Assembly: GCA_001464575.1 (NCBI GenBank)
Contig: LNFE01000138.1
Coordinates: 5,116 to 69,115 of the forward strand
Direction of reading: 5' to 3'
Source of the DNA: Acidobacteria bacterium Ga0077553
Lineage (GTDB): Bacteria; Acidobacteriota; Terriglobia; Bryobacterales; Bryobacteraceae
DNA length: 64,000 nt
In this document: piece by piece, positions 1 to 64,000 of the stretch
Numbering within the stretch: position 1 is the stretch's first letter
Layout: the number at the start of each line of letters is the position of its first letter
Program-made: the position numbers and the translations under genes
The notes under the pieces: generated by a model
Told to the model about the DNA's origin: nothing
What the model saw: only the letters and a program-made list of their open reading frames with translations
Databases searched by the model: none

Positions 1-1
1 C

Positions 2-721
2 CGCCGCCACCTCTGCGCCCACACGAGCGGCGTCGGCGTCAATCGCCCCGGCTGCTTCGCCGAGTACATCGCCCTGCCGATGAGCAACGTCTGGCACCAC
101 GACGAAACCATCAACCGCGACATCGCTGCCATCTTCGATCCCTTTGGCAACGCGGTCCATACGGCTCTCTCCTTCCCCGTGCTCGGGGAAGACGTCCTCA
201 TTACCGGCGCCGGTCCCATTGGCATCATGGCCGCCGCCATTGTTCGCCACGCCGGCGCCCGTCATGTCGTCATCACCGACGTCAACCCCTATCGCCTGGA
301 TCTCGCCCGGAAAATCGGCGTCACCCGGGCCGTCGATACCCGCGAGACGCCCCTCGCCGCCGTCCAGAAAGAACTCGGCATGACCGAGGGCTTCGACGTG
401 GGCCTCGAGATGTCCGGCAACCCCCACGCCTTCCGCGACATGCTGGCCAATATGGCCCACGGCGCCCACATCGCCATGCTTGGCATCCCCGCCGGTGGAG
501 AAATGGCCATCGACTGGAATACCGTCATCTTCAATATGCTCACGATCAAAGGCATCTACGGCCGGGAGATGTATGAGACCTGGTACAAAATGACCGTCAT
601 GATTCAGAGCGGGCTCGACATCTCCTCCGTCATCACCCACCGCTTCCCGTACGCGCAATACGAAGAGGCCTTCGAACTGATGCTGGGCGGCCACACGGGT
701 AAGGTCGTCCTTCATTGGTAA
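2..721 (+). CDS. tdh: L-threonine 3-dehydrogenase (zinc alcohol dehydrogenase family), 3' portion; 5' end outside window
   Basis: The frame is open from base 2 ([26 protein letters not shown] precedes the listed ORF 80..721). It has a Rossmann [11 protein letters not shown] motif and a Tdh-like C-terminus ([15 protein letters not shown]...GKVVLHW). Stop TAA at 719-721. Confidence 0.85.
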
Positions 722-781
722 CGGAAAATTATTCAAACTCTCATCTAAAGCTCCGTGACCTCGTTGCCGATAAAGCAATGA

Positions 782-1099
782 ATGCCGTCCCGCGCCAACT
801 TTGATCTAGAACGCGAAATCGACGCCGAAACCCTACTAAACCAGTTCAATCGGTTAGTGCAGGAACTCTTGCGCGGCAGCATGACGCGCAATACGTTTCG
901 TCCGTGGGAGATCGAGATTCTTCTCGATATCGAAACCTGTCAGCTCAAAGACGGGCAGAAGCGCGAGACGATGCGCCGCTATCAGCGCGCCGTGCAGCGC
1001 CAGATGGAGAAGGGAGCCACCGCGCCCATGAAGCTTTCCGAATACCTCGAAGGGAACCGCTTGAAACGAGAGGGCACCGCAAAATCGTTCTCCGGCTAG
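782..1099 (+). CDS. hypothetical protein (105 aa, charged, helical-looking)
   Basis: ATG ORF filling the tdh-yggX gap, with non-shadow amino-acid composition. No recognisable motif. Confidence 0.45.
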   Translation: MPSRANFDLEREIDAETLLNQFNRLVQELLRGSMTRNTFRPWEIEILLDIETCQLKDGQKRETMRRYQRAVQRQMEKGATAPMKLSEYLEGNRLKREGTAKSFSG

Positions 1100-1143
1100 G
1101 AGCCGGGCAAGCTATCATAAAGATTCACCCTGTGGGAGGATCC

Positions 1144-1446
1144 ATGTCGTCTGCCTCGGACGCTACCGAGCGTACAGTAGTTTGCGTCAAGTTGAAGAAA
1201 GAGCTCCCCGCTCTCAAAGAAGTTCCGTTTGAAGGGCACCCCCTTGGTCAACGGATCTATGACAGCGTTTCCCAGGACGCCTGGAAAATGTGGGTTGAGC
1301 ATATGAAGATGCTCATGAATGAGTACCGCCTGAATCTCGGCACCAAGGAAGCCCAGGAGTTTCTCTTGGAGCAGATGGAGCAGTACTTCTTCGGCACCGG
1401 CGTCAACCTGCCTCCGGGTTTCACTTCCGAAGCCCCGAAACATTAA
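1144..1446 (+). CDS. yggX: YggX-like Fe(2+)-trafficking / oxidative-damage protection protein
   Basis: Internal ATG at 1144 of track ORF 904..1446, preceded by GGGAGGA. The sequence VVCVKLKKELPAL...GQRIYDSVSQDAWKMWVEHMKMLMNEYRLNL...LLEQMEQYFFG aligns with E. coli YggX as I recall it. Confidence 0.8.
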   Translation: MSSASDATERTVVCVKLKKELPALKEVPFEGHPLGQRIYDSVSQDAWKMWVEHMKMLMNEYRLNLGTKEAQEFLLEQMEQYFFGTGVNLPPGFTSEAPKH

Positions 1447-1520
1447 TTCTCCAGTCCACCACCCGCGCGGTGGTGATCCGATCGCCAATTTACCCTGCTC
1501 GTTCGTACAACCCTGATGAC

Positions 1521-1570
1521 GCGGGCATCGGCATTCCCTCACCGGGGACGGCTGCTGCCCGCATTTTTTT
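1521..1570 (+). terminator. putative intrinsic terminator downstream of yggX
   Basis: GCGGGCA (1521-1527) pairs with TGCCCGC (1556-1562), followed by ATTTTTTT (1563-1570). The loop is long (28 nt), so this is only moderate. Confidence 0.4.
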
Positions 1571-1585
1571 GCGCCCGGCCGCCCG

Positions 1586-2983
1586 ATGCTGCTTTCGAGC
1601 TCCACCTACTTCATCTTTCTCGCGGCCCTCTTCCTCCTTTACTGGCCGCTATCGCGGTGGCGCGCCGCCAGCTTGGCCATTCTCCTCTTCGCCAACTACT
1701 TCTTTTATGCGAAGTGGGACCTTTTCTACCTGTTCCTCATCCCGCTGGCCTCCACCTGCGATTTTGCCATTGGTCTGGGCCTCGGCCGTTTTCAGAGTCC
1801 CGCCGGCCGCAAACTCCTCGTTTTTCTCAGCATTCTCCTGAACATCGGTCTCCTCACGGCATTCAAATACATGCCGTTCTTGTTCGAAAACTACGCCCGC
1901 CTCGCCGGCGTCCCCGCCCCCACCTGGCATTGGACCTTCCCCCTGGGCATCTCCTTCTATGCCTTTCAGTCCCTCACCTACACCATCGACCTCTACCGCC
2001 GCGACGCGAAACCCACTCGTTCCCTTCTCGCCCACCTCGCGGCGACCTCTTTCTTCCCCACCACCCTCGCCGGGCCCATCACCCGCGTCGCCGACCTCGT
2101 CAAGCAGTTCGAACGTCCCAATAAACAGCTCGACCCCGCCGACGGCAGCCGCGCCTTGTTCCTCATTGGCCTCGGCCTGCTGAAAAAACTCTTGATCGCC
2201 GACTATCTCGCCGAAAATCTCGTCAACCGCGTCTTCGATTTCCCCGGCCTCTACTCCTCCGCCGAGGTTCTCGTCGGCGTCTACGCCTACGCCCTCCAGC
2301 TCTATTACGACTTCTCCGGCTACACCGATGTCGCCATCGGTTCCGCCCTCCTGCTCGGGATTAAGCTGCCCCAGAACTTCAACATGCCCTACGCTGCCGC
2401 CAACATCAACGATTTCTGGCGCCGCTGGCACATCTCTCTCTCCAACTGGCTCCGCGACTATCTCTTCTTCTCGCTCCCCGGCAAGCGCAACGCCGTCATG
2501 CCGTACATCAACCTCATTGTGACGATGACCCTCGGCGGCCTCTGGCACGGAGCCAGTTGGAACTTCGTCATTTGGGGCGTCCTCCACGGCGTAGCCCAAG
2601 CCATCGCCCGCGGATGGCAATCCTGGCGCGGTCCCAAGGCCGCCCCGTGGACGCCCGGTTGGTTCCGTACGTTCTGGACCGTCCAGTTCGTCTGCTTCGC
2701 CTGGATCTTCTTCCGCGCCACCAATCTCGAACAGGCGGGCAAGATCATCGAGCAACTCGGCGAACTCTCCTACGCCACCACGAACGTCTCCGGCCCGCTC
2801 TGGGTCGTTCTCGCGATTGCCGTCGCCGGCCACTATCTGCCGAAAGTCCCCTTCGAAAAGCTCCGCGAAGGCTTCGTGCGCGCTCCGTTTTTCGTCCAAG
2901 CCCTGGTTTTGATGGCGTTGATCGTCGCCATTCAATACATTGCCGCGACAGGCGCCGCCCCGTTTATCTACACTAATTTCTAA
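1586..2983 (+). CDS. MBOAT-family membrane O-acyltransferase (AlgI/DltB-like)
   Basis: 465-aa polytopic protein with the FWRRWHISLSNWLRDYLF motif (His codon near 2429) typical of AlgI/DltB MBOATs. Confidence 0.9.
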   Translation: MLLSSSTYFIFLAALFLLYWPLSRWRAASLAILLFANYFFYAKWDLFYLFLIPLASTCDFAIGLGLGRFQSPAGRKLLVFLSILLNIGLLTAFKYMPFLFENYARLAGVPAPTWHWTFPLGISFYAFQSLTYTIDLYRRDAKPTRSLLAHLAATSFFPTTLAGPITRVADLVKQFERPNKQLDPADGSRALFLIGLGLLKKLLIADYLAENLVNRVFDFPGLYSSAEVLVGVYAYALQLYYDFSGYTDVAIGSALLLGIKLPQNFNMPYAAANINDFWRRWHISLSNWLRDYLFFSLPGKRNAVMPYINLIVTMTLGGLWHGASWNFVIWGVLHGVAQAIARGWQSWRGPKAAPWTPGWFRTFWTVQFVCFAWIFFRATNLEQAGKIIEQLGELSYATTNVSGPLWVVLAIAVAGHYLPKVPFEKLREGFVRAPFFVQALVLMALIVAIQYIAATGAAPFIYTNF

Positions 2984-2986
2984 GCA

Positions 2987-4372
2987 GTGCCCCTTCCCCG
3001 CAAAGTCACGTTCACGCTTCTCTCGCTCGCGCTGATGGTCACGGCGCCCGACCTGATCCCCGCGCTCAAGGATTACCACGTCTTTGACTGGGCCTCCGTC
3101 GCGAAAGTCGCCGAGTTCGAGCCGCGCGTGCGCAGTGCGAACCCGGTCGAGGAAGAACAACAGCGCCTCAAGCCCGTCATCTCGGTGGAAAAGACCCCAG
3201 TCCGCCCCCTGGTCGATCCCAAAGGCGCTCTCGAACCTCTGTACGCCGCCCTCTTTGCGACCGAACGGAAGGAGGCGGGCGCCATCACCCGCATTCTCCA
3301 TTACGGTGACTCGCCCACGACGGCCGATCTAATTACGGCCGATGTCCGCTCCCTGTTTCAGAAAGATTTTGGTGACGCCGGCCACGGTTTCGCCCTCGTG
3401 GCCAAGCCGTGGGCCTGGTATGCCCACCGAGGGCTTGAAATCAAAGGCTCCGGCTGGAAGATTGAGCCCGCAAACACCGCCGAACTCAAGGACGGGCTGT
3501 ATGGCCTCGGCGCAGTCTCCTTCCGCGGCGGCGCGGGAGCCCAGTCCCGGATCGTCTTGAAGGATCCCACCCACTCGGAAGTCGAGGTTTCTTTCCTTTC
3601 TCAACCCGGTGGTGGCTCTTTCGGGGTCTTTGCCGACGAAAACCCGCTCGAAATCGTCGAGACGGAGTCCCCGGTGGTCACCCCCTCGTTCAAGAAGCTG
3701 AAGCTCCCTGGCGGCGCTCGCGAGGTCCGCATCGCCAACGTCACGGGCAAAGTCCGGCTGTACGGTCTTCGCTTCGGCAAGGATGCCGCGGGCGTCGAAT
3801 ACAACTCCCTCGGGGTCAATGGAGCGTATATCTCGATCCTCGCCCGCATGGTGGATGAACAGCATTGGGCCGAACAGCTGCAGCATCACCGGCCGAATCT
3901 CGTCATCATCAATTACGGCACCAACGAAAGCGTCTACGCCAAATTCGTCGACACCGCCTTTGAACGGGAACTCCTCCGTACCATTGGCCGCGTCAAAAAG
4001 GCGGTTCCCCAGGCGGCCATTCTGATCATGTCGCCCATGGATCGCGGTCAGAAAATGGAGGACGGCTCCATCGGCACCGTGCCCGCGCTCTCTCGTCTCG
4101 TCGCGATCGAGCAACGCGTCGCCGCCGAGCAGGGCTGCGCCTTCTTCAATACGTTTGAAGCCATGGGCGGCCCGGGCACCATGGGCCGCTGGTACCAAAC
4201 GGAGCCCCGCCTCGTCGGCGCGGACTTCATCCACCCGATGCCCAACGGCGCTCGCATCGTCGGCAACCTGCTGTACAAGTCTCTCCAGGAAGGCTACCGC
4301 CGGCACAAGCTTCGCATCGCGCAGGAGAAGTTTGCGACAATTAAGGGGTCCAATCCCACCCCGGCGAACTGA
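2987..4372 (+). CDS. membrane-anchored SGNH/GDSL-type hydrolase or acyltransferase (DltD/AlgJ-like), copy 1
   Basis: GTG start 4 nt after the MBOAT stop, with an N-terminal hydrophobic anchor. SGNH blocks: ILHYGDSPT (Ser 3311-3313), IINYGTNES, and GADFIHP near the C-terminus. Confidence 0.8.
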   Translation: MPLPRKVTFTLLSLALMVTAPDLIPALKDYHVFDWASVAKVAEFEPRVRSANPVEEEQQRLKPVISVEKTPVRPLVDPKGALEPLYAALFATERKEAGAITRILHYGDSPTTADLITADVRSLFQKDFGDAGHGFALVAKPWAWYAHRGLEIKGSGWKIEPANTAELKDGLYGLGAVSFRGGAGAQSRIVLKDPTHSEVEVSFLSQPGGGSFGVFADENPLEIVETESPVVTPSFKKLKLPGGAREVRIANVTGKVRLYGLRFGKDAAGVEYNSLGVNGAYISILARMVDEQHWAEQLQHHRPNLVIINYGTNESVYAKFVDTAFERELLRTIGRVKKAVPQAAILIMSPMDRGQKMEDGSIGTVPALSRLVAIEQRVAAEQGCAFFNTFEAMGGPGTMGRWYQTEPRLVGADFIHPMPNGARIVGNLLYKSLQEGYRRHKLRIAQEKFATIKGSNPTPAN

Positions 4373-4376
4373 ACCA

Positions 4377-5801
4377 TTGAATCGATTTCTTGTTGCCGCG
4401 ACCATCATCTGTGCCTTGTTGGGAAGCGTGTCTTTCGGAGCCCCGGCCAGAAAGAAGCCGGTCGTCAAGAAAAAGACCACCTCAATCAAACGGCCCGTCA
4501 AGACGGCCGCGAAAAGGACCACCCGCCGTCGCCCCGCGGTGGCTCGCGCCGCTCCGGTGGCCCCCCAGGTCCGGCAAGCCGCCAGCACCGCTGTCTCGGA
4601 GTGGCTGAACCAGCCGGGCACGATTGAAAATCCGGCGGCGCTCGTTCCCTTTCTCGAACAGCTATATCGTCTTGAAAGCGGCACCAGCAAGGACGTTTTG
4701 CGCGTGCTCCACTACGGAGACTCACATACCGCCTCCGATGATTGGTCCGGCACCACCCGCTATCTGATGCAGGCCCGTTTCGGCGACGGCGGCCCCGGCT
4801 TCACCCACGCCGGCCGCCCTTACCTGGGCTACCGCCGGCTTGACGTCAAATCCTGGTCCACCAACGCGTGGTACACCGATGGGCTGGTTGGCCGCGAGGG
4901 CGATGGCATGTACGGCGTGTCCGGCATTTCCATGTCCACCAAGCGTGCCGGCGAATCGGTCACCCTCCAGGCGGATTGCGCCTCCGCCGAACTCCATTTC
5001 CTGCGGCAGCCCGGGGGCGGGCTGGTCGAAATCTCCGATAACGGCATCGTCGTCGAAACCATCTCGACGGCCGGGGAGCCCGGCGCGGGCGTCTATCCGC
5101 TCCGCCTCCAGCCTGGCCTGCACCAGTTGGCCGCCCGGACCCGCGGCGGCGGCCAGGTTCGTCTCTTTGGCTGGGTCACCGAAAACGGCCGCGGCCTTAC
5201 CTACGACATGCTCGGCATGAACGGCGCCCAAGCCAACATCGGCCTGAAATGGGAAGAGACCGTCCTCGCCGACTACTACCGTCGCCGCCCCCCCGGCCTC
5301 ATCATCCTCGCCTACGGCACCAACGAAGCCCGCAATAAGGATTGGACCCACGAGTCGTATCGCGACATGTTCATCCAACTGCTCTCCCGCTTCCGCCGTC
5401 TCGCCCCCACCGCCTCCATCCTCGTCATCGGCCCGCCCGATCACTTCTACCGCTACTCCACTGGCATGGCCTCCCACCAAAAGATCGACCTGATTCTTGA
5501 AGCCCAGCGCGAGGCCGCCCATGCCAGTGGCGTCGCCTTCTGGGATCTGCGGGAGCGCATGGGTGGCAAAGGCGCCATGGGCCGCTGGGTCGCCGCCGGC
5601 ATGGCGCAGGGAGATTATGTGCATTTTACGGGCGAAGGCTACCGCCTTTTAGGCGCGGCATTGTATAAGGAATTGATGGGTCAATACGCAACTTATGTCA
5701 GGGTGCGGAATGAAGCCCTCCCAGCCCAAACCGCGCGAGATTCCACAGTTCTCCCCACGGCAGCGAAGATCATCAATGGACAAACGAACGAAAATCAATG
5801 A
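4377..5801 (+). CDS. membrane-anchored SGNH/GDSL-type hydrolase or acyltransferase (DltD/AlgJ-like), copy 2
   Basis: In-frame TTG at 4377, 5 nt after the copy-1 stop; the track's ATG at 4155 would overlap copy 1 by 218 nt. It has a hydrophobic anchor followed by a Lys/Arg-rich linker. SGNH blocks: VLHYGDSHT (Ser 4722-4724), ILAYGTNEA, GDYVHFT. Confidence 0.75.
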   Translation: MNRFLVAATIICALLGSVSFGAPARKKPVVKKKTTSIKRPVKTAAKRTTRRRPAVARAAPVAPQVRQAASTAVSEWLNQPGTIENPAALVPFLEQLYRLESGTSKDVLRVLHYGDSHTASDDWSGTTRYLMQARFGDGGPGFTHAGRPYLGYRRLDVKSWSTNAWYTDGLVGREGDGMYGVSGISMSTKRAGESVTLQADCASAELHFLRQPGGGLVEISDNGIVVETISTAGEPGAGVYPLRLQPGLHQLAARTRGGGQVRLFGWVTENGRGLTYDMLGMNGAQANIGLKWEETVLADYYRRRPPGLIILAYGTNEARNKDWTHESYRDMFIQLLSRFRRLAPTASILVIGPPDHFYRYSTGMASHQKIDLILEAQREAAHASGVAFWDLRERMGGKGAMGRWVAAGMAQGDYVHFTGEGYRLLGAALYKELMGQYATYVRVRNEALPAQTARDSTVLPTAAKIINGQTNENQ

Positions 5802-6012
5802 GATCCTGAACGGGATCGCTGGCAAGACGATCGCTCCGGCCGACGACGAATCGCTCTTCGATTCCGGCCTCCTCGACTCGTTCGCTTTGGCCGACCTCGT
5901 CTCGGCCCTCGAAAAGGCGTTTGAACTCAAGATCCCGGATGCCGATCTCAACCCGCGGAAGTTCGATTCGATCGAACGGATTGAGTCCTACCTCGAAGCC
6001 CACGGGAAATAA
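5776..6012 (+). CDS. DltC-like acyl/peptidyl carrier protein (78 aa)
   Basis: ATG at 5776 inside track ORF 5695..6012, overlapping the preceding gene by 26 nt. It is acidic and ACP-sized. The LFDSGLLDSFALADLVSALE serine (5878-5880) matches the phosphopantetheine site of DltC (EEGLLDSFGTVELL). Confidence 0.75.
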   Translation: MDKRTKINEILNGIAGKTIAPADDESLFDSGLLDSFALADLVSALEKAFELKIPDADLNPRKFDSIERIESYLEAHGK

Positions 6013-6017
6013 CGTCT

Positions 6018-6944
6018 TTGCCTTTCCTCCGCGAATTTGCCGCCTACCTGCCCGAGCGGGTCGTCTCCAACGCAGAGATTGGCTCGCAAGTCGGCTGTGA
6101 TGCCGAATGGATCAAGAATGTGAGCGGCATCGAGCAGCGCCGCTTCGCCGGTGATGACGAATCCGTCGCCGACTTGGCCCTGCGCGCCGCCCAGGCTTGT
6201 CTCGATAAAGCCAAGCTCTCCGCTTCCGCCCTCGGCATGATCATGATCGCCAGCGGCAGCACGGAGCGCCATTTCCCCGGCCCCGCCGCCACCGTGGCCC
6301 ATCGGCTGGGTCTCGATGCCACCCCCGCTCTGGACGTACCCATGGCCAGCGCCGGTACGCTCTACGCCATGGCGCTCGCCTCCCGCCTCTGCGACAGCAT
6401 CGGCGAAATCCTCGTCATCGGCGCCGAAAAGATGTCCAGCGTCGTCCTGCGGCCTCCCATGGAACGCGGCGTCGCCATTCTGTTTGGCGACGGCGCCGGC
6501 GCCTGCCTCGTCAGTCCTACCGAAGGCAAGGCGCGCGTCCTCGGCAGCAGCCTCCACACCGACGGGGCCTTCGCCGAAGACCTGAAACTCGGCTTTGACC
6601 GGCCTCTCGAAATGAACGGCCGCTCCGTCATCCTGCAAGCCTCCCGCAAAGTGCCCCGCGCCATCAGCGAACTCCTCGACCGCCACGGCCGCAAAGCCTC
6701 CGACGTCGGTACCTTTCTGATGCATCAGGCTAACCAGAACCTGATCGATCGCGTTGCCCAAGCCCTCGAAGTTCCCGCGGACCGCTTCTATTCGAACATC
6801 GCCCGTTACGGCAACACCAGCTCCGCCAGCATGTTGATCGCCGCCGCCGAGTGGGCGGAGTCCGGTTGGCCCGCCGGCGAGTCCGTTTGCTTCACTGCCT
6901 TCGGCGCCGGCTTCCATTGGGGCGCGCTGCTGGCCGAAGCATAG
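6018..6944 (+). CDS. KAS III (FabH)-fold enzyme with Ser replacing the active-site Cys; probable acyltransferase
   Basis: TTG start 5 nt after the carrier gene. It aligns with E. coli FabH along its full length. His (LMHQANQNL) and Asn (RYGNTSSAS) are conserved, but AAACAGF is replaced by PMASAGT (Ser111, AGC 6348-6350). Confidence 0.85.
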   Translation: MPFLREFAAYLPERVVSNAEIGSQVGCDAEWIKNVSGIEQRRFAGDDESVADLALRAAQACLDKAKLSASALGMIMIASGSTERHFPGPAATVAHRLGLDATPALDVPMASAGTLYAMALASRLCDSIGEILVIGAEKMSSVVLRPPMERGVAILFGDGAGACLVSPTEGKARVLGSSLHTDGAFAEDLKLGFDRPLEMNGRSVILQASRKVPRAISELLDRHGRKASDVGTFLMHQANQNLIDRVAQALEVPADRFYSNIARYGNTSSASMLIAAAEWAESGWPAGESVCFTAFGAGFHWGALLAEA

Positions 6945-7020
6945 CCCTCGACGGAATAGACAGTTCCAGAACTCCCCGCCCCTCGTCCTACGCAGACGCG
7001 GATGGTTTTCTGGAGTTTCC

Positions 7021-8595
7021 ATGCTCTTCCTGCTCGCCTTGGCCGAAGTTCTGTACTGGGACACTGATGTCCAGCTCTCCGGCCAGTTGACCCATAGCGT
7101 CCGTATCCAACTTACCTCCGCCGCTGACCTCCACTCCCACGGCGTGGTTACGCTCCCCTATTCCCCCCGCCGCGGTCAAACCATCATCGACCTCCGTGCC
7201 GCCACCGTTCTCCCCAACGGCCAGCGCATCCCCGTCCCCGCCGCCGCCATCTTCGATACTGTCACCTGGCAGCGCGGCGACCGCCAGGACCGCACCCTCT
7301 CCTGGGCCTTCTCTGCTCTCGAGCCCGGCGCCATCGTCGAATACGAATACACCGAGTGCTTCGCTTACGGCCTACCCCTGCCGCTACGCATCCCGCTCCA
7401 GCGCGAACTCCCCGTCCGCTCCCGCGAAGTCACCGTCCCGCCCGGCCTCGTCGCCCACGATCTCCGCTGCACCAACTGCCGTACCAACCTCCCGGCCTAT
7501 CGCGAAGAGCCCGACGCCCCCGGCCCCGCCGTCGTCGAACTCACCGCGCCCGCCGAAACCTCCTGGAACACCCTCGCCCGCGAACTCGCCGCCCAGTTCG
7601 AAGCCGAACTCGGCCCCGTGCCCGCGCCGGATGCCGGAGACCTCGAGACCCTCGCCGAACTCTGCCGCACCCGCATTCAGAACGTCCTCTACCGCACCGA
7701 CAACCTCACTGTCCGCGGCACCCCTCAACCCAATCGCTACCCCGCCGAAACCTGGCAACGCGGCTACGGCACCCCCCACGAAATCAACCTTCTCTTCGCC
7801 GCCCTTGCCCGCGCCGCCGGCTACGAAGTCTCCTACGCCCGCGTCGTCAACCGCCCCGACCTGGCCGACCCCTCCCAACTGGCAAGCGAACTCATCGCCG
7901 TCCACCAGCCCCACGGCTACGCCTTCTTCAACCCAGGCGTGCCTTACCTCGGCCCCGGCCTCCTCGATTTCGACGAAGAGGGCCGCACCGCTCTGGTCGC
8001 CACCGCCAATGGCGCCGAGTTCATCACGCTGCCCCGCTCCTCCGCCTCGCAGAACCGCACAGAACGCCGAGCCCTCCTCCACGCCCAGCCGGACGGCAGC
8101 GTCCGTGGCACCGTCACTCTCACCTTCACCGGCCACGCCGCTGCCCTCCGCAAGCGCCGCGCCGAACGCCTATCCCCGGCCGAACGCCTCGCCGCCCTTC
8201 GCCAGGAGTTCCCCGGCACCGAACTCGACAACATCGTCATCGAGAACTTGGCCCTTCCCGCCGCTCCGGTACGCATAACGTTTCAGGTAGCCGTTCCGAA
8301 CTATGCTGACCGTTCTCCTCGCCGCCTGTTTTTCCCCGGCCGGTTCTTCGCCCGCTTCGCGTCCCCCCGCTTCCCAGACCCGGAACGAACCCAGCCCGTC
8401 GAGTTCCCTTTTGCCTTCTCCGTCCACGACGCGGTCACCTTCGTCGCCCCCTCCGGCGTGCAACGCCAGTTCACCCGCGAACTCCGTCAGGATCAGCTCC
8501 GCTTCTCCCCCGCCGAATACCCCGAGCTGCGCCGAAAATGGGCCACTTTCGAAGACGCCGAGCGAGAAGTTTTTCCCATGGAGCGACTTCACTAG
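7021..8595 (+). CDS. DUF3857/transglutaminase-like protein, predicted catalytically inactive paralog
   Basis: 524 aa and a paralog of the next gene. The transglutaminase-core-like segment RGYGTPHEINLLFAALARAAGYEV has Pro (7774-7776) where the neighbour has Cys. Confidence 0.65.
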   Translation: MLFLLALAEVLYWDTDVQLSGQLTHSVRIQLTSAADLHSHGVVTLPYSPRRGQTIIDLRAATVLPNGQRIPVPAAAIFDTVTWQRGDRQDRTLSWAFSALEPGAIVEYEYTECFAYGLPLPLRIPLQRELPVRSREVTVPPGLVAHDLRCTNCRTNLPAYREEPDAPGPAVVELTAPAETSWNTLARELAAQFEAELGPVPAPDAGDLETLAELCRTRIQNVLYRTDNLTVRGTPQPNRYPAETWQRGYGTPHEINLLFAALARAAGYEVSYARVVNRPDLADPSQLASELIAVHQPHGYAFFNPGVPYLGPGLLDFDEEGRTALVATANGAEFITLPRSSASQNRTERRALLHAQPDGSVRGTVTLTFTGHAAALRKRRAERLSPAERLAALRQEFPGTELDNIVIENLALPAAPVRITFQVAVPNYADRSPRRLFFPGRFFARFASPRFPDPERTQPVEFPFAFSVHDAVTFVAPSGVQRQFTRELRQDQLRFSPAEYPELRRKWATFEDAEREVFPMERLH

Positions 8596-10266
8596 GTGCT
8601 CGCTTTCTTACTCCTCACGAGTTGGTTTCAGGAAGTGGCGTCCGCTCCCTCGCCCGCCGGTGCCGCCGCCCACACTTTGCTGCGGGAGGAGTCGGTAGTG
8701 GTAGAGCCCAACGGCCGGCAGACCACCATCACGCGCGGAGTCATCCGCATTCTTACCGCCGCCGGCGCCCGCTACGCCCGCGCCGGCGTTGCCTACGATA
8801 ACGTCGGCGGCAAGCTCGTCGAGTTCCGCGCCTGGGTGCAGCCGCCCGGCGGCGAACCGCAAGAGATCGACCCGGACGAGTTCACCGATCGGCACCTATC
8901 CCAAGGCGAAGTGCACTCCCCCCTTCGCCAGCGGCAGGTCGAGGCGGCCGTCCAACCAGGCGGCCTGTTCTTCTACCAATCCACCGTCCTCTCCCAAGCC
9001 GCCTTCCCGCAAGCCGAGTTCGAGTTCCAAGAAAACGAGCTGCCGGTGCGCCTAAGTCGCTTCCGCCTCTCCGCCCCCGCCACTTGGGGCCTGCAACCTG
9101 TTCTCTTCGCCGCCTCCCCCGCCCGCCAAGGCAACACCTGGGAGCTGCGGGACCTGCCTGGCCATCCTGCCGCGCCCCCCCGCCTCGCCGTCACCCTCCT
9201 GCCCGATCAACCCGCCCTGCCCCGCTTCGCCACCTGGCCCGATGTCGCCGCTTGGCTGGGCCATCTTGCGGAACCAGCGGCCCAACCCACCGCCCGCGTG
9301 GCGCAGCAAGCGGAACGTCTCGTCGCCGGCCTCAACTCCGTCAACGATCGCATTCAGGCCTTGGGAGCCTTCGTCCAAAGCCTGCGCTACGTGGCCATCA
9401 ACCACAATCTGGGGCAGGGAGGCGGCTTTACCCCGGCTGCTGCCGATGCCGTCCTCTCTCGCGGCTACGGGGACTGCAAGGACAAAGCCACCCTCCTTCG
9501 CGCCTTCCTCCGAGCCATAAACATCAACTCCTGGCTGGTCGCCATCAATGCGACCGATCGTACTCGCGTCCGTTCCGAATGGCCCTCCCCCCGGGTTTTC
9601 AATCACGCCATCGTCGCCATAGAGACCGAGTCCGGCCTCCTCTATTTCGACCCGTCCAATCCCACGAGCACCCTCGGCCAACTGCCCTACGCCCAACAGG
9701 GCGTTCCAGCGTTGGTTTTGCGCCAGGGAGCCACTCTCGCCCCGACTCCGGAACAACCCGGCGAGATCGAACGTAAGATCATGCTCCGCCTCGAACAGGA
9801 CGGCCGCGTTACGGGACGGCTGCTCGAAACCTCCCGCGGGTCTGCGGCGGCCGAAAGCCGCGCCCTGCTGGCCGCCGGCGCGTGTGACGGCGTTCTCGCC
9901 GCTCGCCTGCGCGGAACAGTTACTAATTGTCAGGTCCAGGATGAGTTCCCCCGAGATGGAATACATTTGTATGCTCAGTTTGGCCAGGAGGACCAGTTGG
10001 CCGCCGCCGGTGAGTTATGGCTTTGGAAGCCCCTCCTGCCCTGGGCGGAGGGTAACGGCGCTGTAACCATCCACGAGACCGTCGAAATCGAGCTCCATCC
10101 CCGGTGGACGGTCGAGGAACTGCCGGAACCCGTGCGTTCCAGCAGCTTTTCCGCCGCATGGTTCCTCCGGGATGGTAAGTTGTTGATTGACCGGTTCCTC
10201 CGTTCGCTGCCCGGTAGCCCCATCCCCGTCGAGCGCCTTCCCGTCGTATTACGCGGATTACACTGA
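8596..10266 (+). CDS. DUF3857 + transglutaminase-like cysteine protease-fold protein
   Basis: GTG immediately after the preceding stop, with a signal-like N-terminus. Core motif SRGYGDCKDKATLLRAFLRA (Cys 9475-9477). Confidence 0.75.
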   Translation: MLAFLLLTSWFQEVASAPSPAGAAAHTLLREESVVVEPNGRQTTITRGVIRILTAAGARYARAGVAYDNVGGKLVEFRAWVQPPGGEPQEIDPDEFTDRHLSQGEVHSPLRQRQVEAAVQPGGLFFYQSTVLSQAAFPQAEFEFQENELPVRLSRFRLSAPATWGLQPVLFAASPARQGNTWELRDLPGHPAAPPRLAVTLLPDQPALPRFATWPDVAAWLGHLAEPAAQPTARVAQQAERLVAGLNSVNDRIQALGAFVQSLRYVAINHNLGQGGGFTPAAADAVLSRGYGDCKDKATLLRAFLRAININSWLVAINATDRTRVRSEWPSPRVFNHAIVAIETESGLLYFDPSNPTSTLGQLPYAQQGVPALVLRQGATLAPTPEQPGEIERKIMLRLEQDGRVTGRLLETSRGSAAAESRALLAAGACDGVLAARLRGTVTNCQVQDEFPRDGIHLYAQFGQEDQLAAAGELWLWKPLLPWAEGNGAVTIHETVEIELHPRWTVEELPEPVRSSSFSAAWFLRDGKLLIDRFLRSLPGSPIPVERLPVVLRGLH

Positions 10267-10375
10267 AAGATTCCCGTACGATCCGTCAAAAAGCAAGTTA
10301 CAATTGGAAACTAATAACTGAATCCGCGTCGCCGGAACTCTGTTCGCTCTAGCCGCTACCTGGAGTATTTCCACA

Positions 10376-11239
10376 ATGACCAAGATCCTGGTTCGCCAAG
10401 TCATCCTTGGTTGCCTGGTAATCCTGAACGGATTGCTGCTCGCCGCCTCGGTGTATTGGTTGCGTAACGAAGCTACCGCCGCCGTTTTGTTCCTACTCTT
10501 CTTCGCCGGCGCTTTAGTTACCTTTTTGTTTTCCGGCCTTTATGTTACAGCCGGATCACGGGACACGGCGCCATATCGCATGGTGATGGGTTATCTGCTC
10601 TGGGCCTCCTACCGCAGCGCTCGTTTCTATACGAATACTCTCTGGCTGGTCCTTTTGTTGGCCTCCGTCTGGCTCGTCGGCCCCCACGCGATCTACCGGC
10701 TGCAAGCGAACTGTGAAGGGGCGCCGGTGATCATGGCATCCAGCTTTCTCGGCCGCGAAATCCGCGTCCCCTGCCAATCGCGCCGCGCCACCGTACAGGT
10801 CTATCAGCCTTTCCGGACCATCGACGTCGCCAAGGACCGCATCTCCTGTATCGACGGCAACGGCACCGTCTACCCCGCCTTGAGCCAAGCCGGTCCCATC
10901 GTTGCTTGCAATCCCCCTCCTTCCCAGCAGCCGCTGCGCGTCGATCGCATGGAACCCGCCGTCATTGAAGCCAACCATATCCGGCGCTACCGGCTCTTTG
11001 GATCCGGCTTCACTAAGGATGTCTCCGTCTCGCTCGACGCCGCCTCCTTCGTCGGCAGCTCCCTGTCCCGCGACCCGGATCGCCATCCCGCCGAGGTCGA
11101 TCCCGGCGGCCAGTGGGTCGACGTTTTCATCAGCGTCATGTATGTTCCCGGACGGGACCGGGTCACCATCAAGCTCACCAACGAACATAACCAAGCGACC
11201 GAGTTTGCCGCCCCCGTCCAGGTCTCGGCGCTGCGATAG
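10376..11239 (+). CDS. membrane protein with multiple N-terminal TM helices and a C-terminal Ig/IPT-like domain
   Basis: ATG ORF after an AT-rich 109-nt gap. It has several hydrophobic helices, then a beta-rich C-terminus (RYRLFGSGFTKDVSVSLD...VTIKLTNEHNQ). Confidence 0.55.
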   Translation: MTKILVRQVILGCLVILNGLLLAASVYWLRNEATAAVLFLLFFAGALVTFLFSGLYVTAGSRDTAPYRMVMGYLLWASYRSARFYTNTLWLVLLLASVWLVGPHAIYRLQANCEGAPVIMASSFLGREIRVPCQSRRATVQVYQPFRTIDVAKDRISCIDGNGTVYPALSQAGPIVACNPPPSQQPLRVDRMEPAVIEANHIRRYRLFGSGFTKDVSVSLDAASFVGSSLSRDPDRHPAEVDPGGQWVDVFISVMYVPGRDRVTIKLTNEHNQATEFAAPVQVSALR

Positions 11240-11271
11240 AATCGAAGCACCAGAATCGTTAAGGAGCGCTT

Positions 11272-12648
11272 ATGTTTCGTCTGGATGCGGATCGCCCCGT
11301 TGAATTTTGCGACGGCACCCGTCGCCGTGATTTCCTGCACGCCGGAGCGCTCTCGACGCTCGGCCTCGGCCTCGCCCAATTCGCCGGCTTGAAAGCCCAC
11401 GGCGCCGTTGACCCCAAGAAAGACGTCAACTGCATCTTATTGATGCTCGTCGGCGGCCCCTCCCAGCTCGACACCTGGGACATGAAGCCCAACGCGCCCA
11501 TCGAAATCCGCGGCCCCTACAAGTCCATCAAGACGAACGTCCCCGGCATCGAAATCTCGGAAAACTTCCCCCGCATGGCCAAGCACGCGGACAAGTTCTC
11601 CATCGTCCGGTCGATGTACCACACCGCCGCCGCCGTCCACGACACCGGCCATCAGATGATGCAAACCGGACGCCTCTTCCAGGGCGGCGTCGAGCACCCC
11701 CACTACGGCTGCGTCCTCGGTAAACTGCGCGGCTCCAAAGGCGACGTCCCGCCCAACATCCTGCTGCCCCGGCCCATCGGCGCCACCGGCGGCAACATGC
11801 CCCACGGCCACGCCGCCGGCTATCTCGGCAAAGCCTACGATCCCTTCATCCTCAACGCCGATCCGTCAGACCCCAACTTCCGCGTCCCCGACATGCTCCC
11901 GCCCGATTATCTGTCGTCCCACCGCGTGGACCGGCGGAAGAACTGGCGCGAAGCCATCGACAAGTCGGTCAGTAAGTTCGAAACCTCGCAAGACGCCCGC
12001 CTCCTTGATTCGAGCTTCCAGCAGGCCTACACCCTGATGTCCTCCGCCAAGGCCCGCGCGGCGTTCGAACTCCATCGCGAACCGGAAGCCGTCCGCGAAA
12101 AATACGGCCTCAATCGCTTCGGCCAAAGCTGCCTCCTCGCCCGTCGCCTCGTCGAAGCCGGCGTCCGCTTCGTCACCATCAACATGTTCGAAACGGTGTT
12201 CGACGAAATCACCTGGGACATCCACGGCTCGAAGCCCTTCTCCCCCATTTCCTGCTACAAAGACCTCGTCGGCCCCATGTTCGACATGGCCTATAGCTCG
12301 CTCCTCGAAGATCTCTCGCAACGCGGCCTCCTGTCGAACACCATGGTCATCGGCACCGGCGAATTCGGCCGCACCCCCAAGGTCAACCCCGCCGGCGGCC
12401 GCGACCATTGGCCGCAATGCTGGTCCATGCTCGCTGGAGGCGGCCCGCTCAAGGGCGGCACCATCGTCGGCTCCTCGGACGAAATCGGCGCCATGCCCAA
12501 GGACCGTCCCACCACCCCGGCCGAAGTCGCCGCCACCATCTATAAAGGCCTCGGCATCGACCTCGAAACCGAACTCCCTGGTGCGCAGGGACGCCCTATC
12601 CCTGTCGTCGATCGCGGCACCGAACCCATCAAAGAACTCTTCGTGTAA
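11272..12648 (+). CDS. DUF1501 domain protein (sulfatase-fold, twin-arginine signal)
   Basis: RRDFLHAGALSTLGLGLA Tat-like signal. LVGGPSQLDTWDMKP and GEFGRTPKVNPAGGRDHWP motifs are typical of DUF1501. Confidence 0.85.
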   Translation: MFRLDADRPVEFCDGTRRRDFLHAGALSTLGLGLAQFAGLKAHGAVDPKKDVNCILLMLVGGPSQLDTWDMKPNAPIEIRGPYKSIKTNVPGIEISENFPRMAKHADKFSIVRSMYHTAAAVHDTGHQMMQTGRLFQGGVEHPHYGCVLGKLRGSKGDVPPNILLPRPIGATGGNMPHGHAAGYLGKAYDPFILNADPSDPNFRVPDMLPPDYLSSHRVDRRKNWREAIDKSVSKFETSQDARLLDSSFQQAYTLMSSAKARAAFELHREPEAVREKYGLNRFGQSCLLARRLVEAGVRFVTINMFETVFDEITWDIHGSKPFSPISCYKDLVGPMFDMAYSSLLEDLSQRGLLSNTMVIGTGEFGRTPKVNPAGGRDHWPQCWSMLAGGGPLKGGTIVGSSDEIGAMPKDRPTTPAEVAATIYKGLGIDLETELPGAQGRPIPVVDRGTEPIKELFV

Positions 12649-12651
12649 GCC

Positions 12652-15054
12652 ATGCGTTTCTCACTCCTGTTCTGCTTTGCCGCGGCCCTGCTGTCCGCGG
12701 CGCCGTCGCTATCCATCCTCCCGAAGGACGTCACGCTGGCCACGGCCGAATCCCGCCAGCAACTCCTCGCTGAGGCGCTGCTCGACGGCGGCGTCCAAGC
12801 CGATTGGACCCGCACCGCCGCCTGGACCTCGTCGAATCCCGCCGTCGCTGCCGTCTCCCTATCCGGCCTCATCACCCCCAAGTCCGACGGCGAAGCCGTC
12901 ATCACGGCCCGCAAAGACAACCTTTCCGCCTCTGTCACCGTCCGCGTTCGCAACGCCGCCGCCCCCTTCACGTGGTCGTTCAAGAATCACGTCATGCCCG
13001 TCCTCACCAAGACCGGCTGCAACCAGGGCGCCTGCCACGGAGCCCTCGCCGGCAAGAACGGCTTCAAGCTCACCCTCCGCGGCTACGACCCCGAACTCGA
13101 TTACGACGCCCTCACCCGCCAGTCTGCCTCCCGCCGCGTCAACCTCGCCGAACCCGCCCATTCCCTGCTTCTCTTGAAGCCCACCTTCGCCGTCCCCCAC
13201 ATGGGCGGCCTCCGCTTCAAAACCGATACCCTCGAATACCGCGTCATCGCCGAATGGATCGCCGCCGGCGCCCCGCCCCCCGCCGAAAAGGACCCCGAAG
13301 TCACCGGCCTCGAAGTCTATCCCCCGGCCGCGATCCTAGCGCCCAACGCCACCCAACAACTCATCGTCCGCGCCAAGTACTCTGACGGCCGCACCGAAGA
13401 CGTCACCAACTGGGTCAAGTTCACCTCCGCCAACGAAGGCGTCGCCACCGTCGACGATTCCGGCCTCGTTAAGCTTACCGGCCACGGCGAATCGGCGATC
13501 ACACTTTGGTACGCCTCCAAGGTCCTCTACGCCCGCGTCACCGTCCCCTTCATCAACCAAACCCCCGTCATCTCCGACTTCCGCCCCCGCAACTTCATCG
13601 ACAATTTGGCCGCCGCCAAGTGGAAGTCCCTAAACCTCACCCCTTCCAAACTCGCCGACGATTCCACCTTCCTCCGCCGCGCCTATCTCGACGCCGCCGG
13701 TATCCTCCCCACCGCCGACGAAGTGGAAACCTTCCTCGCCGACGCGGACCCCAACAAACGCTCGAAAGTCATCGACCAGCTCCTCAACCGCGACGAGTAC
13801 GCCGACTACTGGGCCTATAAGTTCTCCGACCTCCTCCTCGTCAGCTCCCGCAAACTCCGCACCCCGGCCATGTGGGCCTTCTACAATTGGATCCGCGACT
13901 CCGTCCAAACCAACAAGCCCTGGGACCAGTTCGCCCGAGACATCTTCACCGGCGCCGGCTCCACCCGCCAGAACGGCGCGCTGAACTACTTCGTCCTCCA
14001 CAAAGACACCATCGAAATGGCCGAAAACGTGACGCAGGCCTTCCTCGGCCAACGCCTCACCTGCGCCCGCTGCCACAACCATCCCATGGAAAAGTGGACC
14101 CAGCGGCAGTACTACCAGTTCGCCAATCTCTTCGCCCGCGTCGGCATCAAAAATGGCAACACCGCCGCCGACAACGTCGTCTTCGCCAAAACCTCCGGCG
14201 ACATCAATCATCCCCGCCTCCTCCGCCCCCTCGAACCCGCCCCCCTCGACGGCCTCCCCATGGCCCTCGACTCGACCGCCGACCGCCGCGTCCACTTCGC
14301 CAACTGGCTCACCAAAGACAACGACTACTTCACCCGCAACATAGTCAACCGCGTCTGGGCCAACTTCCTCGGCCGCGGCCTCGTCCACCCCTATGACGAC
14401 GTCCGCGCCACCAACCCGGCCTCCAACGAAGAGCTCTTCGCCGCCGTCTCGGCCGACTTCGTCAAGCACGGCTACGACCTCAAGCACCTCATGCGCACCA
14501 TCATGAACAGTGCCACGTATCAGCTCTCCTCGGAAGCCAACGCCACCAACCAGTCCGACAACGTCTTCTACTCGAAGTACGTCATCAAGCGCCTCCCCGC
14601 CGAAGTGCTCCTCGACGCCATGTCCCAGGTCACCGGCGTGCCCACGGCGTTCCCCGGCTACCCCGCCGGCACCCGCGCCATGCAACTGCCGGACGTCCGC
14701 GTCCAAAGCCAGTTCCTCACCTCCTTCGGCCGCCCGGAACGTATCCTCTGCGACGCCGCCGAACGCAGCTCCGACCCGTCCATCTCCCAAGCCCTCCACG
14801 TCATCAACGGCGACACGCTCAACAAAAAACTTGCCGACGCCCAAGGGAACATCGCGCTGCTTCTAAAGCTCGGCCTCTCGGATCGAAAGGTCCTCGAGCA
14901 CCTCTACCTCACCGCCTACTCCCGCCCGCCCCGGCCTGAGGAGATGGCCCAGCTCAACAAGCTGCTAACGGAAGCCAAGCAGTCCAAACAGGAAGGCCTC
15001 GAAGACCTCGTCTGGAGCCTCCTCACCAGCAAAGAGTTCCTCTTCAACTACTGA
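12652..15054 (+). CDS. DUF1549/DUF1553 protein with N-terminal Big_2-like domains
   Basis: Signal peptide and Ig-like repeats. CNQGACHGALAGKNGFKLTLRGYDP and CARCHNHPMEKWTQRQYYQFANLFA motifs are characteristic of DUF1549, with a DUF1553-like C-terminal half. Start is 3 nt after the DUF1501 stop. Confidence 0.85.
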   Translation: MRFSLLFCFAAALLSAAPSLSILPKDVTLATAESRQQLLAEALLDGGVQADWTRTAAWTSSNPAVAAVSLSGLITPKSDGEAVITARKDNLSASVTVRVRNAAAPFTWSFKNHVMPVLTKTGCNQGACHGALAGKNGFKLTLRGYDPELDYDALTRQSASRRVNLAEPAHSLLLLKPTFAVPHMGGLRFKTDTLEYRVIAEWIAAGAPPPAEKDPEVTGLEVYPPAAILAPNATQQLIVRAKYSDGRTEDVTNWVKFTSANEGVATVDDSGLVKLTGHGESAITLWYASKVLYARVTVPFINQTPVISDFRPRNFIDNLAAAKWKSLNLTPSKLADDSTFLRRAYLDAAGILPTADEVETFLADADPNKRSKVIDQLLNRDEYADYWAYKFSDLLLVSSRKLRTPAMWAFYNWIRDSVQTNKPWDQFARDIFTGAGSTRQNGALNYFVLHKDTIEMAENVTQAFLGQRLTCARCHNHPMEKWTQRQYYQFANLFARVGIKNGNTAADNVVFAKTSGDINHPRLLRPLEPAPLDGLPMALDSTADRRVHFANWLTKDNDYFTRNIVNRVWANFLGRGLVHPYDDVRATNPASNEELFAAVSADFVKHGYDLKHLMRTIMNSATYQLSSEANATNQSDNVFYSKYVIKRLPAEVLLDAMSQVTGVPTAFPGYPAGTRAMQLPDVRVQSQFLTSFGRPERILCDAAERSSDPSISQALHVINGDTLNKKLADAQGNIALLLKLGLSDRKVLEHLYLTAYSRPPRPEEMAQLNKLLTEAKQSKQEGLEDLVWSLLTSKEFLFNY

Positions 15055-15055
15055 C

Positions 15056-16288
15056 ATGCGCGCCGCTCTCTTTCTGATAGCCACCGTCTGCTGCGCCCAG
15101 GACTTTGAAGCGGACCTGCAGCCGGTCTTCCGCAAGTACTGCCTCGATTGCCACGCTCACGGCGTCAAGATGGGTTCGCTCGATCTTGAAACCATCGCCG
15201 GCATCCGCGCCGGCGGCAACCATGGCCAAATCGTCGTCCCCGGAAAGGCCGAAGAGAGCCGCCTCTATCTCATGTCCGCCGGCAAGAAGGAACCCTTCAT
15301 GCCTATGGACGGCCGCAGTCTCGCCTCCGCCGAACTCGACGTCATCAAAAACTGGATCAACGCCGGCGCCAAAGGCCCCGCCGTCGAAGCCGCGCCCCGC
15401 CAAGCCAAGGGCATCCCCGATATCCTCCCTCTCGTTCCTCCGAAGCCGCAAATCTTCGCCACCGCCCAGTCCGCCGATGGCGCCCTCACCGCCTACGCCG
15501 GCCATAAAATCGTCACCCTCAATGGCGCCAAACTCGGCGGCCACCAATCCGCCGTCCGCGCCGTGGCCTTCTCGCAGGACGGCGCCCTCCTCGCCGCCGC
15601 CGGCGGTCTCCCCGCCCAAAAAGGCGAAGTGAAAATCTGGGACGTCGCCGCCAAGGCCGAACGCTTAACCATCATGGGCCACAAGGATTGCATCTACGCC
15701 GTCGCCTTCTCGCCGGACGGCAAACTCCTCGCCACCGCCTCTTACGACAAGATGATCTACCTCTGGGACCCCGCCACCGGCAAGCAACTCCGGCCCCTCA
15801 AAGATCACGTCGACGCCATCTACGCCCTCACCTTCTCGCCGGACGGCTCCCGACTCCTCTCCGCCTCCGCGGACCGCTCCGTCAAAGTCTGGGACCCCGC
15901 CACCGGCGAACGCCTCTTCACCCTTTCGGAACCCACCGACGCCCTCCAAACCGTCGCCATCTCCGCCGACGGCAAGCTCGTCGCCGCGGGCGGCGCCGAT
16001 AAGTCCATCCGCCTCTGGGACCTCTCCCCCAAAGCCGGAGCCCTCAAGAACTCCCTAATTGCCCACGAGGACACGATCCTCCAAATCGCCTTCTCCCCCG
16101 ACGGCAAAACCCTCGCCACCGGCGGCGCCGACCGCACCGTCAAGCTCTTCCGCACCGCCGATCTCACCGAACTCAAAACCTTCGCCGGTCAATCCGACTG
16201 GCCCACCGGCCTCCACTTTTCGCCCGACGGCAAAACGCTCCGCGTCGCCCGTCTCGATGGCACAACCCAAACCTATCCCATCCCCTAA
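15056..16288 (+). CDS. planctomycete-type cytochrome c domain (CxxCH) fused to WD40 beta-propeller
   Basis: YCLDCHAH heme motif (15140-15154) in a PSCyt1-like N-terminus. It is followed by repeated ...GHxDxIYAVAFSPDGKLLA...IxLWD WD40 units. Confidence 0.85.
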   Translation: MRAALFLIATVCCAQDFEADLQPVFRKYCLDCHAHGVKMGSLDLETIAGIRAGGNHGQIVVPGKAEESRLYLMSAGKKEPFMPMDGRSLASAELDVIKNWINAGAKGPAVEAAPRQAKGIPDILPLVPPKPQIFATAQSADGALTAYAGHKIVTLNGAKLGGHQSAVRAVAFSQDGALLAAAGGLPAQKGEVKIWDVAAKAERLTIMGHKDCIYAVAFSPDGKLLATASYDKMIYLWDPATGKQLRPLKDHVDAIYALTFSPDGSRLLSASADRSVKVWDPATGERLFTLSEPTDALQTVAISADGKLVAAGGADKSIRLWDLSPKAGALKNSLIAHEDTILQIAFSPDGKTLATGGADRTVKLFRTADLTELKTFAGQSDWPTGLHFSPDGKTLRVARLDGTTQTYPIP

Positions 16289-16370
16289 AGAGCACCCATG
16301 CGCTACCTCACCCTGCTCCTCGCCGTTTCCCTGTACGCCCAGTCCCCCCGCACCACGCCCCCCACGCGGC

Positions 16371-18545
16371 ATGACCGCCGAACTCGTCATCGAAGGCTTC
16401 AACCTCGCCAAGACCTCGGCTATCTACTTCTCGGACCGCCGCGTCACCGGCAAGATACTCCGCGTTAAGGAACTCCCCGACCTTCCCGATATCCGCATCG
16501 GCGCCAACGGCACCCAGTCCTCCATTGACGTCGGCCCCCTCCCGCCACGCAACCAGCTCACCGTCGAAGTCGACATCGCCCCCGAAGCCGAAATCGGCGA
16601 CGTCTCCTTCCGGCTCCAAACCCCCCTCGGCACCTCGCCCGAAGGCACTATCCTCATTGAACCCTACGTCGGCGAAGCGCCGGACCAGGAACCCAACGAT
16701 ACCCTCGCCGGCGCTTTCGAAACCCATCTCCCCGCCGTCCTCACCGGCGCCATCTCCAAGCCCGGCGACCTCGACCATTTTAAGTTCACCGCCCGCGCCG
16801 GCCAAACCATCGTCATCGAAAACTCTTCGGACAAGGTCGGCTCCAGCCTCCAGCCCGTCATCGCCATCCTCGACGCCAATGGCGCCGTCCTCCGTACCTA
16901 CGGCGAGGATGGAGAGACATTAACGTTTACCCATAAATTCGAAAAAGCCGGCGTCCACTATCTCCGCATCTCCGACTACGAACGCTCCGGCCGCGCCTCT
17001 CACCAGTACCGGATCAAGGTCGGCGAGTTTGGGTTCGTTTCGTATTTTTACCCGCTCGGCCTCCAGCGTGACTCTGCCGCCACCATCCAACTCACTGGTC
17101 CCAACGTCCCCGCCACCGTCCAAGTGAAGGGCACGCCCATTGTCGAAGATCCGTTCTCGACCCTCCTCCGCCCCGAAGGCGCGTACAATCGCGTCAAGCT
17201 CGCGCTCGGCCGCGACCCCGAACTCCTCGTCGCCCAGCCCTCCCCCAAACTCACCCTCCCCGTCACCTTGAATGGCAAGCTAGATAAAGCCACTTCCGTC
17301 CACAAGTTTTCGTTCAGCGCCAAAAAGGGCCAGCCCCTCGTATTCGAAGTCATGGCCCGCCGCCTCGGCTCCCCGCTCGATACCACCATCGAAATCCTCA
17401 CCGCCGCCGGCAAGCCCATCGAAGTCGCCGCCGTCCGCCCCGTCGTTGAAACCTTCACCACCCTCCGCGACCACGACTCCATGCAACCCGGCGTCCGCAT
17501 CACCCACTGGAACAACATCAACGCCGGCGACTACATGATGCTCGGTCGCGAAATCGTCCGCGTCGCCGAACTCCCCCGCGGCCCCGACGAAGACATCCGC
17601 TACGAACAGCTCAACGGCCAGCGCGTCACTTTCTACAACACCGCCGCCGAAGCCCACGCCATCGACAAGGCCATCTACAAAGTCCAGATCCATCCCCCCG
17701 GCGCTCAGTTCGCGCCCAACGGCCTTCCCGTCACCCGCATCTACGCCCAGAACGACGACGGCGGCCCCGGCTTCAGCAAGGACTCCTACCTCACCTTCAC
17801 CGCCCCCGCCGACGGCGACTATCAGCTCGTGGTCCGCGACGTCACCGGTGCCACCGGCCCCTACCGCCTCAACATCCGCGAGCCGCGCCCGGACTTCCGC
17901 CTCTCCGTCAACCCGCGCAACCCCAACGTCCCCCGCGGCGGCACCATCCCGCTCACCGTCACCGCCACGCGCCTCGACGGCTACTCGGGGCCCATCGACC
18001 TCTCCTTCTCCGCCCTCCCCAAGGGCTTCACGGTCACCAAGGGCCGCATCGAGCCCAACCAGAACACCGGCGTCCTCCTCCTCACCGCCGCGCCCGATAT
18101 CCAGGTCGCTGAAGCCGTCCGCTTCGACGTCACCGGCGCTGCCCTCGGTGTAACCCGCCAAGCCAGCCCCGAGGACCACCTGAAGCTCATCGCCGTCGGC
18201 GGCAACCCCGACGTAATCATGACCAGCGCCACCCGCCGCGTCGAACTCGCCCCCGGCGAAACGGCCGCCATCCAGGTGAAGATCAGCCGCCACAACGGCT
18301 TCGCCGGCCGCGTCCCCGTCGATGTCGTCAACCTGCCGCCCCGCGTCAAGCTGCCCGATTTTGGCCTGAACGGCGTCCTGCTCAACGAAGACGAAACGGA
18401 GCGGACCTTCTACATCGAGGCTACCCCCTCCGCCGAACCCGGCGACTATACCATCGCGGTCGCTGGCCGCGTCGAAACCCGCAGCCCGCAGCAGAACCTC
18501 TCCGCCGCGCCGGAAACCATCGCCGTCCGCATCAAGGCGAAGTAA
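16371..18545 (+). CDS. secreted-type protein with pre-peptidase C-terminal (PPC) and Ig-like domains; N-terminus probably disrupted by frameshift
   Basis: ATG at 16371 in track ORF 16059..18545; the part upstream overlaps the WD40 gene. It has an EPNDTLAGAF...GDLDHFKFTARAGQTIVIE PPC-type motif. A signal peptide (MRYLTLLLAVSLYAQS, 16298-) lies in another frame just upstream. Confidence 0.75.
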   Translation: MTAELVIEGFNLAKTSAIYFSDRRVTGKILRVKELPDLPDIRIGANGTQSSIDVGPLPPRNQLTVEVDIAPEAEIGDVSFRLQTPLGTSPEGTILIEPYVGEAPDQEPNDTLAGAFETHLPAVLTGAISKPGDLDHFKFTARAGQTIVIENSSDKVGSSLQPVIAILDANGAVLRTYGEDGETLTFTHKFEKAGVHYLRISDYERSGRASHQYRIKVGEFGFVSYFYPLGLQRDSAATIQLTGPNVPATVQVKGTPIVEDPFSTLLRPEGAYNRVKLALGRDPELLVAQPSPKLTLPVTLNGKLDKATSVHKFSFSAKKGQPLVFEVMARRLGSPLDTTIEILTAAGKPIEVAAVRPVVETFTTLRDHDSMQPGVRITHWNNINAGDYMMLGREIVRVAELPRGPDEDIRYEQLNGQRVTFYNTAAEAHAIDKAIYKVQIHPPGAQFAPNGLPVTRIYAQNDDGGPGFSKDSYLTFTAPADGDYQLVVRDVTGATGPYRLNIREPRPDFRLSVNPRNPNVPRGGTIPLTVTATRLDGYSGPIDLSFSALPKGFTVTKGRIEPNQNTGVLLLTAAPDIQVAEAVRFDVTGAALGVTRQASPEDHLKLIAVGGNPDVIMTSATRRVELAPGETAAIQVKISRHNGFAGRVPVDVVNLPPRVKLPDFGLNGVLLNEDETERTFYIEATPSAEPGDYTIAVAGRVETRSPQQNLSAAPETIAVRIKAK

Positions 18546-20157
18546 ACAGCGCCGCCGCTTCGTTGACGAGAAGCGCCCGGCTGTAGACCGTCACGCCGGG
18601 CCCCGTCGGCCGAGTCGAGAAGTGCGCGAAGTCCTTCGGCAGCCGGCCCCAGCCCATCTGCCGGGTCGCCCCGCCGTCGTTAAACACGCCGTCCACCATC
18701 CACCACACAATCCCCGATCCACCGTCGATGGTCACGACCACCTGCTGCTTCCGCCCGGCCACCAAAGTCCCTTCGTGCGTCCCGGCGTCGGACTCGTGCG
18801 TGAAGCCGCCCAGCGTCAGCTTCCAGCTAAACCGATCCGAAATCGCGATCTGCAACTTCTCTCCCGTCACCGCCACCGGCCCCGGATACAGGTCGTCGAG
18901 GAAGCTCGGAAAGGCAATGCTGAAGCCCGCCGCTGTCGATACGTTCCCAGTCGTCTCCAGGCCTTTCGGCGCCGCCGGATTCCACAGCCGCTGCAGGAAC
19001 GAATCGTCAATCCGGTGGATCCGCGCGACCGTCTTCTGCGTCTCCGTGATCCAATAGTTCCCGTCCTCTTCAACGAAGTCGGGATAGCTCATCCGCGTCG
19101 GCGGGTCGTCGTCGTAAAGCAGAATCTCGGGCTCGCTCCAGTGCAGCCGCCCGTTCTTCTCCGTCCCCGCCAGTACCCAGCCGGGGTTCCGGTCGAGGTA
19201 CACGTTCCACTTCTCGCGGCTCACGGAAACCTCACCGCCGTTATTGTGGAACCACAGCAGGTAGCGCCCGTTCGCAAACCGCCGGCAGAAGCTGAACGCC
19301 CGCGGGTTCTTGATCCGCCGCCCCGCCGGGCTGTAGGTCGCATAGGCCGCCGGCGTCCAGCTCACGCCCCGGTCGGTCGAATACGCCTGGCACAGGTAGC
19401 CGTCGATGCTCCGCCAAATGCTATAGAGCGTTCCGTCGCTCAGCGCCGTCACGTTGATCTCTTCGGCAATCGGCCCCTTCGGCGCCCGCAGCCCCTCTTC
19501 GGTCTCCGGCAGTTGCCGGAAACGGACCTTCGCCGGGTCCGCTTCGGTCAGCACGTTGTCGCTCCGCAGCACGAAGCCGCGCGATCGCATCAGCACCCCC
19601 GGCAGCCCCCACTTGGTCACCCGGCCAATTCCAATGAACACCTGCCCCCGGTCCACAAGAGGCTTAGCGACGGACCAGAAGAAGATCTCCCGCCCCTCGA
19701 AATTGTTCCGCCGGTCCGCTGCGAGCATCGGCAGCGGCACGTCATAGCGCTGCGCCGACCACGTTCGTCCGCCGTCGTCCGAGTACTTGAAGACGAACTT
19801 CCCCAACGTATCCACGCGCTTCGCAATCGCCGGCGAAGCCACCTCCGGCACCACGCGGATATTGTTGACGTTGTAGGTGTAGAAGATGTAAATCCGCCCT
19901 GACGGCGTCGCCAGCGGCACCGCCCACGAAGCCTCCGGCCCCGTACCCGGCTCGACGTCAATCGGCTTGCTCCACGTCCGCCCCTGGTCCGTCGACCGCG
20001 TCACCACGACGTGTTGCCCGCCTTGGCCCTCTTCGCCCGGCCCGGTCGTAATCACGCACAGCCAAGCGCCGCCCCGCGTCTTCACCACATAGGGCTGGTC
20101 CGCATACCCTTCGTCCGGGATCACCGAACCGTTCTGTATATTCCGCCAGTCTGCCAT
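18532..20157 (-). CDS. BNR/Asp-box (sialidase-fold) beta-propeller protein with C-terminal LamG-like domain, no signal peptide
   Basis: Three SxDxGxTW boxes (STDQGRTWS, SDDGGRTWS, STDRGVSWT) and a concanavalin/LamG-like tail. The ATG overlaps the permease stop (TAATG). Confidence 0.8.
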   Translation of the reverse strand: MADWRNIQNGSVIPDEGYADQPYVVKTRGGAWLCVITTGPGEEGQGGQHVVVTRSTDQGRTWSKPIDVEPGTGPEASWAVPLATPSGRIYIFYTYNVNNIRVVPEVASPAIAKRVDTLGKFVFKYSDDGGRTWSAQRYDVPLPMLAADRRNNFEGREIFFWSVAKPLVDRGQVFIGIGRVTKWGLPGVLMRSRGFVLRSDNVLTEADPAKVRFRQLPETEEGLRAPKGPIAEEINVTALSDGTLYSIWRSIDGYLCQAYSTDRGVSWTPAAYATYSPAGRRIKNPRAFSFCRRFANGRYLLWFHNNGGEVSVSREKWNVYLDRNPGWVLAGTEKNGRLHWSEPEILLYDDDPPTRMSYPDFVEEDGNYWITETQKTVARIHRIDDSFLQRLWNPAAPKGLETTGNVSTAAGFSIAFPSFLDDLYPGPVAVTGEKLQIAISDRFSWKLTLGGFTHESDAGTHEGTLVAGRKQQVVVTIDGGSGIVWWMVDGVFNDGGATRQMGWGRLPKDFAHFSTRPTGPGVTVYSRALLVNEAAALFTSP

Positions 20158-21272
20158 TACATGACGTCCACGAAGCTCTTCCGCAGCTTCCGGAATACAG
20201 CGTATCCCAAGTAGAAGAAGAACAGCGCGTACGCCCAGATCCGGGCGACCTCCTGCCAGGCGGGGATCGTGTTTTCGAGGAACAGTTGCCGGTATCCGGT
20301 CACCAGCTTAAAGATCGTGCTCCGCTGCAGAATCGGCCACGCCCAGTCGGGCAGCGACGACTGCGGGTAGCAGATCGGCGTCAGGAAGAAAACCAGGGTG
20401 AGCAGGAACCCGTTCACCTGAATCAGGTCCCGCAGATACACGCCAATCGCCGCGAACAGCCAGGCGATACCCATCGTCAGCAGCAGCTGCGGAATCACGT
20501 ATACCGGCAGCCAGAGCGCCTCCGGCGGCAGCTTTTCGCGCACGGCCATCAGCAGAAACAGATACACGATCAGCGCGAGCCCGCTCGTACATAGCCCAGA
20601 GACGGCCAGGTTCGCCGGCAGAATCTCCACCGGGAAAACCAGCTTCTTCACAAAGTTCCGATGCTCCCAAATCACGCTCGGCGCCCGGCCCACCGCTTCG
20701 CTGAAGGCGAGCCACGGCAACATGCCGCACAGAAAATACAGCACAAACCCGGCCTGTCCGTCCGACCCCGGAAAGCGAGTCTGCAGCACGATACCGAACA
20801 CAAAGTAATAAGTCACCATCAGCAGCAGCGGGTTCAGAATCGTCCACACCATATTGCCGAACGATCCGCGATAGCGCCCGCGGATATCCCGCTCCACCAT
20901 CGCCGCAATCAGCCCGCGGTTGCGAAACAACACCTGCCAGGGCTCCACGAGCAATTGCAGCGCCTGCCGCGGCAGCGTCTGCCAGCGCAACTGGCGCATG
21001 GTCGTCGTCCGCTGCCGGATGGTTGCCTGGCCGCTCTGGACCTTCGCCTCCACCAGCAGAAACGTCTCGCCCCGCTCATATCCCCAGCCCTGCTCCGTAT
21101 CGATGGACGAGACCAGCACCCGGTACTCGCCGTCCGCCTCCGGCAGGGTAACCTGCAGTTCGCCACCGGGGCCCCATGGCCCTTCTTCAATGCAGAGCCC
21201 ACTGCCGCTATCAAAAACCTGCCACCCGGCATTCCGCCCGGTGCCTGGCTCGAAGTGGACGACCGTGGTCAC
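20157..21272 (-). CDS. ABC-2 type polysaccharide exporter permease (Wzm/KpsM/TagG-like) with ~105-aa N-terminal soluble extension
   Basis: The MVERDIRGRYRGSFGNMVWTILNPLLLMVTYYFVFG signature and six hydrophobic segments are typical of ABC-2 permeases. The GTG start overlaps the upstream stop (GTGA). Confidence 0.8.
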   Translation of the reverse strand: MTTVVHFEPGTGRNAGWQVFDSGSGLCIEEGPWGPGGELQVTLPEADGEYRVLVSSIDTEQGWGYERGETFLLVEAKVQSGQATIRQRTTTMRQLRWQTLPRQALQLLVEPWQVLFRNRGLIAAMVERDIRGRYRGSFGNMVWTILNPLLLMVTYYFVFGIVLQTRFPGSDGQAGFVLYFLCGMLPWLAFSEAVGRAPSVIWEHRNFVKKLVFPVEILPANLAVSGLCTSGLALIVYLFLLMAVREKLPPEALWLPVYVIPQLLLTMGIAWLFAAIGVYLRDLIQVNGFLLTLVFFLTPICYPQSSLPDWAWPILQRSTIFKLVTGYRQLFLENTIPAWQEVARIWAYALFFFYLGYAVFRKLRKSFVDVM

Positions 21273-23248
21273 TCCCCGCCCTCATAGAGCCACGCCGGAT
21301 ACCTTTTCCGAATCGGACCCGTCTTCCGGCCCACCGCATAAATCCCGTCGCCGCGCAGCTCCTTCGGCAGCATATACCGGTCGAGCAGATGATAGATCCA
21401 CTCGTTCTCCGGTCGCGGAATCTCGCGGAATTCGCCCGTTTCGAGCAACGCCACCGCAAAGCCGCTATCGAGCAACAGGTGGTAGATCTCCTTGGCCGTA
21501 TACTCCCGCGCGTGCCGCGCCTCCACCTCTTCGCCCGGCTTCGACGGCTTGATATACGCCGGGAAGAATCCCGGATGGTAGCCATCCAAAATCGCCCGCA
21601 GCGCCCGCAGGCTCGCAATATTCGGCGTGGTCAACACCAAGTGGCCGCCCGGCTTAAGTATCCGGTTCACCTCGGCCATCATGTGCATCGGGTCGCTCGG
21701 CAGATGCTCGATCAACTCGCAGCAGAGCACCGTTGAAAAATGCTCGTCCGGGTAGGGAAACGTGTCTTTCTCGGCGTCGAACAGGTCCACTTCGCAAGAG
21801 AAGGTTTCCCCGGTCGAAGACGTCACCGACCGCTGGTCCACCTGGCCTGCCGGGCCGTAGTAGCAGCCGCGGACATAGCCGTAACCCAGCTTACTCTTGA
21901 GCGATGGGGTGATCTGTAAGTACGCCCCCATCTCGAGAATCCGGTCGCTCTCCGTCCCCGGCGGGGTAATCGCCAGCGTCTTCTCAAACCGCGTCAGGTG
22001 AATCTCGCCGTACTGCTTGGCCTCTTCGGTCTCCGCCATCCAGGATTGGATGTACTCCGGCTCCACCACCACCGCCGGTGCCTCCACGTTCGGCTCTTCG
22101 ACAGCCGCCGCCACCACCGGCGGCGCCCACGGCCGGCCTTCTGCCACGGCCGCCAGGAACTCGGCGTACTGCCGCGCGCACAGGTCCCAGTTGCACTCTT
22201 TCTCCACCCACGCCCGCGCCCGCGCGCCCATCTCCCGCGCCAACTCCGGCCGGCTCACCAGCAGATTCAGATACTCGTAAATCGTATCTTCCTCGGTCGC
22301 ATCCACCGGCACCTTCAGGCAGATCGCATCCGGGAACTCGGCGAAGCTGCCAATGTTACTCACGACGACCGCCCGCCCCATGCCCAGGCTCCGCAGCAGC
22401 GTACCGGAACTCTCGCCCACGGTGGGGAAGCGCAAATTCAGAATTACGTCGCAGGCCGCAATGTAGCCGTTAAAGTCTTCAATCGGCGTAAAGCCCAGCA
22501 TCCGCACGTGTTCGTCGAGCCCCATGCCCCGGATGAGCGACGCCAACGGAAAGTCCGGATGCGGCTCACCCACCAGCACCATCCGCGCATCGGGTCGCAC
22601 CCGGATCAGCCGCTTGAACGCCCGCAACGACTCCGCAATCCGCTTGTACGGTTTCAGAAATCCGAAGACCCCGATCAACGGAGTCGATTCGTTCAGCCCC
22701 AGCCGCGCCCGAAAGCCCATCCGGTCGCCCATCTCCGGCAGCCAGGCCCCGTGCGGAATCTTCGCGAGCGGCCCCGTAAAGCCCGCCGCGCGTACGTCGT
22801 TCGCCACGGCCTCACTATGAACAACCACGCCGCGGCTCGCGCCCAGAATGCGCTTCAGCATCGGCACACCTTCGTAGTCCGGGCCCACCTCCAACCGCCG
22901 CACCCGCTCGGCAAACGCGAGCGCCGCCGGGCCTCCGTCGAATTCGCACTCCCGCACGTACCCGTCCCAATCCTGCCGGCAGATCGTCAGGTCAGTAATC
23001 AGATGGTGCAGGTTCGACTCGTGCAGCACCACCACGCCCGGCCGCCGCAGCGCCTCTTCATATACGTAGGCATGGAAGCCGTTATTGCCGATTTGATAAA
23101 GGCCCAAGCCGTCGGCCGGACCCGGTTTATCCAACACGGTCAGGTCAACGTATTTCGCCAGCGGCTCCACCAGCGCGGCCGAATAGTCAGCGATGCCGCT
23201 CTTGGCCGGCGGCATCGGAGAGAAGAAAGCAACCTTCAACGAACCCAT
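21269..23248 (-). CDS. GT4-family glycosyltransferase fused to a C-terminal class I SAM-dependent methyltransferase
   Basis: The N-terminal half is GT-B/GT4-like (VGESSGTLLRSLGMGRAVVVS). The C-terminal half has methyltransferase motifs (RILEMGAY..., ILKPGGHLVLTTPN). Confidence 0.8.
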   Translation of the reverse strand: MGSLKVAFFSPMPPAKSGIADYSAALVEPLAKYVDLTVLDKPGPADGLGLYQIGNNGFHAYVYEEALRRPGVVVLHESNLHHLITDLTICRQDWDGYVRECEFDGGPAALAFAERVRRLEVGPDYEGVPMLKRILGASRGVVVHSEAVANDVRAAGFTGPLAKIPHGAWLPEMGDRMGFRARLGLNESTPLIGVFGFLKPYKRIAESLRAFKRLIRVRPDARMVLVGEPHPDFPLASLIRGMGLDEHVRMLGFTPIEDFNGYIAACDVILNLRFPTVGESSGTLLRSLGMGRAVVVSNIGSFAEFPDAICLKVPVDATEEDTIYEYLNLLVSRPELAREMGARARAWVEKECNWDLCARQYAEFLAAVAEGRPWAPPVVAAAVEEPNVEAPAVVVEPEYIQSWMAETEEAKQYGEIHLTRFEKTLAITPPGTESDRILEMGAYLQITPSLKSKLGYGYVRGCYYGPAGQVDQRSVTSSTGETFSCEVDLFDAEKDTFPYPDEHFSTVLCCELIEHLPSDPMHMMAEVNRILKPGGHLVLTTPNIASLRALRAILDGYHPGFFPAYIKPSKPGEEVEARHAREYTAKEIYHLLLDSGFAVALLETGEFREIPRPENEWIYHLLDRYMLPKELRGDGIYAVGRKTGPIRKRYPAWLYEGGE

Positions 23249-23898
23249 TCCAATGCAAAGCTTCCCATGACGAACGGTACTTTCACCAGCGCCAACGTCC
23301 GCGCCTCGTCCTTTGCGAAGTAGAGATCAAACTCCCACCGCGACTTCGGACCCACTAGGATGGCCTTGAAGTGGTCCGTGTCGGTGGGCACCTCGGCCAC
23401 CGTCACGCGCTCGGCGCCGACGCGGTTCAGCCGGATGTCGTACGCCGCGCCAAAGAAGATCCGCTGCGGCCCCGGTGCCCGGCCCGCGGCCAGCTCCTGC
23501 CGGACGAAGAACAGATACGCCAACGCATCGTGGGCGCAGGCCGGTACGGCGAACTCCGTCTTGCCACCCCCCGCCTCGGTCGTCCGCGTGGCCATGGTCC
23601 CGGCGAACTTGGTCGTCTCCTGCCGCTTCCGCGCTCCATGCTCGGAGTCCTTTCGAAACTCGACCGAACAGAGCGCTTCGGTCGCCGTACTCCGAAACGT
23701 ATCGACCACCTTGAATCCGGGAATCGCCGCCTCCAGCGTGAGCGCAAACTTCCACTGCCCGCTGTCCTTCTTCGCGGTAATCTGCCCTTCGCCCAGACCC
23801 AGGCCGCTCGGCCAACTGATCTGGTAGCGCGTTGCTTCTTCCCAGCCCCCGGCGGCCCAAGCCGTCGCCGCGGTCAACAACAACATCCAGCTACGCAT
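23236..23898 (-). CDS. secreted beta-rich protein, DUF3108-like
   Basis: Signal peptide MRSWMLLLTAATAWAAG. The alternating beta pattern resembles DUF3108; this assignment is from memory and tentative. Confidence 0.55.
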   Translation of the reverse strand: MRSWMLLLTAATAWAAGGWEEATRYQISWPSGLGLGEGQITAKKDSGQWKFALTLEAAIPGFKVVDTFRSTATEALCSVEFRKDSEHGARKRQETTKFAGTMATRTTEAGGGKTEFAVPACAHDALAYLFFVRQELAAGRAPGPQRIFFGAAYDIRLNRVGAERVTVAEVPTDTDHFKAILVGPKSRWEFDLYFAKDEARTLALVKVPFVMGSFALEWVR

Positions 23899-25030
23899 GA
23901 TGGCTAACCGGCGCCCGGCGTTTCGCTTGTTCGACCACGCTTTGGTAGATGTCCAGCGTCTGCCGGGCCGTCTGCCGCCACGTGTACCGGGCGGCGTTGT
24001 CCCGCCCCCGGCGGCCCATCTCGGTCCGGTAATCTTTGTCGAGCAACAGGTCCCGCATCGCCATCACCATCTCGCGCGTCGAGTAGGGGTTAAACAACTG
24101 CGCCGCTTCCCCCGCCACTTCCTTCATGGCAGACGTATTGGCGCAAGCCACGGGTACGCCGCAGGCCATCGCTTCGAGAATCGGAATTCCGAAGCCTTCA
24201 TAGAACGACGGAAACACGAACAGGTCGCTCGCGTTGTAAAGCTGCAGCAGCTCCTCATCGTTTACGTAGCCCGTAAAATGGATCCGGTTGCCGAACGGCG
24301 ATTCCTCGGCAATCTGGTGAACGCGCGGCGCAAACCACGTATCCTTGCCGACAAAGACAAGCTTGTGCGGCAGTTGCGGAAAGTTCGCCACCAACTCTTC
24401 AAACGCTCGAATCAGTCCGATCGGGTTCTTGCGCGGCTGCAGATCCCCCACGCAAAGGATAAACGGCGACCGGATGGAAAACCGGCCGTCCACGAATGCC
24501 TGGGCCTGCGCGCGCGGTTGCGGGCGGAAGATCTCCGAACAGGCCGCCGGTACGACGGCGATCTTCTCGGGGTCCATCCCATACGCTCGCGCGATGCCCG
24601 TGCGCGAAAACTCGCTGAGCGTCACCACCTTCGCCGCTTGGCGCACCGTGCGTTCCACGGTCCAGCGAAGTTGAACGCGGCGGGCCCGCGGGAAGAACTC
24701 CGGATGTTCGAGATAGCTGACGTCGTGGACGCTCACCACCACCGGCACCGGGCAGAACAGCGGTGCCGTGTACTGAACATGAATCATATCCGGCTGATCC
24801 CGTCGCAGGCCCATGGCGAGATCGAAGCCTAGCCGCCGAAAGGGGTTATTGCTCACCCACCGTTTAGCGAACCGTTTCGGCACCAACTCGTCCGCTCCTG
24901 GAACGGAGAGGTAGGCGAGAAACTGGTCGTCCCGGTCAAGCCCGTCATATTGTTCGAGCAGATTGCGGACATAAACTTCGTTCCCGGTCAGGTGCCGCCC
25001 AATGGCGTGGGCATCAATGCCGAAGCGCAT
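23891..25030 (-). CDS. GT4-family glycosyltransferase
   Basis: MRFGIDAHAIGRHLTGNEVY N-terminus and the EGFGIPILEAMACGVPV motif. Confidence 0.85.
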   Translation of the reverse strand: MRFGIDAHAIGRHLTGNEVYVRNLLEQYDGLDRDDQFLAYLSVPGADELVPKRFAKRWVSNNPFRRLGFDLAMGLRRDQPDMIHVQYTAPLFCPVPVVVSVHDVSYLEHPEFFPRARRVQLRWTVERTVRQAAKVVTLSEFSRTGIARAYGMDPEKIAVVPAACSEIFRPQPRAQAQAFVDGRFSIRSPFILCVGDLQPRKNPIGLIRAFEELVANFPQLPHKLVFVGKDTWFAPRVHQIAEESPFGNRIHFTGYVNDEELLQLYNASDLFVFPSFYEGFGIPILEAMACGVPVACANTSAMKEVAGEAAQLFNPYSTREMVMAMRDLLLDKDYRTEMGRRGRDNAARYTWRQTARQTLDIYQSVVEQAKRRAPVSHHA

Positions 25031-25073
25031 GCTGGTTCATCCAGTATAAGTTCATTTCCCTGAATCGCTTGCC

Positions 25074-26291
25074 TTAATCACCTAGGATCCGCGATTTGTC
25101 GAGCTGCTGCCAGGCCGCCGAGCGGTGAAAGGTCTCCTCATACAATAGCCTGCCCGACGTCCGAAGTCTGGTGGACAAAGTTTCATCTTGTAACACGCGG
25201 CGGATGGCGGCGAGGAAGTCGGCCGTCGAATCGGCCAGCAGGTAGTGCTCCCCATCCCGTCCGGGGAGCCCTTCGGCACCGATTCGCGTTGAAACCACCG
25301 GCGTCCCTGCCGCCCACGCTTCAAGAATCTTGACCCGCGTGCCGCTGCCCGCCAGCAGAGGGACTACCGCCACCGCGCCCCGCGCGATCTCGGCGAAGGC
25401 GTCCTCCACCGCACCCGTCATCTCCACCCGGTCCAAGCCGGAGACAGAGCCCATCACCGCCTCCGGATTCATTCCCACCAGCCGCCAGCGCAAGTTGGGT
25501 TCACTCTTCTGCAGGGCCGGCCACATCGCCCGCGCGAACCAAGCCACCGCTTGCTGATTCGGGTGGTACTCCAGATTGCCCGAGAACACGACGATCCGCT
25601 CCCGGCCGGCTTCCGGTAAAGGCCGCCAGGGAATCGTGTTCGGATACACCGTCACCGCTAATCCCGGCGCCAGGGTGGTCACCCGCTCAGCATCCCGTTC
25701 GGAAGTCACCAGGGCGCTCGAGTAGCGGGGCAAGAACTGGCGTTCCAGTTGTTCGGAAAGCCGGGCGAAGCGCTGATGCGCCATTCGTCCCGGCCAGGGC
25801 TCCGCCCGGAGGTCGCAGATCACGCGGTCGGCAAAGCCTTGGAGCAAATCGACATAAGGCCCGAGCCAGAAATGCTCGACAAAGATCACGTCGTAACGCT
25901 GTCCCTGCAGCGCGGCGGCGATTTGCGATTCGAACCCAGCCAGCCGGTCTATGAGCGGCGGGACCCCCCGGACGAACCGCCCGGCGTTGCGGAGGACCCG
26001 CGACGGCAGCGAACGGCCATTGGCGGGCAGAGCGATGTGCCAGTGCCGCTCGACGGCCCCGGGCGGCGGAGTGCAAGGAGCGAACGAGAGCAGGTCGACC
26101 GAGGCTTCGCGTTGCGAAGCGTATTCCATGAGCGAGGCGATTCGCTGAGCGCCACCGCCGAGGACGGGAAACGGCGATTCCGGGGTGAGAAAAAGGACGC
26201 GACGCTGCAATCTTCTATTGTGCCCTTTCAAGGATTTGCGCGGTATGCCGACGGCCGTGCGCAGCGAGAAAAAGCAGCCACTGGTAGCCAT
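25074..26291 (-). CDS. GT4-family glycosyltransferase
   Basis: GT-B fold motifs (GSGTRVKILEAWAAGTPVVST). The ATG at 26291 overlaps the DinB gene by 77 nt. An in-frame TTG at 26210 (just before VLFLTPESP) is a more likely start. Confidence 0.75.
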   Translation of the reverse strand: MATSGCFFSLRTAVGIPRKSLKGHNRRLQRRVLFLTPESPFPVLGGGAQRIASLMEYASQREASVDLLSFAPCTPPPGAVERHWHIALPANGRSLPSRVLRNAGRFVRGVPPLIDRLAGFESQIAAALQGQRYDVIFVEHFWLGPYVDLLQGFADRVICDLRAEPWPGRMAHQRFARLSEQLERQFLPRYSSALVTSERDAERVTTLAPGLAVTVYPNTIPWRPLPEAGRERIVVFSGNLEYHPNQQAVAWFARAMWPALQKSEPNLRWRLVGMNPEAVMGSVSGLDRVEMTGAVEDAFAEIARGAVAVVPLLAGSGTRVKILEAWAAGTPVVSTRIGAEGLPGRDGEHYLLADSTADFLAAIRRVLQDETLSTRLRTSGRLLYEETFHRSAAWQQLDKSRILGD

Positions 26292-26718
26292 CGAACATGC
26301 CGATCATGGGGTGGGGACAACGTCCTTGGCGCAGCGGAGTTTCGGTCCCTGCTATCCACGCGTAAATCGTCTCTCGAAGAGCTCCGTACGCCGTCCAGAA
26401 CTCCTGCTCCGTGCGCCAACGCCCTTCCGGCAACAACGCCTCGGGGGACTGCGCGCGCCGGCCACGCCGGGAGACCCGGGTAAACAGTTCCTCGTCGGAC
26501 AGCACCGGTGGGGTTGGATCGTCCAGGCGCAACGCCGGGCTCTGCAGGAGCCCGAAAACGCGGCGATCGGTCTTCTCCAAGTGCTCCGCGATGGCCGCGA
26601 TGGACCATTCGCCCTCCGGGGCCGGTTGGTCCCACGGTTGGCAAGCTTCGCGCAGGGCTTCCTCCTGGGCGCGGAGTGCTTCCAGTAAGGAGGTCCGTTC
26701 GCGGTCGGTTAAGGACAT
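26215..26718 (-). CDS. DinB-family (four-helix bundle, metal-binding) protein
   Basis: EWSIAAIAEHL ... FLAAHGRRHTAQI His-containing motifs are typical of the DinB_2 family. Confidence 0.7.
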   Translation of the reverse strand: MSLTDRERTSLLEALRAQEEALREACQPWDQPAPEGEWSIAAIAEHLEKTDRRVFGLLQSPALRLDDPTPPVLSDEELFTRVSRRGRRAQSPEALLPEGRWRTEQEFWTAYGALRETIYAWIAGTETPLRQGRCPHPMIGMFDGYQWLLFLAAHGRRHTAQILERAQ

Positions 26719-26727
26719 AGTTCCAGC

Positions 26728-27783
26728 CTACCCCCGCCGGGCGGCTTCTTCATAAACGGCATGGGTCTCCCGCGCCGTTCGTTTCCAACTGAACGCGGCG
26801 GCGCGCCGCAGCCCAGCCTCCCGCCATGCCGCCACCTGCTCCGGATCGGTGACGCAGGCGGACATCCCGTCTACCCAGGCCCGGACGTCGGTGGCTTCGC
26901 CTTGCCACGCCGCGCCGCCGGCCACTTCCGTCACGGCGGGGTCACGCGAGGTCAGCACCGCGGCACCGGACTGCATCGCTTCGAGGATCGGCAACCCAAA
27001 TCCTTCATACAGGGTCGGGTAGACCACCGCCAAGGCATTCGCATAGAGCGAGGGCAGTTCGGCCTCCGCCACAGGCCCGAGCAGCCGGAGACCCTCCACC
27101 TCGGCGAACACCGGCCCATCCTCACGGCGGCGGCCAGCCAGCACCAGCGGAATCCGATGGCGCCGCCAGACCTCGCGCCAGGCCTCCACCAGAAACGGCA
27201 AGTTCTTGCGCGGTTCGAGCGTCCCGACGTAGAGGAAATACGGCTCCACGGCGGGGTCGCGGGGGCGCGACGCGAACCGCGCATCGGCCGCCAACGGCAC
27301 GGCCACCACACGGTCGGGGCAGAGCGAAAAGCGATCGATGGCCTCCCGGCGGATCGCCTCACTCAACGTCAGCACCATCGACGCCCGGCCCAGGCGCAGT
27401 AGCCACGGCGTCCGCTGCCGGACGCGATCAGCCCCCACGTGCCAACCCGCATCCCGCCAAGGCGACAGATCGTGGAGCGAGAGCACACTGGGGCAAGCGC
27501 GGAGGTAGGGAACCGAAAAGTCGGTGCCGTGGAAGACGTCCATGCGGAGCTGCCGCAGCGTGCGAGGCAGCCCGAGCAGCCACCATTTCGACGAAAACGA
27601 ACCTGGCGCCGGGGTCGTCCAATGCGGCGGCCACTCCGGTCGCCGAGGTACCGGTTGGTCGCTGAGGAACTGGTACCGATCATCTGGAAACTCCGCTTCG
27701 AGCGCACGCCGCAACTCGACGAGATAACGGGTGACGCCGCCCGTCGGCACGGTCAGCGGCGTCGCATCCAAGGCCACCTGCAT
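26728..27783 (-). CDS. GT4-family glycosyltransferase
   Basis: MQVALDATPLTVPTGGVTRY N-terminus and the EGFGLPILEAMQSGAAVL motif. Confidence 0.85.
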   Translation of the reverse strand: MQVALDATPLTVPTGGVTRYLVELRRALEAEFPDDRYQFLSDQPVPRRPEWPPHWTTPAPGSFSSKWWLLGLPRTLRQLRMDVFHGTDFSVPYLRACPSVLSLHDLSPWRDAGWHVGADRVRQRTPWLLRLGRASMVLTLSEAIRREAIDRFSLCPDRVVAVPLAADARFASRPRDPAVEPYFLYVGTLEPRKNLPFLVEAWREVWRRHRIPLVLAGRRREDGPVFAEVEGLRLLGPVAEAELPSLYANALAVVYPTLYEGFGLPILEAMQSGAAVLTSRDPAVTEVAGGAAWQGEATDVRAWVDGMSACVTDPEQVAAWREAGLRRAAAFSWKRTARETHAVYEEAARRG

Positions 27784-27786
27784 TCG

Positions 27787-29613
27787 TTACGGCAGGTCCT
27801 CAAGCACGGTTTCGAGCAGCCGCGGCACGTACCCGTTCAGCTTTTGGATCGCTCCCTTCTTCTGCTTGGGCAGAGCGGCGAGCCGGGCTTTCACCGGCAG
27901 AGCCTTCTGGTCGAGATAGTCGAGCGCGTTCAGCGCCTGCAACGCGACGAAGATGCCATGCTTTTCCTGATCGGCCAACTCGGCGAGCGTGTCCAGCGCC
28001 GCCGGCAGGTCGGCTGGCGCGCCGTAGCGCCCAATCGTTTCGGCGGCAACGATGCGGACGGCGGGCGCGGCGTCGCTCAAGAGCGGGCGAAGAGGAGCGG
28101 CATTCTGGCGGATCAGATGCCGCATCGCCGCCCAGTAGCGCACCGCGCTATCAGGATCCTTCAGACCCGCCGCGAGCTTTGCCGGATCGGTCTCGGCGGC
28201 CATCGCCTGAATCTGGGGCAGGTTGGTGAGCTTTTGGGCGGCGTCGTAGGGGGCGCCGCTTCCCGCCCGCTCGTGGATCTCATTCTCCGGAAGGAACCCA
28301 ATGTCCCGGATGCGCGTGGCGAGATCCTCCTGCGCTTTGCGGAGCTTGGCCAGGATCGGCGCCATGCGGGATTGACCAGCGAGGTTGTTCACCTCGTCGC
28401 GATCGGAGCGCAGATCGTACAGCTCCTCGGCGGGCTTGGTTTTCCAGAAGTGCTGCTGTGAGACGGTGAGCTTGCCTTCCTTGAAGAGCTTCTGCCACAC
28501 CTGCGTGGTGGGCGTCTCGAACATATAAGCAATGTGCTGCGCGTAGACGCGGTGCGGCATGAACTGACGGAGATAGACGTAACGGCCGTCAGTGACCGAT
28601 CGGACCATGTCGTAACGCTCGTCCATGCGCCCGCGGAATCCGTAGACATAAGCCTGCCGCGGCTCGACGGCCTTGCCGAGGAACGCGAACCCCTGATGAT
28701 AGCTAGGCTTGGGAATCCCGGCGAGCGAAAGGACCGTCGGCGCGAGATCGACAAAGCTGACGGGCCGGTCGGTCGTCGCGCCGGGCTTGTATTCGTTCGT
28801 CGCAAGGGCCTTCCATTTCTCCGGGAAGTGAACGATGAGGGGGACGCGCAGCCCGGAGTTGTAGGGCCAGCGCTTGCTGCGGGGCATACCGCTGCCGTGG
28901 TCGGAGTAGAAGAAGACGATAGTGTTATCGGCCAGGCCGTCCGCTTTCAACTCGTCGAGGACTTTCCCGGCCAAGCCGTCCATCGTATTCACGTTGTCGT
29001 AGTGCTGAGCCCAGTCGTGGCGGACTTCCGGCGTATCCGGGTGGTAGGCAGGGATGCGGATCTCCGCCGGATCGTGGCGAAGCTGGTGGGGCCGGGTGCG
29101 GATTTGGCTCTCGTGGGTGACCGTGAAATTGAAAACCGAGAAGAACGGCTGGCCTTCCTTGCGCTTGCGCCAATGGGCCTTGTTGCTCGATTCGTCCCAC
29201 ACGGCGCCGGTGAGGTCGATGTTGTAGTCTTCCTTCGAATTATTGGAAGTGTAGTAGCCGGCTTCGCGGAGAAACTGCGGGAACATCTTCTGCCCCGCGC
29301 CCATCTTGGTTTGTGAACGCATGTGCTCGGCGCCCAGCGAAGGTGGGTACATTCCGGAGATGATGGTCGTCCGGGCCGGAGCGCAGACGGGCGCGTTGGA
29401 CCAGCAGCAGGTGTAGCGCAGGCTCTCTTCGGCCAAGGCGTCCAGGCGGGGCGTGGCCGCGTTCCGGTCGCCGTAGCAGCCCAACGAGGGGCTCATATCC
29501 TCGCAAGTAATCCACAGAATATTGGGTCTTTCCGGGGTTTGGCCGGGCGCTGCCGAAGCCGCTGCTAGGGTGGAAAGGAAGTGCCGTCGCTGCATTCCAC
29601 TCGTTTGTATCAT
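27787..29613 (-). CDS. formylglycine-type sulfatase with C-terminal HEAT-like repeats, Tat/Sec signal
   Basis: MQRRHFLSTLAAASAAPG signal and a CAPARTTIISG (C-x-P-x-R) sulfatase signature. The C-terminus has HEAT-like repeats (AVRYWAA..., AVRIVAAETIGRYG). The alternative ATG at 29595 (MQRRHF) may be the true start. Confidence 0.85.
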   Translation of the reverse strand: MIQTSGMQRRHFLSTLAAASAAPGQTPERPNILWITCEDMSPSLGCYGDRNAATPRLDALAEESLRYTCCWSNAPVCAPARTTIISGMYPPSLGAEHMRSQTKMGAGQKMFPQFLREAGYYTSNNSKEDYNIDLTGAVWDESSNKAHWRKRKEGQPFFSVFNFTVTHESQIRTRPHQLRHDPAEIRIPAYHPDTPEVRHDWAQHYDNVNTMDGLAGKVLDELKADGLADNTIVFFYSDHGSGMPRSKRWPYNSGLRVPLIVHFPEKWKALATNEYKPGATTDRPVSFVDLAPTVLSLAGIPKPSYHQGFAFLGKAVEPRQAYVYGFRGRMDERYDMVRSVTDGRYVYLRQFMPHRVYAQHIAYMFETPTTQVWQKLFKEGKLTVSQQHFWKTKPAEELYDLRSDRDEVNNLAGQSRMAPILAKLRKAQEDLATRIRDIGFLPENEIHERAGSGAPYDAAQKLTNLPQIQAMAAETDPAKLAAGLKDPDSAVRYWAAMRHLIRQNAAPLRPLLSDAAPAVRIVAAETIGRYGAPADLPAALDTLAELADQEKHGIFVALQALNALDYLDQKALPVKARLAALPKQKKGAIQKLNGYVPRLLETVLEDLP

Positions 29614-29665
29614 AAGGGGAATCCCGGGGTGTGAAATGGCGCCGGGAATTCTTACACTGGTGGAT

Positions 29666-29698
29666 TATAATCATCGTGTAGTCCCGCGCCCTAAGGAG
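29666..29698 (+). promoter_or_regulatory. putative sigma70-type -10 box and Shine-Dalgarno for the PEGA-domain gene
   Basis: Perfect TATAAT at 29666-29671. AAGGAG at 29693-29698 lies 6 nt before the in-frame GTG at 29705. No good -35 element was seen. Confidence 0.35.
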
Positions 29699-29704
29699 CC
29701 CTTC

Positions 29705-32083
29705 GTGAGCCAGAACCCTGCACAGCGTGATGCCTTTCTCAACGAGCTCCGGCGTTTGGATGCACAGGTGGGGTCCGCCAAGTCGATCGACGACCTCAAA
29801 CCGATCTACTATCGCCTCGAAGAGATTGGCCAGAGCTTTCCTACGGATAGCGGCATGCAGACCGCCATCAGCGACGTCCGCAACAAAATGGTAGCGTTTG
29901 GGCAGCGCCTGATGGAGATGCAGAGCACGGCGGAACGGGAAGCGGCGGCGAAGATGCCGGGTGGCGCTTTCGCTCCTCCGGTGCAGCAGCCGACCCAAGT
30001 GTTTCAGAGCGGATCGCTGACGGCGAAGCCGCCCGCTTACGCTCCCCCGCCCACGGCTCCTCCGCCCACATCGATTCCCCCACCGCCGGGTCCGCCCCCG
30101 TCGTCCCCTCCGCCGTTTAATTGGAAACGCGCCGTCGCCGTCGGTGGTGTCGTTGGGTTGTTGATTGCGGCGGGTGGTATCTACACGATTCGCAACGCTC
30201 AGAAGAAAGCGGAAGAGCAAAAACAGGTTCCGGAAGGGGCCGCGAGCATCGCGATTAAGACCTCGCCGGTGGGCGCGTCAATTCGGGTGAACGGCGAGGT
30301 GAAGTGCACCTCGAACTGTAATATTGAACTGCCGACCGGCACCTACGAAGTGCTGGCCGTCATGCCGGGCTACGAATCCGCGACCAGCGCGCTCAACGTC
30401 GTCGGGGGCACGCCCAGCGAACTTGCGCTCACTCTGCAGCCGATGCCGCTTTCGGTTCGATTGTTTACCGACCTGCAGGCGGGCAAAGTGACGCTCGACG
30501 GCAACCCGCTGGGGGATCTCCAGGATGGGCAGTTGGTTTTGGACCGGGTCTCGCCGGGTAAACACACCGTCAAGGTGACGAATCAGGCCACCGAGGCGTC
30601 CTTCGATTTCGAGTCACAGCTGGGACAGGCGCCGGTGATTGTGGGGCCGGTGGTGGCCAAGAATGTGCTCGCGATTGTGGTTTCGAATGCGGGCAAAGCG
30701 GCCAAGGTGCACTCCTCGGCCAACGTGAAGGTGCAGGTGGACGGCACGGCAGCCGGCGATGCGGGGCCCAGCGGATTGGCGCTGGACAATTTGCCGCCCG
30801 GCGACCGCGAACTGGCGATCAACGACGGGTCGGTGGACCGGAAGTTGCTCGTGTCCGTCGGAGCGCAACCGACGCTGACGGCCTATTTGAAGCTCGACGT
30901 GAATCTGGGCAGTCTCTACGTCGCGGCGGGTGACCTCGACGATGTGACGGTTTTCCTGAACAACACTGAGCTCAAGCGGAAGACGAAGGGGGGCCAACTT
31001 CGTCTACTCGGTCTGCCGGTACGGCAGTACATGGTTCGGGTGGTGAAGGACGGCTACACGGCGGAAGCCGCCAAGCCGGTGACCGTTGCCAAGGGCCAGG
31101 AGACGCGGGTCGAGTTTGCCCTGAAAGCGATTCCCAAGCTCGCCAACCTGAAGATCAGCGGGGCCACTCCCGGGACGGCGGTTTTGTTGGACGGCCAAGG
31201 GCTTGGGATCATCGCGGCGGACGGAACCTATTCGTCGACGACCATCGCTCCGGGCGAACATACGATTGAGTTCCGGCGGGAGTCTTTTGCGCCGAAGCGG
31301 AATCCGCGGCAGTTCCGGGCCGGCGAAACGGTGGAGCTCAGCGGAGCCGATGTGACGCTGGTGGCGGCCGCGTCGTCCGTGAAGGTGAATGTAAAGCCGG
31401 CGACCGCGCAGATCTTCTACCGGAAGAGCGATGAGACCCAACTGCGGCAGGCCAACGGCAATACGATCAATGTCGGCGCCGGGACCTGGGTGGTGGTGGC
31501 GAAAGCGGCCAATTTCGTGGACGGCACGACCACTGTGCAAGTGGCGTCGGGCGAGAACAAAACGGTGGAGATCGCCCTCAAAGAGGCCCCCAAGGTCGTG
31601 ACCAAGAAGCTGGGCACGATGCTTGAATGGGAGCAGCCGGGCGAATGGGTGCAGCAGGAAGGCTGGACGGTTCACAAAGGCGGAAACTTCGTGCTTTACG
31701 GCATCACCCCGCCGAACGGTACGTTTACCTTCAACATTGCGCTACTCAAAGGGCGGCGGCTGCAGTGGTTTGCTGACTACAAGGATTCGAAGAACCATGT
31801 GCTGTACCAGCTCGACCGGAAGAACTTCTTCCGCCGGGATGTGGTGAACGGGCGGTCGAGCGAGTACAAGGCGGGACACGATCTCGAGAAGCAGGAGAGC
31901 TACACGATTCAGATCGACATCTCGCCCGGGGCCGTGAGGCATTCGTTGCACAACGGGACGAAGTGGATCGAAATGGACACGTTCACCTCGCCGGGGCGTA
32001 ACCTGACGGAAGGAAAGTTCGGCCTCTACATTCCGGGGAGTGACGTGTTTGGCCTGAGCAACTTCCGGTTTAATCCGAGATAA
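29705..32083 (+). CDS. single-pass membrane protein with Pro-rich linker, PEGA/Ig-like repeats and C-terminal DUF1080/LamG-like domain
   Basis: The GTG at 29705 with a strong SD is preferred over the ATG at 29636. It has a TM helix (AVAVGGVVGLLIAAGGIYTI) and PEGA-like units (PEGAASIAIKTSPVGASIRVNG...). The C-terminal jelly-roll-like segment reads WEQPGEWVQQEGWTVHKGGNFVLYG. Confidence 0.75.
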   Translation: MSQNPAQRDAFLNELRRLDAQVGSAKSIDDLKPIYYRLEEIGQSFPTDSGMQTAISDVRNKMVAFGQRLMEMQSTAEREAAAKMPGGAFAPPVQQPTQVFQSGSLTAKPPAYAPPPTAPPPTSIPPPPGPPPSSPPPFNWKRAVAVGGVVGLLIAAGGIYTIRNAQKKAEEQKQVPEGAASIAIKTSPVGASIRVNGEVKCTSNCNIELPTGTYEVLAVMPGYESATSALNVVGGTPSELALTLQPMPLSVRLFTDLQAGKVTLDGNPLGDLQDGQLVLDRVSPGKHTVKVTNQATEASFDFESQLGQAPVIVGPVVAKNVLAIVVSNAGKAAKVHSSANVKVQVDGTAAGDAGPSGLALDNLPPGDRELAINDGSVDRKLLVSVGAQPTLTAYLKLDVNLGSLYVAAGDLDDVTVFLNNTELKRKTKGGQLRLLGLPVRQYMVRVVKDGYTAEAAKPVTVAKGQETRVEFALKAIPKLANLKISGATPGTAVLLDGQGLGIIAADGTYSSTTIAPGEHTIEFRRESFAPKRNPRQFRAGETVELSGADVTLVAAASSVKVNVKPATAQIFYRKSDETQLRQANGNTINVGAGTWVVVAKAANFVDGTTTVQVASGENKTVEIALKEAPKVVTKKLGTMLEWEQPGEWVQQEGWTVHKGGNFVLYGITPPNGTFTFNIALLKGRRLQWFADYKDSKNHVLYQLDRKNFFRRDVVNGRSSEYKAGHDLEKQESYTIQIDISPGAVRHSLHNGTKWIEMDTFTSPGRNLTEGKFGLYIPGSDVFGLSNFRFNPR

Positions 32084-32085
32084 CC

Positions 32086-32928
32086 ATGCCTATAGGCGTT
32101 AACTCTTTTCTCTGGACGGCCAACTTTACCGAGGCCCACCTGCCGCTAATTGCCCGGGCAAAATCCCTGGGTCTCGATGGCATTGAAATGGGCGTCTTTG
32201 ATTTCGCCAACTTTCCGGCCGCCGCCGTGCGGCAGGAACTGGCGGCGCAAGAGATGACCGGGCTGCTCTGCACCGCCCTAACGGGGAATCAGAGCTTAGG
32301 ATCGGACGACCCGGCGATTCGCGCGGCGACGCTTGAGTTTCTGCGGATGGCGATTCGCGGCGCGGCCGAAGCGGGCATCTCGATGGTGGCCGGTCCATTC
32401 TGCTCGGCCGTGGGCTTGTTGCCCGGAAGGCGCAGAACGGCGGACGAGTGGCAACGGGCGATTGCAGGCCTGCAGGAGTTAGGGCCGGTGTGCCGGGAGC
32501 ATGGGGTGCGGTTGGCGGTGGAGCCGTTGAATCGCTTCGAGACGTATTTCCTCAACACCGCCGCGGATGCCAAGGCGTTGATTGATGCCGTGGGGCAGCC
32601 GGAAATTGGGGTGCTATACGACACCTTCCACGCCAATATTGAGGAAAAGAACCAGGCGGACGCCATTCGCCTGCTCGGCTCCCGCATCTTCCACGTTCAC
32701 ACCTGCGAGAACGACCGCGGAACGCCGGGCACGGGGCCGATCGACTGGATCGGGGTGGTGGGCGCCTTGCGGGAAATCGAATACAGCGGCTGGTGCGTGA
32801 TTGAGACGTTCGGTCCGGCGATCAAAGAGATTGCTGCTGCGGCCTGCATTTGGCGCGACTTAGCAGATAACCCGGAAGACATCCCCTCCATCGGCGCGGA
32901 GAATCTAAGGTCGCTGGGCGTCGTTTAG
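32086..32928 (+). CDS. xylose-isomerase-like TIM-barrel sugar phosphate isomerase/epimerase (ketose 3-epimerase-like)
   Basis: LAVEPLNRFETYFLNT, VLYDTFHANIEE and HVHTCENDRGTPGTG motifs are typical of this fold. Confidence 0.8.
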   Translation: MPIGVNSFLWTANFTEAHLPLIARAKSLGLDGIEMGVFDFANFPAAAVRQELAAQEMTGLLCTALTGNQSLGSDDPAIRAATLEFLRMAIRGAAEAGISMVAGPFCSAVGLLPGRRRTADEWQRAIAGLQELGPVCREHGVRLAVEPLNRFETYFLNTAADAKALIDAVGQPEIGVLYDTFHANIEEKNQADAIRLLGSRIFHVHTCENDRGTPGTGPIDWIGVVGALREIEYSGWCVIETFGPAIKEIAAAACIWRDLADNPEDIPSIGAENLRSLGVV

Positions 32929-34160
32929 CCCTTGGCGAAGTAGAGGGCGGTCGCGCGTTCGAGGTCGGGTTTCGTCATCTGAATCGGCCGGTTCTCGTAC
33001 TGCGAGATGGAGGACAAGATGTTGCAGATATCCGTCGGGTAGCAGGCGCGCAGCTCGGTGCGGCCTTCGCGGAGGCAGAGCCGGCGAAGGTACTCGGCGC
33101 TATCGGGCTCGGTGGGCACGCGGCGAGCGGAGACTACCCGGTCGAAAATCTGATCGAAGACTTGGGCCGTCACGCTTTCGACGTAGATCTTGTTCGGGAT
33201 ACGGCGGAGGAAGGCTTCGTCGGCCAGGTCGCTGGGGTCGAGATTGGTCGAGAAGACGACCAGGAGCTCGAACGGGATCTGGAACTTCACGCCGTAGCGG
33301 AGCGTGAGGTAGTCGACACGCCGGTCAAGAGGGACGATCCAGCGGTTGAGCAAGTCGCGAGGCGACATGAGTTGGCGGCCGAAGTCGTCGACGATGAACA
33401 GGCCGTTGTTGGCCTTCATCTGTAGCGGGGCCGAATAGATGCCGCTCGATTCGTCGAGGCGAAGCTCCAACATGGAAGGGATCAACTCGCCACCGACGAC
33501 GATGCACGGGCGGCGGCACAGGACCCACCGAGGGTCCATTTCGTTGTCCTCCATCGTGAGGGCGTGGTGCACCACGGGGTCGTAGATGCTGATGATCTGG
33601 TTATCGACCTCCACGGCGTAGGGGATCATGACGGCATCCTGGTAGACGCGGAGCATCCGCTCGGCGAGGCTGGTTTTCCCGTTGCCGGAGGGGCCGTAGA
33701 CGAAGATGGAGCTTTGGGCGATCAGGGCAGGGCCGAGTTGGTCGAGGAGGCGATCCGGTACAACGAGGTCCACCTTGGCGGACTGAGCCCGAACGGCGGC
33801 GTGGTAATCGTTGAGCGAGACGGGGCAGGCCCCCGCGTACTGGCTGATTTGGAAACGTTCGCTGGCGGTCTGGCGGCCGGCGACCGAGAGAACGAAGTTA
33901 TAGTCGTTACCTGTCATGCCCTTGACCTCGACCATCTGCTGCGCTCGCATGTAGCGGAAGATATGGTCGACCACCGGGACGGAGACGCGGAGCTTTTGTG
34001 CCATCGCCGTGAGGCTGCTGGTGCCTTCGAGCATGAGTCGCCGGAGAACCAAATCGAGCACGAGGTTTTCCCGTACCCCCAGGGTGGCAAGATCCATCGG
34101 AATCGGGGGCGCGAATCCGGCCGGCAGTGCGGCACCTATGGAGAGCGGTGGCATCGACAT
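32925..34160 (-). CDS. AAA+ ATPase with N-terminal winged-helix-like domain, function unknown
   Basis: Walker A motif VYGPSGNGKTSLAERM, Walker B motif LFIVDDFGRQ, sensor-like VVFSTN, and AFLRRIPNKIY. The N-terminal ~90 aa look wHTH-like, and there are no TM segments. Confidence 0.75.
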   Translation of the reverse strand: MSMPPLSIGAALPAGFAPPIPMDLATLGVRENLVLDLVLRRLMLEGTSSLTAMAQKLRVSVPVVDHIFRYMRAQQMVEVKGMTGNDYNFVLSVAGRQTASERFQISQYAGACPVSLNDYHAAVRAQSAKVDLVVPDRLLDQLGPALIAQSSIFVYGPSGNGKTSLAERMLRVYQDAVMIPYAVEVDNQIISIYDPVVHHALTMEDNEMDPRWVLCRRPCIVVGGELIPSMLELRLDESSGIYSAPLQMKANNGLFIVDDFGRQLMSPRDLLNRWIVPLDRRVDYLTLRYGVKFQIPFELLVVFSTNLDPSDLADEAFLRRIPNKIYVESVTAQVFDQIFDRVVSARRVPTEPDSAEYLRRLCLREGRTELRACYPTDICNILSSISQYENRPIQMTKPDLERATALYFAKG

Positions 34161-34215
34161 CGATCTTTTATCGGCAACTCGATGGGGAAACTTTAGTCCA
34201 CGATTTCGGCTCCCG

Positions 34216-35808
34216 GTGCGTCGTATCTACTTGACCGTCCTGCGCCTTCTGTTTGCCGTTACGCTGGGACTCGTGCTCTTGTCAGCCGAGGAATCGGCCC
34301 GTAGCCTGGGCCGCCGGGCCGCGAAAGCGGAGAAGGCCGGGCAGATTGCCGAGGCCATTCTGCTCTACAACCAGGCGGACGCGAAGGACCCGGGGAACCG
34401 GAGCTTCGCGGCCAAGAGCCGGAGCCTGACGGAGCGGGCGTTGCGGCAGAATCCACCGCCAGCCGTGGCGGCGGCGCTAATCGCGGAGCCGCCAGCGGTC
34501 TCGTCGATTCCCGAGCAGGACCTGCGGGAGGCGCAACGCCTGCTGCCTCCGCCGGAGTTGGCGTTCGGGGCCGGGCCGTACTCGATTTCGTTACGCGGCG
34601 CACCGCGGGACGTGATTGAACGGACGGCGCGGCAGTTGGGAATTGAGGTCCAGTTCGACAATGATCTTCCGGCCGAGGGCACGCCGGTCCGGTTGACCGT
34701 GAGTGAGGCGACCGGCGCCGAAGTGCTGGATACGTTAGCTGCGGCCACCGGAACGTTCTTCGTGCCGCTGAAGCCGAAGCGCATGCTGGTGGCCAAGGAT
34801 TCGCCGCAGAAGCGGCAAGAGTTGGAGCCGATGGTCGCGGTGGTGCTCTCGCTGCCGGAGCCGGTGAGCGTGCAGGAGATTCAGGAACTGGCGCGGGCCG
34901 TGCAGCAGACGATGGAGCTGCAGAAGTTTGCCATCGACAACGGGCGGCGGCTGGTGCTGATGCGGGACCGGATCTCCAAGGTCCGGCCGGCGCAGCAGAT
35001 TTTTGAGCAGATGATGGGCGCGCGGCCGGCGGTGGCGATCGAGATCCAGGTTTACGAGATTCGGCGGAACCGGACGCTCAATGCCGGGACGCGGCTACCG
35101 ACTTCGACCCAGATCTTCGCGGTCGCCCGGAATCCAGCGACGGGCGAGGATACCCGGATTCCGGCCATTCCGTTGTCGTCGGCGAGGATCGTCGAGCCGC
35201 AACTGGCGATCACGCTCGGCGATGCCGAGGTGGTGGCGAACCTTTTGAAGACGGTGGGCAGCCAGGTGCAGCGGACCGAGATCCGGACCATGCACGGCAT
35301 GCCGGCACAGTTCGCGGTGGGCGAGCGGTACCCGATTCTTACGGCCGGGTTCTTTGGCGGGGATATCGGAGAAAATGCTTTCCGCCCCCCGCCGACGTTT
35401 CAGTTTGAAAACCTCGGCTTGACGTTAAAGGCGACCCCATATACGCACGGACTGGGGGAGACGACCGTGGAGATTGATGCGGAATTTAAGATTCTAACGG
35501 GGGCGCAGATTAACGGCATCCCGATTCTGGCGAACCGGAAGTTCACCTCGACGGTGCGGCTGCTGAACGGGGAGTGGGCGATGATGTCCGGCGTTGGCAG
35601 TTCCACGCGGACTCTGACGAAGGCCGGGCCGGCCGGATTGATCCAGATTCCCTGGATCGGGGCGCTGTTCAGCCGGAATTCGGTGGAGTTTGACGAGTCG
35701 GAAACGGTGGTGCTGCTCCGGCCGCGGCTACTGGGCTTGCCGCCTAGTGAGGAACTGACGCGGGAGATCCGGCTGGGCAGCGAGACGCATCCGCGGATTC
35801 CGCATTAA
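34216..35808 (+). CDS. secretin-family outer-membrane channel (GspD/PilQ-like C-terminal domain), short N-terminal region
   Basis: The C-terminus (GIPILANRKFTSTVRLLNGEWAMMSGV...IPWIGALFSRN...TVVLLRPRLL) is a canonical secretin domain. It has a signal/anchor LTVLRLLFAVTLGLVLL. The start is ambiguous: GTG 34216, TTG 34231, or ATG 34138, which overlaps the ATPase start. Confidence 0.8.
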   Translation: MRRIYLTVLRLLFAVTLGLVLLSAEESARSLGRRAAKAEKAGQIAEAILLYNQADAKDPGNRSFAAKSRSLTERALRQNPPPAVAAALIAEPPAVSSIPEQDLREAQRLLPPPELAFGAGPYSISLRGAPRDVIERTARQLGIEVQFDNDLPAEGTPVRLTVSEATGAEVLDTLAAATGTFFVPLKPKRMLVAKDSPQKRQELEPMVAVVLSLPEPVSVQEIQELARAVQQTMELQKFAIDNGRRLVLMRDRISKVRPAQQIFEQMMGARPAVAIEIQVYEIRRNRTLNAGTRLPTSTQIFAVARNPATGEDTRIPAIPLSSARIVEPQLAITLGDAEVVANLLKTVGSQVQRTEIRTMHGMPAQFAVGERYPILTAGFFGGDIGENAFRPPPTFQFENLGLTLKATPYTHGLGETTVEIDAEFKILTGAQINGIPILANRKFTSTVRLLNGEWAMMSGVGSSTRTLTKAGPAGLIQIPWIGALFSRNSVEFDESETVVLLRPRLLGLPPSEELTREIRLGSETHPRIPH

Positions 35809-35840
35809 CCCGAGCGTGCAAACCTGGAGAAGAACGAGTT

Positions 35841-36524
35841 AGGCGTAAACGGCATCTCTCCCTCCTGTTCCTGTTTGGGTTCAGCCTCTTTATGGGGCAA
35901 ACGACAGGCGCCCATGAGGAGTTGACTCGGGTGACGGCAGCCTATCAGGCAATACGGCCGCCCTTCCTGGTTCGTGCAACCGTCCATCGCCGCACCTCGC
36001 AGGGCGAACGGTGGCAAGAGGTTCACCGGGAGTACCGGGTGGCCGAGTCCGGCGGAGTCGCCCGGGTCGACGCCGGCACGGCCGGGCAGCGGCCTGGCGT
36101 GACCATCATCCGAAAGGGCAATTCATTGACCCTGTTTCTCGCCGAACCGAATGCGTCCACGGAGCTGGCCGTGCAGGCAGAAGAGGCACGTCCGATTCAC
36201 GAAGCTATCGGCCGGGCCTACACCTCAGTTTTCGGCCGTTTCGCCAACCTGGATGTGGCCAGCGCCAGTGTGGTCTCCTCACGGGTCAAGTTGAAAAGCA
36301 GCTCCGGAGCAGCCTCTCGTTGGGAGGGGGAACTGTAGATCGACGAGGCAACGTTTTTGGTCTGGCGGGCCAGGGTCTCGACCTATTCGAATGGCACCGG
36401 GGTGGATGAGACGATCGAGTGGAAAGAGATTCTGACCGGAAAGCAGGTTGATGCCAGTCTTTTCTCCTGGGAACCGCCCGCCGGTGGTGCGCGGCTCACG
36501 CGAATTCCGGCGGTGCTGCCGTAG
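35841..36524 (+). pseudogene. LolA-like outer-membrane lipoprotein-sorting-fold protein, interrupted by in-frame TAG and apparently lacking its start codon
   Basis: Track ORF 35892..36338 ends at TAG 36336-36338, and the same frame continues to TAG 36522-36524. The continuation encodes IDEATFLVWRARV...VDASLFSWEPPAGGARL, a typical LolA-fold C-terminus. In-frame upstream codons encode a signal peptide (RKRHLSLLFLFGFSLFMGQTTGA) headed by AGG at 35841, 11 nt after GGAG. Confidence 0.55.
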
Positions 36525-36557
36525 CGACGGGCCGACATATACTAAGAGGCACCAAGC

Positions 36558-37667
36558 ATGAAAATCAGCGGAATTCGGGTGTATCGCGTCGAACTGCCCC
36601 TGCACGAAGGCAGTTACAAGTGGTCCGGAGGCAACTCGGTCGAGGTCTTCGATTCGACGGTGGTGGCCGTCGATACCGACGCCGGAATCAGCGGCTATGG
36701 CGAGGTCTGCCCGTTGGGTTCGGCCTATCTCGCCGCGTACGCGAACGGCGCCCGGACGGGACTTAAAGAGTTGGCTCCGAATCTGATAGGCGTTGACCCC
36801 ACCGAACTCGGCGCCTTGAACCGGCGCATGGATCAACTGATGCGCGGCCATCCGTATGTGAAGTCCGCGATCGACATGGCTTGTTGGGACATCCTCGGAA
36901 AGGCTTCGGGACAATCGGTGGCGACGCTGCTGGGCGGCCGCTATGGCGTCGATTTTCCGCTCTATCGAGCCATTTCGCAGGATACGCCGGAGCGCATGGC
37001 CGCCAACGTCTCGGGCTATCGTGCCGAGGGCTACACCAAGTTTCAGTTGAAGGTGGGCGGCAATCCAGATGTCGACATCGAACGCATTCGGGCGGTAGCT
37101 GCTGAAATGCAGCGGGGCGATATCCTGATTGCCGATGCGAACACCGGATGGCGCCAGCATGAGGCCGTCCGCATTGCCCATTCGGTACGCGATGTGGACG
37201 TCTACATCGAACAGCCTTGTTTGTCATATGAAGAGTGCCTTGCCGTGCGGCGTCATACCGATCGGCCTTTCGTTCTTGACGAAGTGATCGACGATCTGAG
37301 CGCGGTGTTGCGTGGCGTCTCCGATCAGGCGATGGATGTGATCAACCTCAAGATCTCCAAGGTCGGTGGGTTGACGAAGGCGCGGCAGATCCGCGATTTG
37401 TGCGTGTCGCTGGGGATTGCCATGACGATTGAGGATACCTGGGGCGGCGACATCATCACCTCCGCGATTGCGCACCTGGCGCACAGTACGCCTCCGGAGT
37501 TCTTGTTTACAGCCACGGATTTCAATAGTTATGTCACGGTGAGCAATGCCGAAGGCGCGCCGCAGCGCCTCGCGGGACGGTTGGCGGCATCGCCGAAGCC
37601 CGGCCTGGGGATTACACCGCGCTGGGAGGTGCTTGGGGAGCCGGTTTTTGCGGTATCGAGACCGTGA
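36558..37667 (+). CDS. enolase-superfamily enzyme (mandelate racemase / muconate lactonizing enzyme family)
   Basis: KxK motif [10 protein letters not shown], with metal-ligand contexts [13 protein letters not shown] and VLDEV. The length is typical at 369 aa. Confidence 0.85.
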
Positions 37668-38232
37668 ACTGCGGCCAGCCGGCGATCCGGGGGCAATGAA
37701 CAGGCAATGAAAGGGATTTTGGCGATCGTTGGTTTCATCCTATTGCTTACGCAAGACGCAAAAGCGAAGAGCGTCTGCGGCATCCTCGAACGGACGCCAT
37801 TGGCTCGCTGGCGGGCCGTTTCATGGATATATGCTCTTTGACCTCTCGTCCCGGTCGATGTGCAAATCGAAAGACAAAGACCTTCCGCTACGCCCCATCC
37901 TGAGGCTTTGCTGGTTGGAATCCAGTCGCTGCCCTCCGCAAGGGAGAGAGTCGGAGCTGGCGGCGAAGGCGTTAAACCACCTGATTGACGAGTGCCGTCG
38001 TCTGGAACGGAAACGCGGGTTCCGGGGCATCCGGGTCCGGCTGCGAGGGATTCTTGTTTATCCTCCCGATGTTCAGGTTTTTTGTGAGGATGACGTCTGC
38101 TGGGGCTCAGGTTTTGGAGATGGTTCGATTGCGGCTTCGATTCTGCCGCTCTCGATTCAGAGACTGGACTAAGGCCTGCCCCGCTGCCATTCGTTGACCG
38201 CGACATCGGCTTAGTCGATTCTGGAAGGGCTG

Positions 38233-39120
38233 ATGAAAATTCTGACTTTCTCTCTGCTCTGGTTAGGCTTGGCGGCCGGAGCCGTCTTCCGGAGCGAGGA
38301 TGGCGGCCGCAGTTGGGTGCGGGCCGACGCTGGTTTGCCCGCCGAGCGCGTCAACGCCCTCGGGGAAGTCGGCGGGCGGTGGCTGGCGGGGACGGAAACG
38401 GGCATCTATGCGTCCAGCGATCGCGGCCGCAAATGGGAACTCGCGGGCGGCGGCGCTGGCCGCATCCTGAGCTTTGCCACGGCAGGCGCCAACGTCTACG
38501 CCGGCACTGAAAACGGCCTCCTCTGGTCGACAGACGGCGGGCGCCAGTTCACTCCCGTGCTCGCGTTTCCCGCGAAACGCGTGCGCAGCCTGGCCGTGCT
38601 GGGCGAGACAGTCTACGCCGGCACCGATCGCGACGGCGTACTCGCCAGCGACGACGCCGGGCGGAGCTGGCAGCGCCTTAGTCCCGGTTGGCCCCTGCAA
38701 GGGCAGGCCTTCGCCCTGGCGGTCTCCGGTGGGCGGGTGTTCGCCGGCCTCTATGCCAAGGGCTTGTGGGTATGGGAGGCGGGACGCTGGCAGAAGCGCG
38801 GCGAGACCACGCCACTGGCGCTCGCGGCCGTGGGCGAGACGCTGGTGGCCGGCCACAACCCCGGCGGACTGCGGCGCAGCGCGGATGGCGGCCGGAACTG
38901 GCAGGAGACCATGCCCGCCGCACCCGTTTGGGAGATGGGAGCCGGAGGCGGCCGCGTCGTGGCCGGGGTGGGAGAAGGCGTGTTCGTCTCGGACGACGAG
39001 GGACGGAGCTGGCGGCGAGCCGCGCTGCCAGAGCAGACCCCGGGGATCAGCATGGTGGTCCGCGGCGAGACGATGCTCGTCGGCGTACTACTGCGCCGCG
39101 GCGCGGTCGCGGGGGAATAG
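38233..39120 (+). CDS. secreted BNR/Asp-box beta-propeller protein (Ycf48-like repeat architecture)
   Basis: Signal peptide MKILTFSLLWLGLAAGA. Six SxDxGxxW-type boxes: SEDGGRSW, SSDRGRKW, STDGGRQF, SDDAGRSW, SADGGRNW, SDDEGRSW. Confidence 0.75.
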   Translation: MKILTFSLLWLGLAAGAVFRSEDGGRSWVRADAGLPAERVNALGEVGGRWLAGTETGIYASSDRGRKWELAGGGAGRILSFATAGANVYAGTENGLLWSTDGGRQFTPVLAFPAKRVRSLAVLGETVYAGTDRDGVLASDDAGRSWQRLSPGWPLQGQAFALAVSGGRVFAGLYAKGLWVWEAGRWQKRGETTPLALAAVGETLVAGHNPGGLRRSADGGRNWQETMPAAPVWEMGAGGGRVVAGVGEGVFVSDDEGRSWRRAALPEQTPGISMVVRGETMLVGVLLRRGAVAGE

Positions 39121-40320
39121 GCGGAGCGTTGCATATAGGATCAGCCCCGCCGTGCAGAGGTATCCAATCGCCGTGAACGCCATCAGTTGGCCCACCCCAA
39201 TCGTGTCCCGCGCCACGCCGCCAAGGTAGGGCGCGAAGCCGGAGACGAAGCAGCCCAGAAAGTTCAAGACCCCGATCGCCGTGGCGCGGAAGGCGCTCGG
39301 CACGACGTCAAACGCGGCAGCCGCCTGGTTGCCCGTCACCAGGCCCGCGCAGAAGCCAAACAGCGCCGCAGCGACCCGCATCGACAACAGCGACGGCGCC
39401 GCGCCGAGCAGGAAAATGCACGGTCCGGCGCCGCAGAAGGCCGCGAAGATCAACCAGTACCGAGCCGCCTTCGTCCGCTTGTAGGCCGCATCGGCGAGCA
39501 GGCCTCCCACCAACAGGCCAGTCAGACTGCCGATCTGCGGATAGATCGCCGCTTCATAGCCGGCCTGAAACAGCGTCAGCTTGAACTTGTCAAACAGGAA
39601 CGTCGGCAGCCAGGTATAGACGAGAAAGAGACCGAAGGTGGCGACCGCGACGAACGTCGAAACCACCTGCAGCGTTGGGATGCGGAGGAGGCGCGTGAAG
39701 TCGGCGAAACGCGCCGGAGCGGCCGACAGCGGCGAGATGCGAATGCTGGCCGGAAGCCGGGAGAGGTAGCCGTATAGGGGCCAGGCATAGAGCAGGCCGA
39801 TGGCGCCCAGCGTGTAGAACGCGGCCTGCCAATGGAAGCGCTCCGCAATGTAGCCACTGATGGAGCCGCCAAACGCAACGCCCACCATCTGACTGGTAGC
39901 GAACAGGGCGATAGCCTTCGAACGTGTCTCCGGGCCGTGGGCGTTGGCCATCAGCGCATACGCCGCGGGCATGAAGCAGGACTCGGCAATGCCAAGCAGG
40001 GCGCGGCAGAGGATCAGCAGAGGACCATTCGGCGCGAGGCCGGAAAGCACCGTGAAGAAGCTCCAAATCGCGAGACTGCCGGCGACCATCGCGGGCTTGG
40101 GCCAGCGGTCGCCGAGAATGCCGGCGATGGGCGAGAACAGACCATAGATCCAGAGGAAAAGAGCGCCGGTGAGGCCCAGGGTCTCGTTCGAAAACCCGTA
40201 GTGCGCTTGCAGGGCGGGGAAGAGCGTGTAGAGAACCTGGCGGTCGGCGTGGTTGAGAACGTAGCAGAACCAGAGCAGGGCGATGAGAAGCCATTTGGGC
40301 TGGATGGCGAAATGGCTCAT
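39088..40320 (-). CDS. MFS transporter
   Basis: 410 aa with about 12 hydrophobic helices and an MFS-like loop motif (GILGDRWPKP). Confidence 0.8.
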   Translation of the reverse strand: MSHFAIQPKWLLIALLWFCYVLNHADRQVLYTLFPALQAHYGFSNETLGLTGALFLWIYGLFSPIAGILGDRWPKPAMVAGSLAIWSFFTVLSGLAPNGPLLILCRALLGIAESCFMPAAYALMANAHGPETRSKAIALFATSQMVGVAFGGSISGYIAERFHWQAAFYTLGAIGLLYAWPLYGYLSRLPASIRISPLSAAPARFADFTRLLRIPTLQVVSTFVAVATFGLFLVYTWLPTFLFDKFKLTLFQAGYEAAIYPQIGSLTGLLVGGLLADAAYKRTKAARYWLIFAAFCGAGPCIFLLGAAPSLLSMRVAAALFGFCAGLVTGNQAAAAFDVVPSAFRATAIGVLNFLGCFVSGFAPYLGGVARDTIGVGQLMAFTAIGYLCTAGLILYATLRLFPRDRAAAQ

Positions 40321-40338
40321 AGAACAGAACTATACTGC

Positions 40339-41193
40339 ATGATCATGGTCCTCTTTTTGCTGGCAGCGGAAGTGTTGTTCGTGGCGGCGCCGTTTACGGC
40401 CGAGCGAAGTTTTACGGGAGAGATTGAAGGGCCGGCCGTGGACCGCGCCGGGAACGTTTACGCTGTTAGTTTTGCGAAGAAGAATACGATTGGCCGCGTG
40501 ACGCCGGAAGGCAAGGCAGAGATCTTCATTGAGATGCCAGGAGCCAGCCTGGCGAACGGGATCCGGATTGCCAAGGACGGGATGCTTTACGTGGCCGACT
40601 ATACTGGCCACAACATTCTGAAGATCGACCCGGCAACGCGGCAGGTGAGCGTGTTTGCGCACGAGCCGAAGATGAATCAGCCAAACGACCTCGCGATGAG
40701 CAAAGACGGCACCCTGTGGGCCTCTGATCCGGACTGGAAGAACGGAACGGGGCAGTTGTGGCGAATTGGGACGGACGGAAAGGTGACGCGGGTGGCCGAG
40801 GGGATGGGCACGACGAACGGCATCGACTTGAGTCCGGACGGGAAGTTTCTGTACGTGAACGAGTCGGTGCAGCGGAAGGTTTGGCGGTTCCGGGTAATGC
40901 CCGATGGGAGCCTGGCGGAGAAGCAGTTGCTCGTCGAGTTCCCGGACTTCGCCATGGACGGCATGCGCGTGGACCGGACGGGCAATCTGTTCATCTCGCG
41001 GCACGGCAAGGGGACGGTAGCGATGGTGTCGCCGCAGGGAAAAGTGCTACGGGAGATCGATACTCTAGGGGCCAAACCGAGTAATGTGGCGTTCGGCGGG
41101 GTGGACGGAAAAACCGTTTACGTCACCGAAATGGAGAAGGGGCGGTTAGTAAAGTTTCGCGTGCCCACGGCTGGGCGCGAATGGGGGCGGTAA
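40339..41193 (+). CDS. SMP-30/gluconolactonase/LRE-like six-bladed propeller protein
   Basis: ATG at 40339 within track ORF 39832..41193, with a signal-like MIMVLFLLAAEVLFVAA. It has repeats with GPAVDRAGNVY, NGIRIAKDGMLYVAD, PNDLAMSKDGTLWASD, and NGIDLSPDGKFLYV. Confidence 0.8.
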   Translation: MIMVLFLLAAEVLFVAAPFTAERSFTGEIEGPAVDRAGNVYAVSFAKKNTIGRVTPEGKAEIFIEMPGASLANGIRIAKDGMLYVADYTGHNILKIDPATRQVSVFAHEPKMNQPNDLAMSKDGTLWASDPDWKNGTGQLWRIGTDGKVTRVAEGMGTTNGIDLSPDGKFLYVNESVQRKVWRFRVMPDGSLAEKQLLVEFPDFAMDGMRVDRTGNLFISRHGKGTVAMVSPQGKVLREIDTLGAKPSNVAFGGVDGKTVYVTEMEKGRLVKFRVPTAGREWGR

Positions 41194-41201
41194 ACTGAGA
41201 T

Positions 41202-42647
41202 ATGGGCGCAACTTCCGGAACTAACCTTCACCCCGAACGGCCACGACTGAGTACGCATCAGAAGGCCCTGAGTATTAACTTAGATCCCGTGCGGTATGGG
41301 ACTTTCGCAGAGATCGGCGCGGGGCAGGAAGTGGCGCGCTGGTTCTTCAAGGTGGGCGCCGCGGCGGGTACCATCTCGAAGTCGATCTCCGCTTACGACA
41401 TGACCGTGAGCGACGCCATTTACGGTAAGTGCAAACGGTATGTCTCGCGGGAACGGCTCGAGCGCATGTTGGACTATGAACATAGCTTGAACGTGGAGCG
41501 GCTCGGCAACTCGCGCGGGGATACGACGGCGTTCTTCACGTTTGCCGATACCGTTTCGGCCCTGAACTTCAAGGGCACCAACGAGTGCCACGGCTGGATG
41601 GGCGTGAAGTATCAAGCCTTTCCCGGCGATGCGGACAACACGATCATTCTGCATGTGCGGATGCTCGACCGGGAGAACCCGCTGCAGCAGGAGGCGCTCG
41701 GCATCGTCGGCGTGAATCTGCTCTACGCGGCGTTTTTCCTGCACCATACGCCGAACCAGATGCTCGAATCGTTACTCGACAACCTGACGACGGACCGCCT
41801 GGAAATCGACATGGTGGACTTCTCGGGCATTGAGTTCCGCCGCGTGGATAACCGCGTGATGAGCCTGAAGCTGGTGCAACTGGGGCTGAGCGGCGCGGCG
41901 ATGTTCGGGCCGAAGGGCGACGTGCTGCAGCCGAGCGAGGTGTTGCGGAAGAAGCCGATTCTGGTGGAACGCGGCAGCTTCCGGCCGGTGACCAAGGTCA
42001 ACATCGACATGATCGAGAGCGCCCGGAAGCAGTTCGGCGAAGAGCCGGAGGTGCAGGGCAAAGAGGTTGTCGAGTTGATGGAGATCACGATGCGCAACCT
42101 GCTTTCGGGCGGGGGCGACATCGATCTGCGAGACTTCCTGGCGCGGGCGGATCTGCTATCGACAGCGGGCAAGACGGTGTTGATTTCGGACTACTTCGAA
42201 TACTACCGGCTGGCGGCCTACCTGGGCCGCTATACGAACGAACCGATCGCCATCACGATGGGCGCGCAGAGCGTGCGGGACCTGTTTGCGGAGGAATTTT
42301 ACAGGACGCTCGAAGGCGGCATTCTCGAAGCGTTCGGGCGGCTGTTTACGAGGGATCTGCGGCTGTATGTCTATCCACTGCTCGAACCGGGCACGGGCGA
42401 GCTAACGACGGCCGAGAACATCCAGATGCCGGAGTCGCTACGCAACCTCTACAAGCACTTGGTAGAGCGGGGACGGATCCGGAGCCTCGATACGTTTGAC
42501 CGGAGCGTGCTGCATATCTTCTCGCGCGATGTGCTGCGGCGCATCAAGGATCAGGACGATTCGTGGGAGGAGATGGTGCCGCCGGAGATCGCAGCCGTCA
42601 TCAAGAAGCGGCGCTTCTTCGGATATCGCGAGAAAGACAAAGTCTAG
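41202..42647 (+). CDS. conserved hypothetical protein (481 aa), no family recognised
   Basis: Long ATG ORF with balanced composition and no shadow character. Distinctive N-terminal motif YGTFAEIGAGQEVARWFF. I cannot name the family. Confidence 0.7.
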   Translation: MGATSGTNLHPERPRLSTHQKALSINLDPVRYGTFAEIGAGQEVARWFFKVGAAAGTISKSISAYDMTVSDAIYGKCKRYVSRERLERMLDYEHSLNVERLGNSRGDTTAFFTFADTVSALNFKGTNECHGWMGVKYQAFPGDADNTIILHVRMLDRENPLQQEALGIVGVNLLYAAFFLHHTPNQMLESLLDNLTTDRLEIDMVDFSGIEFRRVDNRVMSLKLVQLGLSGAAMFGPKGDVLQPSEVLRKKPILVERGSFRPVTKVNIDMIESARKQFGEEPEVQGKEVVELMEITMRNLLSGGGDIDLRDFLARADLLSTAGKTVLISDYFEYYRLAAYLGRYTNEPIAITMGAQSVRDLFAEEFYRTLEGGILEAFGRLFTRDLRLYVYPLLEPGTGELTTAENIQMPESLRNLYKHLVERGRIRSLDTFDRSVLHIFSRDVLRRIKDQDDSWEEMVPPEIAAVIKKRRFFGYREKDKV

Positions 42648-42892
42648 CCGCCGGAGATTGCGGCGATGAAGTGCACCTCGGAATCCGGGCGGACAGGCTC
42701 CAGCACCCCGAGGGGCGTCACCTCGTCATCGACGGAGATGGCGAGGTTTGGCCGTAAAAGATGTTTCGAGATACCAGGGAAGCGGGCCTCGATCGCGATG
42801 ATCAGCTCGCCGACCGTCGCGCCGGGGACCTCGATCTGCGCGAGGCCCCCGGTCTGCTGACGGACGAGGGTGGGAAAGAAGACCGTGGCCAC
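42644..42892 (-). CDS. MoaD/ThiS-family ubiquitin-like sulfur-carrier protein (C-terminal GG)
   Basis: 82 aa ending ...VHFIAAISGG-stop. The overall pattern matches MoaD (beta-grasp, ...DEV.F.PP.sGG). It lies 3 nt downstream of the molybdoenzyme large subunit. Confidence 0.75.
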   Translation of the reverse strand: MATVFFPTLVRQQTGGLAQIEVPGATVGELIIAIEARFPGISKHLLRPNLAISVDDEVTPLGVLEPVRPDSEVHFIAAISGG

Positions 42893-42895
42893 CAG

Positions 42896-45094
42896 CTACA
42901 GTCCGAGGATGGTGGCCGGGTTCATGGGAACGCGGTTGAGCCGCTTGCCTGTGGCCCGGTAGAGCGCGTTGGCGACGGCGGCCAAGGGCGGGACGATGTT
43001 GGCTTCGCCCACGCCGCGCACGCCGAAGGGATGGCCCGGGTTCGGCACTTCGACGATGATGGTTTCAATCATCGGCAGGTCGAGGGCCGTAGGCATCCGG
43101 TAGTCGAGATAGCTGCCGTTGCGCATGTCGCCGGCCGTATCCATGAAGTACTCTTCGTTGAGCGCCCAGCCGATGCCCTGGGCGGTGCCGCCCTGCATCT
43201 GGCCCTCGACGTAGGCCGGGTGAATGGCCTTGCCGGCGTCCTGCACGGAGGTGACGCGGAGGACATCCGTCTTGCCGGTTTCGGGGTCGACTTTCACATC
43301 GATGATGAGCCCGGCGATAGAGCCGCCGACGCCCTTGGGGTTGACGGTGGCGCTGCAGGAGACCGGTCCGCCGGTGGCGCCGAGTTGGGCGGCGAGTTCG
43401 GCGAAAGTAAACGACTGGCCATTGGCAGAGAAGACGCCGTTCGAGAAAGCCACTTCGTCTACGGCCCAGAGGCGGGCGGCGCGGGCCTTCATCTGTTCGA
43501 CCACTATCTGCGCGGCGTCGTGCACCGCAAGGCCGGTGGAGAACGTGGTGCGGCTACCACCGGTTACGCCGGTATAGCCGACCGAGTCCGTATCGACGAT
43601 GGTGGGGTGGATATCCTCGGCGCGGAGGCCAAGAACTTCCGCGGCCTGCATGGAAAGCGACGTCCGGGAGCCGCCGATATCCGTCGAGCCTTCGATGAGG
43701 TTCACGGTGCCATCGGCATTCACCGACAGCGTGGCCGACGACGGCAGCCCGGCGTTGAACCAGAAGCCGATGGCAACGCCGCGGCCGCAGTTCGGCCCGG
43801 GGAGCGGGGCGTTGTAGTGGGGCGAGGCCTTCATGGCTTCGAGCACTTCGATGCAGCCGATGCGCTTGTACCGCGGGCCGTCGGCGCGGCGGGTGCCTTC
43901 CTGGGCCGCGTTGCGGAGACGGAGTTCAAGCGGATCGAGGCCGAGCTTTTCGGCGATCTCATCGAGGACGGTCTCCGTGGCCAGGGCCGAGTTGGGCGCT
44001 CCGGGGGCGCGGTAGGCGGCCGTGGACGGCTTGTTGACGACGACGTCGAAGCCTTCAATGAGGACGTTCGGGATGTCGTAGCAGGCAAAGACCGTCATTG
44101 CGCCCGGGCCGACCATAGCCCCGGGATAAGCGCCGGCTTCGTAGGCGAGCCAAGCCTGGGCCGCCGTGATTTTGCCGGCATCGTTGACGCCGATCTTCAC
44201 GCGGACACGCGAGCCGGGGGTGGGGCCGGTGCCCGTGAAGACGTCCCGGCGGGACATCACAAGTTTCACCGGGCGGCCGGCTTTCTTTGACAACATCGCC
44301 GCGACCGGTTCCAGATAGACGTTGATCTTGCCGCCGAAGCCGCCGCCGATCTCCATCGGCGTGACCTTGACCTGAGAGACCGGAACGTCCAAAACTGCTG
44401 CCGAGGCGTCGCGCGCGACGAAAGAGCCCTGGGTGCTGCACCAGATGTGGATGCGGCCGTCGCTGCTCCAGAAGGCGGTGGCGTTCTGCGGTTCGATGTA
44501 GCCCTGGTGGACGGTAGCCGTATCGAGCTCCCGTTCGACGATGACGGTGGCTTCGGCAAAGCCAGCATCGAGATCGCCCATCTCGTAGCGGATGAGTTCG
44601 GCCACGTTGCCGTTGGGCAGATCGTCGTGCAGAATCGGCGCGCCGGGCGCCATCGCTTCCGGGGCCGTGAGGACACAAGGCAGCGGCTCGTAGTCGACTT
44701 CGATCAGCGCGGCGGCTTCGGCGGCGACGTGGGCGTTAACGGCGGCAACGGCGGCGACTGCATGACCGCTATAGAGCACTTTGCCGGAGGCCAGGATGTT
44801 GCCGCGGAGAGACGAAAGCATCGTATCGCCTTCGCCGAAGTCGACGATCTTGTCGGCCGGGGCCTCAGGGAAGTCGGCGGCCGTGACGACGGCGAAAACC
44901 CCGGGGAAAGCTTCGGCTTTCGACGTATCGATGCGGAGAATGCGAGCGTGGGCATGCGGGCTGCGGAGCACCGCGCCGTGGATCATGCGGGCGAGTTGCA
45001 GGTCGGCGCCATAGAGGGCGCGGCCGGTGACCTTGTCGGCGCCGTCATGGCGGACGGGGCGGGTGCCGATAACGTTATAGGTAGTGGTGCTCAT
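42896..45094 (-). CDS. xanthine dehydrogenase / aldehyde oxidase family molybdopterin-binding large subunit
   Basis: 732 aa with an N-terminal VIGTRPVRHDGADKVTGRALYGAD and an AAYRAPGAP motif. The architecture is that of CoxL/XdhB-type subunits. Confidence 0.9.
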   Translation of the reverse strand: MSTTTYNVIGTRPVRHDGADKVTGRALYGADLQLARMIHGAVLRSPHAHARILRIDTSKAEAFPGVFAVVTAADFPEAPADKIVDFGEGDTMLSSLRGNILASGKVLYSGHAVAAVAAVNAHVAAEAAALIEVDYEPLPCVLTAPEAMAPGAPILHDDLPNGNVAELIRYEMGDLDAGFAEATVIVERELDTATVHQGYIEPQNATAFWSSDGRIHIWCSTQGSFVARDASAAVLDVPVSQVKVTPMEIGGGFGGKINVYLEPVAAMLSKKAGRPVKLVMSRRDVFTGTGPTPGSRVRVKIGVNDAGKITAAQAWLAYEAGAYPGAMVGPGAMTVFACYDIPNVLIEGFDVVVNKPSTAAYRAPGAPNSALATETVLDEIAEKLGLDPLELRLRNAAQEGTRRADGPRYKRIGCIEVLEAMKASPHYNAPLPGPNCGRGVAIGFWFNAGLPSSATLSVNADGTVNLIEGSTDIGGSRTSLSMQAAEVLGLRAEDIHPTIVDTDSVGYTGVTGGSRTTFSTGLAVHDAAQIVVEQMKARAARLWAVDEVAFSNGVFSANGQSFTFAELAAQLGATGGPVSCSATVNPKGVGGSIAGLIIDVKVDPETGKTDVLRVTSVQDAGKAIHPAYVEGQMQGGTAQGIGWALNEEYFMDTAGDMRNGSYLDYRMPTALDLPMIETIIVEVPNPGHPFGVRGVGEANIVPPLAAVANALYRATGKRLNRVPMNPATILGL

Positions 45095-45576
45095 TGGGCG
45101 GCTCCATTAATTTCGATGGCGGCGGCTTGCACGGCGCGAACGATTTTGTCGTAGCCGGTGCAGCGGCAAAGGTTGTTCGAGAGCCAGAATCGGGTCTGTT
45201 CTTCGGTGGGGTGGGGATGCTTCTGCAGCAGGGCGTCGGCGGCGATGAGGAAGCCGGGGGTGCAGATGCCGCACTGCAGGGCGGCGTGGTCGAGGAACGC
45301 CTTCTGCAGTGGATGGAGGGTGCTGCCGTGGGCCAGGCCTTCGACGGTCGTGATGGATTCGCCGGCGGCTTCGACGCCGAGGACCAGGCAGGACGTTACA
45401 ATCCGGTCGCCCAGCTTCACGGTGCAGGAGCCGCAGTTGCCATCGCCGCAGCCTTCCTTCGTGCCGGTGAGGCCGACGATGTCGCGGAGGCATTCGAGCA
45501 GCGACTGGCGCGGTTCGCAGAGGAACTCGACGGGCTCGTTGTTGATGGTGGTTTGGACTTGGACTTTGACGGACAT
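45091..45576 (-). CDS. (2Fe-2S)-binding small subunit of xanthine dehydrogenase family enzyme
   Basis: ATG at 45576 inside track ORF 45091..45813. Cys clusters CGDGNCGSCTV and CGICTPG...CRCTGY. Overlaps the large subunit by ATGA. Confidence 0.9.
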   Translation of the reverse strand: MSVKVQVQTTINNEPVEFLCEPRQSLLECLRDIVGLTGTKEGCGDGNCGSCTVKLGDRIVTSCLVLGVEAAGESITTVEGLAHGSTLHPLQKAFLDHAALQCGICTPGFLIAADALLQKHPHPTEEQTRFWLSNNLCRCTGYDKIVRAVQAAAIEINGAAQ

Positions 45577-45577
45577 G

Positions 45578-46447
45578 CTAGTTAATCTCCTGGGCGCGGG
45601 CGACGGCGAGTTCAAGGGCGCGGCGGACCATGACGGCGCAGAGGTGGCGCCGGTAGGCGGCGGTGCCGCGCATGTCGGAAATGGGAGAGGCGGCCTCCTG
45701 CGCGATCTTGGCGGCGGCTTCGAGCGCTTCGGCGGTGGGCATCTGGTTGAGCAGAGACTCGCCGGCGGCGGGAACGAAGAGCGGCGTAGGAGCCACCGAA
45801 GAGAGGGCGACACGGGCGGCGGAGATAACGCCGTTTGAAAGCGTCACCGAAGCCCCTGCGCCGACAACGGCGATATCCATTTCGTTGCGTGGAATGAAGC
45901 GGAGGTAGGCCGCGCCGGAGAACGGAGCGGGCGCGGGAATCTGGATCGAAACAAGGAGCTCGCCCGGCGCGAGTTGATTGCGCCCGGGGGCGGTGCAGAA
46001 CTCGTCGACGGGTACCGAGCGGCGGCCGGCGGGCCCGGCGATGAGCGCCGTGGCTCCCAGAGCGATGAGCAGAGGGATGGAGTCCGCGCTGGGGGCGGAG
46101 TTGCAGAGGTTGCCGCCGAGGGAGGCGCGGCCCTGAATTTGCGTGCCGCCGATCCAGGAAGCTACTTCGACCAGAGCAGGGTAGTGGGATTGAATGGCGG
46201 CATCGGCGGTGAGCCGGTAGCAGGGCACGGCGGCGCCGATGGTCAGTCCGTCGGCGGGGTTGAACGAGATCTCGTTCAATTCGGGAATCTTCTTGACGTC
46301 AATGACGACGTCGGCATCCTTCCGGCCGGAGCGGAGCTGAACCAGCAGGTCCGTACCGCCGGCTAGAAGCCGGGCAGACGGTTGACTGGCCAGCAGGCCG
46401 ACAGCTTCCGGAAGGGAGGCGGGAGCAGCATAGTCGAAGGCTTTCAC
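45578..46447 (-). CDS. FAD-binding medium subunit (CoxM/XdhA-like) of xanthine dehydrogenase family enzyme
   Basis: MKAFDYAAPASLPEAV...LLAGGTDLLVQLR and SDMRGTAAYRRHL motifs. Confidence 0.85.
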   Translation of the reverse strand: MKAFDYAAPASLPEAVGLLASQPSARLLAGGTDLLVQLRSGRKDADVVIDVKKIPELNEISFNPADGLTIGAAVPCYRLTADAAIQSHYPALVEVASWIGGTQIQGRASLGGNLCNSAPSADSIPLLIALGATALIAGPAGRRSVPVDEFCTAPGRNQLAPGELLVSIQIPAPAPFSGAAYLRFIPRNEMDIAVVGAGASVTLSNGVISAARVALSSVAPTPLFVPAAGESLLNQMPTAEALEAAAKIAQEAASPISDMRGTAAYRRHLCAVMVRRALELAVARAQEIN

Positions 46448-46471
46448 ACCGTTTAGTGTACCTTTGAGGAG

Positions 46472-46993
46472 ATGCGTTGGTTCATGATTTTCGGGTTAAC
46501 CCTGTGCCTTCAGGGGCAGGTTTTACAGATGGGCGAGGCGAGCGAAGGGTTCGTGCCGATGTTCAATGGGCGCGACTTCGGCCGCTGGGAAGGGGACGAA
46601 CAGGTCTGGCAGATTGAGCGCGACCGCATCTGGGGATCAACCGACAAGCTGACGGGGCGGAAGCGCAGCCTGGCGCTGGTGCACCGGGGCGAGCGCTATC
46701 AGGAATTCGAACTGCGGAGGGAGTTGTGGGTGCAGAGTGAGGATCGCGGGGAAGGGGTGATGGATGGGCCGTTCGTTGAGATTTCTGATTCCCGAAAGTT
46801 GCTGAAGGCGAACGAATGGATGGAGTACAAGCTCCTTTGCAAAGACGGAAAGATGACAGTGTCCGTGAACGGCGAAGTGAAGCAGGACGACCTTCCGGCG
46901 ACCGCGCAGGCCGGGCTGGTCGCTTTTGAGATTGAGGCCGTTCCCGCGATGGAAGTCCGGCTGCGGACGATCCGGATCAAGAAAATTCGCTAG
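46472..46993 (+). CDS. DUF1080 (3-keto-disaccharide hydrolase-like, LamG fold) secreted protein
   Basis: Signal peptide, the GFVPMFNGRDFGRWEGD...W motif, and a C-terminal VEVRLRTIRIKKI typical of DUF1080. Confidence 0.7.
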   Translation: MRWFMIFGLTLCLQGQVLQMGEASEGFVPMFNGRDFGRWEGDEQVWQIERDRIWGSTDKLTGRKRSLALVHRGERYQEFELRRELWVQSEDRGEGVMDGPFVEISDSRKLLKANEWMEYKLLCKDGKMTVSVNGEVKQDDLPATAQAGLVAFEIEAVPAMEVRLRTIRIKKIR

Positions 46994-48708
46994 CGGATAG
47001 TCACCGTGACCGGGTTGGCGCGGACGCCATCCACCATCAAGCGGATTTCGACCTCACCGCGGCCGCGCAGTTCGGCCGGAAGCACGAGATTCACCTGGTC
47101 AAGGCCCGGGAATTCGGGTTGGGGGCCGGCGTAGAGGACAGGCACAGGGATGCCGCCCACGGTGGCGGTGGCGCGGATGCCCTGGCGGAGGCCGGTAGCG
47201 TAAAGGGAAAGCGCCGCGGGCACCGGCAAGGGCACCGGTTGGCAGTTGGGGACGCAGGCGAAGACGGGACCCGAGTCAGCCGTGGCCGCCGCGAGGCCGG
47301 CCGCGTTCAAAGTGTAGACGCTCGGCGCCACGGGGGCGATGCGGCTCTCGGCGGTAAGGACAGGCCCATCGGAGAGCACACGGATCGAGGCTGGCCCGAG
47401 GGTGGTCTCCGCGGGAACCAGCAGATTCAGTTGGGTTGGCGAGGCGTAAAAGATCGTCGCGGGGCGGTCCTGGATCTCGACGCGCGGGGCGTCCGGCATG
47501 GGCCCGTAGAGGGAGATGATCGATTCCGGAGCGACGGCGGGCGCAACGCCGAGCGAAGGCAACAGACCGTGGTACCGCGCCATCCAATAGGGCAGAATGT
47601 AGTCGACGCCGGCGTTGCCAATGGTGCCGGCGCCGCCGCCCGCGAGTTGGAAGGGGCTGCGCTGCCAAAGAAAATCGGTGGGCACCCGGCGGTCCACTGG
47701 CAGCGGCTCGCAGGCTTGGCCATTGCAGACAGGGACTTCGTTGGCGCGATCGACGTAGAAATCGCGGCGGGGGCGTTTGAGCCAAAGTTCGAGCAGGGCG
47801 AGGGCTTCGGCGTCGCGGCGAGGGTCTGGGGCGGTGAGGGCGTGGTCGATCAGATTGAAGAAGGCGTTTTGATGACCGGCGGTGTAGCGGCGGGCGATCG
47901 CGTAGGCGTTCGAGTAAGAGGCCTTGGCGGGGGAATCTTCAAGACGGATTAGCGAGTAGAAGGAGGTATAGATGAGGTTGAACTTGAAGTAAGAACTCGT
48001 CGAGAGCGAGTCGAACGCAACGGGCAGCGAGACGGAGTCGGCGAGGCGGGCGCGGTGTTCTTCGTAGATCGGGGTGAATCGCTCGGGGTGGATCTGGCGG
48101 GCGATTTGGAGCACAGCAAGGATGTGGTCGGGGCGGAGCAGGAAGGGAGACCAGTTATCGGCGATCAGATAGTCGGCCAATCGGGAGCCGAGGACACGGA
48201 TGGCAGGCCGGAGGGCGGGGATGTGCTCGTAGGCGACCGAGAGGCCGAAGAAGACTCCCAGGTACTGGTCGCGGGACGTGTTGCCGATCCAGGTGGCGTT
48301 CAGGGCGTCATTGCGGAAGACGCCGTTGGCGGCCTCTTCGCGCTCGACGCCGGGCCGGAAGGGGGAATCGAGCGGCAGGCGGCAACGGGCCAGGGAGTTG
48401 TTTCCGGTGATGGCGACCAGGCCATCGAGGGCAGCGAGGGTGCGGGTGGCGTTGGCGAGCGCATCGGGAGAACGCGTGACGCGATAGCGGAAGACTTCGG
48501 CGGCGAGGTAATGGCCGGTCCAGATGGCGGAATCGCCGCAACGGGTATATCCCGTAACTTCCGAAGAGGAGGAAGAGGCGTAAAAGGGGTCGAGGATGGT
48601 GCCGAACGGAAGGTGGCGGGCTTGGATCTGCGCGGAGATGGCCAGCGCCTCGGGCTCGGAAGCCGGCAGGGCAAGCGCCGTTAAGAGGGTAAACGCGAGG
48701 AGGCGCAT
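46990..48708 (-). CDS. secreted protein with Solibacter-type C-terminal domain (TIGR03437-like)
   Basis: ATG at 48708 (MRLLAFTLLTALALPA signal), 20 nt after the upstream stop. The C-terminus IISLYGPMP...NLLVPAE...LSLYATGLRQ...TVGGIPVPVLYAGPQPEFPGLDQVNLVLPAELRGRGEVEI resembles the Soli_cterm domain as I recall it. Confidence 0.7.
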   Translation of the reverse strand: MRLLAFTLLTALALPASEPEALAISAQIQARHLPFGTILDPFYASSSSSEVTGYTRCGDSAIWTGHYLAAEVFRYRVTRSPDALANATRTLAALDGLVAITGNNSLARCRLPLDSPFRPGVEREEAANGVFRNDALNATWIGNTSRDQYLGVFFGLSVAYEHIPALRPAIRVLGSRLADYLIADNWSPFLLRPDHILAVLQIARQIHPERFTPIYEEHRARLADSVSLPVAFDSLSTSSYFKFNLIYTSFYSLIRLEDSPAKASYSNAYAIARRYTAGHQNAFFNLIDHALTAPDPRRDAEALALLELWLKRPRRDFYVDRANEVPVCNGQACEPLPVDRRVPTDFLWQRSPFQLAGGGAGTIGNAGVDYILPYWMARYHGLLPSLGVAPAVAPESIISLYGPMPDAPRVEIQDRPATIFYASPTQLNLLVPAETTLGPASIRVLSDGPVLTAESRIAPVAPSVYTLNAAGLAAATADSGPVFACVPNCQPVPLPVPAALSLYATGLRQGIRATATVGGIPVPVLYAGPQPEFPGLDQVNLVLPAELRGRGEVEIRLMVDGVRANPVTVTIR

Positions 48709-48727
48709 GCTATCTGCATTGATAGCA

Positions 48728-49690
48728 CTATTCGACGATGGGAAGTACGAGGCCGAAGGTGAGGAAGCTGCGGAGTTTGTCGACGAAGTGTTCGCCGGCG
48801 GAGACCCGAGCCCAGCGAATGGAGGCGCGTTCCCGGTTCTCACTAAAGAACCCGACGCCGCCAGTGGAGAGGCGGGGGTCGCGGAAGGTGTCGATCACCT
48901 TGCCGCCCACAAGCGTAACGAAACGGTCCCCCGCCGCGCGGACCTCATACTCGTAGAAAGCCTTCTCCTCCAGGCGGATAGGCAGCGGCAGCCGCAGCCG
49001 GCGGGTCTCCTTGCCGCCAACCACGCTAAAGCGCACTAACTCGGTGGCGCGGGATGCGCCCCGGCCACTTACCATCAACTTAGTGGCATAGTAATTGCGA
49101 TGATCCCCGGCGCGGACCGCCCAGTTGATCGACGTGCTTTCAATGCGGCCTTCAAACTGGAACCGGTAGTCGGACAGGTCGCGCGAATCCTTCCAGATGC
49201 GCAAAGCGCCGGGGCGGACCAGCCCATTATCGAAGCTCCAGCCGGGTCCGCTGCCGGCGGGCAGCCAGTTCCGCAAACTAGAGGTGACGAACTCCTGGCG
49301 AAGCTCCACCGGGGGAGTTCCCTTCGGCAACTGAGACAGGATGCCCGCCGCCTGCTGCGAGAACCAGCTCGGCCGCCTGCTCTCGGATTCCCCGGCCGGC
49401 ACCGCCCCTCCGGAAGAGTCAAGCGAAAGCACGAGGATGCCACCAAGGGCCAGCAGTCCGAGAACAGCCGCCGTCGACCGTGTCGAGGAAGTCTGCTGCT
49501 TGGTCGCGGCTTCCACCGGGTCTTCCGCGCCATCCCAGGAGGCGACGGTGTGATATTCCAACTCGCCCAATTCCCGCAGCGTCCGGGCGGACCGCGCCCC
49601 TCCGGCGGCTTTGTGGGCGTCGGAGCAGTATTCGCGATCCTTTAGGCTTCGCAATAGGCCTATCGGTTTTTGGCAGTACTTACAGTTCAC
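48728..49690 (-). CDS. zinc-ribbon-like N-terminus, one TM helix, extracytoplasmic LamG/DUF1080-like domain
   Basis: MNCKYCQKPIG...EYCSDAHK at the N-terminus and a TM helix AAVLGLLALGGILVLSL. The C-terminal jelly-roll-like region reads YRFQFEGRIES...GGVGFFSENRERASIRWARVS. Confidence 0.6.
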   Translation of the reverse strand: MNCKYCQKPIGLLRSLKDREYCSDAHKAAGGARSARTLRELGELEYHTVASWDGAEDPVEAATKQQTSSTRSTAAVLGLLALGGILVLSLDSSGGAVPAGESESRRPSWFSQQAAGILSQLPKGTPPVELRQEFVTSSLRNWLPAGSGPGWSFDNGLVRPGALRIWKDSRDLSDYRFQFEGRIESTSINWAVRAGDHRNYYATKLMVSGRGASRATELVRFSVVGGKETRRLRLPLPIRLEEKAFYEYEVRAAGDRFVTLVGGKVIDTFRDPRLSTGGVGFFSENRERASIRWARVSAGEHFVDKLRSFLTFGLVLPIVE

Positions 49691-49818
49691 GTCTACGCTT
49701 CCACCAATAGGATGAAGCAGAATGGCCAGTTTTGCGCACGACTAGGTATGTATTGCTTGCATCTTCAGTAATTCGCCCTAAGCAGGCTTCACTGCTAAAA
49801 TGAAGGTTCCGATCTTTT

Positions 49819-50853
49819 ATGCTCCAAACTTGGTACGAACGCTGGATCACGCAATGGGAAACGGCGCTATGCTTCCGGTCGACGGACCGCGTCGTGCGGC
49901 CCTTCGAGTGGGGTATGGAGTGGACCGAGGGCTGGCCCGTCACCGCCGGAGACCGCAGCGATCCGGAGCAGTACTTTCGCCAACTGAACGAGTCGATTCT
50001 GGCCTCGCCCGACGCCTTCTTTGCCTATGACAAGCCGTCGGAGTTCCGTTTGGAAGGAGAGTGGCTGCGGTTCCGGACGCCGGCGGAGAGTCCGCATCCC
50101 GCCAACAATCTGGTCCATGCGATGTGGTGCCCGGCGGAGAAGCCGAACGGCAAGGCCGTCGTCGTGTTGCCGCACTGGAACTCGGCTTTACCGCAGCACG
50201 TGGGATTGGCCAAGGGAATTGCGAAGTTCGGCATTTCGGCTTTGCGCCTGAGTCTGCCGTACCACGACTACCGGATGCCGGCCGAGTTGCACCGGGCTGA
50301 TTACGCCGTCTCCTCGAATGTCGGCCGGACGCTCGAAGCGACGCGGCAAGCCGTGGTGGATGTCCGGGCCTGCGTCGACTGGCTGATTGGGCAAGGATAC
50401 TCCGAAATCGGGATCGTCGGAACCAGCTTAGGGTCATGCTATGCGTTTCTGGCCAGTACGTTTGACCCCCGGATCAAGGTGAATGTCTACAACCACTGCT
50501 CGTCGTACGTCGCCGACGTGGTCTGGACCGGCCTTTCGACCATCCACGTCCGGAAGGGATTTGAAGAGCATCTCGACCGCGACCGGCTCCGCGACCTCTG
50601 GGGTGCGATCAGCCCGATGAACTACCTGCCCCACTACGCGGCGCACCAACACAAGAAGAACCTGTTCATCTATACCAAGTACGACACGACGTTCCTGCCG
50701 GAGTTTTCCCGCGAAATCGTCGGCGCCATCGCCGACCATGGCATTCCCCATAAGGTGGTGGCGCTGCCCTGCGGCCACTACACCATGGGCGAATCCCCGT
50801 TTAAATTCATGGACGGCTACCAGATCATCAACTTTCTGAAGAGGAACCTGTAG
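49819..50853 (+). CDS. alpha/beta-fold hydrolase
   Basis: Nucleophile elbow GIVGTSLGS (GxSxG) and a C-terminal His context LPCGHYT. Confidence 0.7.
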   Translation: MLQTWYERWITQWETALCFRSTDRVVRPFEWGMEWTEGWPVTAGDRSDPEQYFRQLNESILASPDAFFAYDKPSEFRLEGEWLRFRTPAESPHPANNLVHAMWCPAEKPNGKAVVVLPHWNSALPQHVGLAKGIAKFGISALRLSLPYHDYRMPAELHRADYAVSSNVGRTLEATRQAVVDVRACVDWLIGQGYSEIGIVGTSLGSCYAFLASTFDPRIKVNVYNHCSSYVADVVWTGLSTIHVRKGFEEHLDRDRLRDLWGAISPMNYLPHYAAHQHKKNLFIYTKYDTTFLPEFSREIVGAIADHGIPHKVVALPCGHYTMGESPFKFMDGYQIINFLKRNL

Positions 50854-51402
50854 GTGGTGGAACCGTTTGCCGTCCAGTCGCTCGTGGCCGGGTGGCGGGA
50901 CGAGAGTGACGGCGAGGCGTGGAAGAGCCGGGAACTGATTCTCCTGTTGCTGCGGGAGACGCCCTATCCTTTCGCGCGAAACCAGTTCTCACCGGGGCAT
51001 CTCACCGCGACCGCCTGCGTGATGCACCCCACGGAGGCGGCCGTCTTGCTGGTCCATCACCGCCGGCTGGACCGCTGGTTGCTGCCGGGTGGACACGTGG
51101 AGGTCGACGTCGATACGACCATCGCGGGAAGCGCCCGGCGGGAGGCCGTGGAGGAGACAGGAGTCGTACTCGACGCAGGGTCCGCGCCAGTGCTGGTCGG
51201 CCTGGATGTGCATGGCATCCCCGGGCGGAAGAAGGAGCCGTTCCACCTGCATCACGATCTGATCTTCCGGTTTCGAGCGGAGTCCGCAACGGTAGAAGGG
51301 TCGGACGAGGTGCGGGCCACGGCCTGGTGCCCGGTCGACCGCTTTGATCATTACCTGCTGCCGCAGCCGATCCGGCGGGCGGTGCGGCGGTCGCTCGGCT
51401 GA
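50854..51402 (+). CDS. NUDIX hydrolase
   Basis: GTG directly after the preceding stop. The Nudix-box-like GGHVEVDVDTTIAGSARREAVEETGV has a slightly longer spacer than the consensus. Confidence 0.8.
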   Translation: MVEPFAVQSLVAGWRDESDGEAWKSRELILLLLRETPYPFARNQFSPGHLTATACVMHPTEAAVLLVHHRRLDRWLLPGGHVEVDVDTTIAGSARREAVEETGVVLDAGSAPVLVGLDVHGIPGRKKEPFHLHHDLIFRFRAESATVEGSDEVRATAWCPVDRFDHYLLPQPIRRAVRRSLG

Positions 51403-51410
51403 TAATTTTC

Positions 51411-51440
51411 GGGAACTCCCGGGCACCAGGCCGTATATAA
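51411..51440 (+). promoter_or_regulatory. putative ECF-type (GGAAC ... CGT) autoregulated promoter, overlapping a TATAAA element
   Basis: GGGAAC at 51411-51416 and CGT at 51432-51434, giving a 15-nt spacer that is 1-2 nt shorter than typical. TATATAAAA follows, and the ATG at 51453 has no obvious SD (very short leader). Confidence 0.3.
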
Positions 51441-51452
51441 AATTAGCCAGCT

Positions 51453-52001
51453 ATGGGAAACCGAACCGACGAAGAGCTTCTGCCCGCCTTATCCCAAGGC
51501 GACGAGGCAGCCTTCACGGTGGTGTACCGGCGGCGGCAGGGCGCCATCTATCGCTACGCGTTGCAGATGACGGGTTCGGCCGAGACGGCGGCGGAGGTGA
51601 CGCAGGAGGTCTTCCTCGCGTTGATGCGGCAAGGCGGACGGCTCGACGGAGAACGGGGCACGGTGTTGAGCTGGTTGTACGCAGTGGCGCGCCGGCAGGT
51701 GCTGAAGCATGTCGCCGTCGAGAAGCGCTACGAAGGTATGCCGGAGGACGAGGCGGAGCCGGCCGTCGACCCCCGCGAGGAGATGGAGAACGCGGACCTG
51801 CGGGAGCAGTTGCGGGCGCTGATTCCCACGCTGCCGGCGGTGTTCCGGGAGGTGTTGGCGTTGTGTGTGGTGGAAGAGATGAGCTACGGAGAAGCGGCCA
51901 GGATTGCGGAGGTTCCGGAAGGGACCATCCGGTCGCGGCTGCACCGGGCCAAGGCAATGTTGGCGGAGCGGATGGCTCCGGCGGTAAGGAGGGTGCTGTG
52001 A
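51453..52001 (+). CDS. ECF-family RNA polymerase sigma-70 factor
   Basis: Region 2 (FTVVYRRRQGAIYRYALQMTGSAETAAEVTQEVFL) and region 4 (VFREVLALCVVEEMSYGEAARIAEVPEGTIRSRLHRA). Confidence 0.9.
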   Translation: MGNRTDEELLPALSQGDEAAFTVVYRRRQGAIYRYALQMTGSAETAAEVTQEVFLALMRQGGRLDGERGTVLSWLYAVARRQVLKHVAVEKRYEGMPEDEAEPAVDPREEMENADLREQLRALIPTLPAVFREVLALCVVEEMSYGEAARIAEVPEGTIRSRLHRAKAMLAERMAPAVRRVL

Positions 52002-52513
52002 TGGATCGGCAACTGCGGGAATGGGCGGCCGAGCAGAGGTTGGAGTCGGCGCCGGTGAGCGTGGAGCTCGTGTTGCGGCGGGAGTTGCGGGCGCGGCGAT
52101 GGAAGCGGCGGATGGCGTGGACCGCGCCGATCGCTGCCGCTGCGGCGTTGGCCGTGTTCTTCTGGCCGCAGGCGAAGCAGGCTCCGGCGGTCGAGCCTGC
52201 GCCGGTGGCGGCACGGAGTATCGAGCCTGCGCGGGAGTTGCTCGAAGGGGCGAAACCGGCTGCGCCAGTGGTCCGGCGGGTTCGCCCGCCGCAAGGGCCC
52301 GCCCCGCAGCCGTTCGTGGCCGTCGGCGCGTGGCAGGCGGTCGAGCCGATTGAACGGGCCAACATCGTGCGGACCGAATTGCCGCGCGCCACGTTGGCGA
52401 GATTTGGGATGCCGGTAGGAGCGGGTCGATGGGCCGAGCCGGCGCCAGTGGACTTGTTGTTGGGGGAAGACGGAACCGTGCGGGCGATTCGCCTGGTTTC
52501 GTCGATTCAATAA
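52001..52513 (+). CDS. putative anti-sigma factor (single TM, no zinc-finger motif)
   Basis: The ATG overlaps the sigma-factor stop (GTGATGG). It has a short cytoplasmic segment, a TM helix WTAPIAAAAALAVFFW and a Pro/Ala-rich periplasmic part. The call rests on position and topology only. Confidence 0.6.
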   Translation: MDRQLREWAAEQRLESAPVSVELVLRRELRARRWKRRMAWTAPIAAAAALAVFFWPQAKQAPAVEPAPVAARSIEPARELLEGAKPAAPVVRRVRPPQGPAPQPFVAVGAWQAVEPIERANIVRTELPRATLARFGMPVGAGRWAEPAPVDLLLGEDGTVRAIRLVSSIQ

Positions 52514-52532
52514 AGGTTTAGGAGACAAAGCA

Positions 52533-53399
52533 ATGAAGAAACTGATGGGAATAGGAATGGTGGCCGGAGCGCTGGTCTACGGGCAAGCGCCTCCTCCTCC
52601 GCCGATGCCGCCAGGCGTGAACGCCGGGCGGATTGAGGTCCGCCGGGCCGGGCCGATCGGGGCGATGGGGTGGAGCACCGTCTCAGACGTCTCGATTGAG
52701 ATGGCGCTCGTAAAGGGAGCGCCGTTTTCGGGTGAGTTCGTGACGGAAACCGTGCAACAGTTGGCGGACGGCAACCGCATCGCCTCCAAGCGGAGCGAAG
52801 GGTATGCGCGGGATGGCGAAGGCCGGACGCGGCGCGAGATGGGACCGATGACGTTTATCCACGATCCCGTGGCCAAGGTTGACCTCATCCTCGAAAACCA
52901 GAAGAAGACGGCACGAAAAGTCACGCTGCCGGATCTTCCCGCCGGTGCGCCGGGCAAGAACGTGATGATCTTCGACTCGGCCGCGCCGCCGCCTCCGGGA
53001 GGATCCATGCCGCAGGTGATGACCTTCACCCGGACCATGGCGGCCGAGGGCGAAATGCCGAAGTTTGAAACCAAAAGCGAACCGCTCGGCAAGCGCATGA
53101 TTGAAGGGACGGAGGCCGAAGGGACCCGGACCACCGTGACCATCCCCGCCGGCGCGATCGGCAACGAACTGCCCCTCGTGACCGTGAGCGAACGGTGGAT
53201 GTCGACGGAACTGAAGACGCTCGTGCTTTCGACGCGGAAGGACCCGCAGTCGGGGGAAACGACCTATCGCCTGACGAACCTGCGAAAGGGCGAACCGGCG
53301 CGGATGCTGTTCGAAATACCGGCCGACTATACGACCGCCGAAGAGAGCCACACGCCGCTGATGATTCAACGGATGCGGATTGAGAAGAAGAACGACTAA
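52533..53399 (+). CDS. secreted hypothetical protein, third gene of ECF triad
   Basis: Signal peptide MKKLMGIGMVAGALVYGQA with an SD-like AGGAGA upstream. No motif recognised. Confidence 0.65.
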   Translation: MKKLMGIGMVAGALVYGQAPPPPPMPPGVNAGRIEVRRAGPIGAMGWSTVSDVSIEMALVKGAPFSGEFVTETVQQLADGNRIASKRSEGYARDGEGRTRREMGPMTFIHDPVAKVDLILENQKKTARKVTLPDLPAGAPGKNVMIFDSAAPPPPGGSMPQVMTFTRTMAAEGEMPKFETKSEPLGKRMIEGTEAEGTRTTVTIPAGAIGNELPLVTVSERWMSTELKTLVLSTRKDPQSGETTYRLTNLRKGEPARMLFEIPADYTTAEESHTPLMIQRMRIEKKND

Positions 53400-53408
53400 C
53401 CTATAAGG

Positions 53409-53942
53409 GTGTTTCAGCTTCCTCCGTTTTTTACCAATCCGGAGTTTTTTACTCTATCCGCGGGGCTGGCCGTACTCACGTCGATGATTACGCCAGCCCT
53501 TCTGCTTTCCGCCACGGGTACGTTCATCCTCTCTACCTCCACTCGCCTTGGCCGCTGCATCGACCGCATCCGCAAGATCTCCGATCTTCTCGAAAACGAC
53601 TTCGATCCCGAACACGAAACGCGAATCAACCCGGAGCGCAAGAAGATGCTTCTTGGGCAAGTGGATATTCTGGGCCGCCGCGCCCGTCTGTTGCAGCAGG
53701 TCATGCAGGTTTTGTATTTGGCGGCGGCGATGTTCGTCGGCACCAGCGTCTCCATCGGCATCGCTTCCGTCTTTGTCAAACAACTCAGTTGGATGCCCAT
53801 CACCATGGGGCTGGGGGGCGCGTGTTTTCTGGCCTACGGCACCTTCCGGTTGATTTTCGAGGCCCGCATGTCCGCCCAGGGCCTGCTGTGGGAGATTGAA
53901 TTCATGGAGCGCGGCGCCGAAAAACATCAGGAGGTGCGGTGA
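53409..53942 (+). CDS. DUF2721-like membrane protein
   Basis: GTG start and three hydrophobic helices. The N-terminal pattern (LTSMITPALLLSATGTFILSTSTRLGRCIDRIR) resembles DUF2721. Confidence 0.65.
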   Translation: MFQLPPFFTNPEFFTLSAGLAVLTSMITPALLLSATGTFILSTSTRLGRCIDRIRKISDLLENDFDPEHETRINPERKKMLLGQVDILGRRARLLQQVMQVLYLAAAMFVGTSVSIGIASVFVKQLSWMPITMGLGGACFLAYGTFRLIFEARMSAQGLLWEIEFMERGAEKHQEVR

Positions 53943-54514
53943 CCAACGGCGCCCTGCCACTGGTGCTCGAAGACTACCGCCGGCAGATTGAAAGCATCAA
54001 AGCCCGGGGAGTGGCGCTCGCGGAGCGTTTTACCGAGGCCCAGATGCGGGAGCGCCCGTCCGCGGCCGAATGGAGTCCGGTAGAGATTTTCGACCACATG
54101 CGGGTCACTGTGGAGCAGTATGTGTTCGCGATCGATGCGGCGGTGGCGGCAGTGCCAAAGTTCGCTGTCGCTGACCACGAGCCGAACTACGGTTGGGTTT
54201 GGCGTCTGTTCTTGCGGACGATTGAACCGCCCGTAAAGAAGCGTTTCCGCGCCCCGAAGGTGTTTGCGCCTGGGGTGCAGCCCGGAGTGGCCGTCACGTT
54301 GAAAGGGTTTGTGGCCGCTCACGATGCTTTAATCGAGCGCATCCACCGCGCGGCGGAGTACGATCTCGAACGCGTGAAAGTCGTGTCCCCGGGGAACTCC
54401 CTGCTGAAGCCCCCGTTGGGCTGCGCGATCTTGACGATGGCAGCCCACGGGAGAAGGCACCTGGCCCAGTTGCAGCAGCTAGCGGGTGCGGAACTTTCCG
54501 GAGAGCGCGGCTAA
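53939..54514 (+). CDS. DinB-family protein
   Basis: EWSPVEIFDHM and MAAHGRRHLAQL motifs. The GTG overlaps the preceding stop. Confidence 0.7.
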   Translation: MTNGALPLVLEDYRRQIESIKARGVALAERFTEAQMRERPSAAEWSPVEIFDHMRVTVEQYVFAIDAAVAAVPKFAVADHEPNYGWVWRLFLRTIEPPVKKRFRAPKVFAPGVQPGVAVTLKGFVAAHDALIERIHRAAEYDLERVKVVSPGNSLLKPPLGCAILTMAAHGRRHLAQLQQLAGAELSGERG

Positions 54515-56716
54515 CTTGTCCTGCATCGAGGGCTGCTGTTGCTGCTGCCGCTGCTGCGGTTGCGGCCGCCCGCCGCTGGCCGGCTTCGGCTCCAGCGCTT
54601 TGATCGACAGGGCAATCCGCTTCGTCTTCAGGTCCACCGAGAGCACGATGACCTTCACGATCTGCCCGGCCTTCAGCGCCTCGGCCGGATCCGTGATGTA
54701 GCGATGGCTGATTTCGCTGACATGGACGAGCCCGTCCTGATGGACGCCGATATCGACGAACGCGCCAAATTTGGTGACGTTGGTGACGACGCCTTCAAGA
54801 ATCATCCCCGCCGAGACATCCTTCATCTCCTTCACGTCATCCCGGAAGTTCGGGACAACAAACTTATCGCGCGGGTCGCGGCCTGGCTTCCGAAGCTCCT
54901 CCCGGATATCGTTCAGCGTGTAAATGCCGACCTTCTCAGTTTTAAAGCCTTCGATCTTCACCTTCTCGACTAAGTCCGGTTTCGCGATCAGCTCCGGCAC
55001 CGTCACCCCAAGCGACGTCGCGATGGCCTCGACGACGGGGTAGGACTCCGGGTGAACCGCCGTCATGTCCAGCGGGTTCTCGCCGTTGCGGATGCGGAGA
55101 AAGCCAGCCGCTTGTTCGAACGTCTTCGGGCCGAAACCGGTAACCGCCATGAGTTGAACGCGGCTCTTGAACCGGCCGTTCTCATTGCGGAACTCGACGA
55201 TCTTCTGCGCGACGCGTTCGCTGAGTCCGGCGACCTGCTTCAGGAGCGGGGCCGAGGCCGTGTTGAGATCGACGCCAACACGGTTCACGCAGCTCTCCAC
55301 CGTCTGTTCGAGGCCCTGCTTCAAGCGCCGCTGGTCCACGTCGTGCTGATACTGGCCGACGCCGATCGACTTCGGATCCACCTTGACGAGTTCAGCGAGC
55401 GGGTCCTGCAACCGCCGGGCGATGGAGATGGCGCCGCGGACGGTCAGGTCCAGATCCGGGAACTCCTGCCGGGCGACGTCAGAAGCGGAGTACACCGAGG
55501 CGCCGGCTTCGGAGACCACCACCGAGAACGGCCCGAGATTGGCCTGCTTGATGATGTCCGCTACCTCGCGCGAACCCGTGCCGTTGCCGATGGCGAAGGC
55601 CTGGGCGTTGTGCTGCTGGATCAGCCGGGAAAGCGTCCGGATGGAGCCCGCGACGTCGTTCTTCGGTTCGAGCGGGTAGATCACCGTATGCTCGAGCAGC
55701 TTGCCGGTATCGTCGACGACGGCGATCTTACAGCCGGTGCGGATGCCAGGGTCGACCCCGATAACGGTGAGAGCACCGGCGGGCGGGGACAAAAGCAGGT
55801 TCTCGAGATTCTCCCGGAAGACCTTAATAGCTTCTTCGTCCGAACGGTCTTTCAGGTCAAGGCGGATTTCGGTTTGGATGGACGGGTTCAGCAACCGGTC
55901 GTAGCCGTCCTCGATCGCCTCGTGCAGGTGCGACTGCCATTCGCCGGGCTCGCGGCAGACTTTGGAGCGCAGCCAGGCGCAGACCTCATCCCGGTTAAGC
56001 TCGATTTCAAAATGCAGGATGCCTTCCTTGGCGCCGCGGCGAATCGCCAACATGCGGTGAGAAGGGATCTTCGAGACGGGCTCGGAGAAGTCGGCATACA
56101 TTTTGAACTTGCCTTCCGGATCGGGCACGCCCTCGATGGCCTTCGAGACGACGATGCCCTTTTCGGCCATCATGGCGCGGACCGCTTTGCGGAAATCGGC
56201 GTTTTCGGCCACCATTTCGGAGATGATGTGCCGGGCGCCTTCGAGCGCCTCCTGGGGATCGCCGAACGTGGCGGCGTACGCGGCGAGCGGTTGGCCGTTC
56301 GGGATCTGCTCCCAGAGGTAGAGGGCGAGGGGCTCAAAACCCTTCTCGCGAGCCACCGAGGCCTTCGTTTTGCGCTTTGGCTTGTAGGGGAGATAGAGGT
56401 CTTCGAGCTCCGACTTGTCGAGGGTTTTCTCGATTTTGGCCTGGAGTTCCGGGGTCAACTTGCCCTGCTCGGCAATGGAGGCAAGGACGGTGGCGCGGCG
56501 ATCCTCGAGCTCGCGGAAGTATTCGAGCTTTTCTTGGATCGAGAGGATTTTCACCTCGTCGAGGTTGCCCGTCGCTTCCTTGCGGTAGCGGGCGATGAAG
56601 GGGACGGTGCCGCCTTCGTCAAACAGGGCGATGGTCGCGACGAGACTCTGGAGCGAAATTTCGAGGAGTTTCGCAATGTGTAGGAGGACGGGGGTGGGTA
56701 GGGCTTTGAGATCCAT
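54479..56716 (-). CDS. tex: Tex-like transcription accessory protein (YqgF/RuvX-like, HhH and S1 domains)
   Basis: 745 aa. N-terminal ATIALFDEGGTVPFIARYRKEATGNLDE, central GVDPGIRTGCKIAVVD, and a C-terminal S1 domain GMILEGVVTNVTKFGAFVDIG. Confidence 0.9.
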   Translation of the reverse strand: MDLKALPTPVLLHIAKLLEISLQSLVATIALFDEGGTVPFIARYRKEATGNLDEVKILSIQEKLEYFRELEDRRATVLASIAEQGKLTPELQAKIEKTLDKSELEDLYLPYKPKRKTKASVAREKGFEPLALYLWEQIPNGQPLAAYAATFGDPQEALEGARHIISEMVAENADFRKAVRAMMAEKGIVVSKAIEGVPDPEGKFKMYADFSEPVSKIPSHRMLAIRRGAKEGILHFEIELNRDEVCAWLRSKVCREPGEWQSHLHEAIEDGYDRLLNPSIQTEIRLDLKDRSDEEAIKVFRENLENLLLSPPAGALTVIGVDPGIRTGCKIAVVDDTGKLLEHTVIYPLEPKNDVAGSIRTLSRLIQQHNAQAFAIGNGTGSREVADIIKQANLGPFSVVVSEAGASVYSASDVARQEFPDLDLTVRGAISIARRLQDPLAELVKVDPKSIGVGQYQHDVDQRRLKQGLEQTVESCVNRVGVDLNTASAPLLKQVAGLSERVAQKIVEFRNENGRFKSRVQLMAVTGFGPKTFEQAAGFLRIRNGENPLDMTAVHPESYPVVEAIATSLGVTVPELIAKPDLVEKVKIEGFKTEKVGIYTLNDIREELRKPGRDPRDKFVVPNFRDDVKEMKDVSAGMILEGVVTNVTKFGAFVDIGVHQDGLVHVSEISHRYITDPAEALKAGQIVKVIVLSVDLKTKRIALSIKALEPKPASGGRPQPQQRQQQQQPSMQDKLAALSGKFRTR

Positions 56717-56745
56717 TAGGGTCTCTTGCCATTGTCGCAGGTCCT

Positions 56746-56787
56746 AAAAAAGCACGGCGCGGAGTCCGTGTCCGGACGCCGCGCCGT
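56746..56787 (-). terminator. intrinsic terminator after the UxuA-like gene
   Basis: On the minus strand, ACGGCGCGG-c-GTCCG-gaca-CGGAC-t-CCGCGCCGT forms a 9+5 bp stem (plus-strand 56754-56787), followed by GCTTTTTT (56746-56753). Confidence 0.7.
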
Positions 56788-56805
56788 CGCTCGAAACGGG
56801 TTAAC

Positions 56806-57891
56806 CTATCCTTCCATCTTCAGCATTTGCAGGCCCGCCTGAATGTAGCCAAAGCAGAAGGCAAACGCCTTCTTGCCGCCGGGGTCGCCTTCGAAACGGG
56901 GTACGTGATCGGGCATCACCATGCCGTCGTAGCCCACTTCTTTGTAGGTACGCAACGCTTCGAGCATATTCACCGATCCGTTGTCCGGAAAGGTCTCCTT
57001 GAAATCGAGATAGCCACCCTCAATATTGCGGAAGTGGACGTTGAAGATCTTCTTGCGCGTCCCGAAGTAGCGGATGTAGTCGTGGATCTGCTTGTTGGGA
57101 TCGACGAGCCCCTCGCTGATCGTGCCCTGGCAGAAGTTCAAGCCATGGTAAGGGCTCTCGCGGATGGAGACGAACTTCTTGAGGCCCTCGGGGCTGAGAA
57201 CTGTTTCGCAGCCGCGCCAGCCTTTATTCTTGGGCATAGCGGGGTCGTGCGGGTGGCAGGCGATCCGGATCTTGTATTCGTTAGCCACGGGAACAACGCG
57301 GTCGAGGAAATAGGTGATGCGTTCCCAATAGATGTCCTCTGAAACCGCACCGGCTTCGGTGAGGGCGGGCTCCTGCGGTGCGCCGGCGTACTTGAAGCTG
57401 CGCTGGATGGCGCCACCGCGTCCCTTGGTGGGTTCGGTGGAGACGACGCCCAGGATGGACATGTTGTATTTGACGGCGGGAATGCCGGCGGCTTTCACAT
57501 TCTTGATCATCTGGCAGACCTCGTCGATCGCGCGGTCGCGATCGGGAGACTTGCCGAGCATAATGGCCGGGTATTCGGCGCGCGTGATGTAAGCGGAACT
57601 AAGCGGTAACGGCACCATCTCGAGGGTGATGCCGTGCTTGCTGACGCGGTCGCGGAGAGCCTTCAGGCTGTCGACGCTCCACTTCTCATCGAGCTTGCGG
57701 GAGGGCAGCCCGGAGCAGATATTGTTCACGCCGAAGGCGGCGAGGGCGTTGAGGGTTTCGGGGTCGTCGGCGTGTTGGTGGCCGGCCTTCATCAGGACCG
57801 GTTTGCCTTGGCTTTTCGACTTGGCGGCGGAGGCGGGGAGTTGTGCGGCGGCGGCCAGGGCCGCGCCTTGAAAGAGTTCACGACGTCGCAT
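56806..57891 (-). CDS. mannonate dehydratase (UxuA)-family TIM-barrel protein with twin-arginine signal
   Basis: The C-terminal two-thirds align with E. coli UxuA blocks ([44 protein letters not shown]). The N-terminus [22 protein letters not shown] is Tat-like. Confidence 0.75.
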
Positions 57892-57927
57892 GATTAGCGA
57901 ACGTTATTTCACGTTTGCCGGTTAGAG

Positions 57928-58524
57928 TCAAGCTCGGGAGGCGAGGCCGGCCTGCAGGGTGGCCGTTAGCCGAAGGCCATCATCCGCCCAAAGTGCGGCC
58001 GAATCGAGCCAAAGGCCGGGGAACTCGTGGGAGCGGTAGATGCCGTCGGCGTCCGGCGCGATGGGTTGGTAGGAGCCGTCGACGAGTTCGCGCCAGATGA
58101 TCTTCGGCAGCAGCGTTTCTATGGTGATGTACTCCTTCACCCCGGCGCGCTGGTAGAGGGCGAGCTTGGGGCCGAAGTCGACTTCGGTGCTGGTAACGCA
58201 GATTTCGACGGCAAGTTCCGGGGCGCCCGAGCAGAACTTCGCTTGCGTGGGTACCACGTTCCTGCCGAGGAACGAATCCGGCTGGGGAGAGCTTTCGAGC
58301 ATCAACCAAGTGGCATTGTGGCCTGACTTGCAACCCCGACTATGGTCGGCGTAGGTCGTGAGCAAGGTAACAACTCGGGAATCGAGGCGCGAATGGACGG
58401 CGCAAACTGGTGCTGGAATGTGGACGAGTCCGTCAATCAACTCGGCTTGTTTCAGACCAGGAATCCGCTCCCAACGAGCCAGGAAGTCCTCGCGGGTCAT
58501 TCTTTGACCAGTGATCAGTTGCAC
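57928..58524 (-). CDS. Uma2-family (DUF820) PD-(D/E)xK endonuclease-like protein
   Basis: AELIDGLVHI..., PELAVEICVTST and YQRAGVKEYITIE are typical Uma2 blocks. Confidence 0.75.
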   Translation of the reverse strand: MQLITGQRMTREDFLARWERIPGLKQAELIDGLVHIPAPVCAVHSRLDSRVVTLLTTYADHSRGCKSGHNATWLMLESSPQPDSFLGRNVVPTQAKFCSGAPELAVEICVTSTEVDFGPKLALYQRAGVKEYITIETLLPKIIWRELVDGSYQPIAPDADGIYRSHEFPGLWLDSAALWADDGLRLTATLQAGLASRA

Positions 58525-58530
58525 TGCTTG

Positions 58531-59356
58531 TTATTCTACCGGCCGCCGCGCCGCGAGCACCCGCGGAATCTGAGCCAGATCGGGGTGAATCGTCACCTCC
58601 GCCCATCCGGTAAAGAGAGCTTCCATCGCCGCTGCCTGCCCCTGGCCGAACTCCCCCAGCAGCCACCCGCCGGGGCGGAGCAGACGGCGGCAAACCGGTT
58701 CCAGACGCCGGTAATGGTCCAGCCCATCCACCCCGCTGTAGAGCGCCGAGGCGGGCTCCCATTCCCGGACTTCGCGCTGCAAGCCTGGCGCATCGCCGGC
58801 GGGAACGTAGGGCGGGTTCGTCACAATCGCCCCAAACGAGTGGCCGGCGAACGCCGCCGCCAGATCCGCCTGCACGAAATGCACCCGCGCGCCGAGCTGC
58901 CTCGCATTGTTCTTTGCGATCTGTAGCGCTTCGGCTGAAAGATCGGTCGCAAACGTCTCGACCTCCCATTCCAGCGCCAGCGTGATGGCCAGGATCCCCG
59001 AACCGGTACCAATATCCAACACCGCGGTGGGTTCGTTTCGTAAAGCGAGTTCCACGATCAGCTCCGTCTCGGGGCGGGGAATCAGCACGCCAGGCGCGAC
59101 CGCGAAGGGACGCCCATAGAACTCCTGTTCCTTGGTGATGTACTGGAGCGGTTTGCCTTGGGTTCGTTCATGCAACCACCGGCCGAAATGAATCCACGCC
59201 AACTCCGGCAGCGGCACTTCCGGGTGGGAATAAAGGTACACCCGCTCTTTCTGTAACGCGCGGCACAGCAAAACCTCCGCGGTGAGCCGCGGACTGTCGA
59301 TGCCGTGTTCGCTCAGGAAGCGGGTGGCTTGCTGCAGGGCTTGGCCGACGGTGAGC

Positions 59357-59376
<20 letters not shown>
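58531..59376 (-). CDS. prmC: release factor glutamine N5-methyltransferase PrmC/HemK
   Basis: [17 protein letters not shown] motif and IVTNPPYVP catalytic motif. Overlaps prfA by 20 nt. Confidence 0.9.
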
Positions 59377-60448
<1,072 letters not shown>

Positions 60449-60449
60449 G

Positions 60450-61477
60450 TTAGGCGATGACTAGTTGCCCGCCCTGTTTCTTTTCAAGCTCCATGGCGCC
60501 TTCGAGTGCATGAATGGCGATGGCGGTCTGATCGTCCGAGGGGGGCTGGGTGGTAATTTTTTGGAGCCAAAGACCGGGGACGGTCATGGCGGCGAGCAGG
60601 GAACCGCGGCGACGGGCGGCAAAGCGGATGAGTTCGTAGCTCAGGCCCGCGATGACCGGAATCAGCACCACGCGGGAAGCGATCTTGGCGGGCACCGTGT
60701 TCAGGCCCAGGAGCGGGTCGACGATCATATAGGTCGCCATCGAGATCAGCATCACAACCAGCAAAAAGCTGGTGCCGCAACGCGGGTGCAACGTCGTGAA
60801 GCTCTGAGCATTCTCTACGGTGACGGGCCGGCCGGACTCAAAGTTGTAGACCACTTTGTGCTCGGCACCGTGGTACTCAAACACCCGGTAAGGAACGCGA
60901 GGAAGATGATCAGCCGGATCACCCCGTCGACCAGGCTAAATAGCGCACCCTGCTGCAAAACCGGAAAATAGTTCGACAACTGGCCGGTGGCGAAGGCGGG
61001 CAGCACCTTGTACATGATGATAAAGAAGCCAATCGAAAAGACCAGATTCAGGGTCATCATCCACGCGGGCACCTCCGAGGAGGCCTCCGGCTTGCCCTTG
61101 GCTGCGTTTTCTTCTTCCATCGCGATGTTGGTGGAGAAGCGTAAAGCCTTCACTCCCAGCGACATGGCTTGGCCCAAGGTGCCAACGCCACGCAGGATCG
61201 GCAGCTTGAAGATCGGATACTTCTCGCTCACGCGCGGCAGGGGTGCTTCTTCGGTGGCGATCTCCCCGTTCGACCGGCGGACCGCCACACAGTAGCTGTG
61301 TGGGGCACGCATCATCACCCCTTCCATCACGGCTTGACCGCCGACGAGAGTCTCCTCGCCGCTTTCGAGCACCGGCAGAAGTTGAGTGTGCGTGACCAAA
61401 CGGGCAAAATGACGCAGTGACATACGCGGAACCAGCGGAGCGCTTCCTTTCTTCATCAGTATAGCTGTTTGATGCAA
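60450..61477 (-). pseudogene. DUF1385 membrane protein gene, split by an out-of-frame deletion
   Basis: Track ORFs 60815..61477 (GGQAVMEGVMMR...VDGVIRLIIFLAFL then a nonsense tail) and 60450..60884 ((R)VFEYHGAEHKVVYNF...) are the two halves of one DUF1385 protein in different frames. About 10 conserved residues between FLAFL and RVFEYHG are missing near 60885-60895. Confidence 0.7.
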
Positions 61478-61495
61478 AGGAAGCGCTTCCGGTTG

Positions 61496-62311
61496 CTACT
61501 GCCGGCGGAGTTCGGCCTCCACTTGGCTCAGCCACTCCTGAGCAATGTCCCGATCCGGAGGTAGAGGCAAAGCCAGGTATTTCTTCAAATGGTCGGCGGC
61601 CTCCTGCAGCCGGTTGGACTGTGCCAGAAGAGGCGCTAGCGCGAAATGGGCGCGGCCGACCGTATCGCAAGACTGTTCGAGGAGCCGGATGGCCTCCTCG
61701 GTCTCCTTGTTCTGACCGGCCAGCGACACACCCAGAACGTAGAGGCCTCTTGGTGCCAAGGGGTCGGCCTGAACCGCTCGGCGAGCGAAGGATTCGGCCT
61801 CGGCGGGACGATTCTTCCGCAGGAGCAGAAAGGCAAGATTGGTAAGCACCGGGTGGGCGGTAGGGTCCAGGGCGTACGCCTTTTCAAAGCTCGTTTGGGC
61901 CGAGGAAAAGTCGTTCGCCAGGATTTGAGCGCTGCCCAGGTTGTTCCATGCTTCCAGGTACTGCGGGTCCAGCTCCAGCGCCTTTTTGTAGAAGCTAATG
62001 GCTTTGGCCGGTTCGCCGTTGGCTTTTGAGCGTTCGGCCGCCAGGTAGGCTTTTCTCGCCTTCCCCGGAACCTCGTGGGTCAATTGATGGTACGAGACGG
62101 AGGCCGTGCGGGGCTTCATCACCGCCTTGGGCTCAGTGGCCAGCTCGCGCTCGAGCCGCTGCAGAGACGACGTCTGCGGGTCGCATAGATGGCCTACGGA
62201 GGCCGGCGGAATCACGCCGGACGTCGCGGAGACACACGAATCGGTCTTGAACTGGGCGGTCGCGACGCCTAGCGATAGGCACACGACCGCCAACAGTTTG
62301 TATGTTGGCAT
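61496..62311 (-). CDS. secreted TPR-repeat protein
   Basis: Signal peptide MPTYKLLAVVCLSLGVATA, with TPR units (AISFYKKALELDPQYLEAWNNLG, SFEKAYALDP...). Confidence 0.7.
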   Translation of the reverse strand: MPTYKLLAVVCLSLGVATAQFKTDSCVSATSGVIPPASVGHLCDPQTSSLQRLERELATEPKAVMKPRTASVSYHQLTHEVPGKARKAYLAAERSKANGEPAKAISFYKKALELDPQYLEAWNNLGSAQILANDFSSAQTSFEKAYALDPTAHPVLTNLAFLLLRKNRPAEAESFARRAVQADPLAPRGLYVLGVSLAGQNKETEEAIRLLEQSCDTVGRAHFALAPLLAQSNRLQEAADHLKKYLALPLPPDRDIAQEWLSQVEAELRRQ

Positions 62312-62398
62312 AAGTGGAGATACTCCTCGGGTGAACGAATCAGTTAGAGGAAACTGGCGGAGTTTCTAATGGAGGGGAGGGACAGGGACGCCCGGGAA

Positions 62399-62773
62399 TC
62401 AGGCGGCGACGGGTTTCTGCTTAGAAAGGTGGGTGTCGAGAAGCCACCGGATCTGGGTGGCCTCGAAAGGGGCGGCGCAATAATCAGCGGCGCCGGCTTC
62501 GACGGAGTCGAGCCACTCCGCTGTTTCAGGAAGGCGGCTGGTGGCTATGATGCGCAGGCGTGGGCGTTGCTGGGCCGTCGCCTGCAAAAGATTGGCGAGA
62601 GAATTTCGTTCCGCGGGACAAAACACTAAATCGATCTCCGGCCAGGAAACGGAGCCGGTGCGGATCTCTTCTTCATCCTCAATGTCAGGAACGTGATGCG
62701 TCGTGATGAGTACGTCCCGCAACTCGCGGGAGAGTTCGGCTGGTAAGCCATAGAGCAGTATTCTGGGGGACAT
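62399..62773 (-). CDS. CheY-like receiver-domain protein, degenerate (stand-alone)
   Basis: 124 aa with a beta-alpha pattern. It has DLVFCP (putative phospho-Asp position) and IIATSR, but lacks the N-terminal acidic pair and the conserved Lys (AAPF). Confidence 0.45.
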   Translation of the reverse strand: MSPRILLYGLPAELSRELRDVLITTHHVPDIEDEEEIRTGSVSWPEIDLVFCPAERNSLANLLQATAQQRPRLRIIATSRLPETAEWLDSVEAGAADYCAAPFEATQIRWLLDTHLSKQKPVAA

Positions 62774-62960
62774 GCCGTCCTTCTCAATCCATCTTCAAAT
62801 GTCTGCTCTCGTACCCGGAGAATGCGCCGTGCCGATATCGAACTAGGAGGGGCGCTGCGCCTACACTTACGGTATCGGATGGATTGGTCCGCAATCCAAT
62901 CGAAAAATCTTATGGTTGCGATTCAAAGGCGGTGTCATGCGATTGGTACAATCAGGGAGT

Positions 62961-64000
62961 ATGCCAGCGATTGTGCGTAGAAAGTCGGTGCCGGTGAACG
63001 TCGGCGGAGTGATGGTTGGGGGGGACAACCCGATCGTAGTGCAGTCGATGACCAATACCGATACGGCCGATGTGACGGGCACCTCCAACCAGGTGTTGGC
63101 GCTGGCCAAGGCGGGATCGGAGATTGTCCGGGTGACGGTGAACACGGAGGAGGCCGCCCGCGCGGTGCCCAAGATCGTCGATACCCTCATGCTCTACGAC
63201 TGCCGCGTGCCCATTGTCGGCGACTTACACTACAACGGCCATCTGTTGCTCAAGAAGTATCCCGAATGCGCCCAGGCGCTCGCAAAGTACCGGATTAACC
63301 CCGGCAACGTCAACATCGGCAAGAAGCACGACGACAACTTCCGGTCGATGATCGAAGTGGCGGTGGAGCATCAGAAGCCGGTTCGGATCGGGGTGAACTG
63401 GGGCTCACTCGATGGCGCTTTGCTCACCCGCATGATGGACGAAAACGCGCTGCTGGCCGAGCCTTTGGACGCCAAGCAGGTCACGATGAACGCGATGGTG
63501 GTGAGCGCGCTCGAAGCCGCGGCTGCCGCGGAGAAGTACGGTCTGCGCCGCGATCAGATTTTGCTCAGCGCGAAGGTCAGCGGGGTGCAGGACCTGATTG
63601 CGGTCTACCGGATGCTGGCGGCGCAATGCGATTACGCCCTCCATCTGGGTTTGACCGAGGCGGGTCTCGGTTCGAAAGGGATCGTGGCGACCACGGCCGC
63701 CATCGGCGTTCTGTTGCAGGAAGGCATCGGCGACACCATTCGCGCCAGCCTCACTCCGCTGCCGAACGGTGATCGGGCCGAAGAGGTGCTCGTGTGCCAG
63801 CAGATCCTGCAGGCGCTCGAACTCCGCAGCTTCACCCCCCAAGTGACCGCCTGCCCGGGGTGCGGCCGCACGACCTCCACCTTCTTCCAGGATATGGCGG
63901 ACCAGATCCAGACCTATCTCCGCGAACAGATGCCCGTGTGGGGCTCGAACCATCCTGGCGTCGAGGAGATGAAGGTTGCCGTCATGGGCTGCATTGTCAA
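62961..64000 (+). CDS. ispG: 4-hydroxy-3-methylbut-2-enyl diphosphate synthase IspG/GcpE, 5' portion (runs off window)
   Basis: Not in the track because no stop is reached. Translation [38 protein letters not shown]...[10 protein letters not shown]...GDLHYNGH...YRINPGNV is canonical IspG. An alternative in-frame ATG lies at 62937. Confidence 0.9.

Follow-up and report, generated by a model that had tools for sequence, protein, structure and literature searches.

An OAP-type MBOAT-SGNH cluster of Bryobacterales with its own DltC-like carrier protein and KAS III enzyme: a possible route of acyl supply for extracytoplasmic glycan O-acylation

The Dlt pathway (DltA, DltB, DltC, DltD and DltX) serves the D-alanylation of teichoic acids and is, to our knowledge, the only characterised MBOAT-SGNH system in which a phosphopantetheinylated carrier is the acyl donor. 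A locus of Acidobacteria bacterium Ga0077553 (contig LNFE01000138.1) raises the question of how such a system might be supplied with acyl groups when no adenylating enzyme accompanies it, and onto what these groups are transferred. Within the window, i.e., the whole 64,000-nt stretch of DNA analysed, the ORF list and the DNA itself show five tightly packed genes on the forward strand (1586-6944), whose products are an MBOAT protein, a pair of SGNH paralogs, a carrier protein of 78 aa and a KAS III. The earlier note had read them as a Dlt-like locus, and the ORFs with their spacing as well as the motifs on which it relied (WHISLSNW; HYGDS, YGTNE and DxxH; GLLDSF; Ser for Cys in KAS III) were all located as described; the family assignments also held in profile searches with all five proteins (Pfam MBOAT, Lipase_GDSL_2, PP-binding and ACP_syn_III + ACP_syn_III_C). 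In the literature we found no paper on an architecture in which an MBOAT-SGNH core is joined by a carrier and KAS III pair.

The MBOAT (1586-2983, 465 aa) matches its Pfam family at 1.8e-27, and its WRRWHISLSNW segment holds the catalytic His282 (nt 2429-2431). Its C-terminus, ...PFIYTNF, is an FxYxxF acyl-shuttle motif (FIYTNF at nt 2963-2980, with Tyr462 at 2969-2971) that had been overlooked in the earlier note. Both the catalytic His motif and FxYxxF at the extreme C-terminus are present in 80/80 related MBOATs. In PatA, the Tyr of this motif is the acyl acceptor, and acetyl-CoA is the direct donor, with no carrier needed (PMC12148441). The best solved relatives of the MBOAT are DltB structures (6bug_C and 8jem_A, ~1e-28), which cover only residues 120-345, and its best NCBIfam match is likewise the DltB model, at 172.7 bits against a cutoff of 375. 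DltB itself has no FxYxxF and depends on a separate DltX. Judged from its sequence, the protein is of the PatA/AlgI type with a fused shuttle motif; the His motif shared with AlgI and DltB is present as claimed, but the proposed equivalence with the B component of Dlt is imprecise.

The genes of SGNH1 (2987-4372, 461 aa, GTG start, 3 nt behind the MBOAT gene) and SGNH2 (4377-5801, 474 aa, TTG start, after a 4-nt gap) encode paralogs of 30% identity, with Lipase_GDSL_2 matches of 9.5e-13 and 6.1e-13, respectively. Both retain complete HYGDS, YGTNE and DxxH blocks, which place the catalytic residues at Ser109 (nt 3311-3313), Asn313 and Asp413/His416 in SGNH1 and at Ser116 (nt 4722-4724), Asn316 and Asp413/His416 in SGNH2. 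SGNH1 is membrane-anchored, carries an inserted beta-sandwich (CBM35-like) domain and matches N. meningitidis Ape1 (4k3u) at 1.8e-18 over residues 95-440. A Foldseek search with its AF2 model (pLDDT 89.7) returned 4k3u (E 6e-28, TM 0.85) and C. jejuni Ape1 (8gkd/8gld) at the top, the next match reaching only 7e-10. SGNH2 is closer still to 4k3u (9.9e-28) and matches C. jejuni Ape1 at ~1e-13, while the PatB-type transferase structures 7TJB and 8TLB were matched by neither protein. Ape1 is the only strong match of these proteins in sequence and structure, the inserted domain included, and both belong to the Ape1 family, in which a CBM35-like domain is inserted into the O-acetyl-peptidoglycan esterase fold. 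Their description as SGNH proteins stands, but, with this match and the CBM35-type insert, they are not DltD-like. Because the SGNH proteins are of the Ape1 family and the MBOAT carries a fused FxYxxF, the core is an OAP-type (PatA/Ape) cluster and not a Dlt cluster. The SGNH1 paralog lies directly 3′ of the MBOAT gene in Bryobacterales and Blastocatellia. The Blastocatellia ortholog of SGNH2 is the SGNH gene that precedes the MBOAT; the position of SGNH2 varies among relatives, with other genes sometimes inserted before it. We give an even chance to a division of labour in which SGNH1 is the transferase partnering the MBOAT and SGNH2 the esterase; the transferase role is an assumption, as both proteins resemble the esterase Ape1.

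The carrier gene (5776-6012) overlaps that of SGNH2 by 26 nt and encodes 78 aa with a pI of 4.6 and a PP-binding match of 2e-8. Its GLLDSF places Ser35 (nt 5878-5880) on the phosphopantetheine serine of DltC, and D-S-F is invariant in the family alignment (A5). The best PDB matches are DltC (8jf2_F and 6bug_A, ~1e-6, aligned through the Ser), and the NCBIfam DltC model matches 14/14 members of the carrier family, though below its cutoff (37.7 vs 68 bits). The carrier was thus rightly called DltC-like; it is a DltC/type-II-PCP-like protein with a predicted phosphopantetheine site at Ser35.

Five nucleotides further downstream, the KAS III gene (6018-6944, 308 aa, TTG start) encodes both Pfam domains, ACP_syn_III and ACP_syn_III_C, and scores 254 bits with NCBIfam PRK09352 (cutoff 249) and 226 with TIGR00747 (cutoff 292). 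Its DVPMASAG aligns to DISAACAG of FabH, so that Ser111 (nt 6348-6350) replaces Cys112. Compared with FabH structures and the verified E. coli FabH, His236, Asn266 and Phe87 are kept, the last implying a pocket that is predicted to be small, while the residues at Arg36 and Arg249 are lost; Trp32 of the FabH CoA site is kept, as is Arg151 in the KAS III of the window. The pair for decarboxylation and condensation, His244 and Asn274 (FabH numbering), is invariant in every member of the KAS III clade. Ser occupies the Cys112 position in 116/120 of the closest homologs and in 55/57 Bryobacterales KAS genes, the remaining two being unreadable at this site. The replacement noted earlier is therefore real and fixed in Bryobacterales, but since the Blastocatellia and metagenomic relatives, and with them most of the clade, keep Cys, it is specific to this order and not a defining feature of the clade. 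The clade is instead marked by an exchange of Arg249, which we take to be the ACP-docking residue of E. coli FabH, for Asn ('HQANxN'), and by a further motif, MNGRSVILQA.

The same five-gene set recurs in differing flanks, and carrier and KAS III directly follow the core in 58/73 classifiable Bryobacterales loci; the arrangement is therefore not due to chance. In Blastocatellia and Pyrinomonadaceae the same five families occur in another order (SGNH-MBOAT-SGNH-CP-KAS). Among 80 KAS III loci sampled from metagenomes, 10 had HQANxN, all of them members of the present system, and 70 the ordinary HQANxR of FabH. The HQANxN loci had an adjacent carrier in 8/8 and an MBOAT in 6/6 evaluable cases, and carrier and MBOAT were both missing from all 70 FabH loci, which shows that the KAS III is no bystander. 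Two of the 10 HQANxN loci lie in other glycan clusters (NeuB/DegT/WbqC in one, UDP-Glc/GDP-Man dehydrogenase and a beta-helix protein in the other), each with a different SGNH-like partner and with FxYxxF MBOATs. A monophyletic clade of about 14-15 species, nested among the loci that contain the carrier, has the MBOAT and two SGNH genes without a carrier or KAS within 8-10 kb and has lost the pair; more distant relatives likewise lack it, so that the core can work, or at least persist, on its own, presumably with acyl-CoA by analogy to PatA. In the pair-less clade, the cassette is followed by a gene for a protein with a bacterial SH3 domain, a domain that often binds cell wall. The Bryobacterales cassette travels alone, outside polysaccharide synthesis clusters; in the 64-kb window nothing links it to peptidoglycan genes, and none flank it. 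An AMP-binding signature is absent across the whole window and appeared in only 1/169 related loci, at a non-conserved position, in line with the earlier claim that an adenylating enzyme is missing and with no DltA-type ligase being a consistent part of homologous loci.

On balance, we favour the view that the locus encodes an extracytoplasmic MBOAT-SGNH system for glycan O-acylation, in which an OAP-homologous core is joined by a dedicated donor-supply module. In the cytoplasm, the KAS III would charge the phosphopantetheine arm of the carrier with a short acyl group in thioester linkage, either by direct acyl-CoA:carrier transacylation via acyl-O-Ser111 (acyl-S-Cys in other lineages) or by decarboxylation or condensation of malonyl-carrier to acetyl- or acetoacetyl-carrier. 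The charged carrier would then bind the MBOAT from the cytoplasmic side, in the manner of DltC and DltB, and His282 would catalyse transfer to Tyr462 of FIYTNF at the outer face, as in PatA. From there, membrane-anchored SGNH1 would take the acyl group onto Ser109 and hand it on to a hydroxyl group on a glycan of the envelope, most likely MurNAc O-6 of peptidoglycan; SGNH2, the paralog closer to Ape1, may remove the ester or act as a second transferase. That the carrier feeds the MBOAT is quite probable, and the relay from carrier via MBOAT to periplasmic SGNH, already proposed in the earlier note, remains the best reading in light of the co-conservation, the DltC-like carrier, the lack of a ligase and the non-bystander KAS III. 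Peptidoglycan as the acceptor is roughly a toss-up, and a group other than acetyl may be transferred. The target had been called an unknown envelope glycan or lipid; with the peptidoglycan O-acetylation (OAP) cluster as the nearest known system, it is not wholly unknown.

Were the core a canonical OAP cluster with an MBOAT working on acetyl-CoA, the adjacent carrier and KAS III would serve another pathway (lipid or small polyketide). The carrier-independent PatA (PMC12148441), the persistence of MBOAT and SGNH without the pair and the near-ordinary FabH score with PRK09352 fit this explanation. We nevertheless consider it unlikely: the adjacency outlasts the rearrangement of gene order between two acidobacterial classes and persists in glycan clusters of unrelated kinds whose MBOATs and SGNH partners differ, HQANxN KAS genes were never seen without a carrier, nor without an MBOAT where flanks are available (both being missing from all 70 ordinary FabH loci), the genes overlap or lie 3-5 nt apart, and docking on an MBOAT is known for no carrier but DltC, which the one in this locus resembles. 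Far less probable still is a true Dlt-type aminoacylation, in which a DltA-like ligase from another locus would load the carrier and the KAS III would be a bystander. DltC and DltB are indeed the best family matches of carrier and MBOAT (for the latter also in the PDB), but their scores are far under the family cutoffs, the AMP-binding gene is neither in the window nor conserved in the 169 loci, the MBOAT has a fused FxYxxF in place of a DltX, both SGNH proteins resemble Ape1 and not DltD, and co-conservation of the KAS is strict.

Two further alternatives keep the relay. The acyl-CoA to carrier transacylation suggested earlier for the KAS III is allowed but is only one of three chemistries that a FabH-type Ser/Cys-His-Asn site permits, and E. 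coli FabH C112S is said, in work by Davies et al. in 2000, to lose transacylation while keeping malonyl-ACP decarboxylation, so that a simple role as 'acyl-CoA loader' is not secure. The enzyme could instead act on a malonyl-carrier loaded by FabD: in Cys forms, its condensation with acetyl-CoA would yield acetoacetyl-carrier, and the Ser form of Bryobacterales would condense like DpsC or only decarboxylate to acetyl-carrier, so that the glycan would receive either a C4 ester of the beta-keto or beta-hydroxy type or a malonyl-derived acetyl group. We regard this as a possible though less likely variant. It gains from the clade-wide His244 and Asn274, from Cys in most of the clade, from the reported C112S behaviour and from a dedicated carrier, which suits an acyl group not available as a common CoA ester; moreover, the pure KAS III-like acyltransferases characterised so far have His-Asp instead, and the FabH-type His-Asn, unlike the His-Asp of the acyltransferases CerJ and ChlB3, speaks against our main reading. 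Set against it are the lack of a ketoreductase or malonyl transferase in the cassette, the retained Trp32 and, in the window, Arg151, and the Cys-to-Ser interchange, which fits an acyl-enzyme transacylase, FabD-type transacylases using Ser; we also know of no O-acetoacetyl or 3-hydroxybutyryl esters on peptidoglycan. With a similarly tentative standing, the acceptor could be an exopolysaccharide, an LPS or capsule sugar or another envelope glycan, with both Ape1-like proteins acting as polymer-specific transferases, comparable to AlgJ/AlgX on alginate. Relatives of carrier, KAS and MBOAT in nonulosonic-acid and polyuronate-like clusters, the complete catalytic blocks of both paralogs and the lack of peptidoglycan genes beside the locus point this way, as does an organism with Ape homologs yet minimal peptidoglycan O-acetylation (Weadge et al. 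2005, PMC1199599). However, strong homologs of the two SGNH proteins, insert included, are found only among peptidoglycan O-acetylesterases, OAP clusters with one pat and two Ape1-type genes have been described (PMC1199599), the Bryobacterales cassette is not inside polysaccharide synthesis clusters and an SH3-domain protein follows it in the pair-less clade.

Among known systems, alginate and cellulose O-acetylation (AlgI/AlgJ/AlgF/AlgX; WssF-I) likewise combines a fused-motif MBOAT with two periplasmic SGNH-like proteins, but our cassette lies outside a polysaccharide synthase operon and includes the carrier and KAS III, and the Pfam search showed neither AlgJ/AlgX-type nor AlgF proteins. 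The KAS III resembles FabH in its fold, dimer-type sequence, His-Asn pair and Phe87, and it differs in the Ser of Bryobacterales, the lost Arg36 and Arg249 positions and the distinctive MNGRSVILQA and HQANxN. A Ser nucleophile is known from DpsC, and KAS III-fold carrier-protein loaders exist, e.g., ChlB3 (PMC9573744), although the partner here is a DltC-like carrier and not AcpP or a PKS ACP, and the triad is His-Asn, unlike the His-Asp of CerJ and ChlB3. With Dlt, the locus shares the DltC-like carrier and an MBOAT whose closest solved relative is DltB; it departs from Dlt in the absent adenylating enzyme, in the shuttle motif being fused to the MBOAT and not on DltX, in SGNH proteins of the Ape1 type instead of DltD and in its diderm acidobacterial host. 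With a thiolase-fold KAS III as the putative loader, one would expect a carboxylic acyl group as cargo and not an amino acid. The likeness to OAP (PatA/Ape) systems extends to the MBOAT with catalytic His and C-terminal FxYxxF, the membrane-anchored SGNH partner encoded immediately downstream and a second SGNH protein with the Ape1 fold and inserted beta domain, in keeping with the pat + ape1b/ape1c layouts of one pat and two Ape1-type genes (Weadge et al. 2005, PMC1199599). In contrast to OAP, a CBM-less PatB-type SGNH protein is absent, both being Ape1-like, and, where PatA takes acetyl-CoA directly, a dedicated carrier and KAS III are co-conserved; this pair is the novelty of the locus and suggests an acyl supply route not yet described for extracytoplasmic cell-wall acylation.

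The five genes of the cassette lie on the + strand and were located as open reading frames in the DNA with the spacing that the earlier note on this stretch had given. The MBOAT gene (1586-2983; Pfam MBOAT, 1.8e-27) is separated by 3 nt from SGNH1 (2987-4372, GTG start), which is followed after 4 nt by SGNH2 (4377-5801, TTG start), both encoding proteins matching Lipase_GDSL_2 at ~1e-13. The carrier gene (5776-6012; PP-binding, 2e-8) overlaps SGNH2 by 26 nt, and the KAS III gene (6018-6944, TTG start; ACP_syn_III and ACP_syn_III_C) begins after a gap of 5 nt. Pfam and NCBIfam profile searches agreed with the family assignments of that note for all five proteins, and every motif quoted in it was found in the sequence. 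A scan returned no promoter-like sites, and terminator-like sites were at background level. The functional assignments that follow are putative, drawn from sequence, fold and gene neighbourhood.

Upstream of the cassette, at 80-1446, lie the 3′ part of an L-threonine 3-dehydrogenase gene (80-721), a gene for a 105-aa protein without a family match (782-1099) and one for an Fe(2+)-trafficking/oxidative-damage protection protein (1150-1446). Directly 3′ of it are two adjacent paralogous DUF3857 genes (7021-8595 and 8596-10266), the second with a transglutaminase-core match, which are kept in the closest relatives only and were therefore left out of the system. Farther on, a DUF1501 gene (11272-12648) is followed, by synteny with the related locus L001, by genes for PSCyt2/PSD1 and PSCyt1-WD40 proteins, a set that we take to be associated with Planctomycetes-type genomes. 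GC skew stays negative over the first 14 kb of the window, a part with its annotated genes on the + strand, and a search of the whole 64 kb found neither tRNA or tmRNA genes nor Rfam families at the gathering threshold.

The locus had been read as Dlt-like, with an MBOAT likened to DltB and two SGNH proteins likened to DltD, but it does not qualify as a Dlt system: DltA, DltX and DltD are all missing, and the scores for DltB and DltC are below threshold. The MBOAT contains the WRRWHIS motif with His282 and ends in ...PFIYTNF, that is, in the FxYxxF acyl shuttle motif with Tyr462, which the earlier note had overlooked and which DltB does not have. The motif is C-terminal in 80/80 related MBOATs recovered. 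The closest solved relative is DltB, aligned over residues 120-345 only, and the MBOAT reaches 172.7 bits with the NCBIfam DltB equivalog, for which the cutoff is 375. In PatA, the tyrosine of FxYxxF is auto-acetylated, and the SGNH partner then receives the acetyl group from it, as described in a 2025 JBC study, whereas DltB is devoid of the motif, which is supplied by the microprotein DltX (PMC12148441).

SGNH1 and SGNH2 are paralogs (30% identical) with the GDS, GTNE and DxxH blocks conserved in their family, and neither matches DltD in Pfam or NCBIfam. Instead, both have a single kind of strong solved relative, the peptidoglycan O-acetylesterase Ape1, as known from N. meningitidis (4k3u) and C. 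jejuni (8gkd, 8gld). Both align end to end with 4k3u (1.8e-18 for SGNH1, 9.9e-28 for SGNH2, 2.9e-34 for the family profile), the inserted beta domain that separates SGNH blocks I and II being covered too. SGNH1 was also modelled with AlphaFold2 (mean pLDDT 89.7), and superposition of the model on both Ape1 structures gave target-normalised TM values of 0.82-0.86 and E values of ~1e-25 to 1e-28, the next match being at 7e-10. The PDB profile search at E<=1 returned Ape1 and generic esterases only and neither 7TJB nor 8TLB, the PatB structures named in PMC12148441. An MBOAT with two Ape1-type genes is an already catalogued variant of the O-acetyl-peptidoglycan (OAP) cluster, pat with ape1b/ape1c (PMC1199599), and given this layout the core of MBOAT and two SGNH genes is OAP-like and not Dlt-like.

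In alignments with DltC from its complexes with DltB (8jf2, 6bug), Ser35 of the carrier falls on the phosphopantetheine serine. DltC is its best NCBIfam and PDB match, at 37.7 bits against an NCBIfam cutoff of 68, and in a search with the profile of the carrier family, which is well conserved (GVLDSFaLvDF...VPDaDvnPxNF), peptidyl carrier proteins scored as well as DltC. By these matches the nearest relatives of the family are DltC and type II peptidyl carriers rather than fatty-acid ACPs.

The absence of an adenylating enzyme from the locus, reported in the earlier note, was confirmed. None of the six frames of the 64-kb window contains the PROSITE AMP-binding signature with a downstream GxTE; the signature occurs in 1/169 related loci, at a non-conserved position, and no AMP-binding Pfam domain was seen in the called neighbours of the window or in the annotated related neighbourhoods. 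A DltA-type ligase is thus no consistent part of homologous loci.

Where a loading enzyme would be expected in Dlt, the cassette encodes the KAS III protein, in which the earlier note had seen serine in place of the catalytic cysteine. Alignment to solved FabH structures sets DVPMASAG on DISAACAG of FabH, with Ser111 at catalytic Cys112, and the same result was obtained against E. coli FabH, the reference sequence of which was verified against 1hn9; the substitution is confirmed. His236 (HQAN) and Asn266 (GNTS) are kept, so that the Cys-His-Asn triad of FabH becomes Ser-His-Asn. The protein scores 254.4 bits with the NCBIfam subfamily PRK09352 (cutoff 249) and 225.8 with TIGR00747 fabH (cutoff 292.1). 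Serine is present in 116/120 closest KAS homologs and in 55/57 Bryobacterales genome loci, the other two being unreadable; in Bryobacterales this fixed residue reflects selection rather than decay. The KAS enzymes of Blastocatellia keep cysteine (DLRVGCAG) and are 35% identical to the window enzyme, compared with 32% for E. coli FabH. They share with it, as differences from FabH, Arg249→Asn (giving HQANxN, against HQANxR of ordinary FabH), the loss of Arg36, Gly306→Ala and the stretch MNGRSVILQA, and the Asn of GNTS is kept in all members with HQANxN. These enzymes form a distinct clade, of which serine is not the defining feature, since the Blastocatellia enzymes keep cysteine. The window enzyme retains Phe87, a position taken by Val or Ile in Cys forms, and a small C2-C3 pocket is predicted from it.

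Close relatives, at 95% identity, are syntenic with this locus, and in those at 55-63% identity the same five genes occur within wholly different flanks. In a scan of one genome per species, at least 533 species had a relative of SGNH1; the best 80 of these are all Bryobacterales and include the isolate Paludibaculum fermentans. Gene calls based on GC3 erred on overlapping genes and low-GC loci, and synteny conclusions therefore rest on tblastn searches with the five proteins. In the related Bryobacterales loci, MBOAT, SGNH1 and SGNH2 were always together; the pair of carrier and KAS genes followed immediately downstream in 58 loci and was missing in 15 with enough downstream sequence, 10 further loci being too short to classify. 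The proposal of a co-conserved five-gene set is borne out by this recurrence in different flanks and by the presence of the pair with the core in most classifiable loci. The genes recurring upstream (argB, argC, and those for a GNAT, an MBL-fold protein and a zinc-ribbon membrane protein) were rejected as members because they reflect lineage synteny.

When the MBOATs were placed in a neighbour-joining tree, those of loci without the pair formed one clade nested among the others, with the exception of L045. This locus falls in a group in which other genes stand between SGNH1 and SGNH2, and it probably lacks the pair through a truncation artefact. The simplest reading of the tree is a single loss in this nested Bryobacterales clade, where no carrier or KAS gene lies within 8-10 kb (L018, L029, L047, L049, L051, L053, L055, L061, L065, L067, L071-L073, L075, L078 and L082). 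The clade keeps the core, which shows that the pair is dispensable for core retention, and in about 11 pair-less loci SGNH2 is followed by a gene for a conserved protein of 430-470 aa with a bacterial SH3 domain.

Individual loci depart from the common layout. Bryobacter-like loci have an insert of 1.5-4 kb between SGNH1 and SGNH2 (L036:11335-15344, L044:4045-7363, L081:11143-12810, L079:1876-6143), in which three of the four have a gene with a von Willebrand factor A domain; SGNH2, carrier and KAS are still together on the far side. L011 has a KAS gene but no detectable carrier gene in the 84-nt gap behind SGNH2, L020 has MBOAT-SGNH1-carrier-KAS with SGNH2 missing, and L063 is fragmented. Loci derived from metagenome-assembled genomes such as these three may be mis-assembled, and L011 and L020 are either real reduced variants or assembly errors. 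Two binned contigs, L039, titled 'uncultured Arcobacter sp.', and L064, 'uncultured Bordetella sp.', contain a Bryobacterales-type cassette, L039 also with the same upstream arg-gene synteny, and both taxonomic labels look wrong.

The view across lineages comes from a profile search, six contig neighbourhoods and a metagenome scan. Contigs of Blastocatellia and Pyrinomonadaceae have the order SGNH-MBOAT-SGNH-carrier-KAS, in which SGNH1 has its ortholog in the gene after MBOAT and SGNH2 in the one upstream. Judging from this orthology and from the same five families in Blastocatellia, the SGNH duplication and the five-gene set are older than the split of the two acidobacterial classes and have survived rearrangement. 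Three more distant relatives are without the pair: a fused double-SGNH protein with an MBOAT, a divergent three-gene locus, and an SGNH pair in Polyangiaceae with no MBOAT nearby. In the fused form, which some lineages have, two Ape1-like paralogs make up proteins of ~880-930 aa (P0263, P0265, P0267, P0391-P0393, P0396), of which P0396 also has a DUF459 (PF04311) match; in the one neighbourhood examined, that of P0391, the MBOAT comes directly after the fused protein, with no carrier or KAS.

The metagenome scan used Cys-type KAS enzymes as query and generic FabH motifs as patterns and gave a mixed sample of 80 loci, 10 of which have HQANxN. Among these, the same carrier family is encoded immediately upstream in 8/8 and an FxYxxF MBOAT in 6/6 evaluable loci. 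The 70 HQANxR loci, in effect an unplanned negative control of ordinary FabH, had neither carrier nor MBOAT. These counts argue against the KAS III gene being a bystander, a possibility that the earlier note had raised. Identification of the window enzyme as a housekeeping FabH was rejected because of its Ser nucleophile, the lost Arg249 and the strict carrier and MBOAT linkage.

In four HQANxN loci the module stands beside more divergent MBOATs (40-42% identity), and two of these were examined in detail. In L095 (2596-15590) it lies inside a cluster for nonulosonic-acid synthesis (NeuB, DegT, WbqC and a NeuC-like UDP-GlcNAc-2-epimerase), with a weak SGNH-like protein after the MBOAT. L099 (221-10879) has upstream genes for a methyltransferase, a UDP-glucose/GDP-mannose dehydrogenase, DUF218 and a beta-helix protein, and a 324-aa protein with GNS...DxxH motifs after the MBOAT. 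Each thus has a short SGNH-like partner in place of the Ape1-like proteins. From the HQANxN loci, the conserved unit is a triad of carrier, HQANxN KAS III and FxYxxF MBOAT with differing periplasmic partners, as expected if the pair supplies the donor of the MBOAT. FabH2 and AcpP genes reportedly also occur in the flagellar glycosylation island of C. jejuni, which we did not count as evidence.

The most likely mechanism follows by homology from the two MBOAT-SGNH systems whose mechanism has been solved (PMC12148441). An acyl thioester borne by the phosphopantetheine arm of the carrier would enter the cytoplasmic tunnel of the MBOAT, where His282 would promote acyl transfer to Tyr462 of the terminal FIYTNF at the outer face. 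Membrane-anchored SGNH1 would then take the acyl group onto Ser109 and pass it to a glycan hydroxyl, and SGNH2 might remove acyl groups like Ape1 or act as a second transferase. We infer SGNH1 to be the likely partner of the MBOAT from its invariant position beside it in two classes, SGNH2 being nearer the esterase and more mobile.

Peptidoglycan is the most likely acceptor, with, in our estimate, an even chance. It is suggested by the resemblance of both SGNH proteins, inserted domain included, to peptidoglycan O-acetylesterases only, by the Bryobacterales cassette travelling alone, outside polysaccharide operons, and by the SH3-domain protein after the cassette in the pair-less clade. Acceptors are not the same in all lineages, as can be seen from the donor module turning up in other glycan clusters. 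SLT lytic transglycosylase genes lie ~8 kb from two distant cassettes (L087:1-67 and 16289-17773; the last gene of the P0391 locus), which is weak circumstantial support for a connection to peptidoglycan, or coincidence.

For the reaction of the KAS III enzyme, we give somewhat less than an even chance to transacylation from acyl-CoA to the carrier by way of an acyl-Ser or acyl-Cys enzyme. The interchange of Cys and Ser agrees with it, as do CoA-site Trp32 and Arg151, both kept in the window enzyme, and ChlB3, which loads an ACP, is a precedent (PMC9573744). However, the characterised KAS III-like acyltransferases of the CerJ/ChlB3 type have a Cys-His-Asp triad (PMC9573744) and do not decarboxylate, whereas the window clade keeps the FabH-type His-Asn. 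The intact His-Asn, along with the Cys in most of the clade, would fit a condensation of acetyl-CoA with malonyl-carrier to acetoacetyl-carrier, although the cassette has no ketoreductase or malonyl transferase. A third reading, for the Ser forms only, would be decarboxylation of malonyl-carrier to acetyl-carrier; what speaks for it is one result, E. coli FabH C112S reportedly keeping only decarboxylase activity (attributed to Davies et al. in 2000). Condensation and decarboxylation, taken jointly, have a modest chance of being right. In its full extent, the proposal that the pair is a general donor module for FxYxxF MBOATs, that it places a non-acetyl acyl group (e.g. acetoacetyl, 3-hydroxybutyryl or propionyl) on the DltC-like carrier for a novel ester on peptidoglycan and other envelope glycans of Acidobacteria and other soil bacteria, and that the Cys-to-Ser change in Bryobacterales reflects a changed acyl group, is doubtful.

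Two donor strategies are recognised for bacterial MBOAT-SGNH envelope acylation. In the Dlt strategy, the carrier is loaded by an adenylating enzyme and the shuttle motif is on the separate DltX; in all other systems, to our knowledge, acyl-CoA is the donor and the motif is fused to the MBOAT. The window locus is a hybrid that joins a PatA-type fused-motif MBOAT and Ape1-type partners to a DltC-like carrier and a thiolase-fold enzyme replacing the adenylating enzyme. It is not a one-off, being found in most of the matching species-level genomes (at least 533) of Bryobacterales, an order abundant in soil, and outside that order in another class of Acidobacteria and in metagenomic glycan clusters of other kinds. 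The envelope chemistry of this major soil phylum is barely studied. If real, the relay would be a third route by which acyl groups are fed through the membrane. It would also predict a peptidoglycan modification in the phylum, possibly one other than acetyl, and would offer a natural Cys/Ser pair for separating KAS III transacylation from condensation. The full cassette is present in at least one species in culture, Paludibaculum fermentans, which allows direct tests of the system. According to PMC12148441, no MBOAT/SGNH pathway apart from Dlt has a carrier protein, and a cellulose review only speculates on an acyl carrier protein as donor. No description of an MBOAT, carrier and KAS III system was found in the full-text literature, in line with the earlier note; most subscription-journal papers were outside this incomplete search, and the absence is not proof.

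Compared with known systems, the new element is the pair of carrier and KAS III, the core having the known OAP layout. AlgIJFX and WssFGHI have AlgJ/AlgX- and AlgF-type partners and stand in a polysaccharide synthase operon, whereas the window locus gave no such Pfam matches and the Bryobacterales cassettes are flanked by housekeeping genes or by genes that vary between loci. The MBOAT carries its own shuttle motif, unlike the DltB-type MBOAT with its separate DltX, and resembles that of OAP in having the invariant His and, at its C terminus, FxYxxF with the acyl-accepting Tyr. Both SGNH proteins have the Ape1-type build of OAP (SGNH with a CBM35 inserted after block I, Ser-His-Asp triad), and the PatB-type SGNH O-acetyltransferase, which is devoid of the carbohydrate-binding insert, has no counterpart in the locus, so that a standard OAP cluster differs by its PatB-type protein and by the missing carrier and KAS III. 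OAP uses acetyl-CoA directly as donor and yields O-acetyl MurNAc; from the co-conserved carrier and KAS we argue for a different donor here. The likeness to Dlt stands in part: inside the membrane the system would work like Dlt, and outside it like an OAP cluster.
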